Source: Mantamonas sphyraenae STR306 (taxonomy: Eukaryota; Protista; CRuMs). From it: a stretch of DNA of 64,000 nucleotides. Positions 1-64,000 of this stretch are shown piece by piece. The notes under the pieces were generated by a model, which was not told the DNA's origin, ran no database searches, and saw nothing but the letters and a program-made list of their open reading frames with translations. Location: positions 310,001 through 374,000 of the forward strand of contig JAPMXV010000031.1 in assembly GCA_026936335.1 (NCBI GenBank). The letters run 5' to 3'. Position 1 is the stretch's first letter, and each line of letters opens with the position of its first letter. Position numbers and translations under genes: made by a program.

Positions 1-1420
1 TGTCCTTCCACTCTGTCTTTTGCTGCTTGCGCAATTGCACCTCTTCGTCCCACGCCTGCTTTGTTTCCGCCAGCCTCTCCTTGGTGTCCTGCAATGCATC
101 CTGCAACTCCCTTTCCCTGGCCAACGCCGCCTGAAGCCTGTCCTCCAACCCCATGCGGATGCTGCCAAACTTTGCATAATCATCCAGCAGACGCGAACGA
201 GCCATGGCTTCGCTACGCACCACCTCGTTCATCCCCTGATTGGTCAGTTTCAACGATCGGATGGTCTCCTCCAGCTCTTCGATGCGTGTGTCCTTGGCAT
301 GCACGGTGTCACGCAGTCCGTCGATGGTCCCCTGCAACTCCTTCAACCGCTCCACGTTGCGTTTGTTCTGCTTGTTCTCGTTGATATACAGGGAGGAGGT
401 TTCACGCAGTTCAAACTCAAGGGCCCGTTTCACCTGCGTCAACTCCTCCACGTCGCGGCTGCTCATGGCGTTGCTCGATTTCTTGCTGTCCAGCTCCGCA
501 CGCAGGTCACGAATGATTTCCACCAGCCGTTGCTGCTTCTTTGCCTCTTCTCCCATGGCATGGTTCATCTGCGCAATCTTTGTGTCGTACTGCGAGTTGG
601 TTTGCAGCAGTTTGGCCCGTTCCGCGTGCCAGCCTTCCGTTTCCCCCAACAGATCCTGGATGCGAGCAGCCAACATGTCGTTCTTCCTCTCCAGGTCATG
701 GGCTCGCACCTGGGTCTTGGACCAGCCTGCACTCACACGCACCAGGCTGTTCTTGACCCGCACCAGCTCCCGAAGTTTGTCCTCGTGCCGTTCGCTCATC
801 TCCTTGTGGTTCATGTACAACAGGTACACCCCTGCACGCAACGACGTCATGTCCAGTCTCTTTCTCCGTGTCCTCCGTGTCTCATTCCGTCCCTTTTTCT
901 TCTCCTTCGGAATCAACTCCAGTTCCGTCAGCAGCTCGCGCACTTTGTTGTCCAACTTCGCCTCCTCCAGGCCCTCTGGCATGCGTGTGTTCCACCCACG
1001 TGCTCGATGCACTGCAAGCACACTCTCCAAACTCAGCTCCGAGTCCAGAAACTCCGTGTTGGTCACAGACGTCCCTGCCAGCGTCGGAACCTGCACCGTC
1101 ACCGAACCCCTCCTCCGTCCGGGCGACCTTCCCGCTCCGGGCGACACCGATGAACTGCCACCCAACGTCGACTCAAACAGAAATGGTGGCGACTGTCGTC
1201 CACTCGATGATGGCGACGATGTGCGTGACCACCCTGACGACGACGCCGTCGAGGTCATCGGCTCCAAAAGAGCCGTTGATTCGCCGCCTTCCACCTCCCT
1301 ATGCGACGACGATGCCTCTTCATCGTCAGCGGTCCCCGTCCCATTCTGCTCCGTATGTATTTGCACCGTCTCCTGCTCCTGTTCCACCTCCTGGGCGCTC
1401 TCCTCGGCGATCGGGTCCAT
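1..1420 (-). CDS. Long coiled-coil protein, 3' end runs off the window
   Basis: Minus-strand frame is open from ATG at 1420 (MDPIAEESAQEVEQ...) to the window edge. Ser-rich N-terminus, then heptad-rich E/K/L/R sequence (…VERLKELQGTIDGLRDTVHAKDTRIEELEE…). Missing from the ORF track because there is no stop in the window. Confidence 0.75.
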   Translation of the reverse strand, partial: MDPIAEESAQEVEQEQETVQIHTEQNGTGTADDEEASSSHREVEGGESTALLEPMTSTASSSGWSRTSSPSSSGRQSPPFLFESTLGGSSSVSPGAGRSPGRRRGSVTVQVPTLAGTSVTNTEFLDSELSLESVLAVHRARGWNTRMPEGLEEAKLDNKVRELLTELELIPKEKKKGRNETRRTRRKRLDMTSLRAGVYLLYMNHKEMSERHEDKLRELVRVKNSLVRVSAGWSKTQVRAHDLERKNDMLAARIQDLLGETEGWHAERAKLLQTNSQYDTKIAQMNHAMGEEAKKQQRLVEIIRDLRAELDSKKSSNAMSSRDVEELTQVKRALEFELRETSSLYINENKQNKRNVERLKELQGTIDGLRDTVHAKDTRIEELEETIRSLKLTNQGMNEVVRSEAMARSRLLDDYAKFGSIRMGLEDRLQAALARERELQDALQDTKERLAETKQAWDEEVQLRKQQKTEWKD

Positions 1421-1501
1421 GGCTTCGTTTGGCGGCGTCGGCGGCGGCGGCGGCAACGACCACAACCACCACTGCCCACATCGTGAGACACCACCACCAA
1501 A

Positions 1502-2286
1502 ATGACCACCGGGTATCGTCCCCTCCATGCCTCGCTGACGATGATGATGATGATGATGATTGCAGCTGTGCTGTGCCTGAGTGTGTGCACCGCGCTGGCG
1601 GCTGATGCGGCGTGGGAAGAGCACGAGCGCAACGTGCGCAACACTCTGCCCGACTATGGCAAACCAGAGACCCAACGCAAGCTGAAATGTTCCGGCTGCC
1701 AGGCTGTGGCTGTGGAGATCCGTGATGCACTGGTCAAACGACGTGCCAAGGCTGCCCCTGTCCACGAGTGGGACTATGACGAGATCTTTGAGCGTGTCTG
1801 CAACCAGGATCTGGAACAGTACGGACTGCAGCTGCGCAACAACAAGCCCACCACGGTGAGTATCGGAGAGTGTGTGCGAGAGAGAGCCACCAGGGACAAC
1901 GGATACACACATGGACAGTGTTGCGAGACGTGTGAATGGAGCGTGGGAGACCCGCAGAGTGTGCTGACGTCAGTTTCCGCCGCCACCGCAGGTGTTTTCC
2001 AAAGACACACGCATCAGCCGGGCCAACGGAAAGTAGGTTTCCCATAGAGTGACGAGGGGGAGAGACATGCCAAGGGTACAAGGGTACGCTGACACACAAT
2101 GACACCTGCAGCTGGATGGGCCCGTTTCTGAAGAAGCTGTGTGGGGATCTGGTGGGCGAGTACGACCAGGAGCTGATTGAGCTGAAGAACATGGATGGGT
2201 TTGTGGACGACGTGTGCCACTCCATCCTGGAAGTGTGTGATGCAGGCGCTGAGTTGCAGGATACCGTGCACAAGGACGAGCTGTGA
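1502..2286 (+). CDS. Canopy/MZB1-like ER saposin-fold protein (DUF3456), 3 exons
   Basis: Signal peptide, LKCSGCQAVAVEI motif and further conserved Cys. Introns 1856-1991 and 2033-2111 (GT-AG) join in frame to an exon ending ...TVHKDEL-stop (ER retention signal). Confidence 0.8.
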
Positions 2287-2435
2287 TCATTTGCCCAACA
2301 CCCCACACAACACACACAACAAACGCTTTCCCCCAAAAAACCCCTCTCTCTCTCTCTCTTTCGTGTTGCACTGTACTGCATAGCATGGCATTGCATTGGT
2401 TTGTTGAACCGTTGCAACTCCCCTCCGTCCCTCTA

Positions 2436-4077
<1,642 letters not shown>

Positions 4078-4108
4078 CAGGTGTTTGTGTGGCGCCACGA
4101 GCGCCAAC

Positions 4109-5350
4109 ATGGAGCACAAGAAGGACGATTCGGAAGGAGAGGAAAAGGGAAGAGAGGAGGAAGAGGGTGAGAAGAAGGAGGTGTTGGAATGGGGAAGGGC
4201 AGCGAACGAATGGGAGGCGGAACTGCTGGCGGAAGGCCTGCTGGAGTTGGACGAGGAGAACGACGACGATGAAGAGCACACGGGAGACACGGGGACAAGC
4301 AGAGACACAGTGCACATTACACACTTGCCTGAAGAGGTGATTCTGCTGATCCTACGCCATCTGGACAGGAGTAGCCTGCGTAGCGTGGCGCAGAGTGGCA
4401 ACGAACGGTTGTTTGCCTGTGCCAACGACGCCACACTGTTGCACACGCTGTGGCTGAAGGAAGACCTGGGACTCAAGGATGTGGTGGACACGAAACACCT
4501 GTTGCGTGTGAACAGCTCGCAGCAGTGGCACATGGGCAACTGCAAGACGGTGCTGTATGCAGAGACACCCGAGAACGACATGGTGTTGACACGTGAGGCA
4601 GCCACCTTGATGGTGACCGATCTGTGTCCTCGGTTGCACAGTTTGGAACTCAGTGGGGCCAATTGGGCAACAGAGAGTGCCCTGCGGGAGCTGTTGTCCC
4701 TTGCTCCGTCCCTGCACACGCTCACCCTGCGACGGTGTCGTCGCATCAGCACACGCGGTGTGTTGCATCTCATCCAACAATTTGGCGTCCATTGCCACGT
4801 GAGTCGTGTCTCCATTCGCGACGATTCGTTGGACGACGAGGAGATCCTTCAGCTGGCCGCGCACACAGATGGCTACCGATCACTGGACATGTGCAACAGC
4901 ATCCGCGTGTCTTCCAAGGCCATTGCTGCCCTGTTGGACGGGGCCACTGACCTGGTGGCGGTGGACATGGGCAATGTGGCTGGATTCGACGATGTTTGTG
5001 CGCGCACGGTGGCTGAGCAAACAACCTCCCTGGCCACCCTGGACGTGAGCTTCACCAGTGTGACACCGTTGGGACTCAAGGACATCCTCATGGGATGTCC
5101 CTTGGCTGTGTTGAGTGTGGCAGGCACAGCCATGTCTGGGGAGGAGCTGGCCCTGTGTCTGGAGCTGCCCAACCTCCACACCCTGGATCTGTCGCATTGT
5201 TTGGACGTGGGCATCGACGCATTGACTCGTTTCCTGGAACAAGTGGGCAAACAGTTCCGCGTGTGTGATGTCAGCCAAATGGGACTGAGCAATGGTCAGC
5301 TACGGCAGCTGCACGGTTTGTTTCCACACATTGCCCTCATTCGGTTCTGA
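4109..5350 (+). CDS. F-box/leucine-rich repeat protein
   Basis: F-box (ITHLPEEVILLILRHLDRSSL...) followed by cysteine-containing LRRs (LHSLELSG, LHTLTLRRC, LATLDVSFT, LHTLDLSHC). Confidence 0.85.
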   Translation: MEHKKDDSEGEEKGREEEEGEKKEVLEWGRAANEWEAELLAEGLLELDEENDDDEEHTGDTGTSRDTVHITHLPEEVILLILRHLDRSSLRSVAQSGNERLFACANDATLLHTLWLKEDLGLKDVVDTKHLLRVNSSQQWHMGNCKTVLYAETPENDMVLTREAATLMVTDLCPRLHSLELSGANWATESALRELLSLAPSLHTLTLRRCRRISTRGVLHLIQQFGVHCHVSRVSIRDDSLDDEEILQLAAHTDGYRSLDMCNSIRVSSKAIAALLDGATDLVAVDMGNVAGFDDVCARTVAEQTTSLATLDVSFTSVTPLGLKDILMGCPLAVLSVAGTAMSGEELALCLELPNLHTLDLSHCLDVGIDALTRFLEQVGKQFRVCDVSQMGLSNGQLRQLHGLFPHIALIRF

Positions 5351-5482
5351 TGACGACGATGACGACGATGACGACGATGGGGGGTGTGTCTCGTCGATCC
5401 ATTCTCTCTTCATGCCTTGGTTCCGGTGGAGTGGATGCATCCATGGTTCATGGTGATGCGCGTGTGCCACCAGACGAACGTG

Positions 5483-7031
5483 ATGTCGAGCCGCCGCACG
5501 CCGAGAAAGCAGACGCCGAAGAAGAGCAGCAGCAGCAGCAGCAGCAGCAGCGTCGGCAAGGGGGTGGCAACGGGAAGCAGCAAAAAGAGCAGCAGCAGCA
5601 AGGTGGGCAAGGTCAGCAAGAGTAGCAAGAGCAATGTGGCCAAGAGCAGCAGCAGCAGCAGCAAGAGCAGCAGCAAGAGCAGCACGAAGAAGCAGCTGCT
5701 GAGCAAGAAGGCGGAGGCGGCAAAGGAACGAAAGGCCCTGGTGGAGGAGGAAGAGGACCAGGATGGCGATGTAGGACCGGCGGCTGCATACAAGGTCACA
5801 CTGGCACGCTGTCCGCGCAGCAAGATGAACGAGGCGGTCGGGGCGCTGCTGAAACACGTGCGCAAAGTCGAGGCGGAACGAGCCAGCAACGCAGCCAATC
5901 TCTTTGCCGACGACGACGACGACTTTCTCTGGCTCCAGCTTGCCATCAAAAAGGTGCCCATGCAGAGGCGGATCAAACCATTGCAAATGTGAGTGTGTGT
6001 CCATGTGCCTCATGCCTCCTGTGTGTCGTTGTGCCCATTGTCTCTGGCTTTGGGTTCCCTGTGCCGTGCACCCTGGACACGTGCATGCGCCAGGCTCTTC
6101 AATCCGCTCCACCCACCATCCCCACTTGTCTCGTTCCCTGTGCCCCCCAGTTCCCCGCCATGCAGTGTCCCTTGGCCCATCCTCTCGTCACCCGCGCGTG
6201 TGATTGCCTGTGTGACGCTGGCTCGCCCTGTGCAGGTGTCTGCCTCGACACGTCGTCCGTCGCGGACGCCGATTTTCACGACGCACACGGATTTTTGTGC
6301 AGCAGGACGAGAGGCAATGGGGTGTGGATGGGATGATGGGATGGGATGGATGTGTGTCTGCATGGGAATGGGTGTGTGTGTGTGTGATGCGTCAGATGCT
6401 CGGGGGAAGTGGGGCATCCCCAAGGTGTGGCATGCGTGACAACTGACACTCGAGTGTGGTGTGTGTGTGTGTGTGTGCTCTCCCTGCCCACAGACCTCTC
6501 CGGCATTCGATCCACCGTGCAGAGAGGACGCGTGTGTGTCTGATTGTGAAGGACCCTCAGAGCGAGTGGAAGCAGAGGTGTGTGGACGAGGGGGCGTCTG
6601 TGGACAAGGTGTTGGGGGTGAAACAGCTGAAGAACAACTACAAGGCATACGAGACGAAGCGACAGTTGTGTGCAGACTACGATCTGTTCCTGGCCGACGA
6701 TCGGGTCATTCCTCTGCTGGCCAAGTTGCTGGGCAAGCGCTTCTTTGCGGCCAAGAAGCTGCCCGTGGCCGTGAGGTTGACCAAGAAGAAGATTGGGCCT
6801 GTGATCAACCAGGCCATCGACTCCACCTTTTTCCATGGCAGCACAGGAAGCACGTATTCCATTCGATTCGGTCGCACCGACATGGACGACAGGAAGCTGG
6901 TGGCCAACCTGCTGGCCGTCATCAGCGCCGTGGTCGACCACATCCCCAACAAGTGGCGCAATGTCCATGCCATGTACATCAAGACCAACTCATCGGTGGC
7001 ATTGCCCATCTATCGGGCCAAGAAGGATTGA
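5483..7031 (+). CDS. RSL1D1: Ribosomal L1 domain-containing nucleolar protein (RSL1D1/Utp30/Cic1-like)
   Basis: AVGALLKH...FLWLQL in exon 1. Intron 5989-6493. Exon 2 has VCLIVKD, YDLFLADDRVIPLLAKLLGKRFF, KWRNVHAMYIKTNSSVALPIY. Confidence 0.88.
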
Positions 7032-7176
7032 GGTTGTTGATTGAAGGCCACTTTCGTCGGAGAAGGAATTGGGAAATGGAAATGGGGTGCAAATGGCCAC
7101 TTGTGGATTGAATTGGGAGGAGTGAGGAGGAACGGATATGGATACGAACGAGATGTGATGATGATGATGGTTGGGT

Positions 7177-8294
7177 TCAGAAGATGGTCATGATGGAAAA
7201 TGTGCAGTAGAAGAGGGCGACGGGGTAGCCGACAAGGAGGCGCTGTTGCTGCATGGCCAGGACAGCCACAAACATGACAGTGGCACTGTAGGTGCACCAG
7301 GCAATGCTGAGTCCAGCCAGGAGATAGCCAAGCCAGAACTTGAGGGAGACAAAGACGGCAAAGACGGAGAGGATGACGGTGGGCAGGAGGCAGTACCCCA
7401 GCACGGAAAACACACGCCACACGTCGATCCCATCCTCACTCATCAGATTCAGAAGCGCATACAGAGACATACATCCAATGACCCCAATGCCATAGATGTA
7501 GTTGAAGTGCAGCTTGCCTGCTGCCATCAGCAGGAAGCCCAACGCCACCACAAACACCAGCGGCCCAGCCACATCCGTGTCGTCCATGATGTGCGAGTCC
7601 ACAGGCGTCCATGGTGTCAACACACTCTTGCTCTTGTACATGATATGTTCAAAGTTGATCCCAAGCTCTGTGTTGTGTGTGGGTGTGGGTGTGGGTGTGG
7701 GTGACGTCAGCGCGCGGGTCTTCAAACGGTTCGTCCGCCTGGTTGGGTGGGTGGGTGGGTGGGGAGAAGGTGTATGAATGACACAGTGGATGGGAGTGGG
7801 GGAGGGAGGGGGGATGGGACACACCACGGACCTTCAAGCAGAGGTGGTTCGTCCTCTTCGTCGTCGCTGTCGTCGTCGTCGTTGGGTTGGAAATGGCCGC
7901 CCTGGCCAGCCGCGAATGCGCCTGTGAAGGAGCCGAAAAACGAGCCAGAGGAGGCAGCAGACGGGGCTGACGATGATGACAGGCCCTGGTCTGAAAACAT
8001 GCTTGTGGGACTCATGGCCCTGCGTGCCTTGACCGCATGTGTGTTGGATCCCACCGTGGACGGGGTGGGCATGGGTTCGCCCGAGGCGCCTGTGCCACGG
8101 TGACCACTGTCGCTGCTGCTGACAAAGTCCAGGCCCGATGCAGCACCAGCAGCAGACGCCGGGGCTGTGTTTGCAGCCACGCCACCAGACTCACCCAGGG
8201 ACAGCTGGGACTTGAGTGACCCAGAGTCTTCCACAAAGGAGGAAAAGTTGCGCGATGCCCGTTTGGGGTTGGTGGTGTTGATCACCGGCTGCAT
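7177..8294 (-). CDS. YIPF5: Yip1-domain family membrane protein (YIPF5/7-like), 2 exons
   Basis: DEPPLLE|ELGINFEHI across an intron, DTDVAGPL, GKLHFNYIYG, SVLGYCLLP, LVGYPVALFY. Confidence 0.9.
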
Positions 8295-8426
8295 GACGAT
8301 GGATGGGAGGGTTGGGTTGGGTTGGTGACACATGCGCCCACTTCAATCACAAGAACTCCACACACACACACACACACACACAAATGGGGGATGGTAGGAT
8401 GCCACACAGGGTGCAATGGATGGATT

Positions 8427-9515
8427 TCAGAGTTTGGCAAGATGAAAGCGAACGCGTGGTTGCTTTCGCAGCATTGCAGCACACACCTCTGCGGTCATGT
8501 CCCGTTGGGGATCAGCCATGAGTTCGTAGCCTACCATGTGTTTCTTGACAGTGGCCGAACGGAGGAGGGGAGGGGCAAAGTGCATGTGCCAGTGGAAGGT
8601 GGGATGGTCCTGTCCGTCGGTGGGAGCCTGATGGATGCCACTGCTGTAGGGGAATTGACACCGAAACAGGTTGTCGTAGATGACAGTGACCGTGTGGATG
8701 GCCTGGGCATAGGCCCTGATTGCCATGGGGTCGTCTTCCATGTGCAGGAGTGTGGTGGCATGGCGGCGAGGCAACAGCAGCACCTCAAAGGGCCACACTG
8801 CCCAGTAGGGCACCAGGGCCACAAAGTGACTGTTGGCATAGACCAGTCGATGGCCCAGTTGCAACTCCTTGGCCACATAGGCACACAGGAGGCACACCCC
8901 ATGTGTGGCATGCCATCGTTCAAGGCTGGCCACTTCCCGTTGGGGCAGGTCTGGCACACTCGACTGAGCCCACACCTGACAATGGGGATGGGGATTCGAA
9001 CATCCCATCATGGCTCCTTTGTTCTCAAAGATCTGCACGTGGTTCACATGCTGGAGAGTGCCCAGCTCCTTGAATTGGGCCTGCCACGTACGCACCACCC
9101 CCGCTATGCTCTCCACATCCATGTGGGCCAATGTCACGTCATGTCTGGGTGAGAAACACACCACACGACACACCCCACTCTCTTCCTTTTGCACAAACAA
9201 TGTGTCCCCTGTCTCACTGAGCCTGTGTTGTTGTTGTTGATCACCTCCCCCGTCCCCCTCCTCCTCCTCCTCCTCCGAGGGTGGTTTGAGTGCCGCAAAG
9301 TCATTGTCAAACACAAATGTCCCTGTGTATTCTGGATTGCGTGTTCCCGACGATCGCATGTTGCCTGGGCACAGGTAGCAACGCGGGTCGTACTGCGGAA
9401 GCACCTCACTTGTTTCTTCCTCCACCTGCCCCTGCCAAGGACGTTTGGCTCGATGGGGACAGCACAGCACCCACTTGTCCTGGAGTAGATCCAATCGACG
9501 GTGGGTCCGACTCAT
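8427..9515 (-). CDS. GALT: Galactose-1-phosphate uridylyltransferase
   Basis: HRAKRPWQG, CYLCPGN, FDNDFAAL, FENKGAMMGCSNPHPHCQ active-site motif, PPLLRSATVKKHMVGYE. Confidence 0.96.
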   Translation of the reverse strand: MSRTHRRLDLLQDKWVLCCPHRAKRPWQGQVEEETSEVLPQYDPRCYLCPGNMRSSGTRNPEYTGTFVFDNDFAALKPPSEEEEEEGDGGGDQQQQHRLSETGDTLFVQKEESGVCRVVCFSPRHDVTLAHMDVESIAGVVRTWQAQFKELGTLQHVNHVQIFENKGAMMGCSNPHPHCQVWAQSSVPDLPQREVASLERWHATHGVCLLCAYVAKELQLGHRLVYANSHFVALVPYWAVWPFEVLLLPRRHATTLLHMEDDPMAIRAYAQAIHTVTVIYDNLFRCQFPYSSGIHQAPTDGQDHPTFHWHMHFAPPLLRSATVKKHMVGYELMADPQRDMTAEVCAAMLRKQPRVRFHLAKL

Positions 9516-9577
9516 TGTGACAGGTGTGTGTGTGTGTTTGTTTGTGTCCCCGGCGCTCACAAGCAATCCCCCCCAAA

Positions 9578-11383
9578 ATGTCACAGCCCCTTGGTGGAGA
9601 CCAGACCTCACAAGGGGATGGTATATCATTCGTAACATCATCATCATCGTCATCGTCATCGGGTGGATCCCTCTTTACGGGTGGACGACGTCGTTCCAAC
9701 AATCGACGATCCTCGCGCAGCCGGGAACGCCAGAATCGCTTTGGGGGCAACACCAGCAGTGTGTTTGGAGGGGGCGACCGCAGCAACACCGGGTTTGGGG
9801 CCAGCTTTGGCAGCAGCAGCAGCAGCAGCAGTGGAAGCAGCAGCAGCAGTAGCAGCAGTAGCAGCAGCGGGGACAATGGGGAAGTGGCAGAGGAAGCGTG
9901 GGTTGAGGAAGCCAAGGCCAAGAAGGAGGCAGGGGAAACGGAATGGGTGCAGCATCCGGAAGCACACCAAACATCCTTCCCTGGGTTTACACGCACAGAC
10001 ATTGGGACAGTGTTGATGAATGATTCCAGCAACATCATGGTGGAGCACACCGACGGCATTTCCGACCTGGCTGTGCAGGACCAGTCCAACCTCTTTGCCT
10101 TTTCCTCCTGGGATGGCTCTGTGTCCATCTACTCCCCCAATGACCACAAGGATGCCGCTCGCGTGTACGAGTTTCCCTCTCTCCACTCCAAACCCAACCC
10201 CGTGCTCTCTCTGTCCTTCCACAACTCTCGCCCAGTCAGTTTCCCTCTCCCCTCCCCACCCATTCCCCCCCCCCCACTTCCTTGCCTTCCCCGCACCCAA
10301 CCACTGACACAGATCACCATCCATCATCCCACCCCTTCCTTGCTTCTCCTTTTGGGTGTTGTCTCTCATCCATGTCCTCGTAGGTCCTGTACTACGGTGA
10401 TGCGAGTGGCCAGATCACAGCCGTCGATTGCCGCATTGGCCAGGAGATTCAGGGCCCGCGTGCCTCGGCCTCGTCCCCCATCTCCCACGTGGGTGCCTAC
10501 ACTCACGAATCCCTCATGGCTTACTCTACCTTCAGTGGCGATGTGTGTCTGTGGGATGTCCGTTCGCCAGAAAAGGCGTACACTGTGCATATCAGGTGCG
10601 TTTGTGGTGTGTGTTGGCAAGCACAACTCCCTTCCCTCCCCTCACACCCATTCCCATTGAACACACACACACACACACACCAGTGACGAGAGCCTAGTGT
10701 CCTTTGACATCCGTGGAGACAACATCGTGTGTGCTGGTGGAGGATCCAGCATCTGGTTCCTGGACGTACGCAACCTCAGCAGTGGCAGCACCATCCCAAC
10801 TCCCGTATGTACCACCTCGCCCCTCCCCTGTCCCTTCCCCCTCCCCCCTTCCCCCTTCATCACTCTCTCGGTGACCAATTCGCTCACACCCCCATCCCCA
10901 CAGCACACCAAAATGTCCACTCCCAACCGGGTCGTGCGCATGATGCCACGCGACAGCGGATATGCACTGGGTGGCCACGAAGGACGCGTGGCCATCGAGT
11001 ACTGCACGGTGGATAGTGCCGAGCAACAGGCCAACAACAGGTCCAGCTTCATCTTCAAATGCCATCGCGAAGGCAACGACGTCTACCCGGTCAACGACAT
11101 CTGCTTCAACTCCGAAGGCACCTTTGCCACTGTCGGCGCAAACGGTTCCTACTGCTTCTGGGACAAGGACAGCAAGCAACGCCTCAAGAATTCCCAGCGC
11201 TACCCTTTCCCCATCGTCAAGGGCAAGTTCCTCGAGAACCAGAACCTGTTTCTCTTTGCCGTCAGCTACGACTGGAGCAAAGGCAGCCAGTTCTACAGCA
11301 AGGAGGCGCCAAACCTCATCTGCGCACGCTTGTTGCATACAAACGAGGTGCGCGCACGAAACAACCACCGGGGGCGACGTTGA
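9578..11383 (+). CDS. RAE1: mRNA export factor RAE1/Gle2-like WD40 protein, multi-exon
   Basis: DGISDLA...SSWDGSV, EGRVAIEY, FIFKCHR, VYPVNDICF, TFATVGANGSYCFWDKDSKQRLK, FAVSYDWSKG. Several GT-AG introns. Confidence 0.88.
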
Positions 11384-11518
11384 CGTCGAGGGATGCCGGA
11401 AGCGGCGATTGTATTGTAAAATTTGATTCATCTAGAAATCTATCCGTACAACCATGTCGATGGATTTGCCTCTCAATCAAAATTCAAATGTTACATTGCT
11501 AGGTTGAACCGTGTCCCA

Positions 11519-12991
11519 TCACCGTATGCTGCTACTGTTGGCGTTGACAATGCCAAACAGACTCAGTATCCTGTTGCAACCGAGCCACCAGCCAGCGGCG
11601 AGCATGACGGCCGTGGCAAGGAGCACGTGGGACAGGCTGCCCAGATCATACGGAGTTCCGTGGAGCACCAGCCCGCGCTCCGGTGTCAAGATGGGCACAT
11701 GCGTCGACTGGTCACCCAAGTAGGTCAGAGAGCCGCTGCACAGTGGCTCCTCCTGCACGACATTGTGCCACAGCTGCCGCATCTTGTCCAACGACACAGG
11801 GTGTGCAGTCAGCATGTGCTGCTTGCAGTACTCCTGGTTGAAGCGCATGTCGTGCACTCGCGTAATGTTCAGCGGCGTCAGCCAGATGCCCACGTTGGCA
11901 TCCTCGTTGCGGAGGATGCGCAGCGGTGCAAGGCTTGACTCAGCGTTCTTGACAATCCACACCACCAGGTCGTTGGACAGCACGTACGCCGAACCAGAGG
12001 CATAGCGTGGAAAGTAGGGAGCATCGCGGTAGATGTCGTAGTTCTTGTCGGTGGGGTCTGTGCGCACCTTGGCCTCTTCGTGGAACCAACCCCAGTAGAG
12101 CCTGGGAAAAGGGGTGCCCACAGGAGGCAACACGTTGACGGCGCCCAGCTCTGCATTGACCTTTGCATACTGTCTGCTGAGATAGGAGTAGTCGTTTGTG
12201 TGGAGGAGCTCGTTGACCACCCTGTTGACGCGCACAAAGGCGTCGTCGTCCACCTTGAGCAAGTAGTCAAAGTCAAAGTTGGCCACCGTCCAGCGCATGA
12301 GCTCCAGTGTCTTGTCACTCAGTTTGATATACTCGTCTGGTGTGTTCAGTTGCACAATGTCCTCGTGCTGCTGCATCTCCTTGCTCAGCGCTCGCAGGTG
12401 GGCTGCCTTGAGCAGGGCCAACGACCCAATGCTGCGTTGGCCGATGAAGAAGCGAAACACATATCGGTGGTCGGTGATTTTGTCCAACAGGTTCGCCCAT
12501 GTGTTGCGTATCATTTTGCGTCGTTCCACGTTTGAGAACGACGTCACCACGGCCACCACCACCGTGTGCCGCACCCCCGAACCCCTGCCGAACCGACCCC
12601 TCACCTTGGCCATCCCTTGAGCATGTCGCTTCTGCGCCAACTCATGCAATTGCATGGCCAAGTCCACTCGGATTGGCCTGCCTTCTTCCATCAGCACTCG
12701 TCTCCTCCCATCCCGCACCTGTTCCTGCTGCCCCAATGTAGTCTTTGCACACATTTTCTGCTCCCCAGTGATCTCCCCACCCTTCCCCTCCCCTTCCCCT
12801 GTCCTTTCCTCCTCATCCAAACTTGTCCGTGGCTGTATTGTATGGTCCACTGTGTCGTCCATGCTCTCTGTTGTCTCCCACGATGCCTCGGCTTTGTGGA
12901 AACCACGCGCAGCCTTGGCCTTGTTGCCTTCCCCTTGTCCACGGCTACACACGCACAGAAGCAACACCAGCAGCCATAGTAGCGTCTGCAT
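11519..12991 (-). CDS. GT31 family beta-1,3-galactosyltransferase-like protein
   Basis: ERRKMIRNTW, YLLKVDDDAFV (DxD), YWGWF, FPRYASGSAYVLSNDLV, NEDANVGIWL. N-terminal signal-like segment MQTLLWLLVLLLCVC. Confidence 0.88.
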   Translation of the reverse strand: MQTLLWLLVLLLCVCSRGQGEGNKAKAARGFHKAEASWETTESMDDTVDHTIQPRTSLDEEERTGEGEGKGGEITGEQKMCAKTTLGQQEQVRDGRRRVLMEEGRPIRVDLAMQLHELAQKRHAQGMAKVRGRFGRGSGVRHTVVVAVVTSFSNVERRKMIRNTWANLLDKITDHRYVFRFFIGQRSIGSLALLKAAHLRALSKEMQQHEDIVQLNTPDEYIKLSDKTLELMRWTVANFDFDYLLKVDDDAFVRVNRVVNELLHTNDYSYLSRQYAKVNAELGAVNVLPPVGTPFPRLYWGWFHEEAKVRTDPTDKNYDIYRDAPYFPRYASGSAYVLSNDLVVWIVKNAESSLAPLRILRNEDANVGIWLTPLNITRVHDMRFNQEYCKQHMLTAHPVSLDKMRQLWHNVVQEEPLCSGSLTYLGDQSTHVPILTPERGLVLHGTPYDLGSLSHVLLATAVMLAAGWWLGCNRILSLFGIVNANSSSIR

Positions 12992-13200
12992 ACGTGTCTC
13001 CCATGTGTGTCTTCCTATGCCGTGCCGTCTCCATTGTGCAACACGCATTGCGGGAAGACGGCCAAAAGTGTGGGTGCCTGTGCGCGTGTTGCCGGTTTTG
13101 ATTCGCCACGTGCATGTGCAATGTCCACACACACACCCACACCCACACCCACCCACACATATTCTCCAAATCATCATCATCATCATCACTCGCCATCACG

Positions 13201-15781
13201 TCACTCATCGCGCTTGACAACAGCGGTGGAGATCTGGTCGACCTTGGCTTCGATCATGGCCAGGATCTTCATCGTCTTCTGACGAGTCTTCATCTGCACC
13301 TCGGCCAGCTCACTGAGACGGTCGTCCAGATCGTTGGTCATCACATTCATCTCAATGTGCTGCGGGTTGACACTGGAGCTGCCTGCGCCGTCGCCTTCGG
13401 CCTCCTCGTCCTCGGCCGCACGTCCCGTCTTCTCGCGCATGTTCTGGTAGATGTAGATGAGACGTTCGATGACATCGTCGCTCTCGCCCAAGGCATCCTT
13501 GAGACCCCTGCGACCCAGCACGGCACCCGTCTGCACACGCTTCCTGGTCTCCTTCAGCTTCTCCAGGAGCACCTTGTCCGAGATGGCCTTTTCCTTGTCC
13601 ATGGCACTGGCACGGAAGCGCTCCAGCTTCTTGCGCAGTCCCTTCTTGATCTGCGCTCCCAGGTTGGAGCCCTGGGCCTTGCGGTTGACAATGGCGTAGG
13701 CGTCGTTGATGATGGCCAGGAACATGTTGGCCAGGGTGAAGTACACCAGCAGGATGAAGAGGATGAAAAACACGGAACCCAGGAAGCGGTTGGCACGGTT
13801 GATTTCCGTGTAGTTGAAGTCGCCGAGAATCATCTTGAAGCAGGTGATGAGCGACAGACCGAGTTCGCGGAAGTCTTCCACGGTGGAGCCGAAGAGGAGG
13901 TGACCCATCATGGTGAAGCCCAGGAAGACAATCATGAAGAAGATGAAAAAGGCCACGAGATCGGAGGAGGCCATGCCGATGGTGCTCCACATGAGGCTCA
14001 TCTTTGCGTTCATCTGCAGATACTTGAAGATCTTGAGAAAGACAATGAGCACCGAGATGGACTGGAGGGAGAAGACGAGGTAGTAGGTGTCTGCCACGCT
14101 CTCCAGGTTGATGTAGTCCGTGCTGGTGGCCACAAAGCCACTGCGGTTGGAGAAAAACACAAACTCGGAGTTGACCACCACCACGGTCCACAGCAGGGCC
14201 AGGTTGATGAGATCGAGGTAGTTCCAGCCGTCCTCAAAGTAGTACAGGAACGAACCACGCACCTTTTTGGTCTCGATGGCCTCCTGGATCTCCTGGCGGG
14301 CAAAGAAGATGAGGAAGAAGATGGTGCTGAGTTCGAGGATGGCACGGAAGTAATCCACACCGGTGGAGTAGGGCTCCATCTTGAAGGCCTTGAAGATGGC
14401 AAACGGGGCAGTGAGGCCTCCCGGAGTGAACTCCACCATAAACTTGCTGAGCATAAACAGACCCAGGTTGCCGTTCATGGCGTTGACCGTGACAAAGATC
14501 ACGCGTGTCTTTTTGTCCAGAAACTTGTCAGCCTTGAGTTGGGCCAACTGCGACGGAATGGCACTGCGGTTCTTGGCAAAGTCCACCAGGAAGCCACCAC
14601 CGTCGTAGTACGAGTTGTCTGTGCGTCCCACCTCGTAGGGGATCTTTGTGTCTGCCGGGTCCTGATACTTCCACTTCTTGCCCGGACCAAATGCCTCCTT
14701 GCTGGCTGCAGCAGGGTCGTAGTAGCCCCAGCAGTGCGGGTACACGTCCGTAAAGGTGGTCGAGGCAAGGCACGAGTCGTCACGCACACGCAACTGGCGG
14801 ATACGGAAACCACCGATGATCTGGATGGGGGATGACGGGTGATGATGAGTGCGGTGAGGGTGAGTGGGTTGGGAAGGGGGGGGAAAGGGGGGGGGGGTTG
14901 AATGGATGTCGCTCGATCCTGGAACCTACGCGGTTGTAGTTGTACAGAAACTCCTGCTCGCCTGCAGTGAAAACGTCGCCATTGTACCATTCGTTTGTGG
15001 TCATGGCTTCCTGGAATGGGCCTTGCAGCCATTGCCAGAACTCGTCCATGGAGCCGATGTCGTGAAAGTTTTTCAGGATGTGGGAGAACTCGGGCGGGAA
15101 CTCCTCTTCGACAAAAAGGTCCTGTGGACGGGTGTCAAGGGGCGGCAGGGGCACAGGCGCGTGTGCACACGACGCAAACATGGCTGGGTTAGGCGGTGCG
15201 GGGTCGTCGGGGCAAGGTGCGTGTGTGTACAAGGCAGGAGCGCCGGGTAGAAGTGGAGTGGGAAGGCGCGAAATTAAGCAACGACGACGGTTCAAGAAGC
15301 GAAAGCACAACGTACACGGAGCGCACTCTCCATCTGGAACGTGCCGTTGATGTTACGGGCTGCATTGTGTGTGTGTGTGTGTGTGTTGTGTGTGTGTGTG
15401 AGCAGGGACTGGGTAGGCAAGAGCAAGGCAAGGCAAGGGGGGAACGGGGGGGGAGGGTCGGTTGGGGAAGGATTGCGACGCTGTGTGTGTGCTTACCCAG
15501 GAAGAGCTGGCCCAGGAAGACGGCCACGAAAAGAATGTACACACCGAGCTCTATCCGAGACAGACAGAGAGAGCGTGTGTGTGCGTTGGAGGCGCAGGCA
15601 CCAAAAGGGAGCAGGGTGTCAGAGAGTGAATGGGGGATTGGGACCACAGAAAACACACACACACACACCCAGAGGACCGTGGTGGGGACATACCTTTGAG
15701 CAGAGTTCGGTTGCGCACCTTTTCCTTAAGGAGAAGGATGGCTTCGTCAAAGTTGACTCGCACGTCGTCACCAGCCTCCAT
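13201..15781 (-). CDS. PKD2: Polycystin-2 (TRPP) cation channel, multi-exon
   Basis: TOP domain (YDGGGFLVD, FLDKKTRVIFV, NGNLGLF), DGWNYLDL, LKIFKYL, GHLLFGS, CFKMILGDF pore, LANMFLAIINDAY. Upstream exons extend to MEAGDD at 15781. Confidence 0.92.
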
Positions 15782-15971
15782 CTGCGCTTGTAGTGGGGCT
15801 TTTTGCGTTGCCGCGGCCGAGCGGCTGATCCAGGACCCTCAACCAACCAACGAGCCACCAACACCCCCGATGGGTTGCATCCCACCACCCGTCATCCAAC
15901 ACAACGCAGGGTTTGTTCTCCGCAAGCCCACTCCTTGTGCGCTGACTCACTCAACTTTTTGAAATCGCCGA

Positions 15972-17930
15972 ATGGGAGCAAAGAAGGAGAGCAGTTCGGA
16001 TGAAATCCCATGGCTGCAGGCTGTGACCACGTACCTGGGCTATGCCATCCTCATTGGGTTTGGCCACATGCGTGACTTCTTTGGCAAGATCTTCAAGCCG
16101 TTCCAGTACCGCACGCCGGAGGTGAGTTGCCCCCGGTGGGCCCTTCTTTTGCCGATTGCGATTGCGCGCCGGGCTCACACAAGGCCGCCGCTGACACTCA
16201 TCCGTGCACCTGCAATGGACTGTACACACCCAATGCATTTTCTGGCATGTCCATCCAGGGTTACGCACCGCTGCTGATTGATTTCGAGCACTTTTACACC
16301 CGCAGGCTGTACCGAAAGATTGAGGACTGCTGGAATCGGCCGATTTGCTCAGTGCCCGGCGCCTACATCGACGTGATGGAGCGCACCAGCAAGGATTTCA
16401 ACAAGACAATCACGTGAGTGGGCACAGTGGGAGGGGTGGGCATGGTTGCAAGTGGAGACAGGGTGACAGTGTGTGGGGCTGACTCGATATGGGACCACGG
16501 AACACCGGGACGGCGTGCGGGAGGACAGGATGACCGGGCGCAAGGTGCATGCCCTGAACCTGGGCTCGTACAACTACCTGGGCTTCGCAGCCGGAGGCAA
16601 GAACAGATGCAACGACGCTTGCATCGACACACTGTACACGTACGGCGCCCAGACACTGTCTTGCCGTGCGGAAGTGGGTAGGTTTTCGTGGTGGGAAGGA
16701 ACAACGGCGTGGATCCGCGCCAAAAAGCGACCTCTGGCGAACGCCGGCGGGAGGGCTCCTTTGCAGCAGGAAGCAGACACTGACAGGAAAAAGCACACGT
16801 GTGGACGTGACACACAGGCACAAACAAGATGATTGTGGAAGCAGAGAAGCTGATTGCGCGGTTCATCGGCAAGGAGGACGCCATGATGTTCAGCGTGGGC
16901 TACGGAACCAACGCAACCAACATCCCGACGGTGGCTGGACCGGGCGACCTGATTCTCAGCGACACGCTGAACCATGCGTCGCTGGTGATTGGCTGCCGTG
17001 CTGCCGGTGCCAAGATCCGAGTGTTTAAGCACAACGGTACGTGGTGGTGGGGGCGCTGAAGGTTGCGAATCGCATCATAGGCACAGAGAGGCTGACACGC
17101 ATGATGCACATGGACACACATCGGCGGGAACAACACACACACACACACACACAGACATGAAGGACCTGGAGCGTCAGGTGCGTACGGCCATTGCGTATGG
17201 TCAGCCGCGCACTCGTCGTCCGTGGAAGCGCGTGATCATCTTTGTGGAGGGAATCTACTCGATGGAGGGCGAGATTCTGCCGCTGCCGGAGATTGTGCAG
17301 ATCAAGAAGAAGTACAAGTGCTACCTGTACATGGATGAGGCCCATTCCATTGGAGCACTGGGTGACACCGGACGTGGGGCGTGCCAGTACTGGGGCGTGG
17401 ACACCGCGGACGTGGACATCATGATGGGCACGTTTACAAAGTCGTTTGGCGCGTACGGTGGCTACATTGCATCGGACAAGGACTTTATGGACAAGCTGCG
17501 TTCCTCCTCGGTTGGCAACCTGTACGAGACGGCCATCAGTCCCGTGCTGGTGCAGCAGATTGTGACGTCGACCACCATCATCATTGGCGAAGACGGAACA
17601 AACGAGGGCCAGGAACGTCTCACCCAGCTCCACGACAACAGCAACTACTTCCGCGAATCGTTGCGGGAGATGGGTTTCAAGGTGCTGGGAGACAAGGACT
17701 CACCCATTGTGCCCCTGCTCCTGTTCCATGCCCCCAAGATCGGCTGCTTCTCACGTGAGGCTCTTGCCCGTGGACTGGCCGTGGTTGTGGTGGGCTTCCC
17801 CGCCACCCCGATCCTCCTCTCCCGTGCTCGCTTCTGCCTGTCTGCTTCCCACACTCGTGCCGACCTGGACATGGCTCTCGAGCACATCGACGAAATTGGC
17901 GACAAGATGATGCTCAAGTACGACGCTTGA
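15972..17930 (+). CDS. SPTLC2: Serine palmitoyltransferase subunit LCB2, multi-exon
   Basis: [51 protein letters not shown]-lysine motif [19 protein letters not shown]. Confidence 0.95.
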
Positions 17931-18253
17931 TTCCCTCTCGTCCCTGTTTTGCCCCGTGCGTGTCGATTGAGGTGGTCCTCGGCGCCGTGGTGTCTCCGTT
18001 GCTGTTTGGCAACTGCCCAAGGCCTTGTCGACGGCTCTTGTGGTGGGTTTGCGAACGGTGCAGGCGCCATGGTTGATCGATCGAACTTGAGTGTGTGGCT
18101 GCCCCCATCGGCAGTGCGAGTGTGTGTGTGTGCGTGTGTGTGTAGGACAGGAGACAAGAACACAAATGCATCACTTTCGCACAATTGCACAGCTTTAGGA
18201 CAGGCACACGTCCAATGCGCCCTTGTGACCAGCCAGAACAGCAGGGGCAAAGG

Positions 18254-20362
18254 ATGAACGAGACCTCCTCGTTGCTGGTCAAACAGGCCATTGTGGCCGA
18301 GGACATGCACTTTCAATATGGCAAGAACGCACCCAAGTTGCTGCGTGGTGTGAACATCTCCATTCCACGTGGCTCCATCTATGCCCTGCTGGGCGCTTCG
18401 GGCAGTGGCAAAACGACGCTGATGAAAACGGTGTTGGGAAGGTACACGCCCACCGAGGGCAAACTGGAGGTGCTGGGCAAGGCCCCGCATGCCAAGGACC
18501 ACGACGTGCCTGGACGCAAGGTGTCGTATGCACCACAGGAACTTGCTCTGTATGAGGATCTGAGCGTGCGTCAGAACGTGGACTTTTTCGCAGGGATTGC
18601 CCACATGCGACGCGCGGACGTGGAGGCTCGGTTCAAGGCCATGGTGGAGTTGTTGGAGCTGGAGGGGCTGGAAGACCGTGCTGTGCGACGATTGAGTGGA
18701 GGGCAGCAACGTAGGGTGTCGCTGATGTGCTGTATGGTCTACCCGCCTGAAATCCTGGTCGTCGATGAACCGACGGCGTCCCTGGATGTGCTGTTGTCAC
18801 ACAAAGTGTGGGACCACTTTCGACAGTTGGCAGACGCAGGCACGACCATCCTCATCACCACGCATGGGATCCACGAGGCCATCAAGGCCGACTGTGTGGG
18901 TCTTTTGCGCAACGGAGTCATCCAGGTGGAGGGCCATCCGCAGGCACTGCTGGAGCAGTTCAACACCAACAGCCTGGAAGACGTCTTTCTGCAGGTGTGC
19001 ATGCGTGGAGTGCATGTTCATGCCACAGCCACTGCGGGGTCGATCAACGACGATGACGACCAGGTAGCAGCAGCATCTGTCAAGACACAACGCAGACCCA
19101 TGGCAAAGGCATTGGAGGAGAGTGAAGACGCTGCGTCGCCGCCGGTGCTGTTGGAACAGCAGGTGGAGACCTACGAGTCCATGTTGGCAGCACGCACGAT
19201 TGCCAGTGTGGCATGGCGCAAGTTGGCTACCTTGTGGGAGATGAAGTTTACGCTGTTCTTTGTCATGCTGCTGCCTGCGGTGCAGATCATTCTCTTCTGC
19301 CTGGCAGTGGGTGGCGACCCGTTGGATCTGCCGTTTGGGGTTGTCAATGACGACGTCGGCTTGGGTTCCCTGCACTATGGCAATGCCATTGTCGATTCCA
19401 TCCAAAAGAATCACTCCAAGGTGCTGCACATGGTGTCGTGTGCCAACAGCAGCCAGGCGCAGACGCTGATTCGCCAGGGCCAGATGTGGGCGGCGTTGCA
19501 CATTCCACAAAACTTTACACAGGGTGTGGTGCGCATAGGCTTGAATCTGAACGAGTTGAAAGATGCCAAGGTGGTGGATATGGTCACCCTGGGCATGTAT
19601 CGCGACAACAGCAACGAACAGATCAGCTTGAGCATCGACAAGGCGTTGCAAAAAGTGGCCAAGGATGTGCAGGGCTCCATTGCAGGGCAAAGTGGTGTGC
19701 AATTGCCAGCATCGGTGATTCGTTCCCACAAGCCTGTGTATGGGCCTGAGGGCGATGCCTCGTACCGGGATTTCATGGCACCCAGCATGATCGCCCTGCT
19801 CAGCGCGGTGTACCCGGTGTTTCTCTCCTCCATCTCTCTGTTGAGGGAGCGCCTGGATGGCACGTTGGACAGGCTGTATGCGTGTGGAGTGACCAAGTTC
19901 CAGCAGATCATGGGCCACCTGGCTGCGTTTGTGGTTGTGATCAGCATCCAGACGGCGCTGATGCTCCTGAGTGCCTTTGTTCTGTTTGACATCCCCTTGG
20001 CAGGGAGCATTGTGTGGGTGGTTGTGTTCTGTCTGGTGTTGGGCATCAGCGGCGTCTCGTTGGGCCTGTCCATCTCGGCCGCAGTGTCCTCCGAGCACAG
20101 TGCCCTCCAGCTGGGCTTCTCCTTCTTCTTCCCGTTTATGCTCCTGGGAGGCATCATTTGGCCCTTCCAGGCGTTGTCGGGCGTGTTGAAGTATCTGTCG
20201 TACGCTGTGCCGACACACTATGGGGGACAAGCGTTGCGCGACATCTGTCTGCGTGGCTGGGGCATGGAAGAGCCGCAGGTGTGGATTGCTGGCTTGGTGA
20301 CTGTGGGTGTGCTGTCTGTGTTCACAGCCAGTGCAGTGTGGATCTTGAAGGACAGGGATTGA
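18254..20362 (+). CDS. ABC half-transporter, NBD-TMD order with large extracellular loop (ABCH-like)
   Basis: Walker A GASGSGKT, signature LSGGQQRR, Walker B ILVVDEPT, H-loop ITTH. ABC-2 type TMD (ERLDGTLDRLYACGV, LGGIIWP, RGWG). Confidence 0.88.
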   Translation: MNETSSLLVKQAIVAEDMHFQYGKNAPKLLRGVNISIPRGSIYALLGASGSGKTTLMKTVLGRYTPTEGKLEVLGKAPHAKDHDVPGRKVSYAPQELALYEDLSVRQNVDFFAGIAHMRRADVEARFKAMVELLELEGLEDRAVRRLSGGQQRRVSLMCCMVYPPEILVVDEPTASLDVLLSHKVWDHFRQLADAGTTILITTHGIHEAIKADCVGLLRNGVIQVEGHPQALLEQFNTNSLEDVFLQVCMRGVHVHATATAGSINDDDDQVAAASVKTQRRPMAKALEESEDAASPPVLLEQQVETYESMLAARTIASVAWRKLATLWEMKFTLFFVMLLPAVQIILFCLAVGGDPLDLPFGVVNDDVGLGSLHYGNAIVDSIQKNHSKVLHMVSCANSSQAQTLIRQGQMWAALHIPQNFTQGVVRIGLNLNELKDAKVVDMVTLGMYRDNSNEQISLSIDKALQKVAKDVQGSIAGQSGVQLPASVIRSHKPVYGPEGDASYRDFMAPSMIALLSAVYPVFLSSISLLRERLDGTLDRLYACGVTKFQQIMGHLAAFVVVISIQTALMLLSAFVLFDIPLAGSIVWVVVFCLVLGISGVSLGLSISAAVSSEHSALQLGFSFFFPFMLLGGIIWPFQALSGVLKYLSYAVPTHYGGQALRDICLRGWGMEEPQVWIAGLVTVGVLSVFTASAVWILKDRD

Positions 20363-20403
20363 GGTGCAGAGTGAGGGTGCGAATGTGGTGCCAAACCAAA
20401 ACA

Positions 20404-21289
20404 ATGGAAACCGCGTTGGGACAAGCCGCTGCAGCAGGGGAGGTGCACGCTGTGTTGGAGGTGATGGAGAAGGAAGGGGATGCGTTGGATGAGAAGACGG
20501 TGGACATGGCGTTGATGGTTGCGGCGGGGAGAGGCCACTTGGAGGTGGTGCACTGCTTGCTGGACAGAGGGGCAGACGTGTGTGGTCTCCGTGTGGGCAA
20601 TCCATCGCCTTGTGGAGATGCAGCTTCCAATGGCCACACAGAGGTGGTCAAGGCGTTGTTGGAGCGTGGGGCTCGGGTGGACCAGCCGAGCTTCCACCTG
20701 CAGCTGACGCCGCTGATGATGGCCGCGCGCAAGGGACACAAGGACACAGTGGTGGCGTTGTTGGAGGCTGGAGCAAGTGTGAACCTTGCGGATGATTCGG
20801 GGATGACTGCATTGATGTTTGGGGCGTGGTTGGGGGAGGCGGAGATTGTGTCTGTGTTGCTGGAGCATGGCGCAGACACAGAGGCACGCGATGCGAAGCA
20901 TGAGACAGCGTTGATCAAAGCGGCGTGGGACGACAACTGGGAGGCAGCCGAGGCTTTGTTGAGCGCGGGTGCCAATGTGGACGCGCGGAACGGGAGCGCA
21001 TGGACCGCGTTGACGGTGGCAGCACGCAGTGGGTACATGGACACAGCAAGGGTGCTGTTGGAACATGGGGCAAAGGTGGACACCAGTGCAAGCCTGGGCA
21101 TGACGCCGTTGATGCATGCGGTGGTGAAGGAGCACGTGGAGATGACCAAGCTGTTGTTGGGGCATGGTGCAGATGTGCACTGGCGATGTCACACTGGAGG
21201 GACGGTGTTGGCAATGGGTGCGTCAAGCAGCAGTGCAGAGGTGGTGGAGGTGCTGCTGGAACACGGGGCAGAGGTGGATCGGATACCCA
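20404..21289 (+). pseudogene. Ankyrin-repeat gene, 5' part, interrupted by the Fanzor-like insertion
   Basis: About 9 ankyrin repeats (TPLMMAARKGHKDTVVALLEAGA etc.). The frame runs into the insertion after ...EVDRIP and stops at 21328-21330. It may still be expressed as a truncated protein. Confidence 0.85.
21278..21289 (+). repeat. Left target-site duplication ATCGGATACCCA
   Basis: Identical 12-mer at 27629-27640. Confidence 0.92.
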
Positions 21290-21380
21290 GGCCTTTGCGA
21301 CCGACCGTGAACACTGCTGTGCTTTGTTGAAAAACAATAAAAAACCATCCTTTCGATGGTAGTCGGTCGCAAATCCCTGC
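21290..21380 (-). ncRNA. Candidate Fanzor omega-RNA scaffold (downstream end of element)
   Basis: Perfect 12-bp stem TTTGCGACCGAC (21294-21305)/GTCGGTCGCAAA (21362-21373) encloses small hairpins ACCATC/GATGGT and TTGTT/AACAA. It lies 3' of the nuclease ORF and abuts the flank, the canonical omega-RNA position. Confidence 0.55.
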
Positions 21381-21446
21381 CGTCAGCCGCCCGTCGCCCC
21401 GCCCGCCTTTATTCTGTGTTGTTTTGTGCGATTGTTCGATTCACTC

Positions 21447-24400
21447 TTACTTCTTGCGCAGTTGCGCCCGTTGCTTGCGCCACCTCCTCGATGACAGCTT
21501 TGTGTGAGTCTTCCTGTCCACGCCCGAGATGGCCAGCACCAACAGGGTGGCGATGGTCACTGCGGCGTCCGTGTCCTTGTGCTGCGCCCAGCGTTCGCAG
21601 CGGGCGCAGTCCCACCATCTCCGGCTACAACCGCGTCTTGTGTATGACTTGGGACTCAGGGTCACCTGGTGTCCACACTCGCGGCACAGAGCAGAGGTGT
21701 ACGCCTCGCGTGTGACCACGACCGTGTGGGTTCGGCTCAGGTGCCTCTTCACATCAGCCAGAGGCACACGCGCGCTGAAGCGTCCGTTGCCAAAGGCAAG
21801 CAGGGAGCGCTGCTGCGACAGCCTGTCGATGTCCGAGATGGAGGCCGAGATGCCAGCAAGGTACCTGTTGCGGAGCTTGCGGTGTTCGTGATGATGCGCA
21901 TCCACGAGGTTCCGGTGCGGCTCTCGCTGTGCAAACTCTTCCCGCTTTGCTTGGTTCAGTTCTTGCCATGTCGGGGTAGAAGAAGCAGATGATGATGGTG
22001 ATGATGATGAGGAGGAGGATGATGATCGTGCGTTGGATCGTAGCGTACGTCGGGAGGACGCCGCTGCTGCTGATGACTCTCTGCATCTTCTGACTGCTTC
22101 CGTGGCAGCCTGGGACAGTACGTTCTGCTTCTTCCTGAGCTGACTGGTCCGCAGCATGTGTCTGTAAGATGGTGTTGGCAATGAAAAGTAGATACCTGCG
22201 TCCACGTGCAGAACATTGTCGCGATCGAGTGTCGCTGACATCTTGTTGTGGTGAAAGACAGCGACGCAGCTGGTGCAGTCAACGTTGGGGTCCATCCCGA
22301 TTACAGGTATACCAGCAGGCGTCCACAAATCGTTCTGCCCTAGTGTACGGGCCACCTGTTTGTCTGACTCAAGCAAGATTCCAGTGCGCTTGCCAGCAGA
22401 AGTTTGCGATGGCTTGCACTCCGCCTCTAGGTGCTGCATGACGTCTGTAAGGCTGCTCTCGTCGACACCAGACTCTTCAAACCACTGCTCCAGCTTGGGC
22501 ATGGCCGCTCTGCCGTACGCTTGATAAAAGAGGCTCGCCATATGCATGACGTGGAACCACGATAGATCCCGCACTTTACCCTTCGCGTCGAACCCAACAC
22601 GGACACATGCGACACGCAGTGCCTCGTCGACGTCTGATGCTGCCACGCAGCCCTGAGCACCATTCAGCTTGCGACGGGCTCCAACAGCCAGGCTATGCGG
22701 GGCGTAGACAGTTTGATAGATCGATCGGCCGTCGTTGCCACCGAGGGTGATCCCCTGCCCTCGAGTCTCCTGCCCTGTGTCTGAGTTCCAGAGCCCCGGT
22801 AGAACGAGCATGGTGACTGCGTTTACAAGGTCACCCCGGTGGGCTGCCCATCCAGCTTCCGTTCTCAACATGCCGACATGTGTTCGCCCTTTGATCCTCT
22901 CCAGTGCACGCTGTGAACCTGGGCACAGAACAGCAGCGTGGTCCACAATAAGCTGGTTGAGCTGGCGAGCGAGCACGTTTGACTTTGCTCGCTCATCCCA
23001 GGGCAACGTCTCGATGATCGCGGTGGCTGCTGCTGCTGCTGCTGCTGCTGCTTCGCCTCCCCTCGTACTCAAGTGCTTCAGAAAGTTGTATGCGACCCGA
23101 AACAGCTTAAACTTTAGATCGTACCCCGATACCGAAACCGTACAGCGTGCAGTCGCGCGTGGGCGAGGTACAAGCTGGACAGCGTGGCCACATTGCTCAG
23201 CCTCCAATTTGAGCAGACAGATGTAGGACGCGACACGGGCCTGGTTCTTCTCGTCCTCCTTTGCCTTTGAGAGCAAAGGCGAGCCAGCCACGACCTTGCT
23301 CACCTTGTCCTTCAGCGGCTGCAGCTGCGTCCTCCAGTCCATCTGCTGCTGCTGCGCAACCACAAGCGCCTCTTCATGGTCCTGGTCTTGGTCCTCATCT
23401 CGATCCTGCTCGTGATCTTGGTCTGCTTCCGGTTCTCCATCGTCGTCGACCTCGTCCACCTCCTCGACCTCCTCTGCTTTCACCCTCTTCTTCCATGCTG
23501 CGAGTGACATCCCCGACACGTATGCGCATGCCACCTCTGTCAGCTTCCGCGGGAGCTCCGGCACAGCATCGCACACCATTCTCTTCACCGATGACGTCCA
23601 GTGTCTGGTCGCAAGGTTCCACATGGTCCTCATCTGACGTGCAGCTGACCCCTCAGCCAGCAGATTCTCGAGTTGCTGACGCTGCTCCTCAAGCTCCAGG
23701 CCGTCGTAGTATGGACTCGCAATATGGGCGCACAACACTCCGTACAAGCGCTCCCGTGCTTTAACAAAGCTGCTGTGAGTGTCGACCAGGACTGCTTCCA
23801 ATTCGTGGCGTTGGCTCTCAGACATCCTGCTGTCCGCTGCGTCCTGAATACTCCCACGTGCCACGGTCGTGGCTGTTCCCGCCAGTCCCATCACTCGTTC
23901 CACGCCTCCGTGTCCATGGCCGTCATGCATCCCGTACACACCAGACAACGCCTGTTCCTCGGTCGGGCGGCGGTCGTTTAGCAGCGCTGCAACCTTCCGT
24001 CCAAGCTTGTAGAACGATTCACGCTCTGCTGTGCGCGCCTCGTCAATCTCATCCTCATTGTCCTCTTTGCTTGACTCCTGTACGTAGCAGACATCCTTGC
24101 CACAGAGCAGTTTGGCCAAACGGCCCTTCAAGTAGGTGCCCTTGGCCAACATCGAGTCACACAGTGTCTCCACCTCGTCGCTGTTGCTGCATGAATCAAG
24201 TCTTCCCGCCTCGACATCCGCGAGCAGCTCCTCTCTCTTCTGTTCCACTGCCTGCTCGAACTGCTGCATGTTGTCGTACCTTTTTGCCTTCTTCTTTGCC
24301 TTTTCAATCTCCTCCTGCAGCTCAGTCTGCCGTTCAATCGCGTTGTCGAGCGAGGCACGCTCCTGCGTCCCCAGCTGAAGCCGTCCTTGCTCCGCAAACG

Positions 24401-27374
24401 CATCCACGATGTCCGACATCCTACCATCGTCGCTGTCGACACGAATGGTGTATGTCCTGGCGTTCACCACACCGTCCCTGAGCGCCATTGCCGGGCCCGG
24501 GGCAGCTGCAGGTTCCGTTTGGTTTGGTTTGTGCACCCGCGTGTTCCTCGCCAGCTCCGTCAAATCGTCCACGGAAGACGCCAAAGAGTAATCCGCACAC
24601 AGTTGGCGCATGACATACTTGAGCTGCGTACTGCTCCTTGTTCGCATGGCCGGGCGAACGGATGCCAACGCGAGACGCAGACACGAATCGTCGCTCATTG
24701 CCGGACGCAGCTCGCCGGCGCTGTCGGCGCTGTCGGCGCTGGATGTGGCATATGTGTCCTCACGTGCGCTGGGCATTGCATGTGCCTCTTGCATGTCCTC
24801 TGTCTGCATCTCATCCGACTCCACTTCGTTTTCCAAGTCCTCTTCTTCCGCCCCGGCTCTTCCGTCGGCCTCCCAGGCCTTTACAAACGCCTCTTCATCC
24901 TGGACATCCTGGACACCATTCTCAAGGTCCTCTGTCTCCATACCCGACTCCACTGCGTCGTCAGCGACGTGGTCCACCTCCCCGGTTTGATCTTCGTCAT
25001 CTGCGCTGGCGTCGGCCTTCCAGACCCTGTATGCCTTGGCGAACGCATCCTCGTCCATGGTGACGTCGTTTCCCCGTTCGTCATCGATTTGTACCCCCAG
25101 CGTCTCGGCCAGCAAGGTCACCTGTTCCACCATGCCGCTCCTGGCATCCTTGATTTCGACATCCGACGCGCGTCCACGAGCAGGTGCTGTCGGTTCAAGC
25201 GTGGACGCCTGCACGTTGGAATGAATGATTTGGTCCACAGCGTTCTGTACACACCACTTCTGTTGTTGTTCGGCAACGCGCTGTACACTGTCGCAGATGC
25301 GTTCGCGATGGAAGTGCAGAAGGCCAACGGGAGCACGCTGTACAATGGCGCCCGCACAGGTTCCACCCAAAAGCGCATACGTGAAGAAGCGTGCGTTTGT
25401 GCTGTCGTTGCCCACGTGCACAGCTCTCAAATCGACTGTGTTGCCAGCAAGGTACTCGTTCCAGTTGTCCTGCCGGCACCAGCCGCACCGGACGCCTCTC
25501 GCCATGAGTGCACAAGCGTCTGCACCCACCACGAGTGCATCTGCGGCGTGCTGAATGGCGCACAGGTTTGCATCGTCTGTTGCCCACACGCAGAGGCGCT
25601 GGTCCACCCAAACGTTCCCGTCGTCGCTGATTGAAACGCGGTCGTTGTCCGCACTCTTCAGGGTCTCGTACAGCCCACGCAGCCGGTGCTTTTTGGTGTA
25701 CGTGTGTACGTGCGCGTCCAGCTCCTGCCGGAATGATGCAGGGATCGCTTGGATGGCCGCCATCACCAAATCCATCCCCGCCTCCTCGACGCTGCCTTCC
25801 TTGGCGCTGCCATCCTCCACGCCGCCGAGTATGAAGTGGTCGAACCCAGCAACTTCGATGTCGTCGGCAAAGCGCTGGACAAGCGGACGCACGGACCGGA
25901 CAAGTTTAGCCAGGGTGGCCGTTTCTGCGAACGCGGCTGAGACAAAACTCCACGTCCTCACCGGACGGCCCTCAGGTGGTGTGGTACATTCCAGTGGGAC
26001 GTACGTGGTCATACCCTCGGGTGACATGCGAGCAAGCGCCTCTACGATGTCATCGCCACTGGAGTTCACGTCCAGCTGCTGATCGAGAGCATCGCCGGCG
26101 TTGGTCAGCACAACGGCGTTGTAGTCCCCCAATGTTGCTGGTTTCGGTGCAGGAAGAGGCACGCGAGCACCAGCTTGACCGTAAGGCTTGGCACGCTTCG
26201 CCGTTGATGCTTCGCTGGCGACAGAGGCGTTGGCGTGTCCCGGCTTGACGTGAAACGAAGGACAGGAATCGCTTGTTCGGCCTATCATACGAGCGCTGTA
26301 TGTTCGGCCAAAGTGCTTCCCCACGTACCTGGCCACCTCTTTGGCAGAGAGCCTCGCCGCAGCAAGTGTGCACTCACACGCGTCGCCCTTGCGAGCTACT
26401 TCAATGCACAGCGCATACTCAGACATTGCGTAGACGCGGCCATTGTGAATGAGAGATGCCTTCAGCAAGTGGCTGATGCTGAGCCAGCACAGGTCATCGT
26501 TTCGCCGCGAGCGTGAGCGGCGTGTTTGCTTGAGAAAAGGCCAAACTTGGGTCGTGAACCGCTTGCGTGCTTCCTTGGCGCGTCTCAGCAACGTGGGGCT
26601 GGCTTGGCATTTTGTGGTACTGATGTGATGCAGAAACTGCGTCTGCTCGGGGTACTGCACCCTCGCCTGCGCCCACCGTTTGGGCTGCTTTTTCTGCGTG
26701 CTTTCGCCAGTTTTGAGCGCCGTGTACATCTGCCGTGCTTGATCTGTTCGAATGTCGTCGAGAAAGGTCGTGCGTACAAAGCGGTGTTTGCTTTGCCTGA
26801 TGGGCCTTCTAGGTTTGACGGTGTGCCACGAGGACAAAACCCAATCTGACTCCGGCTCGACCTCGATATCGGTATCCATGGGGTCTTTCGTGACCGTGTC
26901 TTTGCCTTTGCTGTCTGCCTCAGTTTGCTGACGAGTGTGTGTGTGTGTGTGTGTCGTGAGGGGTCCCACACGTGTGTGAGCCGCAGCAAACGGAATTGAG
27001 TGAGGCGGAATTCAACCTACTCGCCCATTGCCACTTCTGCTCGAGGAGGAGGAGGCTGAAGACGTTGAACGAGATGCACGGCCTCGACGGCCTCGGGATG
27101 CGCTGCGGGATGCACGGGATGCGCGACCTCCCCTGGAATGTGTCTCTTGGTTCTGTACACGTTGCCGTTTCTGCTGTCGCCACTCCAACGTTTGCCTGCT
27201 CCTTCGTTCACGTCTATTTTCCCGAGCCTCCACGCTACGCGGTGAATGAGATACCTCATCCCGTGTGTCTTCATCTTCTCGACCCCTCTTGCCGCCCTCA
27301 TCACACAGCAGCAAGAGAACCAACATGAAGAAGAACCAACGGAAGCGCATGTTGTTTTGGCGACCACGGCGCAT
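21447..27374 (-). CDS. Giant Fanzor/TnpB-family RNA-guided nuclease-like protein (~1,944 aa if spliced)
   Basis: C-terminal RuvC-I VIGMDPN (Asp codon 22290-22292), LAFGNG, RuvC-II VVVTREAYTS (Glu 21705-21707), Zn finger CREC...CARC, RuvC-III HKDTDAAVTI (Asp 21567-21569). A putative 93-bp phase-0 intron 27020-26928 links to a 118-codon exon 1. Confidence 0.85.
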
Positions 27375-27405
27375 AGTCGAGCAGTCACTCGTGCATTCTC
27401 ATTCC

Positions 27406-27614
27406 AACGTGTAGGGTGGCGTTGACAACATTCATTTCAGTGTCCCAGGGTCCTCGCGGCTCTTGCGAGGAATCGTTCTGCAAACACATCGAGCTTGTTC
27501 AACATGGTGCACTTACGCATGATCGAACCGTAAGAACCCGCAGAAGAGCGAAATCATGTCTTGGTGAACATTCTATGTGTTTCTGGGAGTTGTTCTCAAG
27601 GGTGGAGCCACGTT
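27406..27614 (+). ncRNA. Candidate ~210-nt structured RNA at the upstream end of the element
   Basis: Eight mutually compatible helices, e.g. 27406-11/27609-14, 27443-48/27583-88, 27451-57/27465-71, 27482-89/27575-82, 27496-501/27565-70, 27502-08/27553-59, 27512-17/27529-34. G-U extensions favour the + strand. Confidence 0.55.
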
Positions 27615-27628
27615 CACGCTCAATTGCA

Positions 27629-27640
27629 ATCGGATACCCA
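27629..27640 (+). repeat. Right target-site duplication ATCGGATACCCA
   Basis: Identical 12-mer at 21278-21289. Confidence 0.92.
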
Positions 27641-27915
27641 CCAGTCCCTTCGGGAAGGAGGAGATGACCCCACTGATGAAGGCAGCGTGGGCAGGCAACT
27701 ACGACGTTGCCAGGGTGTTGCTGAAGTGGGGAGCAGATGTCCATGCGGTGGACCACTCGGGCCGGAACGCCCTGACGACGACTGCACAGCGGAGGAACCA
27801 GACTGTGCAGCCATCGACTGTGGTGGCATTGTTGTTGGAGCACGGTGCTGATGCAAACACTGCGGTGGATGCCACGCACAGGGAGCTGGTGGAAAAGGTT
27901 ATGGGAGGTGAGTGA
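27629..27915 (+). pseudogene. Ankyrin-repeat gene, 3' part
   Basis: RIPTSPFGKEEMTPLMKAAWAGNYDVARVLLKWGADVHAVDHSGRNAL... continues the frame of the 5' part. Confidence 0.85.
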
Positions 27916-28693
27916 TGAGTTCGTCGTCTGCACGAGAATCAACCATTTCGTGGAAGGCCCCTGTTCCCACACATCGGAGGCACTCCATTGCCCAAATGGC
28001 CCGTTGTTTACTGTTACCCCATCATGTCTACGTCGTGTGTGCGTTGCTGCCCTTCAATGCAACATGGCCACCTCGCATGGGCTGGGGCAAGAAAATCCCA
28101 GAAAAATCCCCCCAACTTCGGCCTTCGGCTACCCCCCATCCATCCCCCCTCTTTTTCTTCTCTCTCTTTCGCGTTCTCTCATCGACATTGCGACTACATA
28201 CACACCGTCTATTCAACATGATCTCTGCCACGATTGCTGTGCGTTGCTAAACGCAGCCTAGGCACACGACTACATCCCGGGAGAGACCAATTTGATTTTT
28301 GAGATTTCTCATTTCGGGCGCAACAACCAGCACAGAGAGCTGAAGGAAAGAAAAGAAAAAAGCACACAAGCCAACCAAGCAACCGTGAAGGAATACCTTC
28401 ACACCACAACACACACCGTAAGTGGTCCACATCACCATGCATGCAATTGTACACGCGCGGGGGGTGTTGGTTCACGCGCGCAACCGGCCATTGGTGGCAA
28501 TTTGCGTTTCTGAGAAATTCCTCAGCACAGTTGGCGCCAGGCTGGTGGCCCGCGACGGGGGAAGCAAATCAAACATTCTCCGTCGCGGCGTCCGCTAGCA
28601 AGAAGCAACCGTTAGGCCACGCCCCCCACCCCCTTCTTCGTGTGTACATACCCATCAGCAGTCGCAACGACGATCACGAAAGATATAGCCACG

Positions 28694-30886
28694 ATGGCGT
28701 GTGGACTCACGCAGACCCCTGTGCGGGTATCGTTCCCCCAGCGCATGAAGCGAGCCTCTTCCATGTCCTTTGTGGACATGGCGGAGAAGATTGAACAGAT
28801 AGCTGGGCCTCTGGCGGGCGATGGAGGCCTGCGCGAAGCACGCACCGGCTCGGACGATTTGGAGCTGGTTGCCTCGGCGGAAGGCAGGAAGAGGCGATTC
28901 TCGGTAATGCTGGAACTGCCGCGCAGCAACACGGAGCTGCAGCTCAGCGACACTGTGCACCACTCATCCGAGAGTGCCGGGTCGCACCCATCCACCGAGG
29001 GCGCATCGTCGGCGAATCAGGTGCCGATCTGCGTCCACAGTGAGGCGGAAAACGAGCTGCAGATGTCTCGCGAACACCGCACCCCCGTTCACTCGGCCAA
29101 ACGCCGCCGCCAACACTATCATATCCCCGGCAGCGACCACGTCGGCCTGGCTGCCACGCGCGCGTACTATGCACGTGGCGTCTCTGCGTCCTCGACCACC
29201 TCCTCTGGTGGCGTGGCACGCGTGGCCGGCGCGGGGTCCATGGACGAAGAGCGGATTTCAGCGAAACTGGGCCTTCCGAACTCTGCCTCTGTGGCCTCGT
29301 CCCTGATGAGGTCGATCAGCCAGAGCAGCACAAGCACCACAGGCACAACAAGCACCACAAGCAGCAAGCACAGCAGCAGCAGCATCAGTGTGACAACAGT
29401 GACCAACATGACCAGCATGGACGAGCACACCTTTGCCTACACCAACACAAGGAATACCACGTGCAGCAGCAGCACACTGTCCACACGCACACGCAGCAGC
29501 AGCGCAAGCAGTACGACCACCCATGTCGACGTGCACCACCAGCTGCACCTCAAGATGGACGTGCAGATCGAGCAACGTGTGCGCACGCCGCTCCTTGCAG
29601 CAGGCAAGGACTTTAGCGCAAGCAGCCTCGTGTGCGAGAGCTCCGAGGATGCATCGTCGGACGGCGACGACGCGCTGGACATCGACACGGGCGCACACAT
29701 GCAGCGTGCGGCGCGTGTGGAGATGCAGCGGGATGCGTACGACGACGAGCTGTCCACGCACCGTGGGCTCAAGGCGATGATGAGCAGCGACGAGGAGCCG
29801 TTCACCGACGCGTACACAGACAACTACACAGACCAGTACCTCGAGGATGACGACGGTGCGTCCACGACCACGGTCAGCACACACGCCACGGCGTACAGTG
29901 TGATGTCCCTTGTGGGCAACCAGCACGCAAACGTGTCGCCGCTGACCCTGGGCACTGCTCTGCCCTTGTGTGACTTTCAGCACGCCATTGTGTCGGGTAT
30001 GGTGGCCGACCAGTTCAAGGAACTGCAAACGCTGACCAAGAACAAGGAGTTCTTTGTCAAGTTTGGCGGCTTTGCCTACTCGCACAAGCGGGACGAGAAC
30101 AAGGAGCAGAACAGGCACGGCATCCCCTGCTACGATGACAACCGCGTGGTGCTGCACGAGCGCACGGGTCTCACCGGCGTGCACAACGACTACATCAACG
30201 CCTCGTACATCGCCTCGGTTGGACAGGAGCGACGCTACATTGCCACGCAGGCGCCTCTGGAGTCGACCATGTTCAAGTTCTGGGAGATGGTGGTGCAGGA
30301 GCGCACCCACCTCATTGTGTGCCTGGCCGACACCAACGACAGCAGCCAGGCAGACCAGTACTGGCCCACGCACAAGGGCGACTCGCTGGAGTACGGCGAC
30401 CGCATTCGTGTCACACTCACCCTGGAGGAGTCACTGGAGGGCAACATCACGCACCGTGTGCACACGGTTGCCAAGCTCGACCCGGAGCACGGCTTCCGGG
30501 TCGTCACGCGCACCAAGGTCCACCAGCTGCACTACCACGGCTGGGAGGACATGACGGCGCCCTCCAACATTCAGAGCATCTTCCACCTCATGCAGCACAT
30601 CGAAAACATCGAACAGGACCTTGCCGACGAACGCCGCGCCCTGGGACCCATTGTGGTTCACTGCAGCGCTGGCGTGGGTCGTGCAGGCACCTTTATTGCT
30701 GCACACATTGCCTGTGAGCATGTTGTGGCCGTCGAGGAGCAGCAGGGGGTCAAGCTCACAGAGTTTAACCTCGCCCAGTTGGTTTATGAGCTGCGCCAAC
30801 AGCGCCCGCTCATGGTCTACAAGCCTGCTCAGTACGAAGCCCTGCACCACATCGTGCACATGTTTGTCACCGGCTCCTGCTGCTGA
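28694..30886 (+). CDS. Classical non-receptor protein tyrosine phosphatase with long disordered N-terminus
   Basis: DYINASYI, RYIATQAPL, FWEMV, QYWP, P-loop VHCSAGVGRAGTFI, LRQQRP. Confidence 0.92.
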   Translation: MACGLTQTPVRVSFPQRMKRASSMSFVDMAEKIEQIAGPLAGDGGLREARTGSDDLELVASAEGRKRRFSVMLELPRSNTELQLSDTVHHSSESAGSHPSTEGASSANQVPICVHSEAENELQMSREHRTPVHSAKRRRQHYHIPGSDHVGLAATRAYYARGVSASSTTSSGGVARVAGAGSMDEERISAKLGLPNSASVASSLMRSISQSSTSTTGTTSTTSSKHSSSSISVTTVTNMTSMDEHTFAYTNTRNTTCSSSTLSTRTRSSSASSTTTHVDVHHQLHLKMDVQIEQRVRTPLLAAGKDFSASSLVCESSEDASSDGDDALDIDTGAHMQRAARVEMQRDAYDDELSTHRGLKAMMSSDEEPFTDAYTDNYTDQYLEDDDGASTTTVSTHATAYSVMSLVGNQHANVSPLTLGTALPLCDFQHAIVSGMVADQFKELQTLTKNKEFFVKFGGFAYSHKRDENKEQNRHGIPCYDDNRVVLHERTGLTGVHNDYINASYIASVGQERRYIATQAPLESTMFKFWEMVVQERTHLIVCLADTNDSSQADQYWPTHKGDSLEYGDRIRVTLTLEESLEGNITHRVHTVAKLDPEHGFRVVTRTKVHQLHYHGWEDMTAPSNIQSIFHLMQHIENIEQDLADERRALGPIVVHCSAGVGRAGTFIAAHIACEHVVAVEEQQGVKLTEFNLAQLVYELRQQRPLMVYKPAQYEALHHIVHMFVTGSCC

Positions 30887-31070
30887 CACCTGCTGTGGTT
30901 GCTGTGCCTGCTCAGCGAGGCATCGGCAACTCTTGGAGAGCGAGAGCGAAGGGAATGGAGAACAATGAAATCCACTTGGCCAAATGGGGGGCCACAAAAA
31001 AAACCGTCGTCCATCGTTTTTCGTTAAGCTCCATTATACGATTGGAGCCCACTTCTTCCCCCAATCGTGT

Positions 31071-31523
31071 CTAGTCCAGAAAATGGAGAGCCTGCTGCAC
31101 AGACTTTTTCGCAGAGTTTTCATCCTTGAACTTTTGGAGTTTCTCCTTCATGTCCTCGTCTAGATTGGATGGAATGTGCCTGAGATGTTTGAAATTGTAC
31201 AGGAACTGTGGCACATCGTTGTTTGCAGCTGCACACACCACAGCACGTGTCCATCCCCTCTCATTCTCCTCCAACTCTTCTTTCGCCTTCCTCACAACCT
31301 CCTTCATCTCGCTATCCTTCTCAAGCGCATCGTCAATGGTTTCCCCCAAGACCTGGGACACGTGTGTGGTGTTGGCGCCGTTCAGAATGGCCTCTCGAGC
31401 AAGACGGTTTGAGCAACTCGTCACCGCGTTGACCAGCGTTTGCGTCGCTGACGATCGTTGAGCAACCATGCAAACCACTGTGCGTGATCCCACCGAGGAT
31501 TGACTGGTGATTCTTTGAAACAT
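31071..31523 (-). CDS. Hypothetical protein (possible mitochondrial presequence)
   Basis: 150-aa ATG ORF with an S/R-rich N-terminus and a helical charged C-terminus. No family recognised. Confidence 0.5.
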   Translation of the reverse strand: MFQRITSQSSVGSRTVVCMVAQRSSATQTLVNAVTSCSNRLAREAILNGANTTHVSQVLGETIDDALEKDSEMKEVVRKAKEELEENERGWTRAVVCAAANNDVPQFLYNFKHLRHIPSNLDEDMKEKLQKFKDENSAKKSVQQALHFLD

Positions 31524-32054
31524 GTTTGAATTGGGTGGCGAGTCGCAACGACACCTTCACCATCGTCAACTTTGTCCTGCCCGAACGCACAGACGAGGAG
31601 ATGATGGCCACAGAGAATGGAATGCCAGATGGCGTTGTGCGTAGTGAGCGCAGCCGCAGCAGAGGCAGGAGCACGCGGCATTGCTGATGGGCAGAAGCGA
31701 GGATGCGCGGCGACCCACTTGGCCGACAGGGGGGAGTATCTTTTTGCTTCAAGAATGCATATATGCATACATCGACGGTCTGTACATCAGTGGACCCTTT
31801 TCTGAAGCTTGGAGCAACCAGTGTGGTGTGTGGGAGAGATTCCAAGAGGCACACGGAAAACGAGCGCCCGAAATTCTGCTCATGATCAGGAACGCAGGTT
31901 TCCCCCTTGTTCCACTTGTGTCGTGTCCACACGGTTATCGTGCGTGTGTGGCTGTGTATGCGTGTGTGTATGTTGGTGCTGGTGGCCTGATAGGGGGCCA
32001 CAACCAGCATTGTTGTTGTGAAAGGGTGATTGATTCATTGTGCACTTTGTGTGT

Positions 32055-33830
32055 TCAGTCGTCGTAGTCATCGCTGTTGCTGGAGCTGCCCGGTCGCTCC
32101 ATATCCATGCTTCGGCGGTAGATCTGCGACTCTTGTTGGTAGGGACGTTCGAGTTGGTCACGCACAATGACGTCGTACACAAGGGCACGGAAGCGACGGC
32201 GACGCAAGTGGCTGTTCCAGCACTCGCTGATGACAAAGGCCGCCTCGTCGCGAATCCTCTCTTCTGTCTTTTCGCAGTTCTTGGGCGCCCTATCCTTGCA
32301 CGCCTTGTGGCATTGAAAGTCACAGTTGACGCATCGTGCGCCCTGCTTGATGCCCACAATCATCTTGTTGCACAGCGGACACTCCACCACACCCTTGAAG
32401 GTGACAAACTCGAAGCGATGGCGTAGGTTGGTCTCTTGGGCAAGCACCACAGTGGAGTCATCCGACCCTGTGCCCTCTCCTGTCTGGCTCTGACCTGTGC
32501 CATCGCCTGTCGCCGCCGATGACGACGAAGCGCCCGCCGCCGCAGCCGATGTCCCTGCAGCCGGCTCTTCCTCCACAGGCGCCACCCACTCTGGATCCAC
32601 ACGCAATTCCACCTGTTCCATCATCTTGAGCTTGTTGGACGCCAGTGTCTTGCTCATGTCCAGCTCCTTGGCGTCGGAGATGTCCGTCTCCGACTTGAAC
32701 AGCAGGTACTTGTCCGGCGTGTCCACGTTGTACTTTTCGCACATCTGCTCCACAAACTCTTTGTTTGTGGTGTCCTTTGGCATGCTGGTGGGATGGGGTG
32801 GGGTGGGGTGGTGTGTTGGGTTGGCAAGTGTGAGTGAGTGAATGGGGGACGATCCATCCCACATCCATCCGTTGTGGGGCCCTCCTCTCTCGCTTCCACA
32901 ACTCACTCGCTCACATCCACAGTCTTGATGAGCTTCATGTTGGATGAGCTGCGTGCAGGCAGCTGTAGCTTGATGAGCAGCTTCTTGTCTTCAAACTGGG
33001 GCTCGTCGGTGCCCCAGTCAAACGAGCCGCTGCCGTAGAAGGAGGCCATGTCAAAGCCTGCTGTGTATGTGATCTTGTTGTTCTTTGTTCCACTGGCCAC
33101 CAGTGTGGGAAGTGGCTGGTCGTCGATGCGCACCTCTTTGATGCGGTCGATTTTGTCGTTGTTGTTGGTCATTTCCACAACCACTACGTACGTGGTGTCC
33201 TTCTTCAGCAGCACCGAGTACGTGTGTTTGTCCCCTCCCCCGTACTGCTTTTCCTCCGCTGTGTCCATACGTGTGTGTGCGTGTGTCAGTGCTTCGTCAT
33301 GCGTGTGTGTGTGTGTGAAGGGATTGTGTCTGATGGTCGAGGGAGGGAAAACAACAGCCCCGTTTTCCGTCTGACCCACACACACACGTACACTTCAGCG
33401 GCACCGGCTCGGTGTGCTTGAATGTCTTGTCGTTGTAGTAGTAAAATGAGATGTTGTAGTCAAAGGTGAGTTTGAGGACGCTGCGGGGGAGTGGGTGGAC
33501 CGTGTGCACCACTTCGTGTCAGTTTGCGTGCTCCGTGATGATGATGCTCCCCGCCCCCCTCGCCTCGCTCTTTTGCCCACCAACCCCCACGCACCTCGTC
33601 ACCATCTGCTCGTAATGGAAGGGCAAACCATCCTGCTCCATGTCCTCGGGCGTCAAGATGCGGCTCTTGGACTCAAAGTTGTCCTCCTTCTCCGGGTACA
33701 CCTTGGTTTGGATCTCCTTGGTGAACCGATGCACTCCCTTGGTGCCCTTCACCTTGAACCCCACCGTCACTTGCACAAAATCGCGTGCTCCCTTGGAGGT
33801 CGGCCGGTTGATGTTGTTGGACGACGACAT
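32055..33830 (-). CDS. Multi-exon protein with ubiquitin-like (talin F0/F1/RA-like) domain and C1 zinc finger
   Basis: C1: HRFEFVTFKGVVECPLCNKMIVGIKQGARCVNCDFQCHKAC...NC. Upstream coding segments at ~32915-33260, ~33390-33520 and ~33596-33830. Exon boundaries are approximate. Confidence 0.75.
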
Positions 33831-34751
33831 GTGGCCCGATTCGTGGATTTGGGTCGTCTCGCGCGCCATCGACCCCCTCGCCACACCCACCATGCCCCAC
33901 TTTCCCCCCACTGTGCTCCTGCAAGCACACCTTCCACATGCACCCACACGTGCCCTTTCATGTCCCATCTTGGCCATGTGCACAAATGGCAGAGGCGACT
34001 TTGTGCGCACAGGCAGCCACCCCAAAAAAAAAGGTTCGTCAACCCCACACAGCCAGCAACACACGCGTGACAGACTGCATGCCCCCTCCACTCAGTTCCT
34101 GAACATGCCTCGTTCCGCGTGACACTGCACCTTTTGTTTCTGTGCACGCCCCGTGTGTGATTGCGCGAGGGGAAAGGGGTGTGTGTGTGTGCCAGTAGCG
34201 GCAATGCAGGGCAAATCGTGGAATCGTGGCCGCTTCGCCGGACCCCGTTCCTTTGCCAGCTGGCCCCACACCTGCTCCTTGAGCACAAAGCGCATGCGAC
34301 GCAGCGTCACCAGCGCCGCAGCCACACACTTTCCGTGTGCACTGCACGCGTCTGTGTGCCCTGTGGCGTCGGTCCGCGCAGGGTTTTTTCGCCTCGAGCA
34401 AACGGTGCACATGCGCTTCGGCGAGAGGGAAATTCCAAGGGCCGGGCAAACTCGACGCCCCACACGTCGACACAGACATGTGTGTGCGCCGTGCATGGTC
34501 CGTCCGCCTGCGTCAACATACGGGTAGTGCATACACGTCGCCTCGTGTGTCTGCCCGGCCATGCTTGCGGCGCTTGCGTGCAGAGAGTGTGTGGTGGCCG
34601 TTTGCAGCGCTGTCCTTTTTCTCGCAGGCGTGTGTTCTGAGGCGCTGGTGACGAGCGCAGAGCAAGTGGCACGCAAAGCACAACACGCTGACACTCGTCC
34701 CCACACCCATGTGCACATGATCCACAGCAAGAAAACACCCAACGTATCAAC

Positions 34752-35261
34752 ATGTCTGAGACCGAAGTTTTTGATGAGGGCGAGTTTGGCACCGCCGACA
34801 CCGCCTCCAAGACTGTCCCCGCCCAGGCCTCGTCCCTGCGCAAGGGCGGCTTTGTCATGCTGAAGGGCCACCCGTGCAAGATCACGGACATGTCGACCTC
34901 CAAGACCGGCAAGCACGGTCACGCCAAGGTGCACTTCACCGGTGTGGACATCTTCACCAGCAAGAAGTACGAGGCTCTGGAGTCTTCCACCCACAACATG
35001 GAGGTGCCTGTGATCAAGCGCAGCACCTACTCGGTGGTCTCCATGGAGGGTGACTACCTGTGCGTCCTCGACGAGAACAACGAGATGAAGGAGGACCTCA
35101 AGGCACCCGTGGGTGACGAGGAGCTCATGGAGCAGCTCACCAAGTACATGGAGGAGTACGACAACGGTGGAGACCGCGAGCCGCTCGTCGACGTCGTCGC
35201 CGCTCTGGGCGAGGAGGCCGTCGTCAGCGTCAAGCAGGGCACCGAGGGTGGTGCCAACTAA
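34752..35261 (+). CDS. EIF5A: Translation factor eIF5A
   Basis: Hypusination motif STSKTGKHGHAKVH, GHPCKI, THNMEVP. Confidence 0.97.
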   Translation: MSETEVFDEGEFGTADTASKTVPAQASSLRKGGFVMLKGHPCKITDMSTSKTGKHGHAKVHFTGVDIFTSKKYEALESSTHNMEVPVIKRSTYSVVSMEGDYLCVLDENNEMKEDLKAPVGDEELMEQLTKYMEEYDNGGDREPLVDVVAALGEEAVVSVKQGTEGGAN

Positions 35262-35458
35262 ATTGCTTGGTGCGCGCGTGTGGCTGTGTGTGTGTGTGCT
35301 ATGGCAAACACCAACCATTCGCAAACAAAACGCGCCGTCGGCACACCCAGGTTGCGTCTCGCGCAAGGGAGATGGACAATGGAAACACTCCGTGTGGACG
35401 GCATTTCTTCTCTCTTCTCTTTGTTTTCCTGCTTCCTTCCCATCATGCACCAATCACA

Positions 35459-38400
35459 TCAAAACTCCTCGCTACGCGCCACGACCAGGTTCCTGTCGCC
35501 GTACACGTTGTCCACACGCCCCACAGTGGGCCACTTCTTGCCCCTCTGGCGCAAGTACGGCAGCGGGTACCCTGCCTTCTCACGACCATACGGACGATCC
35601 CACGAGTCCGACGTGACCACGCTGAGCGGGTGCGGCGCATGCTTGAGCACGTTGTCGTCCTGCGTGTAGGTGCCCTCCTCAATCTCGCTGATCTCCGCAC
35701 GGATCTGCAGCATGGCGTCGCAGAAGCGGTCCAGCTCGTCCATGGGTTCGCTCTCTGTGGGCTCGATCATCAGCGTGTTGGCCACGGGGAAGGACATGGT
35801 GGGTGCGTGGAATCCATAGTCTGCCAGACGCTTGGCCACATCCTCCGCCATCACACCCGTGCTCTTCTCAAACGGACGCATGTCGATGATAAACTCGTGT
35901 GCACACATGCCCGCTGCGTTGCGGTACAGAATGTCGTACGCTCCCTCCAGACGCTTGGCCATGTAGTTTGCGTTGAGCATGGCCACCGACGACGCCTCCT
36001 TCAACGCCTCGCTGCCCATCATGTTGATGTACATGTAGGAAATGGGCAGGATGCTGGCAGAGCCGTACGGCGTGGCGCTCACGGGGCCCGTGGGGGCGTT
36101 GGCGTCGTGTGTAAACGGATGCGACGGCAGGTACGGCGCAAGATGCTCGGCCACACAGATGGGACCCATGCCCGGGCCGCCTCCGCCGTGCGGGATGCAA
36201 AACGTCTTGTGCAGGTTGAGATGGCACACGTCGGCGCCAATGTCGCCCGGGCTGGTCAGACCCACCTGTGCGTTCATGTTGGCGCCGTCCATGTACACCT
36301 GTCCGCCGTGTTGGTGAATCAGCGCACACGCGTCCTTGATGGTTTCTTCAAACACGCCGTGGGTGCTTGGGTACGTCACCATGAACGCAGCCAGGTTCTC
36401 GCTGTGCTTCTCCACCTTGGCACGCAGGTCTTCCATGTCCACGTTTCCATCCTTGTCGCACGCCACAATCACCGTCTTCATGCCCGCCATGGCTGCACTT
36501 GCTGGGTTGGTGCCGTGCGCAGACACGGGAATCAGGCAGATGTTGCGGTGGCTCTGCTGGTGTGCCTCGTGGTACGACGCAATCGTCAACAGGCCTGCAA
36601 ACTCGCCCTGGGCGCCGCTGTTGGGCTGCAGCGACGTCGAGTGGAACCCGGTGATGTTGGCCAGCTGTGCACTCAGCTGCTCGTGCATCTCCTGGTACCC
36701 CTGCACCTGGTCCGCCGGCTGGAACGGATGGATGTTGCCAAACTCGGGCCACGTCACCGGGATCATCTCGCTCACCGCGTTCAGCTTCATCGTGCACGAC
36801 CCCAGAGGGATCATGGAGGTGTTCAGACCCACGTCCTTGTCCTCCAGGTACTTCAGGTAGCGCATCATCTCCGTCTCGCTGTGGTACGTGTTGAACACGG
36901 GATGAGTCAGGAACTCGGAGGTTCGCTTGAAATCTCCGGAAAACTCAAAGTTGTCCGCGGCAGACGCCACCAGCGCGTCGTTGATGTGCTCGCCGGCCGA
37001 AGGGTCGTTGGTAAAGATGGCCAGCAGGTCGCGCACGTCGTCCACGCCTGCGGTTTCGTCCAGGGAGACGCAGATGGACGCGGTGCCGTCCAGCATGCGC
37101 AGGTTGATGCCGTGTTCCTGAGCACGCTGGATCACCGCCTGGGCGTCTTCGCGCTCCTCAAAGTCCACACGCACGGTGTCAAACACCACCGTGTCAGTGC
37201 GCACGGGCACCTGGTGCTGTGCCAGCGACGTACGCAGCACCTCGGTCAGGCTGTGCACACGCTGTGCAATGTCGCGCAGTCCCTGCGGGCCGTGGTACAC
37301 CGCGTAGTTGGCGGCGATGTTGGCAAGCAGTGCCTGAGCCGTGCAGATGTTGCTCGTGGCCTTTTCACGTCGAATGTGCTGCTCACGCGTCTGCAACGCC
37401 ATGCGCAGTGCAGGCGCACCCGTGCTGTCCTTGCTCAGGCCAATGATGCGTCCGGGCTTGTTGCGCTGGTACTTCTTGCGGCAGGCCAGAAAGGCGGCGT
37501 GCGGCCCTCCGTTGCCCAGCGGCACACCAAAGCGCTGTGCACTGCCAATGGCAATGTCTGCGCCCCATTCGCCCGGCGGCGTCAACACCGTCAGCGCAAG
37601 CAGATCGGTGGCCGCACACACCACGCCGTTGTTGGCGTGCACCGCCTCTGTAATCTCTCGGTACGCCTCCACGCTGCCGTCCGTGGCAGGGTACTGCAGC
37701 AGCACACCTGTGTACGCCGTCTTTTCAAAGTCTGTGGCCATGGCATCGCCCACCACCACCTCGGCACCCACCGCCTTGGCACGCGTCTTGATCAGCGCAA
37801 TCGTTTGCGGGTGCACATTGTCAGCCACAAAGAACGGCGCGTCGCTCTTGCGGTTGATGGCGTACGCCATGTTCATCGCCTCTGCCCCTGCCGTGGCCTC
37901 GTCCTACGTGTGCATGTGTGCATGTGTGAGTGTGTGTGTCGCTGTGTGAGTCATTCCTTGCCTCCTGCCAGGCCGCTTTTCTGCCCCTCACTCCACTCCG
38001 GGAAAAAGCACGCGAACTTTTCCGGTTTGGCGAAGGGGCCCCACGTCAGCGAGGCACACACACACAACTCACCAGCAATGAAGCGTTGGAAATCTCCATG
38101 GCAGTCAGGTCGCTGACCACCGTCTGAAAGTTGAGCAGGCTCTCGAGGCGTCCCTGCGAGATCTCCGCCTGGTAGGGCGTGTACGCCGTGTACCAGCCCG
38201 GATTTTCCAGCAGATTGCGCAGAATCACCGCAGGCGTGACTGTGCCGTAGTAGCCCTGTCCAATGTAGTTGCGCATGATCTGTGTCCCATACACGCATGA
38301 TTGTATGTTTGTATGCGTCAGTGTTGGCTCGTCGTTCTGCGTGGAAAACACGGCAACCTCGCCGCTGTTCGCATTTGACAGGATCCCCCACGTCACGTCA

Positions 38401-38877
38401 CATCGCACACAAGACACACAGACACAGAGACAGACACACACAGAGACAAGCAGACAGGCAGACACTCACCTTGTTCTGGGATGCCATCTGCTTCAGCTTG
38501 GCCAGGAAGTGGGCCTCACCCTGGGGCTCCCCGATGGACAGGGGCTGAGCGCGACGGATGTGCTTGGGCACCGCCTTGTCCAGGAAGGCGTCGAGATCCT
38601 TGAACCCCAGCGTGTCGAGCATGTGTGCCTTTTCCTCTGGGCTGGGACCGATGTGTCGTCGCGGGAATGAGTCCAGGGGCTGCGAGAGGGAAGCCACGGT
38701 GGTGGTGGCGTTGCTTGCTGCTGCCAGCACCGATGCCCTGGAGGCCACAGAGCGCACAGAGGGCGACACACGTGCAGAAACCACACTGGACACACCGCCA
38801 CTGCTGCGAGTGACCACAGTCATGGCACGTGTGGCACAGCCGGCAGACTTGAATGTACGCGAGGTGCGGGAAAACAT
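35459..38877 (-). CDS. GLDC: Glycine dehydrogenase (decarboxylating), glycine cleavage P protein, multi-exon
   Basis: Mitochondrial presequence, [84 protein letters not shown]. Confidence 0.97.
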
Positions 38878-39085
38878 TTCGGAAGCTTGCTGAGTCGGGG
38901 GTGGGGGGGGGCTTTCTCCGGGATGGGTGCGACGGCGCATTTTTGTTCACGGAACCTTTTGTCAGAGAGAGAGAGAGTGTGTGTGTGATTGTGTGCAGAA
39001 TGCACTGTATGGTGGGTCCTGTTCTCATCCATGGCATGTGCTCCTTGCTCCTGCTCCGCCAACCCCGAACCACATCCCGCTGTCG

Positions 39086-40789
39086 ATGTCGTCGTCGTCG
39101 TCCAACAACAACGCCTCCACCGTTCCCGTCTACTCTGACGTGGCCACTGTATACGAGGGTGCCCCCGAGGAGGATCTCCAGGCGAATGTGGCTCGATACG
39201 ACGCCATCCAGGAACAGGCTGGCGACACACACGTGGACTTTTTCGCACGCGCCCCAGGACGTGTCAACCTCATTGGCGAACATGTGGACTACATGGGAGT
39301 ACGTGCATCCATCTCTTTCACTCTGAGTGTGTGTGTGGGGAGGGGGGGCATGCTGGTTCCACGTGTGTGACGCTCGTTCCATCCCAGATTCTGACACACA
39401 AACAACCTGCAGTACGGTGTCTTGCCCATGGCCATTGTCAACGATGTGGTCATTGGTGTACACATGGACCCACAAAGCGACACACTGGCCATCCACAATA
39501 TGGATTCGGAGGCGTATGCGTCGCTGACGACGGACAAGAACGTCACCCAAGAAGACATTGACGCCTCCAAACACGTTTGGACAAACTATGCCCTTTGCGG
39601 CTACCTGGGAGTGTTGGAGTATGCACGCACACAAGCAAACCACGATCAGGAGGAGGAAGAGGAGGATGGGAATGGCAGCAACAGCAGCAGCAAGGGTCCA
39701 CCTGGGATGATCTGGTGGGTGCACGGGACCGTTCCCATTGGCTCCGGTCTCAGCTCATCGTCTGCGCTTGTGTGTGCCTCTGCCCTTGCCACTGCACATG
39801 CCATGCAGCTGTCGCTGAGCCAAACCCAACTGGCAGCGCTTTGTGGCGCGGCCGAACGCTACGTGGGAGTGCAGGGCGGGGGCATGGACCAAGCCATCTC
39901 CTTCCTGGCCAAACCAGACACAGCCATGAATGTGGAGTTCCAACCTGAGTTGCATGTGGCCGCAGAGGTGCCTCTGCCACGGGGACTCGCCTGGGTGGTG
40001 GCCCATTCCCAGGTCACTGCAAACAAACACGTCTCTGCAGGCTCCGGATACAACAAACGAGTGGTCGAGTGTCGCCTCGCGGCCATGTTGCTGCTGCTTG
40101 GCCATCCAGAGTGGACCACCAGCACCACCACGGACGACGACGACAAGGTGGTGGTGGATGGCGTGCCCGTTGTTCACACCCTGCGCGACGTCCACCTCCT
40201 TGCCAACGCTGCCGCAACACACCCGTCCACAGTCACCTTGGATGACATGGCCCAACATGTCAAGGACACACTGCACGAGGAACCCTACACCACCCAGGAA
40301 CTTGCCCAGCTCTTCCAACTCGATGCAGCCACCTTTCGTGCCCGTCATGTCGATGTGGCCTGTCCCATCGATGGTGACTCCTTTTCCCTTCACTCCCGTG
40401 CCCTCCACGTCTTCCAGGAAGCCCTCCGTGTCCACCAATTCCGCGATCTGTGTCTTGCGGAGCAGCAGGACGACGCCCTCCCATCTGCCCTCGGTGCTCT
40501 CCTCGACGCCAGTCACCACAGCCTGGCCCATCTCTACGACGTCTCCTGTTCTCAGCTGGACACTCTCACGGCACTCGCACGCAAGGCAGGTGCACACGGC
40601 TCCAGACTCACCGGCGCTGGCTTTGGCGGATGCACCGTCTCACTGGTGGACCTTGACAATGTCCAGGACTTTATCCAAGCCTTGGACAGCCAATTTTACG
40701 ATGGCAATGCCCATCCGGGGGTCCTCTTTGCCACAGGGGCCATGGGAGGCGCTGCTGTGGTGCAGCCAAAGCAAACTCAGTCCCCGTAG
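39086..40789 (+). CDS. GALK2: Galactokinase / N-acetylgalactosamine kinase (GHMP kinase), 2 exons
   Basis: RAPGRVNLIGEHVDYMG|YGVLPMAI, PIGSGLSSSSA, GGGMDQAIS, YNKRVVECRLAA, GSRLTGAGFGGC. Confidence 0.92.
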
Positions 40790-41070
40790 GTGGCTTGTCC
40801 ACGTCCATTCTCCTCCAACACCACCTTTGGTCATCCACTTGTCTCTTGACTTGCCCCATGGTGCATTGCATGGCCAGCAGCGACGTTGTCTTTGCCTGCA
40901 ACGGCCTTCCGCCAGGGCCGTTTTCCCTTTTCGAAACGAACCCAAGCACCGATGTTTCCCATCAATCCGCCCCTGCACACGCCCGTCTGCAGCCACGCAC
41001 ACCACCGGCTGCCGCTCACACCTCCACGGTGCCCTTTTGTACACACTTGCTTACCTGCCGTACAGACGCC

Positions 41071-41337
41071 ATGCCCAAGTCGCTCTCGCAGGCCGGAGTC
41101 GTTCTGGGCATCACCACGTGCCTCCTGGCCGCGTTTTTCTACTGGGCCGCGTTTGACGCCGCCTCCACCATGGGCGAGGCCACAGGCTTCGCCTACATCC
41201 GCAACGTTGCCTCCACAAACCAACACGTGTGCGCAACCCTCTTTATGTTTGCCGCCATGTTTGTCTTTACCGTCAACCGCCGCTACGTGCCCGTCGACGA
41301 TTTCCTCTTTGACCGCGAGACCACCAAGGACGACTGA
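41071..41337 (+). CDS. Small hypothetical membrane protein (start uncertain, may extend upstream)
   Basis: Two hydrophobic segments (VVLGITTCLLAAFFYWAAF; VCATLFMFAAMFVFTV) and coding-like codon usage. Confidence 0.5.
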   Translation: MPKSLSQAGVVLGITTCLLAAFFYWAAFDAASTMGEATGFAYIRNVASTNQHVCATLFMFAAMFVFTVNRRYVPVDDFLFDRETTKDD

Positions 41338-41409
41338 GTTCTTGTCTCTCTTTACAGCAAATGTACACACACACACGCACACACACACACACCTCACCGA
41401 CCTCCCCGT

Positions 41410-43337
41410 TCACAGACTCCCAGACTGCCAGGCGGTCAATTCTTGCATCGCCTGTGCCTGAAACTCGTACTTGCTGACCATGTCCTCCAGGGGTTCGTTG
41501 GCGAAAAAGGTGTTTGTCTTTCCACTGTTGCTGCTGGTCTTGCAGCTCTGACAGATGACCATGCCACGCTCGTCGCGATCCTGTTCCGCACAGGACCTGC
41601 AGAAGCAATGGCCGCACGGCACCAACGTCACCGGGTTGCGATACAGTTGCATGCAGTTGAGACACGTCAGCGACGCCTGCATGGCATCCATGCTCACGTT
41701 GATCTTTGCCAACGAGTCGCGAAACACCTTTTCCTTTGCCGCAAGCTCCTCCATCCGGCTGCCATAGCCCATGTACTCCTTCAGCTTCTCCGATGCCTCT
41801 TCATAGTTGCGATTCACCTCGTCCAGCTGTGTTTTGAGCGATTCCATGCGTGCCACACTCGTCTGTTGGATCGCCTCCAGCTTGCCATCCCTGTGACTCA
41901 GTTCCAACTCCACACGCTCCTTCTCCACCTTCAGTGCCTCCTGTGCCTCTTTCAACTTTTCCTTCACCTTCATCCCCTCCTTTCTGCTCTCCCGTACCTG
42001 CTGCCGCAGCTTCTCGTTGTTCTCCATGGCCTCCGCCAGTTCACGTCGCACCTCTGTCCTGTCCTTCAGTGCGTTGCTCAGCTCGTCCTTCTTGTGCACC
42101 AGTGACCTCTCTGCCGCCCCCTGTTCACTCTTGCTCTCCTCCAGCAGGCCCTGAAGACGTGCAATCTCCTGTCGCAACTCCTCCACCTCCTTGCCCTGTG
42201 TCTCTGCCTCTGCCACCGCCTTGTCCCTTGCCTCCCGCATCATTTCCACCTCTGCCTTTGCCAGTGCCACCTCCTTGCGTGCTGCATCCCGCTCTGCGCT
42301 CACCGTATCGATGAAACTCTGCTGCTGGTAGCTCTTTGTCACCGTGTGTTCCAGAATCCCCGACGTGCTCTTGATCTTCTCCTTGTGTGTGCGCACCTCG
42401 TCCACCAACAGTCTGTTCTCCTCCTGCTGCTCACGCAGCTGGTTTCGCACCGTCTTGAGCGTTGCGTTCGACCCTTCAAACCGTGCCTCCAGCATGTCGT
42501 ACTGTTTCTTTTGCTGCTTCACCAGCCCCTTGAGACGTGTCACCTCCATGTTGCTCTTGTCCAGGTTCAATTGCAACCCAATGATCTTTTCCTCCGCCTC
42601 CCCGTGCGCCTTGATTTCCTTGCTCAGCGCACGCTTCGTTTGCTCCCCCTGGCTGCTCTTGTCCTTCATCTCCTCACGCACTTTGCGCAGCTGTTCCCTC
42701 AACTCGTCGTTCTCTCTGTTCATGTCTTCCAACGCCCCAATGTTCACCTTGGCTTGCTTCAGCTGCTTCCGCAGCGTTCCAATCACATCCCTGTCGCTCG
42801 CCCAGTCGTCACTCAGTCGTTCAAAGTTCCTCTGAATGGCATCAATCGTAATGTTTCTGTTCACCAACTGCCTCGCCTGCTCCTCCAGCCGCGCTTGCAA
42901 TGCTTCAATCACCTCCCGGTCCGATTGGGCCAGATGACCACGTTCCCCTTCCCCGCGGTGGCCCTCCTGCACCAGCTGCTCCGAAGCACGCTCCAGCGAC
43001 GACACAAAGTCTGACGTTGGGCATCCGTGCATACAGTGTGAGTGTCATTCCGTGCCGATGAGTGTCGTGGCGCTTGCAAATCGCTCGTTCCTCGGCCAAA
43101 TGGGGCTCAGGCGACCGTTGCCCGACACACTGGACACCACCCACCCTCACGCACCCACACATCCTGTCCAAAAAAAAAAAACTCACTCGTTACGGATCCA
43201 CTCGAGCTACGGCGTCTCTCGTCCTCCTCTTCCTGTCCCTTTACCTGCTGCACGCTGTCCTTGGAGGTCCCACGACGAGGCGATCTCGATGCACGGATGT
43301 ACGCCAGCGTCGACTTGCTTCCCGCGCTCTGTGGCAT
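41410..43337 (-). CDS. Coiled-coil protein with C-terminal C3HC4 RING finger (putative E3 ligase)
   Basis: Long heptad region, then CLNCMQLYRNPVTLVPCGHCFCRSC...CQSC. A probable exon 1 (MPQSAGSK..., donor GTGAGT) joins in phase 1. Confidence 0.82.
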
Positions 43338-43469
43338 CCCGTCAGCAATGGAAAGACACGGAGGGATTCCATACGTGTCAGACAGAGACTCACACCACTC
43401 ACTGGGGATTGGGATTGGAGGATAAAGGATGGCGTACCATGGAAACCTGTAGTCTTTGTTGCTCTCGCG

Positions 43470-46337
43470 TCAAATTGCCTCGTGGTTGACTTTGCCAAAC
43501 AGTGACACAAACTCAGACATATCCACAGGCAGGTCTGGCTGGTAAGCAGCACTGAGACCGGCCTGGATGAGCTGGAGCGTGCGCATGCCCGACCCAGTGA
43601 GGGGTTTCACCGCTTCGTACACCATGGCTGCTGTCACTGGTGCCTCCAGACTCGCCACGGCACTGTACACGCGTGCATTGCAGCTTTGGATGTGTTGGAT
43701 CACTCTCCACCGCAGCACATGGGCAAAGCGCAGGCTGGGAAGCTGCTGCGCACGCACAAGCTGGCCAGGAATGGCCACCACCAGACTGCGGATCTCGTCC
43801 TTGGACCAGGAAGGGAGCAACACACACAGCTGTTCGTTGAAACTGCGCTTCTTCACCCTGCCTTGTCCGTCCTGGTCCATCGCTGTGCACATGCTCTGCA
43901 CACGTGCCATCTGCACGTTCATCTCCCACACCGCAGATACACTCAGACGCTCCTGCAGCACAGCCAGAAACATCGCTGCCTCACTGTGCTTGTGCTGCAC
44001 GCTTTCCAGACTCGCCACCATGTTGCTCATCGTGTGCTGCGCCCCACGACGACTCGGTTTGGAACTCGTTTGCACAGCCACCAGATGTGCCATCGCGTCG
44101 TCTGCAAACCCACTGCTCTCTCCCACCGCACGTGCCATTTCCTGTGCCGTCTGCCTGTCCCTTCGCATCGCCTCTTCCAACACCTTGCGCTTCCTCGCCG
44201 CCGCCTTTTTCCCGCCTCGTTTCTTGCTCACTCCCTGTGCCTTTCCTTTGCCACTGTGGCTGCTACTGTTGCTACTGTTGCTACTGCTGCTGCTGCTGCC
44301 ACCCCCATCCATCGCAGCTTCCTTGTCCTGCATGTGTGGCTGATCTTTTGGCCACACGACATAGTCCTTGTCCAACAAGCCCACCTCCTCTTTGCTGGGC
44401 CACACTTCTCTCATCTCCAACCCCAACGCCTCCATCTTTAGCGCACTCACGTCTCGCAACATGTCCAACACCTGCTCCACCTCCAGCCTGCGGTTGGCCA
44501 TCACATCGCTTGTGCGCAGCCACATCGGCGCCTGTGGAACATCTCCCCATCCCACAATCGAGGGTGCATCCACCCACATTGAATCTCCACCTGCGATTGC
44601 ACCTCCGCTTTCGTGTGAGCCTCCACTGGCAACGGAACTCAGCGACAGCCTCTTCATGGGCGATCCAACACTCTCTGTCGTCTCCACATTCAGCCCCTGT
44701 CCACACGCCATGTCGACCAAATCGCGCATCACAGCAAGCGTGGATCCCTCTCCGGCCAGCTGAGGCAATCGGGAAAACACTTCGGCCTCGTGATCTGGAC
44801 GAGGCGTCAACGATGGCATCTGCTCCTTCAGAGCATCCAACTCTGCCTGCAATGCCTCGCTGTGTGACGTCAACTCGCGTGTGCGATTGCGATGCGCACG
44901 CAACGCGTTGTCCTTTGCCAGCAGCTGCGCTTTGACCAGATTCAGATTCTTGCGCGTATTTTCAAGCTCCTGCAATGGCACCAGCTCCTTTGTTTCGTAT
45001 CTCAGTTGTGACAGCGCCTCCATACTCTCTGCCAGCTGTTCGTTGAGCCGCGTGATCGCCGCCTGCTTGTGTTCCACCTGCTGTTTGCCCTCGTGGTACT
45101 GTTCCCGCATCTCGTCCACCTTGCGCAAGGCTCCCACGTGTTTCAGTTGCAACTGATGAAACGCATCGCTCAATCGTTCGTGTTCCGTCTCCCGCCTGGC
45201 CAACTCCTCCTTGTGTGACTCGGCCAGCTTTGTCAGTGCCTCGATTGTCTGTTGGTGTTCCTCCGACGTCCGTGCCATCGACGCCGCGTTCTTGTCCAAC
45301 AGCGTCACCCTTTGGCTAAACTCCACACCCATACGTGCCAGCCGCGACTGCGTCTCCTCCTTCTGCCTGTGCAACTCCATCTTGTCCTGTTCCAGCCTCT
45401 GACACAGTGCATAGTACGGCTGTCGGCTGTAGTATGGCGCCTGTGACGACGACGTTGTGTGCGACCGTGTATAAATAACCTCTTGCAGCACCTCCTGCAG
45501 TCGTGTCAGGAACTGCTTCGTCTCCCCGTCCGTTTCCTCCACAAACTCGCCAAACACACCCCACACAGCGTGCAGCGTCTCCACAGGCAGATCTTGCTGG
45601 CCCAATTCCACATCCGTCAGCAGATCACAAAGACGCTGGTCAAGCGCGAGTGTTGTCGAGCGGAATTTGGAGGTGGAGGTGGTTCCCCCGCCTCCACCGT
45701 CCCCGCCCTGTGTGCTCTTCTTTGGGCTCGGTTTCTTCTTCTTGCTCAACACCGCCCTCCTCTTGCTGCCCCCTACAATGTCTCCCGGAGTGTAGAACGA
45801 GTTGGTGACTGTCGACCAGCGCTGCTGCGGGCTGTTTTGCGCGTGCCGCAGCGCCAACGTGGTCGACTCGCTTTCAGGCCGCTCCAAATCATCCATCCAC
45901 GATTCCACAGCCTCCTCACGCTCCTCATGCAGCGAACGCACATCGTGTCGACTTCCAGACGCAGACTGTGCTCGTTCCAAGATCTGCTCCACGCTCAGGG
46001 GCGACGCCTTGATGGGCCTGCCGTCTGGTGTGCGAAACCCGGGCGACGGACGGTAGTTGGCCAATGCCTGCACACTCTTGGCACGCTTGGACATGGATTG
46101 CGATGTGGAAGAGCGTTTGAAGCCCGACGATGACGATGGTGACGTTGTGGACGAGCCAAACGTCTCGGCAAAAGTCTTGCCCTTCCGCAGCCGTCGCACC
46201 CCAGGGCTGCCCCCGCCACCTTCACCACGGTTGCTCCCGGGAGATGAGTCACTCCCCATTATGAATTGGTTCACACGAGCCACCTGCCAATCAAAGTCCT
46301 CGCCGTTGTCATCCATGATGTTGTTTGCACGCGCCAT
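43470..46337 (-). CDS. Coiled-coil protein, TSNAXIP1-like (possibly ciliary)
   Basis: Long ORF with VWGVFGEFVEE, central coiled coil and LTPRPD motif reminiscent of TSNAXIP1. Start codon uncertain. Confidence 0.6.
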   Translation of the reverse strand: MARANNIMDDNGEDFDWQVARVNQFIMGSDSSPGSNRGEGGGGSPGVRRLRKGKTFAETFGSSTTSPSSSSGFKRSSTSQSMSKRAKSVQALANYRPSPGFRTPDGRPIKASPLSVEQILERAQSASGSRHDVRSLHEEREEAVESWMDDLERPESESTTLALRHAQNSPQQRWSTVTNSFYTPGDIVGGSKRRAVLSKKKKPSPKKSTQGGDGGGGGTTSTSKFRSTTLALDQRLCDLLTDVELGQQDLPVETLHAVWGVFGEFVEETDGETKQFLTRLQEVLQEVIYTRSHTTSSSQAPYYSRQPYYALCQRLEQDKMELHRQKEETQSRLARMGVEFSQRVTLLDKNAASMARTSEEHQQTIEALTKLAESHKEELARRETEHERLSDAFHQLQLKHVGALRKVDEMREQYHEGKQQVEHKQAAITRLNEQLAESMEALSQLRYETKELVPLQELENTRKNLNLVKAQLLAKDNALRAHRNRTRELTSHSEALQAELDALKEQMPSLTPRPDHEAEVFSRLPQLAGEGSTLAVMRDLVDMACGQGLNVETTESVGSPMKRLSLSSVASGGSHESGGAIAGGDSMWVDAPSIVGWGDVPQAPMWLRTSDVMANRRLEVEQVLDMLRDVSALKMEALGLEMREVWPSKEEVGLLDKDYVVWPKDQPHMQDKEAAMDGGGSSSSSSNSSNSSSHSGKGKAQGVSKKRGGKKAAARKRKVLEEAMRRDRQTAQEMARAVGESSGFADDAMAHLVAVQTSSKPSRRGAQHTMSNMVASLESVQHKHSEAAMFLAVLQERLSVSAVWEMNVQMARVQSMCTAMDQDGQGRVKKRSFNEQLCVLLPSWSKDEIRSLVVAIPGQLVRAQQLPSLRFAHVLRWRVIQHIQSCNARVYSAVASLEAPVTAAMVYEAVKPLTGSGMRTLQLIQAGLSAAYQPDLPVDMSEFVSLFGKVNHEAI

Positions 46338-46377
46338 CGCACCCCACCGAATCAAGCGAAGTTTCTGTTGTCCATCC

Positions 46378-47683
46378 ATGAGCGTTTCTCGACCGCGTGT
46401 GTTCTTTGATGTGTCCATCGGCAACGAAGATGGTAGGATGTGCAGGCGGTGTGGCGAGGGAGGGAGCCCTTGGAAAGGCGGAAAGGGCGGAAATTCTTCA
46501 AGCATCCTCATCGCTCACACTCGTGGTTTTCATCCCCACGCTCGCGTGGCTTCTCCAATGGGCATGCAGTTGGCCGAGTGGTGTTTGAGTTGTACTCGGA
46601 CATTGTGCCCAAGACGGCAGAGAACTTCCGAGCCCTGTGCACAGGTAAGCGGGTGGCTCGGGGCGTCGTGCATGAACGGAAAGACGACAACGACGACGCC
46701 GGAGCGAAAGCGGGTTTCTGACACGGTCGGCGCGATGCACAGGCGAAAAGGGCACAGGAAAGCTGGGCAAGCCGCTGCACTACAAAGGCTGCCCGTTCCA
46801 CCGCATCATCCCTGGGTTCATGGTGCAAGGAGGCGACTTTACGGCGCAGAACGGCACAGGCGGCGAAAGCATCTACGGGGAGAAGTTTGAAGACGAGAAC
46901 TTTGAGGAGAAGCACACCGGGGCAGGGTTGCTGTCCATGGCCAATGCTGGCGCAGGCACCAACGGCAGTCAGTTCTTCATCACAGTGGCCAAGACAGAGT
47001 GGTTGGACAACAAGCACGTGGTGTTTGGCCGTGTGCTGAAAGGCATGGACACCGTGCGTCTTCTGGAGGAACAGGGTTCACGCGACGGTGCCACGTCTGC
47101 CCTCTGCTACATCCGCGACTGCGGTGAGCTGAGTGAAGGGGAGGACGACGGTGTGGCCGATCCCGAGGACGGCGATCCATACCCGTTGTTCCCGGCAGAC
47201 ATGGAAACACCCATCGAAACCACCGAAGAGACCATTGCGGTGGCCACCCAGATCAAAAACTACGGCAACAAGTTGTACAAGGCCAAGGATTACGCAGGCG
47301 CCGTCAAGAAGTACAGCAAGGCGCTGCGCTACATCAAGGCCGACTACCCGGGACCCGAGGAGGTGGAAGCCTTCAACGCACTCAAGGCCAGTGTGCTGCT
47401 GAATCGTGCGGCATGCCAGCTTGCTCAGAAGCAGTATGAGCCTGTGATTGAGTCCTGCGACGCGGCCCTGGAGATCGACGACACGCTGTCCAAGGCATAC
47501 TTCCGTCGTGGAAAGGCCCTGTTTGCCACGGGGGCCCTGGACAAGGCCCTTGCGGACATTGACCGATGCCTGGAGCTCAACGGTGACGACTCGGCCGTAC
47601 TGAAAGAGAAGAAGCGCATCCAGGCAGCACTGGATCGCGAACGGAAGGAGGAAGAGGACATGTACGCGGCCATGTTTGAATGA
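46378..47683 (+). CDS. PPID: Cyclophilin-40 (PPIase + TPR), 3 exons
   Basis: [58 protein letters not shown]-terminal TPRs. Confidence 0.95.
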
Positions 47684-47794
47684 GTGGATACAAGAGGGAA
47701 GGAGGGAGGGGGGGGGATGGGGAGTGTGCACATGGATGTGTGTGTGCGTGTGGAAGGACCGCGGGAGACACCCCAACAAAAACCGACTCTGCAG

Positions 47795-50700
47795 ATGTCC
47801 GAGGCCAAAGAAACAGGGACAGCCGCAGCAGCGGCAGCAACAAAGGTTGGTGGAGGTGCAGTGGACGACGAGTACGAGTCGTCGGACTTTGAAGAGGAGG
47901 AAACGGAAGCGGAGATGACGGATGAGTCCTCGTCGCCGGCCAAGAGCGCACGCAGCACGACAGGAGGAACGAAGGAGAAGCAAGGCCAGGAGAGCAGCAA
48001 TACAACAAACGAACCAACGACGAGTGAGGCGAACAAATCGTCAGAAGGAGCACAAGAGGCACAGGGGGAGGGGCAAGAAGAGGACGAGGACGAGGACGAG
48101 GACGAAGATGAAGAGCAAGACGAAACGGACGACGGAGCAGCGAGCGAAACCGCGGCGAGCACAAAGAGCAGTGCTCGACCGGACCTGAAACTGGACCTGG
48201 ATCCGCTACAGAACAAGCCGACACAGATGAGTGAGCACGAAGCGTACCAGGCATACCCAAGGTGAGTGCGGAGCGGCGGCGGGCAGGGGTTGGGTGAAGG
48301 TCGACTGCTTTTGTGGCAGGGAGCACACACATACGAGGCCATGCACTCAGCAAGGGAACAGGCCCTTACAAGAACATGTGTGGGACACTGACACCCAATT
48401 GGGCTCGGGGCGATGCGCAACGGACGGTGGCTGGGGCGGGGGCGAACGTGGGAACGGATTGGCGAAAACGGTCAGCGCGCGCACGGACGATTCGGAGTGG
48501 AGCGAAGGGGTGGGCCAGGAGATCGGCGGCGGAGATGGCATCCAAACGATTGTGGACCAGTTTGACCCCAGCAGCGTTGATGAGGGCAACGTGGAGATGC
48601 AGCTGCAGGACATGGTGCGCGAGTATCTGCGCTACCACGAAATGACCGCCAGCCTGCACGCTTTCGACGAGGACTTGCTGCAGCAAAACGTAGGTGATGG
48701 CACACACAGCCTGTCGCATGTATTCCTGCACGCCTTTGTGTCACAGTGTGCCCGCGTCGTCCTCATGGCAAGCGACAGCAAGAAAGGGAACGAGAACACT
48801 GACGCCCGCAACCCGGGAATCGTTCACCTCACCCTCCACAGATCAAGTCAGGTCAGGTGCAGCCAAAGGACGTTGTGATTGAACAGTTCCTGTTTGCGTT
48901 TGACACGGGAGACTACCAAGAGGTGCTGGAGCTGTGGGAAACGCATGTGCCAGCGATGATCCGACACAGCGATCCCACGTGTTTGAAGATCGAGTTTTAC
49001 GTGCACATTTTCATGGCGATTTTCCCGCTGCTTGCGCAACGTGCAGGCATACGGTTCAAGTACGGCGTGGAAAAGACGATGGCCATCTTCAAGACGTTTC
49101 TGGAGACGCGTGGGGCGATCCTGGCAAAGACGTCTGAGTTTCTGCAGTTCTATGCACTGCCGTTTATTGACAATGTGGAGCAGCATCCTGCGTTCAAGGA
49201 GCTGTTTGCGCCACAGTGGGCCACGGCGTTGCGTGCTCGCCTGTTGCGTTTCCTGGACATGAGCATCAAGCCCATGAGCAAGCCGATGCTGTACAACCTG
49301 CTCATGCACAACGCCGGCTACACGCGCAACACCCAACACATGGTGGAAAACACCCAGGGCGAGGTGCATTCCCTCTCGCAAAAGCTGGCCGACGCCGAGC
49401 GGCGCGAACTGCAGCTCAAGCAGGCGTTCCTGACACGCATCGAAAACTTCCAGCAGGACTACAACGCCGTGTTTGCCATTGCCGCTGAGCTCATCGACGT
49501 GTTGGCCATCACACGTGAAGGCAAGGTGGTCAACGAGGAGTACCTGCGCTACGTGGCCTCCAAGCTGAGCCGCTACGACTTGGGCTACGGCGCCGCCACG
49601 CCACGCTCCGCTCGTGGCGGCAACGCTGCCGCCCCGTCGCCTCGCAACAACGGCCCTCCCACAGGCAGGAGCGTGGGGGGTCCAGGAGGAGGACAGCAAG
49701 GCGACGTGGGTGCTGGTGAGGGTGGCGGACAACGGCGTGTGCAGCGGCCGCCTTCGCGCTCGAAACCGCCGCGAAACACAGGCGGACCCGGACCCGGAGG
49801 GGAGTATGGAGAAGAGGGACGAGGAGGAGGACGAGGCAGCAGTAGCAGCAGGATGGGAGGCGGTGGAGGGATGTCAAGTGCCAGCGTGACAAGCACACGG
49901 GGTGCTGGTGGTGCGGGTGGAGTGCGAGACAGTGGGGCAAGTCTGTACGCGGGTGCCGGTGCCGGTGGTGGCAACATGCGTGGACAGCCGCGCAGGTCGG
50001 CCATTCTTGCAGCGTTGGATTACCGCAAGCTGAAGTTTGATCTGTTGGACAGCAACGACGAAAACAAGATTCTGATCCTGCAGGCGCTGCGCTGGCGGCT
50101 GACCAAGTCGCAAGCGGGCAGATCGCGCAGGAGGGTGATGCAAACGTACATTCAGAACGATCTGCTGTGCTGTGGCAAGGAACAGGAGTTGAAGGAGCTG
50201 GAAGACTTGTTGCCCTCGCTGGTGGGTGCCGAAGACATGGATTTGCAAACGTATGCGCTGTGGCTGGTCAACACAATGGCATCGGAGTCGTTTGGACGCA
50301 CGTACCTGCTGCAGCACCACAAACTGGTGTCGTCGCTGTGCCAGGTGATGTTTGGCGAGGTGGACGACACGTTGGTGCGACAAAACGCGCTGGGGTCGCT
50401 GCAAAAGGTGTCGTTGCGTCGCAAGGCCCAGGAGGAGATGATTGGGCTGGGTATGATCCAGTGGCTGGTGAGCATCCTGCACCAGACCGAGCTGCTGAGC
50501 GACTACACCATCGAGTATGCGACGGCGCTGCTGATGAACCTGAGCCTGCGCACCATGGGCAAGCGTGTGTGCGAAGACGAGGGTCTGGACATCCTGACAC
50601 TGCTCAACGACATGCTGGAGCACGAAAACATGCAAGTGCGTGCGTACATCAACGGCACGCTGTACTCGGTGCTGTCGCGGCAACCGCTGAAGGAGCGTGC

Positions 50701-51511
50701 CAAGGAGTTGGGCCTGGACGGCATCCTGGAATACTTGATGGGTCGGTCGGACGAAACGATGGCAAAGCAACTGTCGTTCATTGCCAAGCAACTGTCGGAG
50801 CCTGCGGACGAACGGCTGGAGAGCGACGACGAGGACGAAGACGAGGAGGACGAGGAGTTTGAGGACGAGGACGAAGACATGGAGTTTTACGACGAAGACG
50901 AAACGTACCACAATCCACACGGGCTGCCTCAGGGTGAAGAGCTGCTGTGCGGTCAGTACCTGGCCAACACGGAGGATGCGCTGGAAGAGACGCAAAAGGT
51001 GAATGTGGTGCTCGCCGTGGAAGAGCAGCGGCAGATGGCACTGCGCAAGAGCATGGAGTCGATGTCACACAGCGGAGAAGGTGGAGGCCGTGGTGGTGGT
51101 GCTGGTGGTGCTGGTGGGTCACAAGGAGCGGGTGGGGACGCCGGTGGCAAGAGTGCACCGTTGCACAGACCCACCACGCCACGCAACAACACACAGCCGG
51201 AAGATCCTTTTACGGCAAACCGATCGCTGTTGCGAACGCCGCCGACGTCGACGTCGTCGTCGAGCACGCTGAGCAGAAGCTTCATGTCTGAGGGCGGAGG
51301 CGGCGGCAAGAGGCGAGCACGGTTGGACATGGACGACACCAGTCGGTCTGTGGAGAAGCCAAGTCGAAAGACATTGCAAAAGGCAGTGGCCAAGGAAGAG
51401 AATGTGGACGAGAAGCGGATCAACGAGTTGGAGGAAGAGTACGTCAATGCGTTTGCCACCCGATCACGCGTGGCACGCACCCCACAGGCTGGACAGAGGC
51501 GAGTACGATGA
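47795..51511 (+). CDS. ARMC9: LisH domain / armadillo protein ARMC9 (ciliary), multi-exon
   Basis: LisH MVREYLRYHEMTASLHAFDED, KIEFYVHIFMAIFP, EFLQFYALPF, LQALRWRLTKS, RQNALGSLQKVSLRR, EYATALLMNLSLR. The 5' exon structure is less certain. Confidence 0.9.
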
Positions 51512-51605
51512 TGGTGATGATGGGAATGGCTGGGTGGTGTGTGCAGTGAGTGGAACAGGCGCAGACGCGCGCGTGCACACACACTCCACCACCACCCCAG
51601 GCACA

Positions 51606-53275
51606 ATGGACCTCAAGGGCAATGAATATGAACGCAAACGGAGGGAGAACATGCTGGCGAACGAAAAGATGTTGCAGGAGCTGGAGTTGGCACAGATGAG
51701 TGAGGGCCTGTTTGAAACGGGAGGCGGAGGCGGAGGTGGTGGCAAACGCAAGGGCCGTGCACGTGCCAGTGGGACCAAAAGGCAGCGTGTGGCAGACACG
51801 GTGCCCACAAGGCGCTCGGCACGGCTGTCGAAACAGGAGGAGGACAAAAAGGAGGAACTGGTGTCGCTTCCGGACGATTTCGACGACCGCAAGGTGAGCT
51901 TGGCCAAGGCGAAGCGGCAGGTGCCTGCAGAACGCATGCTGGGACCAGTGGAGATGGCCGATGTGGTGTGGAACCATCGACGTGGGACGGCACATGCGTT
52001 TGTTCAAGACGTGGTGCTGCCTCTGGGCGGAGCCTGGAGTGCAACGACGGACACGCCCCTGGCTGATCAGGCCGGCTACAAACTTGTGCCCAGTGTCAAG
52101 GCGGTGGACAAGCGGCCCTTTAGCATTGCGTTCCATCCGTCGACCGACCGTCTCATTGCCATTGCAGGCGACAAAACCGGCCAGTTGGGCTTCTGGTTGC
52201 ACAGTCCCGACGGGTTCTCGGGATTCAGCAGCTCGTCGTCGTCGTCGTCCTCCTCCTCCGTGCAAAAGTCGCCGGCGAAGAAAGGCAAGAAAGAGGAGGA
52301 AGAGGAGGCCAAAGGAAAGCAGGGAGAAGAGATCCAAGACAAGAAAGGGGAGGGGGAGAGGACGAGTTGGACGAGGATGGGGTTTCGGACGACGAAAACG
52401 ATGTGGAGCGGACAATTCTCAAGTTGCAGCCTCACACACGAGTGATCAGCGCCATCCAATGCTCGCCTTTGGACGGCAACCGAGTGTTTACATGTGGATA
52501 CGACGGCGTGGTGCGTTACACGGACATGGAGAAGGAGGTGTTTGTGCAGGTGTACAGCACGCCAGACGATTGGCGTGCGGTGTGTCTCACCTCGCTTGAG
52601 ATGGTGGGTGGGTCGCCACACACAATGATGTGCTCGACCAACCAGGGTGCAGTGGCCCTGTTGGACGACCGAGAGGACGGAAGCAAGGTGAAATGGCACG
52701 ATTTGCACGATCGCAAGATTGGCCAGCTGGCGTGCCATCCCACACACGAGCAACTGATGCTCACGTCGTCTCTGGACACAACCATTTGTCTGTGGGATCG
52801 TCGCAAGTTGAACAAGGAGCCGCTGCTGACGCTGGATGGGCAGAGCAAGGCATCGAATGGGATTGCGTTTTCTCCACTCACAGGCACGCGCATCACCTCT
52901 GTGTGTTATGACGACTATGTGCGAGTGTGGGACTTTGATCCAGGTGCGTCCAAGGTGGGCAAGGCACGGCAACTGAAACACAACAACAACACAGGCCGCT
53001 GGGTCACGCCGTTCAAGATTGGGTTTGATCTCAAGGACGAAACACGTATTTTGGTGGGAAACATGCGCCGTGCAGTGGATATCTTTGTGTTGGAGGAATA
53101 CTCGGGCAAGGTGGACACCAAGAAGGGACCTGTGGTCAAGGAGATGTTGCAGCTGGCGGACGAGGAGGAGTTTACAGCCATCCCGTCGCTCAACGCCACC
53201 CATCCGTCGCTGGATGCCATTGCATGTGCCACCGCAAGTGGACGCACGTACATGTGGCTTGGTAAAGGTTTCTGA
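51606..53275 (+). CDS. WDR76: WDR76/Cmr1-like WD40 protein with apparent frameshift near 52350
   Basis: NEYERKRRENM...N, PTRRSARL, IAFHPS...AGDKTGQLG, HNNNTGRWVTPF, VGNMRRAVDI. The two halves lie in different frames. Confidence 0.85.
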
Positions 53276-53289
53276 GAGGCAATCTTTGT

Positions 53290-55059
53290 TCATTGACTCG
53301 TTGCCGGCACCAACACCTGCGCCTTGTTCTTGCCTCCCTTTTCACGCAGAATGGCCTCCATGCCCTGCTTGTTCAACTCCACCAGCAGTTCCAACACAGT
53401 GCCTTCGCTGGCCGGCAATTCCAGTGTGCACACCTTGACCATGTTGCGCTTGTCCTGGCCGTGAAACAGATCGATGCTTGCGCCCTTGGCCGATGCGCGC
53501 ACTCCCACACGTGCCCTGCATGGAAGCACCGTATCCTTTTCCACCAGCACATGTACGTTGCCCTCCTTGTCCATTGTGCTGATGGCCTGCGGCAGCGCTG
53601 CAAACGGCACCACAGCACCGTCCAGATCCGCATCGGGTTGTCCCTCCAGCAGCGACGCCTGTGTGCGTGCAAAATAGGGAGCAAAGTGTGAGTGGGAGTT
53701 TTGAGAAACAAGGGAAGGGCAGTGTGAAGACGGGTGCAAGGCAGTTGCTACCGTACCTGAATGGCTGCACCCATGCTGGGCAGATCTTGCACATTGTTGG
53801 GATTGACCACCTTTGTGTTGGGTCCGAACATGTTGCCCACCGTCGAGGCTATCCTGGGCATGCGTGTGGCGCCGCCAGAAAAGATGAGGAGGTCGACATC
53901 GGCCGGGGTGATGGAGCATTCGTCGAGAAGCGAGGTGACCAGGGCTCGCGTGGCTGCAAGCACGTCAGACGACAGATCCTCAAAGCGGGAACGGCTGATC
54001 TGCGAGTCAAAGTCGATGCCCTCGTGCAACGAGTCGCAGTGGAGGGAGGCCTGTTGGGTTTGCGAGAGAGAGTGCTTGAGATCAATGCACTTTGCACGCA
54101 ATTTGGCCATACTACGCTTGGATTCGGCCAGATCCATGCGTTCCTTGCGTTGGAACTCTTTGGCAAAGTGATTCACCAGCACATCGTCCAGAGCCTTGCC
54201 TGCCACGCCGCGTTTCTCCACCCTGTGTTGCACCTGCATGACGCCCTTGTTTACAAGCACCATGCTTGCGCATGCGCTCTCCCCACCCATCTTCAATACC
54301 AACACCCGGTGTGTGGCTCCCTTGGCCTTCCCTGTGGCTGTTTTGGAGGTGGCACTGCTGCTTCCACTGCTGCTTCCACTGCTGCCACTGCTGCTGCCGC
54401 TCTCGTCTTGCTTCTCTTCCTCCTCCTCCTCGTCCGCATACAGATCCAAGCCCAGTGCACACGCCACAGCGATGGGCTCCTCCACAAATCGCAGCACCGT
54501 CACGCCTGCCTTGCTGGCCGCCTGTGTGAGCATGGTGCGCTGTGCCTTGTCCATGGACGCGGCCACAGAGACCACCGCCTGATCCACCGTGCCTTCCGCG
54601 GCGCTTTCGGCCAACCGTTTCAGCTCGGCAAACACGAGACTGGTCAGTTCCACCGTGCTCATGGTGGTTTCGTGTTTGTCACCCTCCTCGTCGGGCACCA
54701 GCAGCTCGTGCTCCTCCTCTGTGCTGTGCGTCACGCTCTCCAGGCAGCTGTGCGGGTTGCGCCGGGCGTGGCTCTTTGCACCTGCGCCAAACACACACTC
54801 GTCCGGAAGCACCATGCCCAACATGTTGCCAGTCTGGTTCGATCCATCGTCGTTGAGCACCACGTGTGCTCCGTTTTCCTGTGTGACGTGTGTCCGCAAC
54901 AAGCCCGGTTCATCGCGTATCAGCATGCAGGTCGCCCTGGCGTCACACTCACTCACACACACACTCCTGTACCTTGTACAATGCTACACTGAGGTTGGTA
55001 CGGCCAATGGAAATGCCAACAGGCACGCCAGATGCAGCAGATGAGGATGAGGAGGACAT
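53290..55059 (-). CDS. HSPA14: Atypical Hsp70 (HSPA14/Ssz1-like, ribosome-associated complex), 3 exons
   Basis: VGISIG, VVLNDDGSNQT, EEPIAVACALGL, VAGKALDDVLVNHFAKEFQRK, CDSLHEGIDF, ISRSRFE, GGATRMPRI. Truncated substrate-binding domain without lid. Confidence 0.85.
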
Positions 55060-55191
55060 GAACAACCGCCTCTGTCTTTTTGAGTGTGTCGGACTGCGCC
55101 ACATGGTTGTGTGAGAATGAATGGTGAGGTTTACTGAGCACGGTCGTCTCTGGCACTGCTGCCAGTGAGGTGAGTGCTGGCGGTGGGAGCT

Positions 55192-58100
55192 CTATTCATC
55201 GAGAAGAGCCTCGGGCACATATCCCATCTGACCATCGACCTCACACCAGGCCCAGCCGTCCTGACGTTGAAGCACATTCACCGTGGAGCCCTCGTTGACT
55301 GTGAGCTGGTTTTGACCAGCGCCGATAAACGTGGTCTTCACTCGGCTCTTGCTGCGTGGAGGGATGGTGCTGGTTTCCACAACCTCCTCTTCCTCCTCTG
55401 TGACCACTTGTGGCACAGCGTACGCGTTCTCCTCTTCCGCAGCAGCCATGGAAGCGGTTGTGGTGCCGTTCAGCTCTTGCATGGCAACCTCCTCCACGTG
55501 CACCGCAGGTGGCTGCTCCCTGCTGTGTGTCGGCCTCGCTTGCGACTGATTCTGTGTCTGCTGAGGGCGCTCCACGTCCACTTCTGTCCTGCTGTGGGTA
55601 TTCTTCTCGTTGTTGATATGGCGGTCACTTGGGGCACCCTCTTGGTTTGCTGCATCGGCTGCAGCATTGAACTTGGCCATTTTGGTCAGAGTCTCCATCT
55701 CTTGCTTGTCCTTTTTGGACAGACACATGCTTGGCATCATGCTGACGTGGCGATCCAATTGCGCCTGGCGCATCAGCTGGATCAACTCCGTCATCACCTG
55801 CTTTGCGTGCTCATCCACTTCTGGGTGGTTGAAGAATGTGATCAACGTCGTGTGTTGCTTGTCCACAAACAGCTCGGTGATGTTGTCCTTGATAAAGTGT
55901 GCGCGAAAGTCGAGCTGCTGGCCCTGGGCAAACTTCTGGTACGTTTTCAGTGCCTGCTCGTACTCGTCCTTGCGTGTAAACTGCGTGGCAATCAGGTCCA
56001 CAAACATCTTCATAAACTCGGGACGCAGCAGAGTCCAGGCGATTTCTTCGATGCGGTAGTTTTGCGGATCAACGACCACGTTGTCGTACTGCTCGCCGCC
56101 AGCCTGCGATTTGGGTGCCTGACTGCGCTTCCGTTCCATCTTCTGTTCGCGACGGAACCGTCCCACTGTGCGCAGGTTGCGCTTTTCCAGCACCACAAAC
56201 ACGAGGATGAGCAGGAGCATGAGGGCCAGCAATCCAATCGTCACATACGACAGCACTTCGCGCGTAAACTTGGTGACCCCAATGCCCAGGAAGCCCAACC
56301 CCACCACCAGAGTAGCAAAGTTGGCCATGAGCAGGGAAAGCGCCATCACGTTGTGGTAGCGGAAGCGGTAAGGGGTGGTGCGGATCTGCAGGAGACAGGT
56401 CAACACAAGCAGCAGCTGGCCAAACATGCCTTGGATGAGTCCCAGCGTGGTGAACACCTTGAGCATGATCATGAACGCCTTGCGCATGAGGTTGATGCAC
56501 TCAAAGTAGTAGTAGCGGGGCTTGTAGCGTTCGTACAGGGAGCCAAACGTCTCATAGCTCTCCTCGCTGTCCAGATTGTCCCTGTTCAGCCACAACAGCA
56601 GGAGCACACCGGCAGGAATGCCAAGGACGTACACAAACAGCGACACGAGGCCATAGAGTACCAGTTCCTCGTGCTCGGGGCTTTCCCAGCACAGAATCTT
56701 GGGATTGGCAGTGAGGGCGCTGCGACCCGGGCTGATCTCGGAGCATGCAAATGCCTCTGTGGTTTTGCTTGTCAGAATGATGTACATGAGGATGAGCATG
56801 AGGCAAAAGGCGTTGCAGGTGGAGCGGACGACGTCGATGGCAGGCTGGCTTTCGGTGAACCATGTGCTGACGCTGTATCGCATCTGATGCAGGGTGTGGC
56901 GCACAAAGCCCATCACTGTGTGTTCGTAACCCTTCGGGGGCACGGCACAGAAGCCAGGGGCGCGGCTGCGGACGCGTTCACCCCATCGGTTGACCAGGAG
57001 GCCACGCAGGAGCTCGAGGATGAGGAGGACAAGCATGACGCCGAGCACAATGAACGGAATCAGCAGAACAAACTTGAACTTGTCGTTGTACGTGAGGCCG
57101 TTGATGTTGCACTCGGGGGCGCTGACATCGATGTTCAGGTTGGTGATGGTGAGCAACGAAAACATCTGCAGCACAATGTCGGGCCAGTTCATGCGAAAGT
57201 CTGCAAACAGCGCCGTCATCTGCAACAGCGACAGTCCCATGGCCAGCGTGCCTGCCGATCGCCGCACGCCAATCTTGCGCACAACAAAGAGAAAGATGAG
57301 AAAACCAATGATCGTGAGGGTCAACGCAATGCTGGGATTGCTGGGGCAGCGTTCGCACAGCGATGACAGCTGGTAGAAGCCTGCCTCGCATGTGCTGCAC
57401 AAACGTCCCGTGTATCCCAGGCTGCAGACAGAGGCGCCTCCGCGGCAAGCTTGCGGTACGGAGCAGCGCAGAAAGGTGAAATCGCCCGGATTGCCGCTGT
57501 TCCAGAAGCCCGGCTGGGCCAGCGGTTTGGTGGCCAGGCCATTGCACACGGCACCCTCGGGACAGGCAAGACAGGCCTGTCCAGCCAAGCCCTGCGGGTG
57601 GTAGAAGCCAGCCTGGCATGCACAGTTGTCCACGCTGCCGCTGCCAGGGCCGGAAAAGGTGTTGTCCGGACAGTCGATCTGTTGGACGGAGCCCAGAGGA
57701 CAGTAGGTGTTCTCTGCACACACGGTGCACGAGTCTGTGCCAGGCAGGGGCTTGACAGTGCCTGCGGCGCAGGGTTCACACGGAGAGTTGTCGTTGGGAG
57801 AACTCTGGCCCGCGGGGCACACGCTGACAAAGGACATGATCCCCTTGGAGGGCGAGTACTGCTGTGCGTTCTGGGAAATGCTCACCTCTGCGGTGCCGCT
57901 GGTGTTGAAGCTGGTCATGTTGAGGGTGAGCAAACCGGACGAGCGGTACTCTGCGTAGCCCAGGCGTGTCTGGCCCGTGCTCAGCAGCGTCATGTTGACC
58001 AAAATGGTGCCGGTGGATACAAACGGCGATCCGAGGATGCTGATGGGCAGGTTGCGCTCGATCGTGGACAGCACCGTGGCCGGTTCGATGCGCGTCACAA

Positions 58101-60703
58101 GCGGGTCCGCATACACGCTAAAGGTGGACGGCAGCGAGTATTGATTGTTGCCCGACAGCGACAGGCGGATTTCCACGGTTTCCGTGAATCCGCCCAAGTT
58201 GAGGGTGGGACGAAAGTCGGGCAGGATGCACTGCAGCACAGAGACGTTGCTCGGTTTGGTCACACACGGTGCCAACAGGTTCGTGCCCTGGCCATCGGTG
58301 ATTTTGATGCGCACTGTGTCTGCATACATCGCAGGCGGCACAGCAGCCGCCTGCACGTGCGGAATGGGAACCTCGATAACGGTGCCTCCCGTCAGCGGTC
58401 CAGAAACAGGTCGCACGCCATACGACGGCCGCACGGTGAAAAAGTAGTAACTGCCGATGTTTTGCGAGTCCAGGCCGTTGTTGAACGTGACATTGAGGCT
58501 CACGGGCGACTCGAGGGTGCCGTTGATGGTACGTGCCTCGGGCGCCAGGCATGCAAAGCTGGTCAGGGTCTGATCGACGGCGGCGACGCTGTAATGGTTG
58601 CCAAACGTGCATCGCACCTGTCCCGTGGGCAGGAAGCCCGTGCCGGTGATGTTGACGTAGGTGCCGCCGAGATCGGAGCCCACGCGTGGCAGGAAGCCGG
58701 AGATGGTGGGGTTGAGGGCGTAAAACACGGGTGCAGTGTAAAGTGGGTACGAATTGGTGTCGCCTGCGACGGTGTACACACCGGGGCTGGGGAAGTTGGG
58801 TGTGCTGCATCGCAACTGGGTGCTGCTTGAACCTGCGCCGTTGCAGGTGACGCTGAAGCTGTTGCTGCCATTCTGCTGCGTGTACACCAGGGTGTTTGCA
58901 TTGCTGGTGAGACTGGCGCCCGTGACCACCAGGTCCGTGGGGTTGTTGAATTGGCGTGCAATCGGCTGCAGGGAATCCAGTTGCGGAAACACCACGTTGC
59001 ACTCGGTAGCCCCCGTGGTGAGCACAGAACGGCCGGGAGCACACTTACGACACGGTGCCATGCTGCTGTGGTTGCTGTACTTGCCACGCGGACACCCCTC
59101 ACACGCCTGCGGGAAGTTTTTCAACTGACGACCCGGCGGACATTCGTAGGCCAGGTTGACCAGGCCACCCGCGTTGGCTTCAAAGTTGTCGTCTCCCACG
59201 GATCCCATGACGACTTGGTTGCGTCGCCAGTCGATGGAGTGTGTGCGTGCGTTGAGACCATACTCGTCGTTGCCCGAGTGGGTGATCTCCACACTCGACG
59301 TGGTCACCTGGAATTCGCTGTCGTATGCCACCCACATGCCACGACGGCCCTTCCATACCCACACCCCGTCTGAGTACGGAAACGCATACACGGCCGCGCC
59401 GAAATCGTCCGAGGACGTTGGACTTGTCGAGGTCAGCTCTGCCACTTGGCCCCAGTTGTCGACTCCGCCCTTGTTGCGGTGGAACACGTGTGCGCGGCCC
59501 ACATTGCCGTAGTACGACGAAGGGGAAATCTGTGTGCGTGCTCCTGGTGAGCCCACCTGCGGGGAAGGGATCCTGTGTGTGAGTGTACTGGGGAAAAAGG
59601 ACACTGCAGGCAGCGCGAAAACGAGGCGACCAGACTCACCACCAAAACGCCCGTCTCGCTGCTGATGCTGACGGCTGTGCCAAAGCGGTCGCCGCTGTAC
59701 GGCGTGGATGACGTGGGACCTATGCGCTTGACGAGTCCAAAGTTGTTTGGGCCGCCCTCTGTGTGTGTGTGTGTGTGTGTGGGTGTGAGGAGCCGTCCGG
59801 ACAAGGGATCGCGGACAGGGCGAGGAAGGGATGGCAAGGGCCCAACGTACGATTGCGAGCGTAGAGAAAGACGGTGCCAAAGCCAAACTTGCTTGTGCTG
59901 GTTTCGGGATAGTCGGGGTTGAGGTTCTGTGCGGGTACGACGAGGTACACGGTGGCGTCGTTGGTGTCAAATTCGAGGCTGCTGTAGCCCACCTGGGCAT
60001 TGTAATCCTCGCGGGGCACAGGTTGCACAAAGGTGTGGAAGCCCCAATTGTCTGTTCCTCCGTGGTTGCGGCCGTAGATGTACACCGAAGTTTGGGCGTA
60101 GGTGGAGACGGCCAACCACATGCCGTCGCTGCTGAAGCTCACCACACGGCCAAACTGGATGGTTGTGGTGAATGGGACCAGTGTCGCATTGGGTGCCAAA
60201 TCCTTAACACGTCCCCACTGGTCTGCACCGCCCTGGTTGCGTGCATAGAGGAGCACACGCCCGGTGTACGTGCTCTGCGACGCCGACCAACGGTAGTTGT
60301 ATCCACCCACAGCAATGAACTGTGCGTCGGGCGTCATGTCCACGGATGAACCCGTGTAGGAGAGTTGGGTCAGGGCGTCGGCGTGGTCCACGCTGGTGTT
60401 GAGTAGCATGCGAAAGTCAAACGTGGTGTTGTCTTGCTGCGACCGATAGAAGACAGCCACACGTCCCTGTGGGTATGTGTTGTCATTCGGTGCCCCTGCC
60501 ACCATAATGTCGCCTTGCAGCGCTGTCGATGATCCCAACGCTGCCTGCTCAAACGCCGCCAGAGTGATGTTCACCTCTCTGTAGTAGCCAATGTCCCCTG
60601 TGCGTGAGAACAACCCGTGTGCAGGCCATGCACACACCACAAGCATGCACAGAGCAAGCACAAGCCTTGGTCCTGCCGCGGAATGGGAGAGTCCGCGGTG
60701 CAT
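55192..60703 (-). CDS. Large surface receptor-like protein: signal peptide, FG-GAP propeller repeats, Cys-rich GCC2/GCC3-like repeats, IPT/TIG domains, multi-pass TM region, C-terminal SH3
   Basis: LGSSTAL..MVAGAP, FGRVVSF, RNQGGADQWG repeats, CEGCPRGKYS, GSDLGGTYVNITGTGF, SGPLTGGTVI, several TM helices (FGSLYERYKPRYYYFE), SH3 (QLTVNEGSTVNVLQRQDGWAWCEVDGQMGYVPEAL). Two 5' introns join in frame. Confidence 0.85.
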
Positions 60704-60881
60704 GAGAGGAGCGAGTTCCGTGTTTCGTTGGCGGCTGAGTCGCGCTCAGTTGGCAACCTTTTCGCGTGTCGTGAGTGGCCCTGCCGTCTGCCCTGTGCAC
60801 GAGGATCCTACACGCTCTACCCAACATCACTGACACCCACCCATCACTCTCCATCCACCGTTTCCCTGTCCACGCAGAAGG

Positions 60882-61608
60882 ATGAGTCACCGAGAGGCGG
60901 AGCATGACAACTCGACGGCGTTCTTCAAGGTGATGGTGCTTGGCTGCTCGGGGGTGGGCAAAACCTCGCTGTGCTCACAGTTCACCACCAACCAAGTGCC
61001 CGACGAGCACAGGCTGACGGAAATGGGGGAGGATCCGTGGTTGGCACGGCGGGAAGTGCACGGGGAGGATTCGATGATCGAATTGCAGGACACCAAGGGC
61101 ATGTCGCTACTGCCGCCGTCGTCAAACAACAGGGCGCCGCAGGTAGAGGACATTGTGCATCTCATGCTGGACGGGGACAAGCCTTCAGAAACACAGGCGC
61201 GAGAGGAGGCGTTCACGGCAAAGGCGGCAAAGGCCGTGAACGAATTCGCGCGGCGACACACAGACACGGGGTTCATCCTCATGGTGGACCTTCACCGGCA
61301 CGAAACACTCGAAAAGGCGGAGGAGCTGATGGCTGAGCTGTGCAGGGTGGTGGGTTACCATCGTGAAGACCACAGGAGGGGCGACCCTGCGGGCACGTTT
61401 CCAATGCCCATTGTGGTGGTGGGCAACAAGGCAGACGGAGGCAAGAAGAAGCGAGAAGTGGAATATGACGAAGGGGCGTACACGGCACAGAAGTATGGCA
61501 TGATGTACGTGGAGACCAGCGTGAAGAACAACACGGGGTTGGACGAGCTCTTCTACAAGCTCGTGGAGCTGGTGGCATTGTACAAAGGCGCCTCGGCCCT
61601 GGACGGGT
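60882..61608 (+). CDS. Atypical Ras-family small GTPase domain (probably fused to downstream ORF)
   Basis: G1 GCSGVGKT, G3 DTKG, G4 NKAD, G5 ETSVK. No CAAX box. Confidence 0.82.
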
Positions 61609-62913
61609 ATGAGTTTCGAGAACGAAGATTTGGATCTGACGGAAAGGGGGTTTTGGCAAACGGCAGAGGCCATGCGCGGGATCGGTGGCGTGGAGATCTG
61701 CGAACGCCGGCACTTTTTCAGCAAACACTCGGATTGCTTCCTGGGCAGCGACGCCGTGACCTTTCTCATGCTGCACCTGGGTGTGAATGAGGACGAGGCC
61801 GAACACTATCTGCAGGCCATGGTCGAGATGCACATCATGCACCCGGTGGGAGTGAAATCGCCGCCGGAAACGTGGAACAACTCCAGTTTCGCGCTGTACC
61901 GCTTCCAGGAGGACGAACCACCGCCGCCACTGAACATGAAGCGAATCTGCGTCAAACTGGAGCGTCCCACGTACCAGATTGCAGAGTCGCTGGTGACGTC
62001 GTTGCATGCGGCGATGAAGGAGGCGATCGACGAAGACATGGCCATTGACGTCGGGGCCCTGGCCAAGTCGCAGGGGTTCCGAGACTATGTGTATGCCACA
62101 ACGGAACTGCAGCGCATTGAACTGCGCACCATGGGACGCAACGAGAGCATTGCCTTTTTCTTGAACATCTACAACGCGCTGACGATCCACGCGCGCATTT
62201 GCCTGGATGTGAGCGGCCTGTTCAGCACCAAGATGACATTCTTTGACACGGCCAGCTACAATATCGGCGGGATGATCTTTACGCTGAACGACATTGAAAA
62301 CGGGATCCTGCGCGGGAACAAGCGGCGTCCATATGGTCTGCGCAAGCCCTTTGCGGACGACGACGAGCGGGCGAAACATGTGATCCGCAAGCCTGACCCG
62401 CGCATCCACTTTGCACTGAACTGTGGCGCCACATCATGTCCGCCGATCCGATACTACGACGCGGCTCGACTGGAACGGCAGCTGGCAGTGGCAGCCATGC
62501 ACTTTTGCGAGGACACCACCGAGGTGGATGAGGAGCGGGGTGTGTTGGTGCTCAGCAAGCTGTTTTCGTGGTACTACAGCGACTTTGCAGGCGACCAGGA
62601 CGAGCTCATCATGAATCTGCTGATGTACCTCGGGGTGCCACGCAAACAGTTGAACAAGCGGCAGGAACGGCAGAAAGAACAACGCAAGGGTGGATTCTGG
62701 GGTTGGTTGGGATTGGGCAAGAAGGACGACGATGACGACGACGACGACGACGACGACGATCTGTTTTTGGACGATGATCCAGAAGACGACGACGAAGAGG
62801 AAGACTACTACGTGCGTGACGCCCTGCTGAAGATGGTGCTCGAGGAAAGGCGCATCAAGATCACCTACGAGGACTACGACTGGAGCGATCGATTCAAATT
62901 GGGGATTTCGTGA
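61609..62913 (+). CDS. DEP + DUF547 domain protein
   Basis: DEP (DCFLGSDAVTFL...LYRF). DUF547 (AFFLNIYNALTIH, FTLNDIENGILRGN, DPRIHFALNCGATSCPPI, LSKLFSWYYSDF, YDW). Confidence 0.9.
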   Translation: MSFENEDLDLTERGFWQTAEAMRGIGGVEICERRHFFSKHSDCFLGSDAVTFLMLHLGVNEDEAEHYLQAMVEMHIMHPVGVKSPPETWNNSSFALYRFQEDEPPPPLNMKRICVKLERPTYQIAESLVTSLHAAMKEAIDEDMAIDVGALAKSQGFRDYVYATTELQRIELRTMGRNESIAFFLNIYNALTIHARICLDVSGLFSTKMTFFDTASYNIGGMIFTLNDIENGILRGNKRRPYGLRKPFADDDERAKHVIRKPDPRIHFALNCGATSCPPIRYYDAARLERQLAVAAMHFCEDTTEVDEERGVLVLSKLFSWYYSDFAGDQDELIMNLLMYLGVPRKQLNKRQERQKEQRKGGFWGWLGLGKKDDDDDDDDDDDDLFLDDDPEDDDEEEDYYVRDALLKMVLEERRIKITYEDYDWSDRFKLGIS

Positions 62914-62981
62914 GTGGAAGGCAAAATGCACAGCAGTTCATGGTCGTGGTCCTGTCCAGCAGAACAACAGCACGCACAAGG

Positions 62982-64000
62982 TCACGTGGGCCTGCATCCG
63001 ACGCCGTGAGTTCCGTCGTCGTCGTCGTCGTCCAGCTGGAGCAGATCTGCTTCCATGAGTTGCATGAGGCGACGAACAGAGATGCGCATGCTGCGGGAGG
63101 GCCTGCGCATGCGGTCGAGGTTGGCTTGGGTGTGAATGGACCAGTCTTCACGATCGTCTGCAGAGGGCGGGGTACCCACGGGTTCCCAGATTTTGATGGT
63201 GTCCTCGATGCCCGAGGTGACGAGGGTGGAGTCGAAAGGATGTGTGAGGACCACGTTGACGACGTGAAAGTCGCCTTCGAGGAGCTGGAGCAGCTTGCCA
63301 GACTCTCGATCCCAGATAAAGATGCGACCGCAATCGCTCCCACTGACAATGTACTGGGACTGTGGACCCATAAAGTTGACCTCTTTGATGGTTTCCGAGT
63401 TTCGATGGCCCTTGAACACCTGGACGTACGTAGGATCGCTTGTTCTCAGGGATTGGAAGTTATGCGACGCCGCCGTGGAAGACCAGTCGGTGTCGTCCAC
63501 ATCCGACTCGGAATCAATGTCTTCTTCCGGATCCGATTCGGAATCCGAGTCGGAAACACTCTCGCTGCCCGAGTGAGATTGTGCAGCCTCGTCAAGATCG
63601 AGCGGGCTTTCGCGGTGGCCTGTTGTTGTTGTTGTTGTTGTGGTTGTTGTTGTTGTTGTTTCCGTCGTCGTCCTCGTACGCTCCTGCTCCTGTTCTTGTT
63701 TCGGCTCTGGCTCGTCTGCATCGTCCATGGTGGGCACCTTGTCCATGGAGATAATCTGTGCGAGATGAGCGCCGACGGCGTTGAGCATCAAATCACGGTC
63801 GTCCTGGTCGTCCTCCACCACGGGGTGAGTGTGGTCGTCTTTGTCGTCTTCGTCGTCGTCTTTGCTTGCCACCTGTTCATTCAGTTCGACCACAGTGTGG
63901 AGATGGTGATGGGAAGGGTTGCCGGTTGCGATGCTCTCGTCGTACAACTTTGTCTTTTTCACGCTGTGGTCGTGTTCGATTTCTGCCCGCCTCTGTTCCA
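62982..64000 (-). CDS. DCAF6/DCAF8-like WD40 protein, C-terminal part
   Basis: FKGHRNSETIKEVNFMG...IVSGSDCGRIFIWDR...GDFHVVN...TSGIEDTIKIWEP. The 5' end lies outside the window. Confidence 0.85.
   Translation of the reverse strand, partial: EQRRAEIEHDHSVKKTKLYDESIATGNPSHHHLHTVVELNEQVASKDDDEDDKDDHTHPVVEDDQDDRDLMLNAVGAHLAQIISMDKVPTMDDADEPEPKQEQEQERTRTTTETTTTTTTTTTTTTGHRESPLDLDEAAQSHSGSESVSDSDSESDPEEDIDSESDVDDTDWSSTAASHNFQSLRTSDPTYVQVFKGHRNSETIKEVNFMGPQSQYIVSGSDCGRIFIWDRESGKLLQLLEGDFHVVNVVLTHPFDSTLVTSGIEDTIKIWEPVGTPPSADDREDWSIHTQANLDRMRRPSRSMRISVRRLMQLMEADLLQLDDDDDDGTHGVGCRPT

Follow-up and report, generated by a model that had tools for sequence, protein, structure and literature searches.

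In Mantamonas sphyraenae, a transposon encoding a giant Fanzor-like protein keeps an exact right end, while at its left end a variable number of target bases stands in register in place of its own. Our preferred reading of these junctions, with a probability of about 0.5, is that a transposase inserts the element, and that the Fanzor then cuts the empty sister chromatid or allele, where repair copies the element in, right end first, keeping part of the cut tail. The copy studied here lies inside a host ankyrin-repeat gene of which the homologous allele is empty, within the 64,000-nucleotide stretch that was analysed (the window; Table 1), and is the extreme case of left-end overwriting in its family. 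By its sequence characters, it is a non-autonomous Tc1/IS630-Fanzor element.

As the original prediction held, a 12-nt repeat, ATCGGATACCCA, occurs at 21278-21289 and 27629-27640; it cannot be extended and has no further occurrence in the window. Once the insert and one repeat copy are removed, an ankyrin frame of 392 aa results, with EVDRIP-TSPFGKEEMTPLMKAA across the site. The empty allele, for which a check had been suggested, is present in Logan contigs, and the insertion in the ankyrin gene is real. In Logan run X4, the loose end before 27629 is ankyrin upstream sequence with one SNP, and the flank in the empty allele differs by a mismatch 12 nt in. Both the recent insertion and the oddness of the junction are supported. 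The repeat is, however, not the perfect and uniform 12-bp TSD it was taken for, as other copies duplicate 3-10 nt; at the right junction of the window copy, two of the 12 repeat bases are the element's own terminus.

Table 1. Features of the element and its insertion site, in window coordinates.
Feature	Position	Strand	Evidence
Host ankyrin-repeat gene, 5' part (interrupted)	20389..21287	+	Pfam Ank matches; 392-aa pre-insertion frame; empty allele in contigs
Target bases of the original site in the right flank (NN = GG + 8 nt, minus strand)	21278..21287	-	Identical to empty allele; duplicated at 27629-27638
Start of predicted guide region	21278..21287 (right flank)	-	Guide role inferred from PMC10711439, PMC10432273
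Right TIR, 25 bp, ends CTG	21288..21312	-	Exact in 13/13 right ends
omegaRNA-like region (core 21288-21379)	21288..21435	-	13-bp stem using TIR, GAAA hairpin, two small hairpins
Giant Fanzor-like ORF, 1,810 aa from ATG 26879 (~1,944 aa with exon 1 spliced on)	21447..26879	-	ORF; dN/dS across copies
RuvC and TNB	21447..22300	-	D1530, E1725, C4 zinc finger from C1732, D1771; PF07282
Conserved N-terminal segment, by-eye likeness to degenerate FEN1/EXO1 domain	25269..26138	-	DxNL, GxD, YALLGG motifs conserved
Predicted intron (GT..CA tract..CAG, phase 0)	26928..27020	-	Matching arrangement in copy C29
Upstream ORF with a hydrophobic leader followed by an Arg/Ser-rich stretch; probable exon 1	27012..27374	-	Similar ORF in 4/4 subfamilies
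Inner left TIR, never overwritten	27612..27628	-	Comparison of copies
Outer left TIR position (family form CAGTTGGT), target bases substituted in register here	27629..27636	-	Comparison of copies
Target TG + 2-bp core duplication NN (GG)	27637..27640	-	Comparison of copies
Host ankyrin-repeat gene, 3' part	27641..27915	+	Pfam Ank matches; pre-insertion frame

The ends had been described as sharing no inverted repeat. They do form a degenerate 25-bp TIR starting with CAG, which the repeat finder had overlooked, with 16/25 identical positions in the window copy and 17/25 when the family left end is used; its inner 17-mer is identical at 13 of 17 positions (p ~2e-5). The suggested search for autonomous relatives led to ~8.8-kb elements that share the left end (90% over the first ~100 bp) and encode an intact IS630/Tc1 DD34E transposase of 346 aa, matching NF033545 above cut-off in four intact copies. 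The divergent Fanzor copy C45 holds a broken remnant of a DD34E transposase. With TIRs present and a left end common to transposase-encoding elements of the Mariner superfamily, the claim that the element fits no known carrier is refuted. For the autonomous elements, the analysis of interiors and right junctions covers coordinates only; their own right TIR has just its inner core in common with that of the Fanzor element; from the shared ends, mobilisation of both Fanzor-element ends by the DD34E partner seems probable.

The base target of the family is TG^NN^CA, with a variable NN and probably a 2-bp duplication, and TA was found at the target in none of the in-register junctions read. Since a DD34E partner and TIRs are combined with the lack of a TA target, we regard the family as an atypical variant derived from, and working like, the IS630-Tc1-mariner superfamily; for an IS630/Tc1 family, a target other than TA is unusual. 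A 2-bp stagger would be consistent with mini element C51, with C10 and with the TIR register, and overwriting masks the remaining junctions. A 6-bp TSD (TGNNCA) is ruled out by the two bases that precede NN at the right junction: they read TG in every Fanzor copy, including C25 and C75 with their CG in the target, and AG in the C51 family. Duplications vary in length between copies, which likewise rules out a fixed TSD of 9 or 12 bp. Other carriers were considered and rejected. A non-TIR MuDR would have a constant 9-11-bp TSD and a MuDR transposase partner, compared to 3-10 nt and an IS630-like partner here; a Helitron2-Fanzor of the CRe type would bring a T-rich target, asymmetric TIRs and a RepHel partner, compared to TG^NN^CA, terminal TIRs and a DDE partner. 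The element has neither the RT nor the poly(A) or repeat tail of a non-LTR retroelement, and an IS607-type Fanzor2, which would have a serine recombinase and neither TIR nor TSD, is at odds with the TIR, the duplications and the lack of a recombinase.

M. sphyraenae holds nine full Fanzor copies of the family. Among 11 complete elements, the outermost left 10 nt keep their length in eight and differ by one nucleotide in the other three, and the duplicated part, 3-10 nt long, is on the outer side in every case. The duplicated part sums to 73, versus a permuted mean of 8 and a permuted maximum of 22. At seven of the 11 left junctions the duplication is greater than any observed donor end could supply, and four are compatible with a plain 2-bp duplication; such a mix is to be expected if scarring is confined to the repaired chromatid. 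None of the nine Fanzor copies has the family-form left end, versus five of eight other left ends (p = 0.009, for copies that are not independent). Furthermore, two 5'-truncated copies without a left TIR still carry duplications: 8 nt in C75, truncated at ~148 nt and with in-register homeology upstream, and ~16 nt with one mismatch in C30b, truncated at 42 nt. The latter length is close to the cut distance of Fanzor1, whose non-target-strand cuts fall after base 14-17 (PMC10432273).

These junctions suggest the following course. As the shared ends suggest, the ~8.8-kb elements would supply in trans the DD34E transposase that inserts the element at TG^NN^CA, with a 2-bp duplication. If known Fanzors are a guide, the right end and its new flank would then give an omegaRNA whose guide matches the empty site, and the Fanzor would make its cut ~14-17 nt rightward of the point of insertion, on the sister chromatid or allele that is still empty or on the vacated site. 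Homology-directed repair, to which the observed junction anatomy points, would copy the element starting at its right end. The left broken end would retain target bases as a 3' tail that anneals in register via upstream flank homology and is incompletely trimmed, and target bases would therefore replace the outer left TIR with its length unchanged. Aborted copying would leave 5'-truncated copies with similar duplications. We count in favour of this course the exact right ends, the in-register overwriting, the duplications of truncated copies, the intact RuvC triad and the selection on the ORF, as well as the omegaRNA-like right end, the mosaic young copies and the skew in family-form left ends. 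Against it stand the still empty allele at the ankyrin locus, the occurrence of the ~16-nt duplication in one copy only, a mosaicism that may be an artefact of assembly polishing, and the altered left ends of the transposase-bearing copies C11 and C46, which have no TNB match nearby. Moreover, a short TG TAM would also exist at the element's own right junction, so that self-cutting must somehow be avoided.

The altered ends of C11 and C46 would also fit one-ended transposition, in which joining by the IS630/Tc1 transposase at TG^NN is limited to the right end and host repair makes the left junction, copying a few target bases and annealing via short TG..CA(G) similarity, with the Fanzor as a passenger or acting separately. 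We consider this rather unlikely, even though it accounts for a right end that is exact and a left end that varies, for the truncated copies and for targets that resemble the left end, with C in 10/13, A in 6/13 and G in 6/13, and single-ended piggyBac and Mos1 events are known (PMC3952818). Microhomology of two to four bases would hardly keep the register in 8/11 elements, and the ankyrin target lacks the C. No donor flank was carried over, such events appear in the literature as aberrant side products and not as the majority, and selection on the Fanzor ORF would be left unexplained. It is very improbable that ordinary 2-bp insertions were altered by unrelated later events, be they assembly errors or, independently of the Fanzor, gene conversion with the empty allele. 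The diploid genome does offer empty alleles, and the young copies are mosaic; the scars, however, are strictly one-sided, in 7/11, and the junctions of C55, C10 and C53 recur in independent Logan contigs.

That the encoded protein is Fanzor-like is borne out by a single long 1,810-aa ORF with a TNB zinc finger and a RuvC triad. PF07282 matched above cut-off in a search of the genome, the triad residues and the zinc finger are invariant in four divergent copies and three Mantamonas plastica proteins, and the RuvC-II glutamate lies six residues before the zinc finger (E-AYTSAL-C), described as a Fanzor/pro-Fanzor signature (PMC13565253). RNA-guided, TAM-dependent cleavage would be the predicted activity. 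The ORF is open in 8/9 copies, with a dN/dS of 0.21-0.39 across copies (~0.3) and of 0.24-0.39 for the young ones, even though they lack a transposase in cis. A Fanzor of ~1,800-1,950 aa under purifying selection is unusual, being ~3x the usual size (600-700 aa for most Fz1; PMC11423790). Some 30 other TNB loci in the genome are known here by coordinates only. The claim that this is the only gene inside holds insofar as the element has no transposase, but there is a conserved 120-aa upstream ORF, probably exon 1.

Within the large and conserved N-terminus of ~1,500 aa, one segment resembles FEN1/EXO1 in motif order when compared by eye to reference motifs, with most acidic residues missing; every tool search for such a domain was negative, and the model reached a pLDDT of 37. 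Together with the lack of a transposase in cis, the asymmetric target consensus and the truncated copies without a TIR, this N-terminus would suit a primary integration driven by the Fanzor, which would cut or mark a new site via a TG motif and a short seed, the element being copied in without a transposase. This idea of the original prediction we find improbable: no target matches another copy's flank beyond ~7 nt, the TIRs and the shared left end are retained, C51 has a different right end and yet the same TG^NN^CA target with a plain junction, and domain and homology searches found no integrase, recombinase or RT motif in the element. Insertion by the Fanzor alone is unlikely, but we do infer that the protein shapes the junction.

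The region between the ORF stop and the right end, recognised by its predicted fold, is omegaRNA-like (z = -3.2, 0/200 shuffles). The fold is conserved, with one compensatory pair among nine copies, the region is retained in 5'-truncated mini copies, and Rfam gave no match for it. The ends of two short copies, at ~148-149 nt, fall close to where the omegaRNA probably starts. This, the variable TSD, the exact 3' ends and the 5' truncation would also fit a host or LINE enzyme that reverse transcribes element mRNA or omegaRNA at a staggered break. We rank such RNA-templated insertion as the least probable alternative, already weak for full copies, which retain the promoter region, TIR and predicted intron; there is no poly(A) tail and no RT in the element, and a fixed 10-nt register would be unexpected.

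Like the Mariner/Tc1-borne Fanzor1 elements SPu-1, PUl-4 and PGv-1 (PMC3627910, PMC10432273), the Mantamonas element has TIRs, a Fanzor as the sole gene of non-autonomous copies, relatives that share the transposase-side end and differ on the Fanzor side, an omegaRNA-like fold at the right TIR, and short derivatives. It differs from them in lacking a TA target, in TIRs that are only 17/25 alike, and in the left end overwritten by target. Long TSDs, implied to be unprecedented, were described earlier for MCi-2 (11-12 bp) and CRe-1/2/3 (7-19 bp), and left unexplained (PMC3627910). The Helitron2-borne Fanzor1 elements CRe-1/2/3 of Chlamydomonas likewise show intact 3' ends, 5' truncation and variable TSDs directly after the target motif (PMC3627910), tentatively tied to the Fanzor (10.1101/2022.12.15.520654), but have a Helitron carrier and a TTTT target, whereas Mantamonas has a DDE carrier and length-preserving overwriting in full-length copies. 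MCi-2 of Mucor, an unclassified Fanzor1 element of ~6 kb with no obvious TIR, has TSDs with a fixed motif and fuzzy 5' ends (PMC3627910); it holds a partial Crypton gene and its carrier is unsettled, whereas TIRs and a DD34E partner were found in Mantamonas. The proposed logic of right-flank guide, empty-site cut and repair from the filled copy is that of restorative homing by the TnpB of IS605/IS607. This concerns prokaryotes only, with scarless carriers and, in the available passages, no description of junction scars, and homing is experimentally demonstrated for prokaryotic TnpB/IscB only (PMC13565253).

The Mantamonas junctions bear on the question of why eukaryotic cut-and-paste transposons keep Fanzors. 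Tentatively, at somewhat short of an even chance, they may be a direct genomic record of eukaryotic Fanzor homing, with cutting built into the life cycle: each insertion would reprogram the guide, cut the empty sister or allele and be copied in, leaving variable one-sided duplications; this would also account for the TSDs of CRe-1/2/3 and MCi-2. If true, homing would likewise account for the TSDs of great or variable length that were described on Fanzor elements in 2013. In the strongest form of this reading, the 1,500-aa N-terminus would steer repair. Mantamonas is a deep-branching protist, and its scar pattern looks like the footprint of a cutter, from a process so far shown only in prokaryotes. 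The signature is countable (exact right end, in-register left-end overwriting, longer tails on truncated copies) and can be searched for in other genomes, with the warning that TSD length can misclassify Fanzor elements.

A literature search returned no paper on Mantamonas Fanzors. No homologs of the window protein were found in a 5.8-billion set, the PDB or the ESM Atlas, and fold searches from two structure predictions (pLDDT 37, unusable) gave noise. A profile search retrieved only three M. plastica clusters, and the relatives found are from Mantamonas only. These M. plastica proteins (EukProt EP00003; P0001-P0004), known from a transcriptome, have no detected N-terminal similarity to the window protein and ~23% identity over the C-terminus, and share its RuvC triad, zinc finger and giant size (up to 1,836 aa).

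The 12-bp sequence pair on which the original prediction was based is present at 21278-21289 and 27629-27640, with no third occurrence in the window, and deletion of the insert together with one copy indeed regains an uninterrupted ankyrin frame of 392 aa. Because Logan contigs hold the unfilled ankyrin site, the insertion is real and either heterozygous or polymorphic: a loose end upstream of 27629 in sequencing run X4 reads as the ankyrin upstream region, differing by one SNP; contigs from runs X1 and X2 likewise extend before 27629. The filled ankyrin junction was not found among the Logan matches listed. The neighbouring host genes (see table), by reading a serine palmitoyltransferase-like aminotransferase, an ABC transporter and a protein tyrosine phosphatase, are ordinary.

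The M. sphyraenae genome searched (25.06 Mb, 78 contigs; PMC10492846) holds full copies of 6.3-6.7 kb, six at 96.5-98% identity and three divergent. The element had been described as lacking TIRs and as fitting none of the known Fanzor carriers cleanly. Its ends, however, pair as degenerate 25-bp TIRs that begin CAG (17 of 25 positions identical, 13 of 17 in the inner 17-mer; minus strand, in gene orientation), and the autonomous relatives that had been sought do exist, with the same left end occurring on four elements that encode an intact DD34E transposase (IS630 family, 346 aa). Since this left end is shared, since Fanzor copy C45 retains 490 bp of the transposase-element region including a broken transposase start, and since the deletion derivative C51 displays the transposase family's right end as a 25-nt TIR in matching register, we identify the carrier from its sequence as an IS630/Tc1-type transposon, of which the ankyrin-gene element is a non-autonomous member. 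The junctions of C51 (TG-CA/CAG and CAG/CA-CA) are a plain 2-bp duplication. By coordinates, 8.7-8.9 kb separate the left end from the right-end region of the transposase family at C11, C43, C59 and C41, and 11.8 kb at C46. We infer that the partner DD34E transposase mobilises the Fanzor element. Mariner-borne Fanzors are already known (PMC3627910), and the ankyrin-gene element is not a new class; in the literature searched we found neither Mantamonas Fanzors, nor an IS630/Tc1 Fanzor carrier with a non-TA target, nor the overwriting of one TIR at constant length described.

Such overwriting is what the junctions display. The right end is exact, with a CTG terminus, in 13/13 copies, and the target consensus is TG^NN^CA, in which NN is variable and never TA. 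On the left side, NN and the invariant inner TIR are separated by 10 nt in eight of the 11 complete elements, the remaining three having 9 or 11. The outer portion of this interval consists of target sequence (10, 5, 10, 9, 4, 7, 5, 8, 3, 8 and 4 nt in the respective elements), and its inner portion is TIR-like. The summed 73 target-derived bases compare with a permuted mean of 8 and a maximum of 22 (20,000 permutations); seven left ends go beyond what a plain 2-bp insertion could yield from any donor end observed, and four do not. In the ankyrin-gene copy this interval is fully overwritten, so that of the proposed 12-bp TSD ten bases are duplicated, while the other two, TG, belong to the target at one junction and to the element at the other. 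The last of these ten is a T, present in 18/18 left ends. As left-end variants still starting CAG recur among different copies, overwritten ends appear to be inherited. Two short copies (a third, C62, is outside this count) keep the right end without the left TIR: C75 (~148 nt) carries an 8-nt duplication at its truncation, and C30b (42 nt) one of about 16 nt with one mismatch.

The best reading of these scars, to which we give a probability of about 0.5, is that a transposase inserts the element, after which Fanzor cuts the empty site and repair copies the element from its right end. Guided by the right flank, Fanzor would break the empty site to the right of the insertion point; the left tail, still bearing target bases, would then anneal in register, fixed by homology of the upstream flank to the filled copy. 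Plain junctions would be expected to occur alongside scarred ones. In Fanzor1, non-target-strand cuts fall after base 14-17 (PMC10432273), close to the length of the longest duplication, that of C30b; this is also the one copy too short to make omegaRNA. The last 92 nt have a predicted fold of three hairpins on a stem closed by the TIR (z = -3.2), resembling Fanzor1 omegaRNAs, whose scaffold includes the TIR (PMC10711439). Against homing, the homologous ankyrin allele is still empty, having a single mismatch to the flank at 12 nt; altered left ends also occur on the transposase copies C11 and C46; and the element would have to spare its own right junction. One-ended transposition with host repair would account for the polarity without Fanzor; the fixed register is hard to explain in this way, and we consider it a rather unlikely origin of the junctions. 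Integration by Fanzor alone fits worse and is improbable, and RNA-templated insertion is the least probable of all. Young copies are mosaic (neighbour incompatibility 0.345 vs 0.565), which fits repair between copies but could be a product of assembly polishing; later conversion or artefact as the source of the scars themselves fits worse, and is very improbable. Long or variable TSDs on the Fanzor elements CRe-1/2/3 and MCi-2 were left unexplained (PMC3627910), a Fanzor role being tentatively suggested (10.1101/2022.12.15.520654), and homing is listed as demonstrated only for prokaryotic TnpB and IscB (PMC13565253).

The Fanzor ORF of 1,810 aa, from ATG 26879, is open in 8/9 copies, with D1530, E1725, the C4 finger and D1771 invariant. 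Between young copies dN/dS is 0.24-0.39; pairs involving a divergent copy give 0.21-0.30. E1725 lies six residues before the finger, as does the RuvC-II glutamate of Fanzors (PMC13565253). The sole relatives found are giant Fanzor-like proteins of the M. plastica transcriptome. Within the N-terminal 1,500 aa, visual inspection suggested a FEN1/EXO1-like segment with a degenerate series of motifs, and every tool test for it was negative. No other full gene lies in the insert, as first noted, but there is a conserved upstream ORF (window 27012-27374, minus strand) with a hydrophobic leader, probably exon 1, found in all four subfamilies and the C74 mini element. Its signal-peptide-like start and Arg/Ser-rich tail are unexpected for a nuclear nuclease.

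Genome-wide there are 39 hits to the TNB zinc-finger domain (PF07282), ~30 within frames of 1,500-2,090 aa and several 5-7 kb downstream of related transposases. Beside these giants, four strong hits in frames of 630-850 aa are conventional Fanzors. At G000:C51:275260-275823, a weak transposase N-terminal match in an open 2,074-aa frame just upstream of a giant TNB frame is, from coordinates, a possible transposase-Fanzor fusion. An internally deleted element combines a variant left TIR with the studied family's right end and an 8-nt duplication. For the right end of the transposase-bearing elements (L022:765-965, minus strand), folding likewise gives several hairpins closed by the TIR (-83 kcal/mol, no shuffle control), so that the 8.8-kb elements may encode a guide RNA of their own together with a nuclease that escaped detection. 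The TIR pattern search also met a tandem array unrelated to the Fanzor element. A second giant-Fanzor family (frames of 1,700-1,980 aa) occurs at L022:560-750 and 12 other places; its similar CCTG right end adjoins TA in the single copy whose sequence was read, so a non-TA target may be a trait of the studied family alone. In one case, the C51 mini element (~840 bp) lies just downstream of this CCTG/TA end, at a distance of 16-18 nt, about where a second-family Fanzor would cut its target.

Coordinates of additional features (G000, M. sphyraenae genome; L013 and L022, stretches read from it; C-numbers, contigs in G000 coordinates, otherwise copies or elements)
Feature	Location	Strand	Basis
TNB hits in normal-sized frames	G000:C44:209417, C52:436203, C58:24124, C6:54752		TNB match
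~790-bp deleted element	L013 (G000:C74 about 51551-52340)		sequence read
C51 mini element next to second-family CCTG/TA end	L022:741-765 (G000:C51 about 522434-522458)		sequence read
~2.7-kb tandem array	G000:C27:178754-223070, C28:79985-89637		TIR pattern search
Neighbouring host genes	window 16989-17930, 18185-20362, 28640-30886		by reading
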